Of a DNA stretch of 64,000 nt, positions 1-64,000 are shown one piece after another. The stretch comes from Octopus vulgaris (taxonomy: Eukaryota), in NCBI GenBank assembly GCA_951406725.2, contig OX597833.1, positions 10,168,001 to 10,232,000 on the forward strand, given 5' to 3'. A program made the position numbers and the translations under genes. Each line of letters starts with the position of its first letter. The first letter of the stretch is position 1. Below the pieces are notes generated by a model. It did not search any database. It had not been told where the DNA came from and saw only the letters and a program-made list of their open reading frames with translations.

Positions 1-14539: not shown

Positions 14540-14757
14540 TGATAAGGGTAAATGGTTTTATTTTCCTTTGGTTTCTGAATTACAACTATTTAGCGGTTTG
14601 AGTTTAGCTGCTCTTTCTAGTGGGTCGAATGGCCTATCAAGGCCATTCCTTAATATTGTTGAATGTATATTATATAGTCTGTTGACTATTTTTTCTTTCT
14701 CACTGGACCGCTGGTGGCGAAAATATTCCTCTTGAATTTTTTGCTACCCTTATATTG

Positions 14758-14814
<57 letters not shown>

Positions 14815-15299
14815 AGAAGACACCTACGTGGGACTGAGCCCAAAACCTCTTGATAACAAAGCAAGATACCAAAATAATTATAATATATTTGTTACACTCC
14901 TCCATATTTTCTTTTTTGTTTTTTTTTTTCAGTACGAACCTAAGTTTGTTGTTTTAGCAGTAGTTATTAGGGTTTTTTCCAACAGTAACATTCATATATG
15001 TCAACGGGTACACCCTAATTAACTGTCTCTGACCCCCACTCCTCACAGTCTATATAACGATGAGACTTTCGTTAACACATTTTTGGATACACTTTTCTTT
15101 CATTTTTTTTTTTTTCATTCTGTTAATCTTGTTTCCACGCAAATCCCTTACAGCAACACACTCACAAACATAACCAAACACATCCTTTATTTTGTCCTGC
15201 ACTGTCCATGATGTTTTCCCTAATGTAAACCCTTAGTGGTAAATTTTCAAAAAAATCCCTTATTTTTTGGTTTGGCTCGGGTTCGTTCTTATTCCTTGT

Positions 15300-15540
15300 A
15301 TGATTTACGTGGGTAGCGGGTTACTACCTGTAACCTTAGGTATCCACAAGCTTTCAGCAATCTTGGGACTCTCCTGATAATTCTTGAGGAATAAACTTTC
15401 TGTAGAATTTCTACCGGGAATTCTATTCCAATCTCCTTCTGCCATTTGTCTGATATCTTCGCTTAACGTTCCCAATACACCAATTATTATAGGCACTACC
15501 TTTATTGTTCGCATACTCCAAAACCTTCCTATTTCAAATT
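15300..15540 (-). mobile_element. 3' fragment of R4/Dong-like non-LTR retrotransposon
   Basis: …EIGRFWSMRTIKVVPIIIGVLGTLS… matches the C-terminal motif after the REL endonuclease. Confidence 0.7.
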
Positions 15541-15562
15541 ATTATCATTATCTATAACATTA

Positions 15563-15962
15563 CTAGTAGTACAGCCCGGCGTTGCTCGGGTTTGTTTTCT
15601 TTTCGACCTTTTAGAATTGGAATTTTTTTAAAGTAAAAATTTTGGCATTATGTAGCTTGTTATACTCTTTAAGTGAACATTTTTCTGGTTGAAATACACC
15701 GAAAAATGGCGACACAGCAGTAAAAGAAATCGTAAAAAAAATAGGGATTTTTATAGAAAAAAAAGCACCTTTTTGATGTAAATAATTTTTGGTGTTAACA
15801 TGGTCCGATTTGAATGTTTTCTTCTACGGAAGGAAGAGCAAGCCTTCTTCTATCATACTCTCAATTTTGGTCAACTTGCGCCGCAGGGTCTCGGAGGAGA
15901 TAGTGTTAGTTGCAGGCTACCAAACCCGTCACACACAGACAACTTCTGCTTTATATATAAAG

Positions 15963-15963
<1 letters not shown>
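15563..15963 (-). mobile_element. Non-autonomous Helitron, subfamily 1
   Basis: Minus strand starts TCtttatatataaag and ends cccgagcaacgccgggctgtactaCTAG; body shared with 25350-25690. Confidence 0.8.
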
Positions 15964-16042
<79 letters not shown>

Positions 16043-16048
16043 TATTAT

Positions 16049-16744
16049 TGAGTGAGAGAGCAGTACATGCCATCAGAGAGACACTAAGGTAAAATATACG
16101 AAGCCCAGTATACCCATCATGATTACCCGTCTGATAAGGGTACATTCGGCACGTGCATCTCAACCATATATGTGCGACATAGTGATCTCATATCCAGATA
16201 AACAGAGCATCACCTTGCAGGTGGGCCCCAGTTAGAATTTTCTTCAGGTCGAGTAGCCCGTCCAACTCGAAAGGTCCCTGAATTAGGTTTGTTTTAAGGA
16301 GGTTGAACGAAGCACCCATGTTTTCAGAGGCGAACTATTTAAACCCTAAAGAATTCCTCTCAAAAGACGGCTATGGTACTCCCCCACTACTTCTGCTCGT
16401 GATCAGAGATGCACATATCGTCAGCCACTAAGGGACATGGTCAACTGGTTAAGGTCAAACAAGTGACAAGCAAATCTGTGGTATTGAGCAGAATATTTGC
16501 TGTAGCCCATCTTTTATACCAAGACAAAACAATGTACATGATAACACTTCCAGTCAGTTAAGATCAGAAGCCATGAGAGCCACTGCCTGGTACTGCATCA
16601 GGGCATAGCAAATCTGTGGTATTGAGCAGAATATTTGCTGTAGCCCATCTTTTATACCAAGACAAAACAATGTACATGATAACACTTCCAGTCAGTTAAG
16701 ATCAGAAGCCATGAGAGCCACTGCCTGGTACTGCATCAGGGCAT
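16049..16744. repeat. Unclassified element next to (ATT)n with a terminal 138-bp tandem duplication
   Basis: 16469-16606 is repeated at 16607-16744. Confidence 0.65.
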
Positions 16745-16801
16745 TTCTTCTTCTTCGTCATACATATATATATGTATGTATGGAGATAGATAGATAGATA
16801 G

Positions 16802-16848
<47 letters not shown>

Positions 16849-17098
16849 TATATATATGCAGAGAGAGGGTGAGAGAGGTTATAGTAGTGGGTTGACAGAG
16901 ACGTATGGGTATATATGGGTAAGTAGTAGCTGTGTATATATGAACAGGTGCAATCTTCACATGATTTTCCGGTGTTTATATAAACACATACGATAAACAT
17001 TGCAAATAACAATTCCCGCCGAAAAACTATTTAAAAAAAAAAAACAGCAACAAAAAAAACGTAAGACAACAAAACACACAAGCACGTATGTTCCCCAC

Positions 17099-17139
<41 letters not shown>

Positions 17140-17288
17140 CGCCATTGTGCATGTATGTTAGTATGTATGTATGTGTGTATGTAAGAATGTATGTCAGTGT
17201 ATGTTTGCATTTATGTGTAAGTATACATGTACATAAATGTGTGTATGCAAATATATATGTGTGTGTGTGCATATATATATATATATAT

Positions 17289-17345
<57 letters not shown>

Positions 17346-17346
<1 letters not shown>

Positions 17347-17721
17347 TAGCAGTATCGCCCGGCGTTGCTCAGGTTTGTAAGGGAAATAACTATAAAGCAT
17401 TTTTAGAGAGTTATAGCCAAAAAATAGCAAAAAAATGGAAAAAAATGATGGTAATTTTTTTTTTTAGTTAAAAAAGGTGGAGTTGCGTCCCCTAGACAGT
17501 TTGTGTTTTTGATTCTGGACCCCATGTCGAATTTATCGATTTTTTTCAGAACTGGGGGAACTTTTCAAAATTTTCGCTGCTTTAGTTTTGAATTATGACA
17601 TTGGGCTATGTGTGTGTCAAGTTTCATCAGAATCGGTTGAAAGCCGTGGTCAGGGTGAAGGTACAAGCAAACAGACACACAGAAACACGCACAGACAAAC
17701 TGCCGTTTATATATAGAGAGA
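17346..17721 (-). mobile_element. Non-autonomous Helitron, subfamily 2, inserted in (TA)n
   Basis: 5' TCtctctatatataaacggcag; 3' hairpin plus ctgCTAG; homologous to 25754-26123. Confidence 0.82.
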
Positions 17722-17729
17722 TATATGTA

Positions 17730-17800
<71 letters not shown>

Positions 17801-17805
<5 letters not shown>

Positions 17806-18008
17806 ATCCAAACAAGAAAGCACAAAAAAAAAACACAACAACGCGAGGACGTGGAACAAATATAATATTATGGGACGCTCAGGAAAGAAGGAAAGAAGGA
17901 GGGTTTAACGTTTCGAGCGGAGCTCTTCGTCGGAAACATAGAAGGAAAGATCCAGAGAAGGGAAGACAGAGGGAAAAAAAATCGCCAACGGTACACACGA
18001 GGTCACAT
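17801..18008 (-). mobile_element. ~200-bp hammerhead-bearing element, family H1
   Basis: TA-flanked; homologous to 19560, 26178, 27119 and 61572; motif guuu CCGACGA a gagc ucc gcuc GAAACGUU aaac at 17903-17937. Confidence 0.75.
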
Positions 18009-18111
18009 TTATATATACATATGTATAAGTATATATGTATGTATGTGTGTCTATGTGTGTATGTATGTATGAATGTACATATATGTATATATGCATATAT
18101 ATATGTGTGTA

Positions 18112-18156
<45 letters not shown>

Positions 18157-18315
18157 TTTTATTTGTTTCAGTCATTTGACTGCGGCCGCGCTGGAGCACC
18201 ACCTGGACGCTTTCAAAGAATAAGTCCTGGGATCGATTTTCTCGACGAAAGGCGGTGCTCCAGCATGACCCGAGTCAAATGACTGAATCAAGTAAAAGAA
18301 TAAAAGAACCATCGC

Positions 18316-18366
<51 letters not shown>

Positions 18367-18776
18367 ACTATCACCCTCGTCTTTACTACAAGAATCTCTA
18401 CTCTTACCGCTACTCCCGATTTATCCTCCCAATTCCAGCACACCCAGACACCCACCAAAAACACAACTTCCATACATCCTTCATCTTCGCAGACCCAACA
18501 CATCTATCACATTCTGGTGTTGCTTGATTGAGGTCGACAGCTGTTAGCACAAAAAATATTACAAATGGACGAACACTTTTGAAAGGAATGGAACCTTTTA
18601 GAGACCATCTGGTTGTTTTTCACAAGACTCTTTGTTGTTCTTTATTTGAATTCTCATCATTTTTGCTATCACTGCCGCAAAATTACCAGCTGCATGAAGG
18701 AGATTAAATTATACTACATGTTGCTGTCTCTCTTATTGTTGTTTAGTCCCAGCAAATGACAGTCTATGTGCTTAAT

Positions 18777-19208
18777 ATTGGGTCATCGCATAAATAATGC
18801 GTATTTTTTTATACTTCTATTTCTCAAAATTAAGATAAACAAAGTTCTTTTTAAATCTAAAATATACTCTCCTTCATTTTTTACAATGCTCTTCCATCTC
18901 TCTGGGAGACTTGCAAAGCCCCACTTCCAAAATTCACTTGTCCGTGACGAAAATTACTCCTCCAGTACTGATCGGATCTCGTCTATAGAATTCATATTGT
19001 TTTGTCCAAATGATTTTGAAGACTGTGGAATAAATGCTAATCAAATGGGGCATTGGCCGGCGAATATGGTGTGTGGAGCATCGTTTCCCATTCAAACTGC
19101 TCCAGCCTTTGGAATGTCATCCTCACTATATGTGGCTGAGCATTATCCAGATGGAGGAACACCTTTCGTCTTGAAGCCAAAGATGGTCGTTTTCCTTCTA
19201 GCGCTGAC
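18777..19208 (-). mobile_element. Mariner (DD34D-type) transposase 3' remnant
   Basis: KRPSLASRRKVFLHLDNAQPH…LEQFEWETMLHTPYSPANAPFD*HLFHSLQNHL resembles mariner HDNARPH / HPPYSPDLAPSDYHLF. Confidence 0.88.
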
Positions 19209-19213
19209 TTAAA

Positions 19214-19476
19214 CACATTGGGCAAGTGTTTTCTATTATTGGTTCGGGCCGACCAAATCTTGTGTGTGGATTTCGTGGACGGAAACTGAAAGAAGCCCAT
19301 CGTATAGATATGTGTACGTTGATGTGTCTGTGTTTGACCCCTACACACACACACACATACACGATCGCTTGGGATAAGTGCCAGCCTTACGAAGAATAGA
19401 TCTTGCGGTCGATTAGTTCGACTAAAGGCGGTGCACCAGCATGGCCGTAGTCAAATGACTGAAACAAGTAAAAGAA
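19214..19476 (+). mobile_element. SINE B, truncated and degenerate
   Basis: ttgggcaagtg…ggaaactgaaagaagccc…cagcatggccgtagtcaaatgactgaaac. Confidence 0.75.
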
Positions 19477-19481
19477 TATAT

Positions 19482-19559
<78 letters not shown>

Positions 19560-19562
<3 letters not shown>

Positions 19563-19870
19563 AATCCAAACGGGAAACAAAAAAACAGCAACAATGGAAC
19601 AATTACAGTATTATTATTAATAGGCGCTCAGGAAATGGAAGCAGGGAGGTATGACGTTTCGAGCGGAGCTCTTCGTCGGAAACATAAAGAAGGAAGAGAG
19701 AGGAAAGAAAGATCCCGGAGCGGGCAACGGAGATAGAGAAAAAACGACTGGTGTTAGGAGTAGCACATGGTGAAAGGCGGATGTTTGCGATAACAAGAGC
19801 AAAGTGGGTTTTTAAAGGCAAAAGAGTGGAGACAAGGTTGGTAACGCAACAGATGTGTGTGTATGTGTGA
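19560..19870 (-). mobile_element. H1 element, longer variant
   Basis: guuu CCGACGA a gagc ucc gcuc GAAACGUC auac at 19649-19683. Confidence 0.68.
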
Positions 19871-21256
19871 GTGTGTGCGTGTGCGTGTGTGTATGTGTGT
19901 GTGTGAGGCGAGGTAAAAAAACAAAAAATATATGTATGTGTTAGTGTGTGCGTCTGTGTGTAGGCGTGTGAGGTAGGGCGAGACGGTGGTCAGCATAGCA
20001 GCAGCATAGCAGACAAAGGTCAGTAGTAAGAAAAGGGAGGAAGGAGGAAGGGAGGGAGGGGAAGGGGTGGGGGCGTATGTAGCGTGCCAGCGTGTGTTGA
20101 GTAGTAGTGTGTGTGTGTGTCCAGTGTCGTGGTAGTATTAGTGGCGAGTAGATTGAATGTGTGTAAGAGTAATGTATATGTTTAAGCAATGTGTGTATAT
20201 GTGTGCGCGTGTGTGTAACGAAAAAAAAGGGGGGGTAGGAAAAGGACTCCAGCGAAGGGGAAGATGGAAGAGTGGTCCCGCGGAGACGGGCGTGGGAAAA
20301 CCCAACGACAAGCGACATCCCAGGAACGGGCGGGAGGTCTCGTCGGGTCCAAGGGCGAGGTGCATGCGGCGCGCATGCGTGCGCGAACCGGCGCAAGCGC
20401 GTGTGTGCGCGCGCCTGCGAGTGTGCGCGTACGTATGTGTGTGTGTGGATGTGTGAGTGTGTCTGTGTGTATGTCTGGGTGGCAGTGTGTCCGATGAATG
20501 TATGTGAGTATGTGTGTATATATGTGTGTGCATAGATGTATGTCCGTGTGTGTGTGTGTGTGTGTATGTGTATGAGTGTGTATGTATGTACGTGTGGGTG
20601 TGGGGAAGTGTGTGTATGTGCATGTGTGTGCGCGAACATACAGGTGTGTGAGTGAGTGCGTGTGTGTGTATGTATGTGTGAGTGTGTATGTATGTGTGTG
20701 TAGGATGCATGTATGTGTATGGGTGTATGTATGCGTGTGTGTATGTATGTATGTGTACGTGCGTGTGTGTGTGTGTATGCGTGTAGGTGTGCGCGTGTGC
20801 ATGCGTGCATGTATGTGCGTAGTGCATGTGTGTGTGTGCATGTGTGTGGGTATATATGTGTGTGCGTATATGTGTGTGTATGTGCGTACATGTGTGTGTG
20901 TATGCATGTGTGTGTGTAGGTGTGTAGGCGTGTGTGTATAGGTGTATGTATGTAAGTATGTATGGGTGTGTCCGTGTATGTGTGTATGTATGTGTGTGTA
21001 TGTAGCTGTGTGGGCGTGTGTATATGTGTGTGTATGTAGGTGTGTGGGCGTGTGTATATAGGTGTATGTATGTATGTCTGGGTGTGTCCGTGCATGTTTG
21101 TGTGTGTGTGTGTATGCATGTGTATGTAGGTGTGTGTGTACGTGTGTAATGTATGTGTGTATGCGTGTGTATGCGTGCGTGTGTGTATGTAGGTGCGTGT
21201 GTATATATATATATATATATATACTTTATTTTAAGCAGCAGAAAATTCAACAAAAT

Positions 21257-21294
21257 CTGTTACTCTGAGTTTCTCGTTGCCGTTCATCAGACAG
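21257..21294 (-). ncRNA. Minimal type I hammerhead ribozyme
   Basis: CUGU CUGAUGA a CG GCAA CG a GAAAC UCAGA GU A ACAG: stem I CUGU/ACAG, canonical core, GUA site. Confidence 0.75.
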
Positions 21295-21557
21295 TTTTTG
21301 CTAGAATGGAACTAATATATCAATTCAATCTATACTCTTACAAACGCTACACCTTTAAAAAGAAATGGACTTGTTTGATTGGCCCTTTAGAAAAAAACGG
21401 TCAATCTTCGAGCGATAAACAAAAAGGTCAAAAATATATGTATATATATATATAAAAAAACTTATAAAAATTATAAAATCCGAGGAAAAAACCTATTGAC
21501 GTTAATGAAGACAGTGCAAATTAATGCATAGAAATTAAACCTGTTATAAATACTGCA

Positions 21558-21643
<86 letters not shown>

Positions 21644-22020
21644 ATGTGTGTGTTTACATATATATAGTCATATATGTATGTGATATGTCTACAAGAATTC
21701 AACCGGGATAAAGTTATTATCGTAGACGCCAAATCCATTTCAATTCTTGAAAATGAGATTGTGAATGTCTGGTGACCTGCCATGTGATCTTAGAACCTTC
21801 GTTGTTCTTAACTAAATGCCGAAAAGCAACTAACAAGAAAATGGGAAATTTTAAAATCAGGAAGATAAAACTTCAACACAGACGAGTATTGAACGAAACT
21901 TATTTAAAAAGGATACTGTTACCAAATAAGAGTCTGTTTGTCTATCTGTCTGTCTGTATGTGTGTGTATGTAAGTATGTATGTACGTATGTATGTATGTA
22001 CGTATGTATATATATGTACG

Positions 22021-22055
<35 letters not shown>

Positions 22056-22058
<3 letters not shown>

Positions 22059-22475
22059 ATCAAAATAAGCGACAAGGATATCCAAAAGTAGTGTAGTACA
22101 ATCGTTTCATACTACTTCATTTAATTAAACAATGTAAGTATTACATCAGTTTTAAAATGTAGAGCACTCTTCAGCCACATATAGAATTTTTTAAAAATTA
22201 AATTGACAATGTTCATTTTTATGCTTAATTCTATTTGCCAACATTACAAAGAGGGTAGGTATATAGACAGTGCTCTACATTTTGAAACTGATGTAATACT
22301 TACAGTGTTTAATAAAATTAAGTAGCATGAAACGATTGTACTACACTACCTTGGATATCCTTGTTGCTTATTTTGATTATAATCACCCCATTTGATTTAT
22401 ATGGATACCATAATACCATACCAAATTCTGGTGCCTTTAACTTAAGTACCATATTCATCTGAATCTAAACTTTTG

Positions 22476-22478
<3 letters not shown>
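22056..22478. mobile_element. TA-flanked arm-spacer-arm+tail fold-back element
   Basis: 22056-22168 inverted at ~22269-22380, followed by ~95-nt tail. Confidence 0.8.
22092..22179 (-). ncRNA. Type I hammerhead with long stem II insertion
   Basis: UGUGG CUGAAGA GUGCU…AGUAU GAAAC GAUU GU A CUACA; stem I UGUGG/CUACA. Confidence 0.65.
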
Positions 22479-22529
<51 letters not shown>

Positions 22530-22767
22530 GTCATTATTCCGTTTATTTCAAGATTTTTTGCCAATATAGAAGGAACTTCTTTCTAACATAGATCCAAGGC
22601 TCCTTCATTGTAATTTCAACATCAACAACTGGGTATTTTTATGTGTATGTATGTATGTATGTATGTATGTATAAGTATGTAAGTATATGTATGTAGGTGC
22701 AGGTTTGTATGTTTTATGTATGTTTTCCCATGCATATAGTTGCATATCTAGACATGCACATATATAT

Positions 22768-23420
22768 TTAAATGATTAACTTCAGGAAAGTTTTACAGAT
22801 TTTTACAGTTCCAGTGGTGGATCGGATCTGTAGTCTTCGAATTAGCTTTCTCCATTCTGGTTCTGAGAAGCCTAATTTCTCAAGATTGGCTTTTAGGCCG
22901 TATGTTACATATCCCAGAGCCCCAATAATCACAGGTATAAACCTGAACTTATAATCTGGATAGAGTAACTGCAAATTTCTCAATAGTTCAGCCTGGATGT
23001 TCACTTTATCACTGATCTTCAACTTTACGTTAACATCCGCTGGACAGTTAATTTCCACAACTGTACACAGTTTCTCTTCTCTATCCCAAATCACTATATC
23101 AGGCCTGTTGTGCTTACATTTTATCGAGGTACATTCCACCAGCATTCCTTTTTATTATGAGTGGCCATGGAATCTACCATATTGTGGATTTTTATTTCTT
23201 TATCCTCAGGGCTATCCTTCAGACGGATTTCATTATAGAGTGCCCTAGCTACAACGTCATGTCCCATCGGTAGATAACATTGTGATGACATTTTCGGAAA
23301 ACTGCTTATAATGTGGGTGGTATCTTGAGTGTGAACTCTACAAAGTCTGCATAGGTTATCATATTTTGCGGCTTTATCTACATATCTATCCCTTTTGTGC
23401 ATCAGGTACTTCGTTGATAT
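22768..23420 (-). mobile_element. 3' part of R4/Dong-like LINE: CCHC knuckle plus restriction-like endonuclease, with (CATA)n tail
   Basis: CRLCRVHTQDTTHIISS…HDVVARALY…HNRPDIVIWDREEKLCTVVEINCP…FIPVIIGALG, frameshifted. Confidence 0.9.
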
Positions 23421-23449
23421 TATATATCAACCAAGTACCTGATAGACAA

Positions 23450-23495
<46 letters not shown>

Positions 23496-23496
23496 T

Positions 23497-23696
23497 TAAA
23501 ATAGGGAGGGCCGGTTTATGGGATTACTTTAGGTTTCCCGTCCATAAAGGTTTTAGCTTTATGGTATGTCGTAAGATCCGAAAACAGGAGGTCTTCGGGC
23601 GACAGGTTTTGGGATATGACTATACGCCATAAAGCTAAACCGTTTATGGACGGGAAGCCCAGGTTAATGCCATAAACCAGCCTTCCCCATTTTTAA
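23497..23696. repeat. Hairpin/MITE-like element between TA tracts
   Basis: ~70-bp imperfect inverted arms; second copy at ~34797-34912. Confidence 0.7.
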
Positions 23697-23759
23697 TATA
23701 TACTGCTCTATATCTTAGAGGGTGCCTCTTCTTTCGGATTTATGTTTTCTACAAACGAT

Positions 23760-23950
23760 ATGTGTGTGTGTGTGTGTGTGTGTGTGACAACCGGTGTTGG
23801 TGTGTTTACACCCCGTAACTTAGCAGATCGGCATGATAGACTGATAGTATTAGTACTAGGCTTACAAAGAGTAAGTCCTGGGGTCGATTTGCTCGACTGA
23901 AGGCGGTGCTCCAGCATGGCCGCAGTCATATGACTGGAACAACTAAATGA
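23760..23950 (+). mobile_element. SINE B 3' half
   Basis: gacaaccggtgttggtgtgtttac…ggcggtgctccagcatggccgcagtc. Confidence 0.75.
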
Positions 23951-23979
23951 ATAAAAAAAACAAAAGAATATACATACAA

Positions 23980-24015
<36 letters not shown>

Positions 24016-25349
24016 TTCATAAGATTTTATAGTTTGCTTGAAGCATTGTATATGGAATATAATGTTGAAAGATTTAAAAGGCCAAACAATGCAAATAGGT
24101 TTTAAGATGAGGTAACGTAAACTAAAAGTAAGTTACCAGGTAATCTTTGGTCGTATATGTCTCCAGTATTTCGGGACATACAAGTCCCTTCTTCAGGGTT
24201 AAAAATGGAACTGTCCCTGGAAAGATGTTTTATAAGAGAAAGATTGTCCAGATTGTGTGTTGGTGGTGGTGGTGGCGATGATAATTATCTTTAAGAATGG
24301 AGATAAAGAGAAATTGAATGGGAGTTAGAGGTAGAAAGAGAAGTTGTAAATTTTGGAGTGAATCCGACGGGATGTAGTGGGCTTTAACCCCGGCAAAAAA
24401 AATAATATCTGTTGCGTTTCTGAAAGAGGTGAAGTAGGAATATTGAAACTTTTGCGGCTGTCATTGATAGACTCGTTGTAGAATAAATAGAGACGGCGAA
24501 AAAAGAGAGAGCTCGAGAAAGAAAAGGTGATATATGAAAGAGAGGACGGGAAAATGAAATATTTTGCAATGTAAACATGATTTGTTTTAAGAGAAAGATT
24601 GTCATGATTGTGTGTTGGTGGTGGCGATGATAATTATCATTAGGAAAAAGAGTGAGTGAGTGAGGAAGACATAAGAATACATAAGTTGTGGCGATGATAA
24701 TTGTAGACCCCTTTTCACATTTTGATGAAGAGAACCTGATTTCATTCAGGTGTACTGGGGCCACATATAGGTGTGTGCGTGTGTGTGTGCACGCTGTAGA
24801 AATTAAATTAGAGATAAAACCACTAATAGGGAAATGAAACAGTAAAAAAACAAAAACAAAAACATAAAAATAAAAATATAATATTAGATATATGTATATA
24901 TGTGTGTGTGTGTGTGTGTGTTGACAGGTAGACAATAGAATGCGATGGCGATGGCGATGGCGATGGTGATGTAATATTTGTTTCTATCTATGAACGCTGA
25001 TAGATACATGAGTAAAATGTATGGGAAGCTAAGAGATAAACTGAGTGAAAATGTTCTTGGAAGAGAGGAAATAGCGAGAGAGTGATTTGAGGAAGATTTT
25101 ACATTAAATAACGGTAGTGGACTTGTGAAATGAAGAGGAGTGAGGGGGTACTGGAGGAAATAGGGTGAGTGAGGAAGATGGCCCCTAGCAACCACACCTT
25201 TTAAGATAGGGATTTGTAAGGTAGCGCACGAGCATCGTCACCTCATTCTACATGTCCCTGTAAATTTTGGAGCGAATCGGACGGGATGTAGTGGCATTGA
25301 AAGCGATCCAAGCGGTAAAAATGCATTTCAGTTTTATATATAGAGAAGA

Positions 25350-25690
25350 TATATATAAAGCTGAAGTTGTCTGTGTGTATGGCAGGTTTTGTAGCCTTCA
25401 ACTAACACTATCTCCTCCGAGACCCTACGGTGCAAGTTGACCAAAATTGAGAGTATGATAGAAGAAGGCTTGCTCTTCATTCCGTTGAAGAAAAAATTCA
25501 AATCGGACCATGTTAACACAAAAATTTATTTACATCAAAAAGGTGCTTTTTGCCTATGAAAACCCCTATTTTTTACGATTTTTTGACTGCTGTGTCGCCA
25601 TTTTTCGGTGTATTTCAACCAGAAATACACCGAAAATTCCAATTCAAAATGGTCGAAACAAACTCGAGCAACGCCGGGCGATACTGCTAG
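25350..25690 (+). mobile_element. Non-autonomous Helitron, subfamily 1
   Basis: Ends cgagcaacgccgggcgatactgCTAG before t; body matches 15563-15963. Confidence 0.8.
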
Positions 25691-25753
25691 TATATATATA
25701 TATATATATATATATGTTTGTTCTTCTTTGTTTGGATTCACTATATGTATATA

Positions 25754-26121
25754 TCTCTCTATATATAAACGGCAGTTTGTCTGTGCGTGTTTCTGTGTGT
25801 CTGTTTGCTTGTACCCTCACCCTGACCACGGCTTTCAACCGATTCTGATGAAACTTGACACACACATAGCTCAATGTCATAATTCAAAACTAACGCAGCG
25901 AAAATTTTGAAAAGTTCCCCCAGTTCTGAAAATAAATCGATAAATTCGACATGGGGTCGAGAATCAGAAACACAAACCACAAACTCCACCTTTTTTTAAA
26001 TCTCAAAAAAAAATTTACCATCATTTTTTTCCATTTTTTTGCTATTTTTTTACTATAACTCTCTAAAAATGCTTTATAGTTATTTCCCTTACAAACCTGA
26101 GCAACGCCGGGCGATACTGCT

Positions 26122-26123
<2 letters not shown>
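25754..26123 (+). mobile_element. Non-autonomous Helitron, subfamily 2
   Basis: TC start; 3' gagcaacgccgggcgatactgCTGG. Confidence 0.82.
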
Positions 26124-26177
<54 letters not shown>

Positions 26178-26179
<2 letters not shown>

Positions 26180-26383
26180 GTGAATCCAAACAAAGAAGAA
26201 CAAGCATGAAAATACAACAACGCGAGGACGTGGTACAAGTAATGTACCTCAGGAAAGACGCTCAGGAAAGGAAAGAAAGAGGATTCAACGTTTCGAGCGG
26301 AGCTCTTCATCAGAAATATAGAAAAGTCCAAAGAAGGGAAGGCGGAGAAAGAAAATCGCCAACGACACACACGCGGTCACATA
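26178..26383 (-). mobile_element. H1 element with canonical hammerhead core
   Basis: auuu CUGAUGA a gagc ucc gcuc GAAACGUU gaau at 26283-26317. Confidence 0.78.
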
Positions 26384-26713
26384 TTGAAATGACCGGAAGG
26401 GAATGGGTGAAGAAAAATTACTTTCTAAGACAGGAGAATGCAAGAGAAGGAGGTATATGTGTGTATGTGCGTGCGCGCAGGTCTGTGTGTTTGTGTGTGT
26501 ATTTATGCGTGTACGTGTGTGTATTCGTGAAGTTGTGTGTGGATTTACACCGAGAGAGGGAGTGAGAGAGAGAGATACAGCCCTCCACACACACACACAC
26601 ACATGAGTGCGCATGTAGCTGTCACGGAAAAATATAGACAACCAAATTCACAGAATTTATCGAGAAATACTTATAAATACTTATAGAGCCACTTAAGGTA
26701 TATTCTCTTGCGC

Positions 26714-26774
<61 letters not shown>

Positions 26775-27118
26775 CTTCTGTAAGTATAAGTATGAATGAG
26801 TGTATGCGTGTGTATATATATATGTATATGTATATGTACATATTTGTGTGTATATATGTATATATAGAGATATAAGTGGCCTCACATGACGGTATGTGAC
26901 GTTTACGGAAAGGACATTGAATAACTGTAACAATGCCATGCGGAAGATGCCAAGCGTACAATCCTTATGAGTGACCATCCTTAGAACTGTGGAAAGTACA
27001 ACGGAATACGCACTTATACATGTGCGATCACGTGTGTATGCGCGCGCATGCGTGTGCACGTCTGCGTGCATATGAATATACGTGTATGCAAGCGTGTCTA
27101 TGTATATATGTATATATA

Positions 27119-27317
27119 TGTGACCTCGTGTGTACCGTTGGCGATTTTTTTCCTCTGTCTTCTCTTCTCTGGATCTTTCCTTTTCCTATGTTTCCGACGA
27201 AGAGCTCCGCTCGAAACGTTAAACCCTCCTTCTTTCCTGAGCGTCCAATAATACTATATTTGTTGCACGTCCTCGCGTTGTTGTGTTTTTTTTGTGCTTT
27301 CTTGTTTGGATTAACTT
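27119..27317 (+). mobile_element. H1 element
   Basis: gttt CCGACGA a gagc tcc gctc GAAACGTT aaac at 27190-27224. Confidence 0.75.
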
Positions 27318-27319
27318 TA

Positions 27320-27720
27320 TATGTATGTATGTATGTATGTATGTATTATGTATGTATGTATTTATGTATGTATGTATGTATGTATGCATGTATGTATGTA
27401 TGTATGTATATATGTATGTATGTATTATGTATGTATGTATGTATGTATGTATGTATGTATGTATGTATGTATGTATGTATGTATGTATGTATGTGTATGT
27501 ATGCATGTATGTATGTATGTATGTATGTATGTATGTATGTATGTATGTATGTATGTGTATGTATGTATGTATGTATGTATGTATGCATGTATGTATATGT
27601 ATGTATGTATGTAATGTATGTATGTATGTATGTATGTATGTATGTATGTATGTATGTATGTATGTATGTATGTATGTATGTATGTATGTATGTATGTATG
27701 TATGTATGTATGTATGTATG

Positions 27721-27752
<32 letters not shown>

Positions 27753-28116
27753 TGTATGTATGTATGTATGTATGTATGTATATGTATGTATGTATGTATG
27801 TATGCATGTATGTATATGTATGTATGTATGTATGTATGTATGCATGTATGTATATGTATGTAAGTATGTATGTATGTATGTATGTATGTATGTATGTATG
27901 TATGTATGTATGTATGTATGTATGTATGTATGTATGTATGTATGTATGTATGTATGTATGTATGTATGTATGTATGTATGTATGTATGTATGTATGTATG
28001 TATGTATGTATGTATGTATGTATGTATGTATGTATGTATGTATGTATGTATGTATGTATGTATGTATGTATGTATGTATGTATGTATGTATGTATGTATG
28101 TATGTATGTATGTATG

Positions 28117-28148
<32 letters not shown>

Positions 28149-28150
28149 TG

Positions 28151-28182
<32 letters not shown>

Positions 28183-28188
28183 TGTATG

Positions 28189-28220
<32 letters not shown>

Positions 28221-28240
28221 TGTATGTATGTATGTATGTA

Positions 28241-28276
<36 letters not shown>

Positions 28277-28382
28277 TGTATGTATGCATGTATGTAATGT
28301 ATGTATGTATGTATGTATGTATGTATGCATGTATCTATATGTATGTATGTATGTAATGTATGTATGTATGTATGTATGTATG

Positions 28383-28414
<32 letters not shown>

Positions 28415-28504
28415 TGTATGTATGTATGTATGTATGTATGTATGTATGTATGTATGTATGTATGTATGTATGTATGTATGTATGTATGTATGTATGTATG
28501 TATG

Positions 28505-28536
<32 letters not shown>

Positions 28537-29425
28537 TGTATGTATGTATGTATGTATGTATGTATGTATGTATGTATGTATGTATGTATGTATTATGTAT
28601 GTATGTATGCATGTATGTATATGTATGTATGTGTATGTATGTATGTATGTATGCATGTATGTATGTATGTATGTATGTATGTGTATGTATGTATGTATGT
28701 ATGTATGTATGTATGTATGTATGTATGTATGTATGTATGTATGTATGTATGCACGTATGTATGTATGTATGTATGTATGTATGTATGTATGTATGTATGT
28801 ATGCATGTATGTATGTATGTATGTATGTATGTATGTATGTATGTATGTATGTATGTATGTATGTATGTATGTATGTATGTATGTATGTATGTATGTATGT
28901 ATGTATGTATGTATGTATGTATGTATGTATGTATGTATGTATGTATGTATGTATGTATGTATGTATGTATGTATGTATGTATGTATGTATGTATGTATGT
29001 ATGTATGTATGTATGTATGTATGTATGTATGTATGTATGTATGTATGCATGTATGTATGTATGTATGTATGTATGTATGTATGTGTGTGTGTATGTATGT
29101 ATGTGTATGTATGTATGTATGTATGTATGTATGTATGTATGTATGTATGTATGTATGTATGTATGTATGTATGTATGTATGTATGTATGTATGTATGTAT
29201 GTATGTATGTATGTATGTATGTATGTATGTATGTATGTATGTATGTATGTATGTATGTATGTATGTATGTATGTATGTATGTATGTATGTATGTATGTAT
29301 GTATGTATGTATGTATGTATGTATGTATGTATGTATGTATGTGTGTATGTATGTATCTGTATGTATGTATGTATGTATGTGTATGTATGTATGTATGTAT
29401 GTATGTATGTATGTATGTATGTATG

Positions 29426-29461
<36 letters not shown>

Positions 29462-29570
29462 TGTATGTATGTATGTATGTATGTATGTATGTATGTATGT
29501 ATGTATGTATGTATGTATGTATGTATGTATGTATGTATGTATGTATGTATGTATGTATGTATGTATATAT
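27320..29570. repeat. (TATG)n array, ~2.2 kb
   Basis: Direct inspection. Confidence 0.97.
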
Positions 29571-29809
29571 GATATATATATATATGAAATAAGTTCGTCT
29601 CTATTGTTGTTTGTTTTATTAAATTTTTGTTCTTTTATGTATTGGTTCCGGAATTCTCGATATCTGGGATAGCAAAGTTCCAGACAAGGAGAAAAGAAAG
29701 AAATAGAAAATCCGGAGAAATCCTAGGAAAAATCCTGAATAAAATGCAAGAAAATATTCAGAAGAAAGCTTCTTGCCAAACTCACATACACGTGTGTGTG
29801 TGTGTGTGT

Positions 29810-29882
<73 letters not shown>

Positions 29883-30023
29883 GGGAGAGTTTGTACGAGT
29901 GTCTGTGTCTATGCAGCATTATCGTAGTTACCCCTGACACGTGTTTTTAATGTGCCTAAACGTCTTGACAATACTATATATATATATATATATATATATC
30001 TGTATATACATATATATATACAT

Positions 30024-30089
<66 letters not shown>

Positions 30090-30185
30090 GTATATGTATA
30101 TATATATACAGATATATGTGTGTGTGTGTGTATATATATATATATGTGTGTGTATGTATATATATATATATGTATATGTGTATAT

Positions 30186-30220
<35 letters not shown>

Positions 30221-30285
30221 TATATATGTGTATATATATACAGATATATATATATATATATACACACACATATATATATACATAC

Positions 30286-30340
<55 letters not shown>

Positions 30341-30989
30341 CAGATATATATATATATACATACATATAGATACATATATATATATATACATTAAACTTAT
30401 GTATATATAAACATGTACCTACACATATATGTATACACACACACACACACACACACACGTATGTATATACTCGCGCGTACATAAAATAACGAATAGGTCT
30501 TGCAACAGACATATGTTTCTCCTGAAAAAACTATGCCAAACTCCATTCATACAGTCTCATAAGCGAGAACAGCTACTTGGGGGCCCGCTCTCTCTCTTTT
30601 ACAAACAATCCTTACCCCTAGGTACACCCGTACCCCACTTACTCGAGGGACTAATTCTTGGAATGGGATGTGACTTCCTCCTCCTCCTCTTCCATGTCGT
30701 TCATCTTTGTTTTTTTTTTGTAGTTTATTTTGTTTGTTCTTTTGTATATTCTTTGAAATCTTGGCGGTGTCTTTGTATGTATTCCGTGAAAAAAGAATCA
30801 GATTGTAAAACAGCAGACATGATATGCAACCATGTACTGTGCAGACGTAGATTATGTACGTACGAATGTATGTACGTACGAATGTATGTACGTACGTACA
30901 TATCTGTGTGTATATATAAGTGTGTGTGTGTGTGTGTGTATGAGTGATTCTATGTGTGCATATTTGATTGTACGGATGGATGGATATTA

Positions 30990-32085
30990 TGTGTGTATGT
31001 ATGTATGTATGTATGTATGTATGTATGTATGTATGTATGTATGTATGTATGTATGTATGTATGTATGTATGTATGTGTGTATGTATGTATGTGTGTGTGT
31101 ATATATGTATGTATGTATGTATACATCTATGCATGTATTTATGTATGTATGTATGTATGTATTATATATGCATGTATGTATGTATATATGTATGTGTGTA
31201 TGCATGTGTGTATGTATGTATGTGTGTATGTATGTATGTATGTATGTATGTGTGTATGTATGTATGTGTGTATGTATGTATGTATGTATGTGTGTGTATG
31301 TATGTATGTATGTATGTATGTGTGTATGTATGTATGTATGTATGTATGTATGTATGTCTGTATGTGTGTATGTATGTGTGTATGTATGTATGTGTGTATG
31401 TATGTATGTATATGTGTATGTATGTATGTATGTATGTATGTATGTATGTATGTATGTATGTATGTATGTATGTATGTATGTATGTGTATGTATGTGTGTA
31501 TGTATGTATGTGTGTATGTATGTATGTATGTATGTGTGTGTATGTATGTATGTATGTATGTATGTGTGTATGTATGTATGTATGTATGTATGTATGTCTG
31601 TATGTGTGTATGTATGTATGTATGTATGTATGTATGTATGTGTGTATGTATGCATGCATGCATGCATGCATGTATGTATGTATGTATGTATGTATGTATG
31701 TATGTATGTATGTGTGTATGTATGTATGTGTGTATGCATGTGTGTATGTATGTATGTGTGTATGTATGTATGTATGTATGTATGTATGTGTGTATGTATG
31801 CATGCATGCATGTATGTATGTATGAATGTATGTATGTATGTATGTATGTATGTGTGTATGTATGTATGTGTGTATGCATGTGTGTATGTATGTATGTGTG
31901 TATGTATGTATGTATGTATGTATGTATGTATGTATGTATGTATGTATGTGTGTATGTATGCATGCATGCATGTATGTATGTATGAATGTATGTATGTGTG
32001 TATGTATGTATGTGTGTATGTATGTGTGTATGTATGTATGTGTGTATGTGTGTGTGTATGTATGTATGTATGTGTGTGTGTGTGT
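30990..32085. repeat. (TATG/TG)n array
   Basis: Direct inspection. Confidence 0.95.
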
Positions 32086-32087
32086 CT

Positions 32088-32320
32088 ATTCTTTTATTCT
32101 TTTACTTGTTTCAGTCATTTTTAGCTGCGGCCATGCTGCAGCACCAACTTTAGTCAAACAAATCGACTCCAGCACTTATTCTTTGTAAGCCTAGTACTTA
32201 TTCTATCGGGGGTTTTTTGCCGAACCACTAAGTTATGGGAGACGTAAACACACCAACATCGGTTGTCAAGCGATGTTGTGTGTGTGGGGGGGTGGGAGAC
32301 AAACACAGACGCACAAATAC
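32088..32320 (-). mobile_element. SINE B 3' half
   Basis: Reverse complement of the B tail. Confidence 0.75.
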
Positions 32321-32571
32321 ATACATTCAATGCCGCCGAGGGTAACTTTTCTTGCATCCTTTCGGAATCGACAAAATATGTACCAGTTGAGTACTGGTAA
32401 CCAACTTACGCCCTGCCGCCGAAATTGCTGGCCTAGTGCCAAAATTTGAAACCAATATTGTAACTAGGATGACTGATGAGACGGATAATTATCCCCACCC
32501 CACAAAAAAACCCCAATAAGAACACAAAAAATGCGGATGAGTAAAAAAGACAAGGAAAAAATGCATAAAAA

Positions 32572-32725
32572 TGTGGCTGTGTGGTAAGTAGCTTGCTTAC
32601 CAACCACACGGTTCCGGGTTCAGTCCCACTGCGTGGCACCTTGGGCAAGTGTCTTCTGCTATAACCTCGGACCGACCAATGCCTTGTGAGTGGATTTGGT
32701 AGACGGAAACTGAAAGAAGCCTGTC

Positions 32726-32781
<56 letters not shown>

Positions 32782-32975
32782 GTGTGTGTGTTTGTCCCCC
32801 TAGCATTGCTTGACAACCGATGCTGGTGTGTTTACGTCCCCGTCACTTAGTGGTTCGGCAAAAGAGACCGATAGATTAAGTACTAGGCTTACAAATAATA
32901 AGTCCCGGGGTCGATTTGCTCGACTAAAGGCGGTGCTCCAGCATGGCCACACAAGTAAAAGAGTAAAAGAGTAAA
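32572..32975 (+). mobile_element. SINE B
   Basis: Near full length. Confidence 0.85.
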
Positions 32976-33008
32976 ATAAAAGTTTATATAAGTATAAGTA
33001 TATAGTGA

Positions 33009-33758
33009 AGGCGCGTGGCTCAGTGGTTAGGGCGTTCCGCTCACAATCGTAGGGTTGTGAGTTCGATTCCCGGCAACGCGTTGTGTCCTTGAGCAAGACA
33101 CTTTATTTCCCATTGGTCCAGTCCACTCAGCTGGCAAAAAATGAGGAGTACCTGTATTTCAAAGGGCCGGCCTTGTCACACTCTTTGTCACGCTGAATCT
33201 CCCCAAGAGAAGTGCGTTAAGGGTACATGTGTCTTATTTATTTTATTTTATCTTACCTAGTTTCAGCTCAGGAGCTGTGGCCATGCTGGGGCACCGCCAT
33301 TTGGTGTTGCTACATGATTTTACTTCACGAATGCTTTTTCGCAATTGCCATTTGGTGCGTGAGAGAGTTCGATGCAGCTGCCCTCATCTGCACCTCCTGT
33401 CGTGAAGTTGGTTCATCTGGGACACCTGATAGGAAGAGATCCAGTTTTATTTTAAGGACATCTGCATCCACCCCATGCAGGTCTCTCAGGTTCTTCGGGA
33501 GGATATTGAAGCCCAGGCTATCACAGTATCTTGTCCTACATCTTGATGGCAAATCTGGAGTCCTTGGCACTATGCAGTGGCGCCCAGTTCTAGCATTTGT
33601 GTAACTCTCGATGCCAAAGTTTGGAACAAGTCCTTCTAGGATCTTCCTGATGTATATTATGGCAGTGCTCAGCCACTTGCACGTTAATTTCACGAGCAGG
33701 CTGTTCCGTTGATCGTATCAGCTGGGACCCTCGTCGTCGCAACCGACGGAGCGCTCCT
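33009..33758 (+). mobile_element. SINE with head C2 and tail E, interrupted by a LINE fragment
   Basis: tRNA-like ggcgcgtggctcagtggttaggg…gagttcgattccc; tail stops at gtgtct (33232) and resumes at gtgctcagcc (33665). Confidence 0.82.
33233..33664 (-). mobile_element. 5'-truncated CR1/L2-group LINE 3' end
   Basis: IIYIRKILEGLVPN…FNILPKNLRDL…LKIKLDLFLSGVPDEP…AASNSL, then 3' UTR and (TAAAA)n tail. Confidence 0.82.
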
Positions 33759-34677
33759 ATAAGTATACTAATGATGATGATGATCATGGTGATCATGATG
33801 ATGCAATTTCTAATTTAGGCACAAGGCCACATATTTTTGGAGGAAGGGTGCAGCCGATTGGATCAGCAACAATACTTGAGTGGTGCTTGTTTTAATAATG
33901 AAGAGGAGTAGGAGGAGGAGGAGGAAGGATAATAATAGAAGCTAAGAAGTGGGTTTTGAGTGTTTTACCCCCGTTGATAAAGAGCAGGAAATGAAGAAGG
34001 AATAAATGAAACACACGCGCACATACACATACACATACACGCACACACGCACACACGCACGCACACATGCACGTACACACACACACAAGCGCACACACAC
34101 ACACACACACGCGCATACACACTTGCACACGCATACGCACGCACATACACACGCGCACACACACACTCACGCCCACATGCACGTACACACACACACACAA
34201 GCGCGCGCACACACACACACACTCGCACGCACACACATACGCACACACGTGCACACACACGCACGCATATACACACGCGCACACGCACGCACACACACGC
34301 ATGCATACACACACACGCATGCACACACACACGCACACACACGCACGCACGTACGCTCACATACACACGCACGCACACACACTCGCACACACATACAAAC
34401 ACACACACACACGCACGCATACATCAATCACATACCCTCTCACCCAAGTCAAGCACTTATACACGCATAATATATATTCTTTTGTGCTTTCATCTGTTTC
34501 AATCATCTGACTGCGGCCATGCTGGTGCACCATCCTGAAGGATTTTTAACCGAACGAATCAACCCCCGGACTTATTCCTTAAGCCTAGTGCATATTCTGT
34601 CGATATCTTTTGTCGAACCGTTAAGTTACGAGGACCCCAAACACACCAACATCAGTTGTCAAACGTTCATGCACGCA

Positions 34678-34731
<54 letters not shown>

Positions 34732-34976
34732 CATCGTCGTTGTATCATAAGCCCTAAAAAGAAGCACACTCCAGGTTTACATAGATAAGGCTTTTCTTTG
34801 GGATTACCCCCGGTTTCACGTCCATAAAGCGCTTAGTTTTACTGCTGGGGTCTGATGGTAAGCTGTAAAGCTAAGCGCTTTATGGACGTGAAATTCAGGG
34901 TAATGCCATGGGGCGGCCTTATGTATCTTTACAACACACACACATATATATGTATGTATGTATGTATGTATATATG

Positions 34977-35031
<55 letters not shown>

Positions 35032-35036
<5 letters not shown>

Positions 35037-35305
35037 AATATTAGGGAATAAATCCAAACTTACAGGGAAAAATCAGATTTAGGATTGAATCCAATTTTAT
35101 AGTAAAATATTATATTATATTAAATTAGAGACAAAACCACTATTAGGCACAAAAATTTGATGACAGCAGACAGGAAACGATCGTAGTGGATATTAATTAT
35201 ATTTTTTAATAACTGTTACATATTTAAATAATATAAATTAATTTATGTATTGGCTTAAGTCTTTCATTGTTTGATTTGCCTAATAGTGGTTTTGTCTCTA
35301 ATTTA

Positions 35306-35312
<7 letters not shown>
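35032..35312 (+). mobile_element. TA-flanked fold-back element, family H2, with partial hammerhead
   Basis: Homologous to 50225-50452 and 61120-61350; tTGATGA cagcagacag GAAAC GATC GT A gtgg at 35157-35189. Confidence 0.7.
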
Positions 35313-35358
<46 letters not shown>

Positions 35359-35931
35359 TAATAAATAAAATATATGCATACATACAAACATATATGTACG
35401 TACCTACATCTACATGTATATATACATGCATATATAAATATATATACACGTGAGTACAGGACACCACAACTAGACGTAGAACTCAACGAGAAACGAAAAC
35501 GGAAAAACCATTTTTTTACAACAGAAAAAACAGAGTACAGGACATACTACACAAGGAAAAATCCCCTTCATCAGCTGTCACTAGTTCGACTCCAGCGTGT
35601 TTCGAAGGCTTCCCAGAACAGATCAGAGTGCAGAACGGGCAATCGAGTGCCTTCAAGATCTTTATGATGTTTGTAACAAGAAGGAGAAACTTCAGCTTTG
35701 ATTTATTTTATCCAACAAAACGTTAATTTTTGTTATGCTTAAAAATTTGCCAACATTCAACAACCCTTTTTCTTATACAGTTATTTACAATTGCAATTAA
35801 ACCTATAAAGTTTTAAATATGTATTGTTTTTAGATTTTGCATGTTATCGAATGCTTGTAGTGGCCTCTGTCTTAAAATAGCTCAGTTTTGAACCTTTGCA
35901 GAGAGCAATTTCAATTCATTTTTGGAATTAC

Positions 35932-36220
35932 GGAGATGTACTTGCATAGCGAGTGACTTGATCTGAGATCGTGTGCTGGAACGAAAACAATTGCAGCGTG
36001 GAAGGTGTTTATAAGCCATTTAAGAAACACACAAAAACCGTTCGATTCACTTCAACATTTAAGTTTAATTTGTCAAAATATTTTCGTCGCTTTGAGACCG
36101 CGACCTGTTCACTGACAAAACTTTGAAAATATTTTGACAAATTAAATTTAAATGTTGAAGTGAATCTAACGGTTTTGTGTGTTTCTTAAATGGTTTATAA
36201 ACACCTTCCACGCTGCAATT
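35932..36220. mobile_element. Tail+arm-spacer-arm fold-back element
   Basis: Arms ~35989-36085 and ~36125-36220 are inverted. Confidence 0.8.
36069..36119 (-). ncRNA. Hammerhead variant with G3-C8 swapped core
   Basis: UUUGUCA GUGAACA g GUCGC ggucucaaa GCGAC GAAA AUAU U U UGACAAA. Confidence 0.7.
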
Positions 36221-36643
36221 AATTTCAATTCAGGAATCTTTAAAATGTATAAATTCACTTTCATTTTATATCTCTCTTGTGTTTACAAGGATTTAGGCAG
36301 CGGAAATACTGAAAGGTGAAACTAGTACCACCTAGTGATCATAGTTTTAAAAGCCTATAACTCCGTAACTATTTTAACTAGAAAGCTGAAATTTCAGATA
36401 TACTATTTCTGCATTGCATTGAGTCAGCACACCAAGTTTGGTAAAAACTTGAGCAGGCGTTATGAATCCCCACTCCCAAGAATTTTGCATGATTTGGGTA
36501 AAAAGTGGTGATCGATTTCTTAAGTTGGGGGTGACGATTTCTTTCAAATAAAGCGAAATAGATGTTAGTTTCCTGACTTTTATGAAACTATTCATCGAAT
36601 TACAGTACAGGGTTATTAGATTGTGAAAAAGGTCATAACCCTA

Positions 36644-36712
<69 letters not shown>

Positions 36713-36760
36713 TGTGTGTGTGTATCCATGTGTGTGCGTTTCTATGTATACATGTATGTA

Positions 36761-36869
<109 letters not shown>

Positions 36870-36884
36870 GTATGTATATATATA

Positions 36885-37085
36885 TATGTGTCTGTGTTTG
36901 TCCCCCCAACATCTCTTGACAACCGATGCTGGTGTGTTTACGTCCCCGTAACTTAGCGGTTCGGCAAAAGAGACTGATAGAATAAGTACTGGGCTTACAA
37001 AAAGAATAAGTCCCGGGGTCGATTTGCTCGACTAAAAGGCGGTGCTCCAGCATGGCCGCAGTCAAATGACTGAAACAAGTAAAAA
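36885..37085 (+). mobile_element. SINE B 3' half
   Basis: Matches the B consensus. Confidence 0.8.
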
Positions 37086-37112
37086 AAAAAAATATACATA
37101 TATATATATATA

Positions 37113-37199
<87 letters not shown>

Positions 37200-37587
37200 A
37201 TGACTGTGTGTATGTATATGTAAATGATTCCTTGGACGCCTGTTTTACGGCGAGCGGGTTCCTTCTGACGTACTGTCACCGTGAAGTGTCCCATGCTCGA
37301 ATCGTAACCATATGGTCCGGCATATTCACAGGGAACCAGTGAGGGGAAGTAAGTTTGGTCTACCTGCATATACACGACTACACACATACACGCGTGCACA
37401 CACACACACACACACACATAAAGATACACACGCACACGCAAACACACACATGTACAACAGATGGTGTACAAAGAAGAGTAGAATTTTTTGCTATGTTATC
37501 GTTGAGATATTTTTACATCAGACAAGGATGTTAAATGGCAACTGCTATTCCTGCAGGCACTGTTTATACATTCATGCCTATATAAAT

Positions 37588-37692
<105 letters not shown>

Positions 37693-37751
37693 GGTCCCGG
37701 GTTGATTCGGGGTTAACCACAGTAAGTAAGGTACTCAATACATAGCAGAGT

Positions 37752-37810
<59 letters not shown>

Positions 37811-38020
37811 AATAAATCTCTGAGCGAGATATAAACAGTAGCTGCACAACATCGTTAAGTATATTTGCCATTTAAATGTAGCTAACCCTTAAGGGTGGAT
37901 GCTACTGAAGCTTGTAGTCACAGGAAGACACCTCCTCCAGCTGGCTATTGACACACTTTCTGGGCCCTGTCAGTATTTGCAAAGGGAAGTCATCAATCCA
38001 TTCTCCAGCCTGACGTGATA

Positions 38021-38065
38021 CACACGGACCCGAGTTTCTGGTGATTGACCCGTCATCAGCGTGTG
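38021..38065 (-). ncRNA. Minimal type I hammerhead ribozyme
   Basis: CACACG CUGAUGA cGGgucaaucaCCa GAAAC UCGG GU C CGUGUG: 6-bp stem I, GUC site; stem II weak. Confidence 0.75.
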
Positions 38066-38229
38066 ACAATCATCGGTTGTCGATGTGTTAAGTGGCAAAT
38101 ATACTTCACGGTGTTGTGCAGCTACTGTTTTTACCTCGCTCAGAGATTTATTATGGTTTGTTTACACTTTTTCGAGATCATTTGACATTTTGTCACATAT
38201 GCATTGGGAACCATTTCACATCGACTACC

Positions 38230-38951
38230 GGTACAAAATTTAGAGGAATAACCACTAAAGTGGATAGCCTATATGCTAAACATAGACGTCAAATCGTCAT
38301 TACCACGAAGAATGTGTTCTCAAGAAAAAATATCAGCAAAACGCCAAAATGTAAAAATAAGCGAGACAAATGAAAATATACGAAATAAAAACGATTACCT
38401 ACAAGTGAAACCATGGTTTCACTTGTTAATATTTACGTATATAAACTCGCAAATATCTGCAAGATCATCAGCATAGTCTGTCACTTACAAAACACAATTT
38501 CCAGAACTAGATACAGAACGCTCAACCGAAATCGTGTATGTATAAAGTTCTACAAATTATATTTGGGCGTTTTTTATCACATGTCTTCACTTTGGCGTGC
38601 TGAGATCGGAAATTAATCTGCAGTTAATATATTACAGCAGCCAATTTACCGGTTAGAGAACATTTTTTAAATTTAAAATGAAATAATAAGGGTAGAAATG
38701 GATATTAATCAATTAAAACCAGTGGCTTAGCATTCTTCGTGGTAATGACGATTTGACGTTTATGTTTAGCATATAGGGTGTCTACTTTAGTGGTCATTCC
38801 TCTAAATTTTGTACGTAACACAAGTTTTAATCCTCGGATTTTTTTAAATATGCTAAGCCACTGGTTTTAATTGATTAACATCAATTTCTACCCTTATTAT
38901 TTGATTTTAAATAAAAAAAAATGTTCTCTAACCGGTAGATTGGCTGCTGTA
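38230..38951. repeat. Two interleaved inverted-repeat pairs
   Basis: ~38231-38313 vs ~38731-38814 and ~38632-38733 vs ~38850-38951. Confidence 0.8.
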
Positions 38952-39165
38952 GTTTCATTGCTTCGTCAGAGTCTCTGCATGGCATTTATATAATCCCTCG
39001 TCGCTCTGTGTGCACAACTGAAGAATAAAAGTACTGAGTTCTAACACTATGCTATCAGTGTCGCTACGCCTAAGGGAAATATATGTGTTATATATATGTG
39101 TGTGTGTGTACATATACATATATATATATGTGTATGTGTATCTATATATATATATCTATGTGTAT

Positions 39166-39271
<106 letters not shown>

Positions 39272-39306
39272 ATATATATATATACATATATATATGCATG
39301 TATGCA

Positions 39307-39383
<77 letters not shown>

Positions 39384-39666
39384 GATAGATAAGTTTCTTT
39401 ATTGGCCACACAGGGCTGCACACAGATGGGACAAGTTACAAGGTAGAGCTTTTCTTTGGGGGATGAAAAAAAACAAAAAAGCAAAAGAAAAAAAAGGGGG
39501 TGGCGTAGGTTTTCGATCAAGAGGGATCGTAAAAGGGAAGAAAAGAACAAAAAAATAAATAAATAAATAAAAAATAAAAGGAATAAAAAGAAAAAAAAAA
39601 GAAAAGGAAAAGGAACAAAAGAAAAGAGAAATGAAAAAAGAAGAAAAAAAGGGGAAGAGGAAAAAA

Positions 39667-39746
<80 letters not shown>

Positions 39747-39747
39747 G

Positions 39748-39779
<32 letters not shown>

Positions 39780-40074
39780 CAGATAGATGGAGGGATGTAT
39801 GGTTTATTGAAGCTGATTATTATCTCACGACTTATGTTTCAGCCCCCTGCGATGTTTGCATTTGTTAGTCCGTTTGCGGTTTGTTTGGCATCAACCAAAT
39901 ATAACATATCCTCACATTTCCTCTGTTGCATTGATATCGTGTTTTGCTGCTGGGAATGGACGCCAAAACAGCAGAAGCAGACGACATTATAGAGCTGGGT
40001 CACACAGAACGCTAGATCCAACAAGAGTGCTGGACCTCGCGATCACGAAGCGAAGTTCTTAACCATTCGGCCAT

Positions 40075-40075
40075 A

Positions 40076-40162
<87 letters not shown>

Positions 40163-41269
40163 TAAGGGGCTAAACATAGAGGGGACAAACAAGGACGGAC
40201 AAACGGATTAAGTCTATTACATCGATCACAGTACGCAACTGGTACTTATTTAATCGACCCAGAAAGGATGAAAGGCAAAGTCGACCTCGGCGGAATTTGA
40301 ACTCAGAAATACCTATTTCTTTACTACCCACAAGGGGCTACACACAGAGGGGACAAACGAGGACAGACAAACGGATTAAGTCGATTATATCGACCCCAGT
40401 GCGTAACTGGTACTTAATTTATCGACCCCGAAAGGATGAAAGGCAAAGTCGACCTCAGCGGAATTTGAACTCAGAACGTAGCAGCAGACGAAATACCGCT
40501 AAGCATTTCGCCCGGCGTGCTAACGATTCTGCCAGCACTACCACAACTTCCATTACCTCCACCACCACCAACACTACTACTACTTCCACCACCACCACCA
40601 CCACCATTACTACTACTACCACTACCGCAACCTCCATCACCTCCACCACCACCACCACCACCACCACTACTACTACTACCACCACCACCACCATTACTAC
40701 TACTACCACTACCGCAACCACCATGACCTCCACCACCACTACTACTACTACCACCACCACCACCACCACCACCACCACCATTGCTACTACTACCACCACC
40801 ACCACCACCACCACCATTACTACTACCACTACCGCAACCACCATGACCTCCACCACCACTACTACTACTACCACCACCACCACCACCACCATTGCTACTA
40901 CTACCACCACCACCACCACCACCACCACCACCACCACTACTACTACTACAGATATTTCCTCTGACATCAGTGATTCGCTATCAAACACTCCTCTTATTCA
41001 TTCATTCTCTCCTTCATTAATTGTTGATTCATTCACTCTGCCTTCTTCCTACCTTAAGGTGAAACCTTTATTTCCTCTCTTTCTTCGTTGTCATCGCCAT
41101 CATCATCGTCATCATCATCCCCATCATCACCATCACCTTCTTCATCATCATCATCAACATCATCACCTTCGTCATCATCATCATCACCATCACCTTCGTC
41201 GTCGTCGTCATCATCATCATCGTCAGCGTCATCATCATCATTCTCAACATCATCCTCACCATCATCATC

Positions 41270-41309
<40 letters not shown>

Positions 41310-41390
41310 CCTTCGTCATCATCATCATCATCATCAAAATCGTCATCATCATCATCACCTTCGTCATCATCATCATCATCATCAAAATCG

Positions 41391-41432
<42 letters not shown>

Positions 41433-41516
41433 CCTTCGTCATCATCATCATCATCATCATCAAAATCGTCATCATCATCATCACCTTCGTCATCATCATC
41501 ATCATCATCAAAATTG

Positions 41517-41552
<36 letters not shown>

Positions 41553-41666
41553 CCTTCGTCATCATCATCATCATCATCATCATCACCTTCGTCGTCGTCG
41601 TCGTCATCATCATCATCATCATCATCATCATCACCTTCGTCATCATCATCATCATCATCAAAATCG

Positions 41667-41703
<37 letters not shown>

Positions 41704-41706
41704 TCG

Positions 41707-41739
<33 letters not shown>

Positions 41740-41754
41740 CCTTCGTCGTCGTCG

Positions 41755-41790
<36 letters not shown>

Positions 41791-41796
41791 CCTTCG

Positions 41797-41829
<33 letters not shown>

Positions 41830-41910
41830 CCTTCGTTCGTCGTCGTCGTCGTCATCATCATCATCATCATCATCATCATCACCTTCGTCATCATCGTCAT
41901 CATCATCATC

Positions 41911-41957
<47 letters not shown>

Positions 41958-41965
41958 TATCACCA
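40075..41965. repeat. Compound (CTA)n/(CAC)n/(CAT)n arrays
   Basis: Direct inspection; higher-order unit catcaccttcgtcat…caaaatcgt. Confidence 0.93.
40165..40536 (-). mobile_element. SINE A dimer within the trinucleotide array
   Basis: Reverse complement of the A consensus. Confidence 0.82.
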
Positions 41966-42368
41966 ATAGTCAAACGCCAATACATGACTGGTAACCCTCA
42001 TCGGCACGTAATATTACTTTTAGTGTATTGATAATAACATCGATTACGTGACTTGGTTTGTACTTTGTCTTTTTGTTATAGTGTGCTGCAGAATATATCG
42101 ATAGATTCTTTGTAAATACAGAGTGTATAAACAGATGTGTATAAAGACAGATAAAGCAGGATCCAAGAAAACTCCGCATCATTTAGAAAAAGCGACAGAA
42201 TGAATATTGTGAAATTGCTGTGGGGAATGAAGTGCCCGACGTTTCGGATAAAGCTCTTCTTCAAGGTTATGAAGCGAACGTCTTAGCTGCATATCCAGGC
42301 CTGGGTCATATAGTAAACAAACCCCCTAAGAATAAAAATTAAATTGATCTTTATAATATTGAAATATA

Positions 42369-42735
42369 GGCGCAGGAGTGGCTGTGTGGTAAGTAGCTTG
42401 CTAACCAACCACATGGTTCCGGGTTCAGTCCCACTGCTTGGCATCTTGGGCAAGTATCTTCTGCTATAGCCCCGGGCCGACCAATGCCTTGTGAGTGGAT
42501 TTGGTAGACGGAAACTGAAAGAAGCCTGTCGTATATATGTGTATGCGTGTGTGTGTTTGTGTGTCTGTGTTTGTCCCCCTAGCATTGCTTGACAACCGAT
42601 GCTGGTGTGTTTACCTCCCCGTCACTTAGCGGTTCGGCAAAAGAGACCGATAGAATAAGTACTGGGCTTACAAAGAATAAGTCCCGGGGTCGATTTGCTC
42701 GACTAAAGGCGGTGCTCCAGCATGCCCGCAGTCAA
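42369..42735 (+). mobile_element. SINE B, near full length
   Basis: Matches the B consensus. Confidence 0.88.
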
Positions 42736-42974
42736 AAACAAAACAAAACAAATAGCACATAAAAGGACATAAATGAAGGGCTGAAGTTCTTTTATTCGCC
42801 ATATTACGGATTCTTCTAAACATTTATATAAGTACCGTATTTTAACGTGAATAAGGAACCCCTTTTTTGTCAAAAATTTGGTTAAAAAATATGGGAGTTT
42901 CTTATTCATAGATAGGTAATGAATTCTCTAGGTGGTACTTTCAACGTTTTTTATTTTTTATTTTTCCACTGTTG

Positions 42975-43297
42975 ATGAGATCAATAAATGCCAGACCACG
43001 CGACCTTTTTGCTCTAAATCGCATCCTTGACCACTTCACAAGCTCGTCTAGTCTCAAGAGGGCTCTCTGCATGATTTACTTATCTGTTGATAGAAGTGTC
43101 ACGTCATCCATGAAGGGCTTCTTAGGCGATTGCACATGGTCGATTTGTTCCGAAAAATCCACGGCTTTCAAAATCATCTCCATGACTAAGACAAACCACG
43201 TGACAGATACTGTGCAGCCAGCAACAATGCCAATCTCCAATTGGTACCAATCTGTTGAAAAATCTCCAACTGTAAACCTCATTTCGAAATTGTCATA
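42975..43297 (-). pseudogene. Reverse transcriptase fragment of a Hero/NeSL-like (R2 group) LINE
   Basis: STDWYQLEIGIVAGCTVSVTWFVLVMEMIL…PFMDDVTLL…RLDELVKWSRMRFRAKRSRGL. Confidence 0.85.
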
Positions 43298-43301
43298 ATA
43301 T

Positions 43302-43490
43302 TATTTCTTTATTACCCACAAAGGGCTAAACACAGAGGGGGCAAACAAGGACAGACAAAGAGGTTAAGTCGATTACATCTACCCCAGTGCGTAACTGGTA
43401 CTTAATTTATCGACTCCGAAAGATTGAAAGGCAAAGTCGACCTCGGTGGAATTTGAACTCAGAACGTAACGGCAGATGAAATACCTATTT
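43302..43490 (-). mobile_element. SINE A single internal unit
   Basis: Reverse complement of the 184-bp unit. Confidence 0.8.
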
Positions 43491-43500
43491 TATAAAAAGC

Positions 43501-43860
43501 TCAACACACCTCGTTTTCAAACTCTTTATATCTTCCTTTCTCATTAGCAGCAGGCCACAGAACCCTCGGTATCCTCCGAGTACTATCTGATGCACCCGTT
43601 TCATAACCTGCAGTTTCCTGTCGGGAAGAGGTCTTTACTGTAGCATTTATCAATCCACTGTGGTTTGAGTGCGGGGATGATTTGCCACGTGTTTTACGAT
43701 CAGATGATCCACACTGCTCTGTCCTATCCTTACAAGACTTTTCCTGATGTATATTCAAGCCTCTCTCGGTTGCAAAGGTCCTACAGCACATCTTGCATCC
43801 AAAGTTGTTTGCACTTCATTCACTGTTCGAAGGAATGGCCGTATTCGTGGCCAAGGTCAT
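43501..43860 (-). pseudogene. N-terminal Zn-finger region, probably of the same LINE
   Basis: CCRTFATERGLNIHQEKSC…RIPRVLWPAANEK; same strand and upstream of the RT fragment. Confidence 0.62.
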
Positions 43861-44201
43861 TTCCGTGTTAACTGAGTTTCATTCAAAATACACGTACATG
43901 AAATATTATTTCCGAAATACAAAGACAGCGTTTTTAGTTTCGTATTTTGATGACGAAACATAGCCGTAGGTTAATGAGAACTTATGGCCTGTTGCCTTCC
44001 GGATGTCCGTCACCTAATTCAAGTGCATTTTGAACAAACCTTTTCCATTAAGTCCTTGGTAGTTACTAATAAATATCATTTTCAGAATATCTGTTTCCGT
44101 TCCAGAAGTACAAACTTTTTGACATATGACTAATAGACTTGATGCCAGATGATGGTTCCAATGATCCCACTGAATATACTGTTGACTGTGTGGTAAGAAA
44201 A

Positions 44202-44358
44202 GGCGCAAGCGTGGCTGTGTGCTGAGAAGCTGGCTTCCCAGTCACGTGATTTCAGGTTCAGTCCCACTGCGTGGCACCTTGGGCAAGTATCTCCTACTAT
44301 AGCCTCGAGCCGACCAAACCTTGTGAATAGATTTGGCTGACGGAAACTGAAAGAAACC

Positions 44359-44429
<71 letters not shown>

Positions 44430-44559
44430 CTGCTCGCTTAGCCAGCGGGGTGGCGTCATTCGAAGGCTAAAACAATGCGAACGCATTGTGACCAGCGATG
44501 TGTAACAACATCTGATGGTCTGGTCGGTCACGTGATCACGTGATATATATATATATATT

Positions 44560-44601
<42 letters not shown>

Positions 44602-44855
44602 AGTTTGTGTGTGTGTCTATGTCTGTGTGTATTTGTGTTTCTGTTTGTTCCCCATCACTGCTTGACAACCGGTGTTGGTGTGTATATGTCCTCGTAACTG
44701 AGCAGTTCGGCAAAATAGACCGATAGAATAAGTACTAAGCTTTGCAAAAAAAAAAAAAAACAGAAAGGAAGCCCTGGAGTCGATTTCTTTGATTAAAACC
44801 CTTCAAGGCGCTGCCCCAGCATGGCCGCAGTTAAATAACTGAAACAAGTAAAAGA
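44202..44855 (+). mobile_element. SINE B with tail-D fragment (44427-44543) inserted in its (TA)n
   Basis: B halves flank ggcctgctcgcttagccagcgggg…cacgtgatcacgtga. Confidence 0.8.
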
Positions 44856-44893
44856 ATGAAAGACTAAAGGGATGTAATGTCTAAGGTATGCAC

Positions 44894-44931
<38 letters not shown>

Positions 44932-44942
44932 AAACACACCCG

Positions 44943-44985
<43 letters not shown>

Positions 44986-45007
44986 GTAACAGATTAATAT
45001 AAATAGG

Positions 45008-45210
45008 GAGCTGGCAGAATCGTTAGCACGCCGGGCGAACTGCTTTTCGTCCGTCTTTACGTTCTGAGTTCAAATTCCACCGAGGTCGACTCTGACCGTT
45101 TTATCATTTCGACGTGGATAAAATTAGTAACAGCTGAGTAGTGGGGTCGATATAATCGACTTAATCCTTTCCCCCAAATTGCTGGCCTTGTGCCAAAATT
45201 TGAAACCAAT
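45008..45210 (+). mobile_element. SINE A variant with ccttgtgccaaaatttgaaacc tail
   Basis: A head/core with alternative tail. Confidence 0.72.
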
Positions 45211-45300
45211 ATATATTTTTGTAAGTTGGTATGTGTATACAGGTACGTATATAGATACATGTGTATATAGATACATGTGTATGTGAATGCACCTGACCAA

Positions 45301-45343
<43 letters not shown>

Positions 45344-45447
45344 CTGCCACTTCTATCAATATATCTCTTCAGTTATCGGGCAGGCGTGGGTTTCCGGCCC
45401 GACATTCGAAACTCGGAGTTTTATCATAGCTACCGAATAATTGTCAC

Positions 45448-45496
<49 letters not shown>

Positions 45497-45894
45497 GCCC
45501 GGCATCTTTCAGGTTTATATATATATGTATGTATTTGTGCAACTGATGTTGGTTTGTTTATATCCCCATAACTTACCGTTTCGAGAAAAGAGACTGATAG
45601 AATAAGTACTAGGCTTACAAAGAATAAGTCCTGGGGTCGATTTGTTCTACTAAAGACAGTGCTCCAGCATTGCCACAGTCAAATGACTGAGATAGGTAAA
45701 AGAATATATATATATATATATATATAAACAGATTACTTTTAATCGACAGAAGTTAGAAAATCCCTCAAGGGTCGAGAGTTTCATGCATGACACTTATCTT
45801 AAGTGGCAAACATGAAATTGAAAGCCCTTGAATGACTTAATAAGGACAATACTCATGTTTTGAGGTATGTGTGTGTGTGTGTACATATATATAT

Positions 45895-45965
<71 letters not shown>

Positions 45966-46023
45966 TATATACATATATTCATATATATATATATACATTT
46001 GTATATATATATCTATATCTTTG

Positions 46024-46060
<37 letters not shown>

Positions 46061-46126
46061 ATATATACCATCTTGAGACATATTCATATACCAGACCTAT
46101 ATATAGGTGTGTGTGTGTGTATATAC

Positions 46127-46422
46127 ACATGATCGACCAGACCATCAGATGTTGCTACACATCGCTGGTCACAATGCGCTTTACATTGTTTTAGCCTTCG
46201 AACGACGCCACCCCGCTAGCTAAGCGAGCAGGCCAACAGAAGAAAGAGTGAGAGAAAGAGTGGTGAAAGAGTACAGCAGGGATCGCCACCACCCCCTGCC
46301 GGAGCCTTGTGAAGCTTTTAGGTGTTTTCGCTCAATAAACACACACAACGCCCGGTCTGGGAATCGAAACCGCGATCCTACGACCGCGAGTCCGCTACCC
46401 TAACCACTGGGCCATTGCGCCT

Positions 46423-46424
<2 letters not shown>
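46127..46424 (-). mobile_element. SINE with head C1 and tail D
   Basis: Minus: ggaggcgcaatggcccagtggttaggg…ggtttcgattccc…ggcctgctcgcttagc…catctgatggtctggtcg. Confidence 0.85.
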
Positions 46425-46500
<76 letters not shown>

Positions 46501-46590
46501 GTACACACACACAAACCACGTGAGTAAATAACAAAAGAAGTACACTTCAGTATTGTTGAAAATAGACGACTAAATGTATAAATTGACAGG

Positions 46591-46633
<43 letters not shown>

Positions 46634-46640
46634 AATATAT

Positions 46641-46880
46641 GTCACGTGATCACGTGACCGACCAGACCATCGGATGCTGCCACACATCGCTGACCCCAAT
46701 AAAGTTTGCATTGTCTTCGGCATGAAATGGTGCCACTCTCCCCTAGATCGGAAGGGGACTGGGGCAACGTGAAATGAAGTGCTTTGCTCAAGAGCGCAAC
46801 GCACAGCTCGGCCTGGGAATCGATCCCACGAACTAGCGATCGTGAGTTGCAACAGCCTAGCCACTAGGCCACTCGCCTTC
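46641..46880 (-). mobile_element. SINE with head C2 and tail D
   Basis: Degenerate C2 head (ttgagcaaagcacttcatttcacgttg) with D tail. Confidence 0.7.
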
Positions 46881-47412
46881 ACACACACACTGACACACAC
46901 GCGCGCGCATATTATATATAAATATGCGCTTATTTATACTTACGTACTAACTGGGCCGAAATAGAACTAGAAGTCGGTCGAATGTTAACGATCTTAAAAA
47001 ATACACAGGTTTATTTTTATTTCGAAATTTTGTGTTGTGTGGATGGGGTGAAATTCGAAACTAGCGGAGCGAGATAAACAGCAAATAGCCATTTTTTTTT
47101 TTCTAAAATAACCTTCCTAGAAGAAATAAGAAAATGTCTATGACATATCCAGTGCTGCCAAAAACTGAAAGAAGTGGACAGGAAAAATAAACAAGGCAAA
47201 GCGATAAAGCACGACTGATGGATTGGAGCAGCAGAAAGATCATTTGCAGACGATCATTAGCAGACGATCGAGTTATCTTCACATTAAAGTCTTAGGAACA
47301 GAATGGACTAAACCAGCGGTTCTCAAACGTTTCTTGACTGTGGAACTCATTGATTCCCATTTTACTCGGATGACCCCCTCCTAGATATCCAATCTTACTG
47401 TATTTTTATCGT

Positions 47413-47717
47413 GGCACTCCGTCGGTTTCGACGACGAGGGTTCCAGTTGATCCGATCAACGGAACAGCCTGCTCGTGAAATTAACGTGCAAGTGGCTGAG
47501 CACTCCACAGACACGTGTACCCTTAACGTAGTTCTCGGGGAGATTCAGCGTGACACTGTGTGTGACAAGGCTGGCCCTTCGAAATACAGGTACAACAGAA
47601 ACAGGAAGAAAGAGTGAGAGAAAGTTGTGGTGAAAGAATACAGTAGGGTTCACCCAGCTCCTTCCGGAGTCTCGTGTTGCTTTATGTGTTTTCGCTCAAT
47701 AAACACTCACAACGCCC
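47413..47717 (-). mobile_element. SINE C1 body with tail E, 5' truncated
   Basis: Matches 49291 and 55828 copies. Confidence 0.82.
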
Positions 47718-47894
47718 TAACAACTGGCCTGTGATTGGTGCTTTGACCGATGCTCAGATCCGCAGCATCTTCTCTTGTCTCTCTCTTGCGGCCATTTCGC
47801 TTCAAGCTTTCTCGCCAAGTGGTTTACTGTACTACTTTACGCTGTGCTGTGTGTGATTTTTTTTTTTTGTTTCTTTGTATTTTCATCCCCTGCA

Positions 47895-48421
47895 ATGGCT
47901 CCCAAGCGTGCTGCTTCTTCCAAGGCTGGTATTGAGCCTAAACGCAAACGAAGAATGATGACGATCGCTGAGAAAGTGAAACTTCTGGATATGTTGGAGG
48001 AAGGGAGAACTTTCGCTGCCGTAGCCCGCCATTTTAGCGTGAACGAATCCACCGTTTGCTACATCAAGAAGGATGATGAGGCTAACATTAGGAAGACGGC
48101 TGCCATCACCTTTAATAAGTCGGCGATGAGAGTGGTTACGACTCGTAATAAAACTATCACCCGTATGGAAGCTGCTTTGGCCGTAAGGATAGCCGACTGC
48201 CGAAAGAAGAACATAGCCTTGGATACGAACATCATCCAAACAAAGGCTAGGAGCCTCTACCAGACTTTCGCCGCTGAGGAACCTTAGGACGACAATGGTG
48301 ACCACGAAGAAGAGGAAGAAGACGAAGACGACGTAGAAGATCCGCAAACAGGGACGTCCTCTGATTCACAAACCAGTCCTTTTTCTGCTTGCAAAGGGTG
48401 GTTTGTTAAGTTTCAGAAACG
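47895..48421 (+). pseudogene. Tigger/pogo transposase N-terminus (HTH-psq + CENP-B HTH), with a stop, truncated by a SINE B tail
   Basis: MAPKR…KRKRRMMTIAEKVKLLDML…AVARHFSVNESTVCYIKK…MEAAL…IIQTKARSLY…*…FSACKGWFVKFQKR. Confidence 0.9.
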
Positions 48422-48861
48422 TTCGACTAAAGGCGGTGCTCCAGCTTGGCCGCAGTCAAATGACTGAAACAAATAGAAGAATAAAAGAATTAGCATTAAT
48501 TATAATTTTATTTTCAAATTTCATGGAGCTGTTATTAAATTAAATTTTCGAAATATATTCATTAATTAAATTAAAATAAAATTAAGGGAACTAGTTGGTT
48601 TGCCTGCCAGCATTTCAAAAATTAAAGCTTATCGAAATGTTTTTAATTTGGCATATTAATATACTTTTCCAAGCTGAATTACTGGAGTTATTTCAATTTT
48701 TTCAGAAAAATTTTAAAAAGTTATAGAGGTTTAAAGTTTGATCATTTTTACCCAGTCGAGAAACAGGATTTGGAAGCTGTCATTTTGTGCGTGACTGCAT
48801 GTGTTGTCGACATTCTGAAAATAGCACGTTTTTATATGAAACTGTAAACAAATCAAATTCT

Positions 48862-49053
48862 GGAGTAAAGATTATTTACCAACATAACATGGCAGTCCTG
48901 GTTTAGGATGAATGTTGCTGTAATTTAACCCCAGGAGACATCGTCTCTAGCTGGCTATACGATATGATCTGTGTCCTTATATTTTTGAACAATTACAGTA
49001 ACATTCCTCCTAAACCAGGACTGCCATGTTATGTCGGTAAATAATCTTTACTT
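48862..49053. repeat. Fold-back element with ~63-bp arms
   Basis: gagtaaagattatttaccaacataacatggcagtcctggtttagga… inverted at ~48989-49053; spacer resembles 37920-37950. Confidence 0.78.
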
Positions 49054-49290
49054 CAAAATACTGTTGCGGAATATACGTACGACGTATAACCCTCATAACT
49101 TTTTTAATATTTGGAATTTTCAGAAAATCTTTGTGAATTTGTACTCCTACGATTATGCAAAAAATTTTAATGGGGGGGGGGGTGATTCAAGGCCTATTTA
49201 GTTGTTATTTTTAGTACATCTCACGACCAGGGTACAAGCAACAGAACACAGCGTAACGCACGTGACATCGTGTAGAATATTGAAGAGGAA

Positions 49291-49667
49291 GCACTCCGTC
49301 GGTTACGACGATGAGGGTTCCGGTTGATCCGAATCAACGGAACAGCCTGCTCGTGAAATTAACGTGTAAGTGGCTGAGCACTCCACAGACACGTGTACCC
49401 TTAAAGTAGTTCTCGGGGATATTCAGCGTGACACAGAGAGTGACAAGGCCGGCCCTTTGAAATACAGGTACAACAGAAACAGGAAGTAAGAGTGAGAGAA
49501 AGTTGTGGTGAAAGAGTACAGCAGGGATCACCATCATCCCCTGCCGGAGCCTCGTGGAGCCTTAGGTGTTTCCGCTCAATAAACACTCACAACGCCCGGT
49601 CTGGGAATCAAACCGCGATCCTACGACCGCGAGTCCGCTGCCCTAACCACTGGGTCATTGCGCCTCC
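49291..49667 (-). mobile_element. Full-length SINE C1 with tail E
   Basis: tRNA-like head through to …cgacggagtgc. Confidence 0.88.
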
Positions 49668-50224
49668 CGTGTAGAATATATTTGTCAATACACCTGCTTT
49701 CTCGCTGAAAGAAGAGTTCTCACGTTTGGCTTGTTACTATGGAAACAGGCAGGCATGAATGTGTCTGTGGCTTACGATTGGCTAAAATTACCCAAATGTT
49801 TCAAACTTTAATTGCTACTAACTTTTTATTCATTGATTTTTAGCGAAAATGATTTTCATGTCATTCACGAGCCTATAAAAATGTATCATTACACTGAATA
49901 TGAAATCAGTTCGAACAGAAAATGATGCTGGCGGCCAAACCAACTTGATCAAACAGAGCAATAACCAAGAAACCGGTCCACAGATATTGCTTTGTGCTGG
50001 ACGAGGGTGCTGGACACCCTGTTCGAAAATATATGGACACAGATATGGTGTCGTATAGCGAGCTGGAAACGACGGTTCCTTGGGCTAAACAATAGTAATA
50101 ATCGCTCCATCCAGGACCGCCACATAATGTTGGCAAATAGTCTTTACTTTAAAGAACTGTTACTGAATAACTTTCTTTGAGAAGTTTAGAAATAACAATG
50201 TTTCTCTTTACTTATATATATATA

Positions 50225-50452
50225 TAATATTAAATTAGAGACAAAACCACTATTATGCAAATCAAACAAAGAAAGACTTAAGCCAATATATAAAATAATT
50301 TATATAATTAAATTTAATTAAAATAACCACTACGATCGTTTCGTGTCAGCACTCTAATTTAATATAATATAATATTTTACTATAAAATTGGATTCAATCC
50401 TAAATCTGATTTTTCCCTGTAAATTTGGATTTATTCCCTAATATTTATTATT
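50225..50452 (-). mobile_element. H2 element
   Basis: Retains cacGAAACGATCGTAgtgg on the minus strand. Confidence 0.7.
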
Positions 50453-50526
50453 ATATATATATATATATATATATGAAAAAACCAGTCAAGATAGAAAATG
50501 CTAAAATAATTTTATAAAGAACATTT

Positions 50527-50564
50527 CAGTACCAGTTTCAGTCATTTTGAGACCTTTTCAACTG
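50527..50564 (-). ncRNA. Hammerhead variant with U3-A8 core
   Basis: CAG UUGAAAA GGUC ucaaaau GACU GAAAC UG GU A CUG. Confidence 0.6.
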
Positions 50565-50708
50565 TAACGATTAAATAATTAAATTTAGAAAAATTAAAAG
50601 AAAAGTTTTTTTAAAAGAATATTTGTATAGTGTTCAAATATAAGTGGTATTTCCCTTGTTTCTGCCTTTCTCTGTCTCTCTTGTTTGCACTTGTGGGTTC
50701 GAGGTCGT

Positions 50709-50739
<31 letters not shown>

Positions 50740-50923
50740 GTTAACCATATGCATAGATTATTAATAGCAATAAGAGTGTTTAACTATCAATTATAGATGC
50801 AGCATATAAATCTCAGCTCGAAGTGGTGTCACGTTTTTAACTGACCAATCAGCAGTATTATTCATATTGATTAGTATCCCCCACCCCCACCCCGGCTGCA
50901 AAACAAATTCTTGGTCTGATTAT

Positions 50924-51320
50924 AGGCGCAGGCATGGCTGTGTGGTTTAGAAGCTCGTTTTGCAACCGCATGGTGTTGGGTTCAGTTCCACTGTGTGGCA
51001 CCGTGGGCAAGTGTATTCTACTATAGCCTCGGGCCTACCAAAGCCCTGTGAGTGGATTTGGTAGACGGAAACTGAAAGGAGTCCGTCATATATGCGTGTG
51101 TGTGTTTGTGTGTCTGCGTTTGTCTTCCCCACCATCGCTTCACAACCGATGTTGGTGTGATTACGTCTCCTCCCCGTAACGTAGCGGTTCTGCAAAAGAG
51201 AACCGATAGAATAAAGTAAAAGGCTTACAAAGAATAAGTCCTGGGGTCGATTTGTTCTGCTAAAGGCAGTGCTCCAGCATGGCCGCAGTCAAATGACTGA
51301 AACAAGTAAAAGAGTAAAAG
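50924..51320 (+). mobile_element. SINE B
   Basis: Full length, diverged. Confidence 0.82.
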
Positions 51321-51323
51321 AGA

Positions 51324-51357
<34 letters not shown>

Positions 51358-51617
51358 TCTCTCTCCCTCTCGTTCTCTCTTTCTCTCTCCCCCTTTCCCC
51401 CCTCTCTCTCTCATATCCGTTTACTTGACGTTTAGCTGCTTCGATGACGTCATAGATTCTTTAGGATAGGTTAAAGGATTGGCATAGCTTTCTACCAGTT
51501 TCCTAAGGTAAACTACGTACCTAACAGATTGTCAGAAACAAGCGAAGTGAGTTTGTTGCGTTTATAATTCTTTCGGCGATTTTCACCAATGCCAGACTGC
51601 AACTTATTGCTGGTAGA

Positions 51618-51840
51618 GGCGCGTGGCTTTGTGGTTAGGGTGTTGGACTCGTAAATCGTAAGATTGTGGTTTCGCTTCCTGGGTCGGGCGACACGTATTC
51701 TTAAGCAAAACACTTCATTTCATTCATTTGGTAAAAATGAGATAGTCCTGCGAGGGACTGGCGTCCCGTCCAGGTGGAGAATACACATTCTCCATGGAAA
51801 CCGGGAAACCTGTTCTATGAGTTCATATGACTCGGAAAGG
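51618..51840 (+). mobile_element. SINE with head C2 and V-domain-like segment
   Basis: ggcgcgtggctttgtggttaggg…cctgcgagggactggcgtcccgtccagg. Confidence 0.6.
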
Positions 51841-51845
51841 ATGTT

Positions 51846-51914
<69 letters not shown>

Positions 51915-52404
51915 TGGAGTAATCACATAAATGTGAAACAAGGTGGAAAAAAGAGTACTCAAATACCAGAGGTAGAGTAATATGCTTTATTTCAAAGCAG
52001 CAGAGATATAGACGGAAACTGAAAGAAGCCCGTCGTATATATGTATGTGTTTACGTCCCCGTAACTTAGCGGTTCGGCAAAACAGACCGATAGAATAAGT
52101 ACTAGGCTTACAAAGAATAAGTCCTGGGGTCGATGTGCTCGACTAAAAAGGTGGTGCTCCAGCATGGCCACAGTCTGAAACAAGTAAGAGAGTAAACAAT
52201 AGCCTTAATCGATTTTCTCATCGGAGGTGTCTACATCATTCTGACAATCTACAGAGGAGGCAGCAGCCAAACTGTTTTTATACTCTACAAATGCAGCAGT
52301 CATTCTATGAAGGAGTCCCTAATTTGCATACCGAAAGTGTTTGACACTCTATAAATACCAGCGACCTGTCAACGGGGATCGTAGTCCACACAGTACCAAG
52401 GTAT

Positions 52405-52802
52405 ACTCTTTACTCTTTTACTTGTTTCAGTCATGTGACTGTGGCCATGCTGAAGCACCGCCTTTAGTCGATCAAATCGACCCAAGGACTTATTCTTTGT
52501 AAGCCTAGTACTTATTTTATCGGTCTCTTTTTTGCCGAATCGCTAAGTTACGGGGACGTAAACACACCAGCATCGGTTGTCAAGCGATGTTGGGAGGACA
52601 AACACAGACACACAAACACGCACATACATATATATATATATATATGACGGGCTTCTTTCAGTTTCCGTCTACCAAATCCACTCACAAAGCTTTGGTCGGC
52701 TCGAGGCTATAGAAGATGACACTTACCCAAGGTGCCACGCAGTGGGACTTAACCCGGAACCATGTGGTTGGTAAGCAAGCTACTTACCACACAGCCACTC
52801 CT
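52405..52802 (-). mobile_element. SINE B
   Basis: Reverse complement of the consensus. Confidence 0.85.
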
Positions 52803-53319
52803 ACATGAAACGTGTGTGTATGTGTGTTTGTGTGTGTGTGTGTGTACGCGACGGGCTTCTTTCAGTTTCCGTCTAACCATGAGATTGGAAAGCAAACATC
52901 TTTCCACGCAGCTGCCTTTGCACCTATACAAGGCAAATAAAGATTATGTAGATTATTGATTTTTACGAAAAATAAAATATTTCTTAACTTCTTGACCACA
53001 CAGCTATGAAGAACAGAAAATAAAAAAATAAAAAACAACAATATCTTTACCTTACCTATCCTGTTTTTTTGTATATCTTGTATTACACTGTCCGATGTTT
53101 CCTTCCTGTTTTGAAGTGTCAGAGCGTGCTTTGAAGGAGTACGGTTGCTATTTCTAAATCCTTGAGTGTTTTATCAAATTTTTGTGAATGTTATGGGAAA
53201 GTGTCAAGACGGGGATCAATGATGTTTCTACCGTTCCCAACATTATTTACCGATGCCGGTGTAAAGAGTTCCTCTTGGAATCATGAGTATATGTATGTAG
53301 TTTCTCGTCTGTTTTTAGT

Positions 53320-53606
53320 TACCCTTTTTACCCTTTTACTTGTTTCAGTCATTTGACTGCGGCCATGCTGGAGCACCGCCTTTAGTAGAGCAAATCGACC
53401 CCCAGGACTTATTCTTTTGTAAGCCCAGTACTTATTCTATCGGTCTCTTTTGCCGAACTGCTAATTTACGAAGACGTAAACACACCAGCATCGGTTGGCC
53501 CGAGGCTATAGTAGAAGACACTTGCCCAAGGTGCCACGCAGTGAGACTGAACCCGGAACCATGTGGTTGGTAAGCAAGCTACGTACCACACAGCCAATCC
53601 TGCGCA
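53320..53606 (-). mobile_element. SINE B with internal deletion removing the microsatellite
   Basis: catcggttgg|cccgaggc junction. Confidence 0.8.
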
Positions 53607-53929
53607 TATTTAATGTTTTCTTGTAAGAGAGGAGCTGGTTTCTAACGAAGTTACAAAGCATCATCATTGGAAAGTCACTGAAAGGAAATCATATTTTGGA
53701 CTTGAGAAAAGTCTTGCAGAGTTTTACTGTTCCGCTTACAAATTGTGTTTGTAACGTCTGTCTTAGCTGGTTGAGTTTTCTCCTGTAAACCCTTGCTTTT
53801 CGACATTGTTACTTAGAAATTTACTTAAAAACGAAGCGCACCGCTTATTATCGGTATAAATGTAAATTTATAATCTGGATTTAGAAAGCTGGAGGTTACG
53901 AAGCAGCTGCTCCGTAGTCATCCCATTTT

Positions 53930-54116
53930 ACAGTTCTATATTTAAGAGATGAGGCATTATGTACGTTATTTACATTATTTACGTTATTTACATTTGACGG
54001 ATATTTGTCCTCATCTTGTTTGTTAACGCACTGTTTCGGCTGATATACTCTCCAGCCTCCGTCAAGTGTCTTGGGGAAATTTCGAACCTGGGTTTTCATT
54101 CCTAAGGTATTTTTCG
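53930..54116 (-). mobile_element. Element with a degenerate hammerhead
   Basis: gacac uUGACGg a GGCUG…CAGCC GAAAC agu gcguu at 54025-54070. Confidence 0.5.
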
Positions 54117-54305
54117 ATGTTGTTGTTGTTGTTGTTGTTGTTATTATTATTATTATTATTATTTTTCCTTCTTCAATTTTTTTTCCGTTTCTCGCCGGGT
54201 GTTTTCCGTACACCTAGGGCAGAGAAGCTCATTGTAAGATATGTATTTAAAAAATTAAGGAATAAATAAATTCATGAATGGATGGTGTTTTCACAGCGAC
54301 AATGC

Positions 54306-54465
<160 letters not shown>

Positions 54466-54789
54466 CGGTCACTACCTGGAATCGAACTTTCCAAGTGTAA
54501 CCCCATGATCATTCTTGACCGAAGGGAGTCTTTACCCTTTTTATATATGTCATATTTTCTGATATTACCCATAGTGGCACAAGTATTCTTCCAAAGTTAC
54601 TCACCATAGGCATCTTCTGTAAGTAATTATCATTACGTTTACTAAATTTCTTCTGAGTATTTCGTAACTTCTGATAAATTTATGTCTTATATTTCTGTTT
54701 ACACTGATATAAAAATAATAATATTCAGGAAAATGTGTTAATAACGATGATTTATTAATAATAAATGATGATTATAATAAATAATGAAT

Positions 54790-55512
<723 letters not shown>

Positions 55513-55827
55513 AGAGCAAAGAGTATTTATTGATAACAGACAATGACTAACTAATAACAGACGGCGATTTATTGATAACAGACGATGATTCATGAAAGGA
55601 GCAGCCGACATGAACTGCCGACTCGTTGATGACCGGCGAAGTCATTACGAGACAAGCTGACCTGGCTTCAAGAGCGGCAAAGGAAAATTCTGTTCTGCGT
55701 TCGTTGCTGCTGTGTCACGGCTTTTTCTGTTAATGTTAGCCCTGCTTGCATTCTAAAATGAAACAGACTGGCGAATAGTGTGTCAACTAGACGTCCCGAT
55801 TTGAGGCTATTGTCGCCCACTGTCGAT

Positions 55828-56203
55828 GGCCAATGGCCCAGTGGTTAGGGCAGCGGACTCGCGGTCGTAGGATCGCGGTTTCGATTCCCAGACCGGGCGT
55901 TGTGGAGTGTTTATTGAGCGAAAACACCTAAAAGCTCCACGAGGCTCCGGCAGGGGATGGTGGTGATCCTTGCTGTACTCTTTCACCACAACTTTCTCTC
56001 ACTCTTACTTCCTGTTTCTGTTGTACCTGTATTTCAAAGGGCCGGCCTTGTCACTCTCTGTGTCACGCTGAATATTCCCCGAGAACTACGTTAAGGGTAC
56101 ACGTGTCTGTGGAGCGCTCAGCCACTTACACGTTAATTTCACGAGCAGGCTGTTCCGTTGATCGGATCAATTGGAATGCTCGTCGTCGTAACCGACGGAG
56201 TGC
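55828..56203 (+). mobile_element. Full-length SINE C1 with tail E
   Basis: caatggcccagtggttagggcagcggactcgcggtcgtaggatcgcggtttcgattccc…. Confidence 0.88.
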
Positions 56204-56389
56204 TTCCAATAGGCAGTAGAACAGTTCTTCATATCCTCGTTATTGATCCGTATTCGATGATATTTTCAATCAATTATTCCTCTCAATACAAAATAGTAAC
56301 CGGTGCATGATTACTTTTTTATGGCAGCCAGAGTGTTGTTGGTCTCTTAAAAGGCTATCGTTAGTCACCCTCGTCAAGGCACTGGTAGA

Positions 56390-57177
56390 ACCTATTTCTT
56401 TACTACCCACAAGGGGCTAAACACAGAGGGGACAAACAAGGACAGACAAAAGGATTAAGTCGATTACATCGACCCCAGTGCGTAAATGGTACTTAATTTA
56501 TCGACCCCGAAAGGATGAAAGGCAAAGTCGACCTCGGCGGAATTTGAACTTAGAACGCAGCAGCAGACGAAATGCCTATTTCTTTACTACCCACAAGGGG
56601 CTAAACGTAGGGGGGACAAACAAGGACAGACAAAGGGATTAAGTCGATTACATCGACCCCAGTGCGTAAATGGTACTTAATTTATCGACCCCGAAAGGAT
56701 GAAAGGCAAAGTCGACCTCGGCGGAATTTGAACTCAGAACGCAGCAGCAGACGAAATACCTATTTCTTTACTACCCACAAGGGGCTAAACGTAGGGGGGA
56801 CAAACAAGGACAGACAAACGGATTAAGTCGATTATATCGACTCCAGTGCGTAACTGGTACTTAATTTATCGACCCCGAAAGGATGAAAGGCAAAGTCGAC
56901 CTCGGCGGAATTTGAACTTAGAACGCAGCAGCAGACGAAATACCTATTTCTTTACTACCCACAAGGGGCTAAACGTAGGGGGGACAAACAAGGACAGACA
57001 AACGGATTAAGTCGATTACATCGACCCCCAGTGCGTAACTGGTACTTAATTTATCGACCCCGAAAGGATGAAAGGCAAAGTCGACCTCGGCGGAATTTGA
57101 ACTCAGAACGTAGCGGCAGACGAAATACCGCTAAGCATTTCGTCCAATGTGCTAACGATTCTGCCAGCTCGCCGCCT
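56390..57177 (-). mobile_element. SINE A tetramer (head plus four 184-bp units)
   Basis: cctatttc at 56391, 56575, 56759 and 56943. Confidence 0.9.
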
Positions 57178-57195
57178 TAAATAGTAATAATAATA

Positions 57196-57233
<38 letters not shown>

Positions 57234-58042
57234 AATAATAATAATAATAATAATAATGATAATAATAATAATAATAATAATGATAATAATAATAATAATA
57301 TAATAATAGAACCGTTAGAGCATCGGACAAAATTCCTCGCGGTATCTCTTCCGACTCTTCATGTTCTAAGTTCGGTACCCACCGGGGTCGGCTTTGACTT
57401 CCATCGCCCCAGCACTAATAAAACAAAGTGGCAGTCAAGTACTTTAGGCTGATGTCACTGGCTTGTTACTTCCTTTCAAAACTGACGATCTTGTATCTAA
57501 ATTCGAAACCCTTTCTCTCTCTCTCTCTCATACTGTTGAATACAATCACTGAAAGCAGTTTGTGTTCACCTCTACAAGATGAACACAAACTCTTTATCAG
57601 TTTGAGGAATCACTAAAAGGCATTATTGTTTGCCGTCTCACAATGACCGTTGTTTTCCACACTTCCGGTGTATCCACATAACGTCATATTATTTCACGTC
57701 GGTCGAAGGCGAGCCCAAGGTCTTTCCTTCTATGTTAAACAAAATCATCAACGTTTCTGTGTGAGTGTGTGTGTGAAGTAGAGACTGGATTCAGAGAGTC
57801 TCGCGTAATGTACGGAAAGCAATCCGGTCGAGGAACTGGCTATCAGGTCATACATACAGAAAGTGCAACGTAATTTAACAGAGAAATCCGGAATATACAA
57901 ACAGCATATCCTAATAAACATAATGTTTCTTTTGTGATGTAAATAATGAACAAAAAGCGGCAGATTTTCACACTTCCGTAATGTTCTTTGAATCCTTCAC
58001 ATCCGCCTGTTTTATTTGTAACACGCGCGCACACATGCATGC

Positions 58043-59299
<1,257 letters not shown>

Positions 59300-59316
59300 A
59301 TATATATATATATATG

Positions 59317-59366
<50 letters not shown>

Positions 59367-59368
<2 letters not shown>

Positions 59369-59530
59369 CGCAGGAGTGGCTGTGTGGTAAGTAGCTTGCT
59401 TACCAACCACATGGCCGTGGGTTCAGTCCCACTGCGTGACACCTTGAGCAAGTGTCTTCTACTATAGCCTCAGGCCCATCAAAGCCTTATGAGTGGATTT
59501 GATAGACGGAATCTGAAAGAAGCCCGTTGT
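59367..59530 (+). mobile_element. SINE B 5' half
   Basis: Head matches the consensus. Confidence 0.8.
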
Positions 59531-59626
59531 GTATATATATATATATATACACACATACATACATACATACATACATACATACATACATACATACATACAT
59601 ACATACATACATACATACACACACAC

Positions 59627-59790
59627 CATTCGCAAATAATCCTTGAAGGACTTGTTTATTACAAAATCTATTGTTTGTAGATATGAAGTAATTCGTGCAG
59701 GACTCATTATGTGGTCAGTTCTTCTTTTAATAAGGAAGTTTTCCATATCTTTTGCGCGATGAGTACTGGCAGAATCCCAGACTGATCCGT
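59627..59790 (-). pseudogene. pogo-family DDE transposase fragment
   Basis: VWDSASTHRAKDMENFL…SPARITSYLQTIDFVINKSFKDYLR resembles DDE_1 motifs. Confidence 0.8.
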
Positions 59791-60957
59791 CAAATGCTTA
59801 AATGGAAGTGAAATAAAACCAGTGCGTGTGCTTATTATTGGCATAATGACCCTCCCAAAGTACAACAAAATTGGTTGCAACACACGATTTCACATCAAGA
59901 ATCTGATGTTCCAGCATGGGAGCTTTAGTCTGTGCAGATATTGTGAGGCAGACGTATATATATATTTTTTGATGTTGGGCCGTGTTTGAAGATGTCCGTT
60001 GGCCATGGTTAGCCAATAGGGGGAAATGGAGATGTGCTTTGATTTGGTAATCTTTCCTAATTCCTATCCTTGTGGGTCGAGTACCTGGAAGGGGCCGTTC
60101 AACGTGACGCACAGGGTACTTCTGAGATGATGACGTCGCCCTCGGGAACAACATCGGGCAACGCATCTACTAAACTGCTCGAACGCAAGACCAGAACAAT
60201 AGCTTCCCGTGTCATCTCCCTCCTGAAATTTTGGCCCCCTTTTCAAATCGCTGCGGTCTTTGATAAATGGACGGGAAAAATTGTCGCTCACAAGTGTGGG
60301 TCCTTCGCATGTCGCCGTTTTTTCTTTTTTTTTTCTTTTTTGTTAGGTGGAATGCAGTGTGCGAAGTACTCGCTTCACTCTCTATACCTTGGGTCCATTT
60401 GCCTCAGCTTAGCAAGCTGAGAGGGTGACAGCAAGATTCTCGGGTCGTAGCCGTTACATCGAAGTTTTCCCACTCTTAAAGGGCTGATCTGATAAGCCTA
60501 ACGAAGCCCATCTATTCAGGTTTTGGCATCAAAGTTGTCCTTCTGCAAACTTGATTGCCAACCAAAGCTTACTAATCCAGCAAACCAAAGCAGCTATATC
60601 GCTAAATACTCAATCGCACCATGACACAGAAAATTGCTTATTGGTAGAGTTCATTGACAAAAAAAAAAAAAAAACCTGTTGCTATGGAGACAGTAATGTA
60701 TGAAAGGTCGTTGTCAGTGACTTCTCGTCTTGCAAGTCTGACGGTGGCTATGTAGCGTTCATGTTTAGGGGAAAGGAGAGAGACAACGCATTGGGCGTAC
60801 CTCTTCCCGGCCTGAGTGACACACATACACACACACACACCACGAACACGATCCGGTTCTTGACTGAAGATTGAAGGCTTCGAATGTCCCGTCCGTGTTT
60901 TTTGTATCGTCTTCTAATTGTTTCACGTTCTTGTCCCAGTTTGTATTTTTTTACATT

Positions 60958-61046
<89 letters not shown>

Positions 61047-61051
61047 ATATG

Positions 61052-61119
<68 letters not shown>

Positions 61120-61126
<7 letters not shown>

Positions 61127-61340
61127 ATATTAGGGAATAAATCCAAATTTACAGGGAAAAATCAGATTTAGGATTGAATCCAATTTTATAGTAAAATATT
61201 ATATAATATTAATTAGAGACAAAACCACTATTTTGCAAATCAAACAAGGAAAGACTTTATTTACTTTATATTAAAAATTTTTTTATGTATTGATTAAGTC
61301 TTTCCTTGTTTGATTTGCAAAATAGTGGTTTTGTCTCTAA

Positions 61341-61350
<10 letters not shown>
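61120..61350 (+). mobile_element. H2 element with ~55-bp inverted arms and no ribozyme core
   Basis: Homologous to 35032 and 50225. Confidence 0.75.
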
Positions 61351-61381
<31 letters not shown>

Positions 61382-61510
61382 GGTATGTAGAAAAATACAA
61401 CATGGACAAGAACGTATAACTCTTAGAAGACGACACAATAAACACGGACAGGACATTCGAAACCCTCAGTCTTCAGTCAAGAACCGGATCATCGTAGTAA
61501 TTTCGGCTGA

Positions 61511-61569
<59 letters not shown>

Positions 61570-61571
61570 AG

Positions 61572-61781
61572 ATCGCCATGTTGATTCGCTAGCCTCTGCA
61601 CGCATTTTTCTCTCTCCTTGTTTCTCTCCGTGTTTTTTTTCTGTGTATCTTTCTGTTGAAGAGCGTAGGCTCGAAACGTAAAAGACTTGTTTTATTTATA
61701 TTCCTGAGCGCCATACTAATACAATTGTTTGTTTGTATTCCACCTGCCTTCGTCTTTTGTTTATTTTCGTAAAGCTTCCCG

Positions 61782-61783
<2 letters not shown>
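61572..61783 (+). mobile_element. H1-related element with hammerhead fold
   Basis: TCTTT CTGTTGA a GAGC gtag GCTC GAAACGT A AAAGA at 61648-61685 (A6U substitution); shares ttcctgagcg with H1. Confidence 0.68.
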
Positions 61784-61865
<82 letters not shown>

Positions 61866-62009
61866 GAGATGGAGGTGGAAATGGCAGAGAAGTAAGTCTA
61901 AGACATTTCAATTTAAGAAGGAATTTAATAAAAATGATTTTAAAAATCTGGACCCCCCCAGACATAAAAAACCGGTTTTTACTTCAAATTTTTATAAATT
62001 TTTTACTGA

Positions 62010-62045
62010 TATTTGATAAGATGAGATACATCGAAACCGGTAATA
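62010..62045 (+). ncRNA. Hammerhead variant with U3-A8 core, in the spacer of an inverted repeat
   Basis: TAT TTGATAA GATG agata CATC GAAAC CG GT A ATA; arms ~61870-61945 and ~62063-62140. Confidence 0.68.
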
Positions 62046-62192
62046 GCTTCTTTATATAAAATTTTTTTAAATCATTTTTATTAAATTCCCTTCTAAAATT
62101 GAAACGTCTTAGATTTACTTCTGAGCTATTTCCACTTCCCTCCTTTGTATATAAAAATTTGATCTGTATAGATCTCTAATCTTTTTTAACTT

Positions 62193-62348
62193 GTGGCTGT
62201 GTGGTAAGTAGCTTGCTTACCGACCACATGGTTCCGGGTTCATTCCAACTGCGTGGCACCTTGGGCAAGTGTCTTCTACTATTGTCTCGGGCCGACCAAA
62301 GCCTTGTGAGTGGATTTGGTAGACGGAAACTGAAAGAAGCCCGTCGTA

Positions 62349-62399
<51 letters not shown>

Positions 62400-62605
62400 A
62401 TATGTTTGTGTCCGTGTTTGTCTCCCAACATCGCTTGACAACCGATGCTGGTATGTTTACGTCCCCGTAACTTCGCGGTTGGGCAAAATAGACTGATAGA
62501 ATAAGTACTAGGCATACAAAGAATAAGTCCTAAGTCGATTTGCTTGACTAAAGGCGGTGCTCCAGCATGGCCACAGTCACACGACTGAAACAAGTAAAAG
62601 GGAGA
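62193..62605 (+). mobile_element. SINE B
   Basis: Near full length. Confidence 0.85.
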
Positions 62606-62840
62606 AAAGAGTATATATATATATATATATATATATATTGTGACCCCCTTCGGTCACGAATGACCATGGGATTGCTCCTAGAAAGTTACCCTCAGAGGCC
62701 CAAGTCTGGGCAAGGTTATTTATGGAAGACGAGCAGTCGCCCATGCATACCAACCTTCCCTCTCCGTGCCACCGATGTCATCCAAGGGAAAGGCAAAGGG
62801 GCCGATACAGCTTGGCACCAGTGACATCGTAGCTCACTTA

Positions 62841-63585
62841 TTAACGTGCGAGTGGTTGAGCAGCACTCCACAGACATGTGTACCCTTAACGTAGTTCTCG
62901 GGGGAGATTCAGCGTGACACAGAGTGTGACAAGGTTGGCCCTTTGAAATACAGGTACAACAGAAATATGAAGAAAGAGGGGGAGAAAGTTGTGGCGAAAG
63001 AGTAGAGCAGGGTTCACCACCACACCCTGCCGGAGCCTCATGGGTCTTTTTAGGTGTTTTCGCTCAATAAACACTGACAACACGGAAGGTGGCGAGCTGG
63101 CAGAACCGTTAGCACGCCGGGAGAAATACTTAGCAGTATTTCGTCTGCCGTTACGTTCTGAGTTCAAATTCCGCCGAGGTCGACTTTGCCTTTCATCCTT
63201 CTGGGGTCGATAAATTAAGTACCAGTTACGCACTGGGGTCGATGTAATCGACTTAATCCGTTTGTCTGTCCTTGTTTGTCCCCTCTGTGTTTAGACCCCT
63301 TGTGGGTAGTAAAGAAATAGGTATTTAGTCTGCCGTTACGTTCTGAGTTCAAATTCCGCCGAGGTCGACTTTGCCCTTCATCCTTTCGGGGTCGATAAAT
63401 TAAGTACCAGTTACGCACTGGGGTCGATGTAATCGACTTAATCCCTTTGTCTGTCCTTGTTTGTCACCTCTATGTTTATCCCCTTGTGGGCAGTAAAGAA
63501 ATATAAACACTGACAACGCCCGATCTGGAAATTGAAACCGCGATCCTACGAACGCGAGTCCGCTGCCCTAACCACTGGACCATTG
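62841..63585 (-). mobile_element. SINE C1 with tail E, interrupted by a SINE A dimer
   Basis: C sequence resumes after 63503. Confidence 0.82.
63089..63503 (+). mobile_element. SINE A dimer with 15-bp target-site duplication
   Basis: ataaacactgacaac at 63067-63081 and 63503-63517. Confidence 0.88.
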
Positions 63586-63779
63586 CATGCACGCACACAC
63601 AGACACACACACACACACACACCATATATATTTACATATTAGTATATGTAGGTATGGCGCGTATTCTTCTTAGATGAGAATGAGATGCGATGCTACTATT
63701 TCTCTCTCTCTCGCTCAATCTCTGCCTCTCTTTCATTCTGTCTACTCTTTCTTTACCATTCTTTTCCTATTCTTCTCTC

Positions 63780-63793
63780 CAGATATCTGTCCG

Positions 63794-63862
<69 letters not shown>

Positions 63863-63965
63863 ATCTATCTACCTATCTGTCTCTATCTATCTATATGTCT
63901 GTCTGTCTATCTATCTATCTGTCTGTCTGTCTGCCTGCCTGTCTGTCCGTCCGTCCGTCCGTCTG

Positions 63966-64000
<35 letters not shown>
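63780..64000. repeat. (TCTA)n/(TCTG)n array
   Basis: Direct inspection. Confidence 0.95.

What the first reader, a model, noticed from the sequence alone, without database searches (positions are those of the whole stretch)
36069..36119. Hammerhead with the C3-G8 pair flipped to G3-C8
Minus strand reads UUUGUCA-GUGAACA-g-GUCGC-loop-GCGAC-GAAA-AUAU-U-U-UGACAAA. It has a perfect 7-bp stem I, a 5-bp stem II and a palindromic AAUAUU stem III, but the core is GUGAACA instead of CUGANGA. C3 and G8 form a Watson-Crick pair in the active hammerhead, so a double change to G3/C8 is the expected compensatory swap. Standard CUGA-based searches would miss it.
Basis: partly seen in the sequence, partly recalled or inferred. 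Interest (0 to 1): 0.8.

Follow-up and report, generated by a model that had tools for sequence, protein, structure and literature searches.

The report
Swapped-core hammerhead in Penelope-like retroelement
A 51-base motif in the terminal repeat of a high-copy Penelope-type jumping gene has the layout of a small self-cutting hammerhead RNA with two paired core letters swapped (G3-C8 for the usual C3-G8), and sister families in the same genome keep the pair as C-G or U-A, so it is likely a working natural variant, though cutting has not been shown.

Summary
Confirmed. [quoted passage not shown] The window holds a short head-to-head insertion of its terminal repeat. Full-length parents with an RT plus GIY-YIG ORF carry the same motif (L287 at both ends). 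The core pattern has 8,744 genome matches, and 94 of the first 100 are G3-C8. Three sister PLE families (46-58% protein identity) hold the homologous motif with C3-G8 (two families) or U3-A8 (one), plus compensated stem pairs, while the linker behind it has decayed to chance similarity. So the swap is a real natural covariation. Engineered C3G/G8C is reported to rescue cleavage only partly.

Against activity: the triplet is UUU and stem III is weak. A G3-U17 wobble is predicted to extend stem I. At least 148 matches carry G8, nearly all as an unpaired G3/G8. The youngest sister family has A9C. Copy 5' ends do not pile up at the cut site.

I found no natural G3-C8 in the papers I could search, but three key papers were not held. 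This scan noted G3-C8 candidates before on other DNA (protist PLEs, a phage; unchecked). Verdict: new variant of a known kind; cleavage about 55% likely.

The parts
36069..36119 (-). Minimal type I hammerhead motif with G3-C8 core
   Evidence: homology
36106..36112 (-). Core box, positions 3-9 (G3 = 36112, C8 = 36107)
   Evidence: family state
36086..36104 (-). Stem II (5 bp) and loop II; the loop differs between subfamilies, the stem does not
   Evidence: pair probability 0.99
36076..36085 (-). GAAA box, palindromic stem III (AAUAUU) and U17; predicted cut between 36076 and 36075
   Evidence: cut site inferred from hammerhead numbering
35927..36124 (-). Sense arm of the insertion: pLTR with hammerhead, linker, ORF start and tail
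36125..36220 (+). Inverted 5'-truncated second copy (from GAAA to the short 3' end), forming the hairpin
35927..36019 (-). First ~31 codons of the PLE ORF (ATG at 36019); continues into the full ORF in parents L287, L288
35927..35987 (-). ~60-nt tail between the two preferred 3' ends (about 35988 and 35927)
36221..36232 (.). Left copy of 12-nt target-site-duplication-like repeat
   Evidence: D12
35907..35918 (.). Right copy of 12-nt target-site-duplication-like repeat
   Evidence: D12

Best explanation
The motif is the pLTR hammerhead of a Penelope-like retroelement family in which the 3-8 core pair is fixed as G3-C8, and it likely still cuts its RNA weakly after U17. Shown: position in the pLTR 57 nt before the ORF start, fixation across subfamilies, and C-G / U-A / G-C states in sister families. 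Inferred: selection kept the 3-8 pair because the active fold needs it. Two copies in a tandem transcript would pair through the palindromic stem III, probably helped by the element's own protein, as reported for the anole PLE. Cutting would process tandem transcripts but is not needed for most insertions. The window copy was likely made by target-primed reverse transcription of uncut RNA from two internal start sites, giving the short and long arms head to head.
For: Parent L287 has the unit at 820-1027 and 5081-5282 around an ORF. The 1,025-aa frame of L294 has GIY-YIG at E 1.8e-5, a weak RVT_1 match (E 0.076) and Atlas neighbours with RT/GIY-YIG families at 0.96. In a 13-row alignment of four families, pair 3-8 is CG 6, GC 4, UA 3, all paired; 94.6% of cells pair against 18-46% in slid controls. 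Stem II pairs also change on both sides (GC/AU, CG/UA). The linker behind the motif is at shuffled-level identity between A and B, C, D (0.33-0.41 vs 0.31-0.42). Subfamily changes fall in loop II and flanks, none in core or stem II. No variant of 5% or more at positions 3 or 8 was listed in contigs of four organism labels. PMC11167929 reports that C3G/G8C partly restores cleavage of a PLE hammerhead and that cleavage needs protein.
Against: No cleavage data. The monomer is predicted to extend stem I by G3-U17 (P 0.67), like the inhibitory C3-G17 trap (PMC3884650). The stem III duplex is -0.2 kcal/mol. The triplet is UUU, and the extra base is G where the published consensus has H. 148 matches carry G8, 95 of the first 100 as G3/G8, some in both arms of one insertion. 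Family C, with intact ORFs, has C9 as the commonest core (63 of 74 segments), so cores can drift in mobile elements. About 11 of 100 listed 5'-shortened matches begin at the cut site against 6-8 at neighbouring positions (hand count). Four families give only two or three independent changes at 3-8, and rows are related, so the shuffle counts are not probabilities.
Confidence: 0.58

Rival explanations
1. A true hammerhead descendant that no longer cuts usefully. The fold is kept as a protein-binding or folding element, or merely decays slowly, and G3-C8 arose by drift.
For: A9C in family C; G3/G8 copies inserted or amplified; no 5'-end pile-up at the cut site; predicted G3-U17 trap; hammerhead mutants do not affect insertion of the anole PLE in vitro (PMC11167929).
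Against: Two transversions landing on exactly 3 and 8 and restoring a pair, with U4, G5, A6, A9, G10.1-C11.1, GAAA and U16.1 unchanged while the linker is randomised, is what selection on the active-state pair predicts. A natural A9U hammerhead is reported to cut (PMC10085705).
Confidence: 0.3
2. G3 was fixed for a second, overlapping signal (stem I plus G3 reads as a pyrimidine tract plus CAG, a splice-acceptor-like site, or as an initiator-like TCAGT), and C8 followed to save the ribozyme.
For: The sequence shows UUUUGUCAG at 36120-36112. PMC4209133 reports an intron end at helix I of the Drosophila virilis Penelope hammerhead.
Against: A stronger acceptor-like site with a branch-point-like motif lies about 22 nt upstream in the parents, and short copies start there. 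No joint at G3 was listed (37 joints not shown).
Confidence: 0.1
3. A chance fold at the centre of a foldback or MITE-like DNA element.
For: The motif sits at the centre of a ~95-bp inverted repeat whose arm includes GAAA and the 3' half of stem I.
Against: Arms are unequal and their junction varies between copies. Single-arm copies exist. Parents are retroelements. Sister families hold canonical cores at the same place. 0 of 150 resampled windows match.
Confidence: 0.02

Closest known systems
Minimal type I hammerheads of metazoan Penelope-like elements (Cervera and de la Pena 2014, PMC4209133)
   Same: In the pLTR; type I; extra base between 9 and 10.1; G10.1-C11.1; palindromic stem III; thousands of solo copies; U3-A8 families known
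   Different: Core pair is G3-C8; extra base is G, not H; stem I is longer (7 bp); UUU triplet
Natural U3-A8 hammerheads (Perreault et al. 2011, PMC3088659)
   Same: Compensated 3-8 pair in nature
   Different: U3-A8 is reachable by transitions through a wobble; G3-C8 needs two transversions from either C-G or U-A
Engineered C3G/G8C hammerheads, including the anole Poseidon (PAc) hammerhead (PMC11167929; review PMC8495972)
   Same: Same swap; PAc has similar geometry (cut site 85-92 nt before the first RT start; here about 88 nt to the short end)
   Different: Laboratory mutants with partial rescue, not a fixed natural state; PAc's ORF starts inside the hammerhead, here 57 nt behind it
C-terminal EN+ PLE clades (Craig et al. 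2021, PMC8557442)
   Same: RT then GIY-YIG, pLTRs, inverted 5' copy, tail, (TA)n targets
   Different: CCHH present by eye (unlike Hydra); EN C-terminal (unlike Naiad); DKS motif; tail about 60 nt rather than 30-40; clade not placed against reference sequences

Membership tests
PLE minimal type I hammerhead | Stems I and II around the core in type I order | tested here: met
   7 and 5 bp; pair probabilities 0.94 and 0.99, kept in the 207-nt parent context
PLE minimal type I hammerhead | CUGANGA box, literally | tested here: not met
   GUGAACA; this is the variant
PLE minimal type I hammerhead | Watson-Crick pair between 3 and 8 | tested here: met
   G-C; 13 of 13 rows paired in three forms
PLE minimal type I hammerhead | U4 G5 A6, A9, GAAA, U16.1, H17 | tested here: met
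   H17 = U
PLE minimal type I hammerhead | Extra base between 9 and 10.1; G10.1-C11.1 | tested here: met
   present; extra base is G where the consensus has H
PLE minimal type I hammerhead | Palindromic stem III for dimer folding | tested here: met
   AAUAUU; duplex only -0.2 kcal/mol
PLE minimal type I hammerhead | Located in pLTRs of a PLE | tested here: met
   L287 both ends; L294 3' end; L291/L367 and L368 5' end
Hammerhead ribozyme (functional) | Site-specific self-cleavage after H17 | not testable with these tools
   only contigs available; indirect 5'-end test shows no clear pile-up
Penelope-like element, EN+ | Single ORF with RT and C-terminal GIY-YIG | tested here: met
   RT Pfam match is weak
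Penelope-like element, EN+ | pLTRs, inverted 5' copy, optional tail, AT-rich targets | tested here: met
   (targets and duplications judged by eye)
Named PLE clade (Nematis, Neptune, Hydra, Naiad) | Phylogenetic placement with reference proteins | not tested
   only two Neptune-like proteins of this genome used as outgroups
Non-LTR retrozyme | Head-to-tail tandem monomers, each with a hammerhead | tested here: not met
   copies are dispersed, single or head-to-head; the one 221-bp spaced pair is split by (TA)-rich DNA
MITE / foldback DNA transposon | Equal terminal inverted repeats with fixed ends, transposase parent | tested here: not met

The most novel reading that the evidence does not exclude
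A natural, active G3-C8 hammerhead. One PLE clade in one genome has sampled three Watson-Crick forms of the catalytic-state pair (C-G, U-A, G-C), with U17 replacing C17 to avoid a G3-C17 trap and the element's protein chaperoning the fold. Together with the scan's unchecked protist and phage candidates, this points to a class of hammerheads invisible to CUGA/UUGA descriptors and Rfam.
Probability: 0.4. Interest if true: 0.68.

Novelty: new variant of a known kind. Interest (0 to 1): 0.52.

Why it matters
The 3-8 pair forms only in the active hammerhead fold. Natural support so far, in the papers I could read, is U3-A8; G3-C8 is a partly rescuing laboratory mutant. A family fixed for G3-C8, with canonical and U3-A8 sisters as built-in controls, gives natural three-way covariation for that pair. 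It says descriptors should allow any pair there. It also offers a matched set (G-C, C-G, U-A, A9C, G3/G8) for the open question of whether PLE hammerheads need to cut at all.

Tried and rejected
Rfam: no hammerhead match in the 401-nt region; whole-window list dominated by microsatellite/miRNA noise, 210 of 360 rows not shown.

Neptune-like PLEs found by GIY-YIG search are not the parent; they carry U3-A8 motifs of their own. L035's upstream DNA is not shared with other copies.

Covariation within family A: 26 double changes among 8,744; 2 are not family A; 11 of the other 24 are Watson-Crick against about 8.7 expected from the margins (hand count), so no enrichment.

G3/G8 as ancestral intermediate: G8 is only 3 of the first 100 of 1,187 matches in the oldest subfamily, and linkage with an outgroup-like linker state is 6/15 vs 5/28, p 0.15; not supported. 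C17-to-U17 as specific compensation for G3: weakened, since family C (C3-G8) also has U17 in 54 of 74 segments.

5' ends at the cut site: 344 matches genome-wide to a shortened-copy pattern; 2 of 15 true ends in 30 loci lie exactly at the site. The first tally (part 2) had an indexing bug and was redone.

Expression: no RNA holder listed; contigs cannot show ends. Metagenome scan with a G3-C8 pattern: 64 loci, 2 pass loose stems, neither with a short stem III; treated as chance.

Pfam found nothing in the family C protein; no PDB relative of the family A protein. Tree root: outgroups at 16-39% identity, so polarity is not shown. No complex or fold prediction was run.

Full report
Observation. 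A descriptor allowing any Watson-Crick pair at 3/8 finds only this site in the window with both stems at 4 bp or more, and none in 150 resampled windows. A looser version with wobbles adds one canonical motif near 26313. Rfam gives no hammerhead among 18 matches at E<=10 in 35900-36300.

Surroundings. The motif is the centre of an element at about 35927-36220: an inverted arm (36220-36125), a sense arm, and a 12-nt direct repeat on both flanks. The genome (2.8 Gb, 227 contigs; from recall of its repeats probably an octopus, not tested) gave 2,319 first-look candidates, 40 scored. In 30 aligned copies the inversion junction varies, there are two preferred 3' ends about 60 nt apart, and targets are AT-rich or (TA)n, with duplications seen by eye. 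PMC8557442 (passages, section 11, supplement search) and PMC11167929 (parts 1-2 of 4) describe these as PLE hallmarks.

Fixation. A core pattern leaving positions 3, 7 and 8 free has 8,744 matches (reverse control 1); of the first 100 listed, 96 have G3, 98 have C8, 94 both. Only 26 matches change both, without enrichment for pairs. The oldest subfamily (1,187 matches; mean pairwise distance 0.10-0.11 against 0.07 for two younger ones) is 86 of the first 100 G3-C8. Subfamily differences fall in loop II (5 columns) and flanks, with one wobble-compatible change in stem I and none in core or stem II. Contigs of four runs under four organism labels list no variant of 5% or more at 3 or 8.

Parent and sisters. 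One double-change hit (L123) led to family B, with CUGAAGA in the same frame of stems; B units lie downstream of decayed RT + GIY-YIG ORFs. B's RT led to family C with intact 1,310-1,312-aa frames. C's N-terminus led to family D (UUGAAAA, U3-A8) and to the parents of the window's family A. L287 has the A unit at both ends of its ORF; L294 has a 1,025-aa open frame with GIY-YIG, a weak RVT_1 match, similarity to a Neptune-like RT (E 6e-10) and RT/GIY-YIG neighbours in the Atlas. The tail is the start of the ORF, as in PAc. A and C proteins are 55% identical over 815 residues. In a tree of 21 copies each family is one group, and A lies outside B, C and D, but the root rests on distant outgroups. 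That C3-G8 is ancestral is therefore inference from its general prevalence.

Covariation. Segments anchored only on stems show pair 3-8 as G-C in 99 of 122 A segments (a set that includes 20 loci chosen for double changes, and some overlapping loci), C-G in 31 of 38 B and 71 of 74 C, and U-A in 10 of 12 D. On 13 chosen rows (4 A, 3 each of B, C, D) 94.6% of cells pair, against 18-46% when slid; 5 of 10 pairs change on both sides, a count that 51 of 500 shuffles reach, while cells paired and covariation score exceed all 500. Rows are related and D's stem I is misaligned by its shorter loop, so this is two or three evolutionary events at 3-8, not thirteen. The linker between motif and ATG is at shuffled-level identity between A and the others, so the motif's conservation is not mere recency.

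Mechanism. Shown: identity, position and fixation. From papers: C3-G8 forms in the active fold (PMC3884650, passages); G8C lowers the rate 100,000-fold and C3G partly restores it (PMC8495972, passage); in the anole PLE the double mutant partly restores cleavage, cleavage needs the protein, mutants do not affect insertion, and no RNA-seq ends were found at the cut site; minimal PLE hammerheads cut weakly and as dimers (PMC4209133, parts 1-2 of 4; PMC6765202, passages). Inferred: the G3-C8 motif cuts weakly as a dimer or with protein. Most copies come from uncut RNA, since they keep the whole motif and start sharply at (G)AGATG, where parents have a branch-point-like and acceptor-like sequence. 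11 of 17 non-parent starts with AG have a G before it, which parents lack (one duplicate removed); a cap-derived G at a transcription start is my guess.

Against. Predicted G3-U17 extension of stem I (P 0.67) and a -0.2 kcal/mol stem III; UUU triplet; extra base G versus consensus H; 148 matches with G8, 95 of the first 100 listed G3/G8, about 25 of them a cluster on one contig, two loci with G8 in both arms; C9 in 63 of 74 family C cores, though a natural A9U is reported active (PMC10085705, passages); no clear excess of 5' ends at the cut site.

In print. Searches found natural U3-A8 (PMC3088659, section 8 and passages; PMC4209133) and engineered G3-C8 only. PMC6155905 passages had nothing on it. 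Of bioRxiv 2026.07.22.740005 I read part 1 of 5. Lunse et al. 2017, Przybilski and Hammann 2007 and Hammann et al. 2012 were not held, one supplement file of PMC4209133 was not searched, and figure-only data are invisible, so an earlier report is possible. Earlier notes of this scan list G3-C8 candidates in protist PLEs (with a further inserted base) and a phage; I did not check them. None exists for this genome.

Verdict. A real, family-fixed natural G3-C8 hammerhead variant in a PLE, with in-genome controls; new variant of a known kind; cleavage unproven (about 55%). Interest 0.52.

Noticed in passing
window about 26283-26317, minus strand: A second, canonical minimal hammerhead-like motif (CUGAUGA, 4-bp stem II, ACGU palindrome), probably from another PLE family.
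   Followed up: no
L243, L244, L245 (family C pLTRs): A young PLE family with intact 1,310-1,312-aa frames has A9 replaced by C in its hammerhead core; older copies (L240, L323) keep A9.
   Followed up: partly
L067, L072, L091-L093: A Neptune-like PLE (781-aa frame) carries a U3-A8 hammerhead-like motif near its 3' end, with a TATA-like box and donor-like site upstream.
   Followed up: partly
L287:790-825, L291, L371: Branch-point-like ACTAAC, pyrimidine tract and YAG directly before the start of the short copies; short copies often add a G not present in the parent.
   Followed up: partly
G000:C16:4840119-9249383: About 25 identical G3/G8 core matches cluster in 4.4 Mb of one contig, suggesting local amplification.
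   Followed up: no
L098, L055, L135: Local tandem repeats of 30-64 nt made of parts of the hammerhead region inside single insertions, suggesting RT slippage at the stems.
   Followed up: no
L136: One family A copy has C3-G8 in its sense arm while its inverted pieces keep the G3-C8 form.
   Followed up: no
window 1952-2413, 13026-13400, 56390-57129, 63136-63503: Tandem copies of a 184-bp SINE-like repeat.
   Followed up: no
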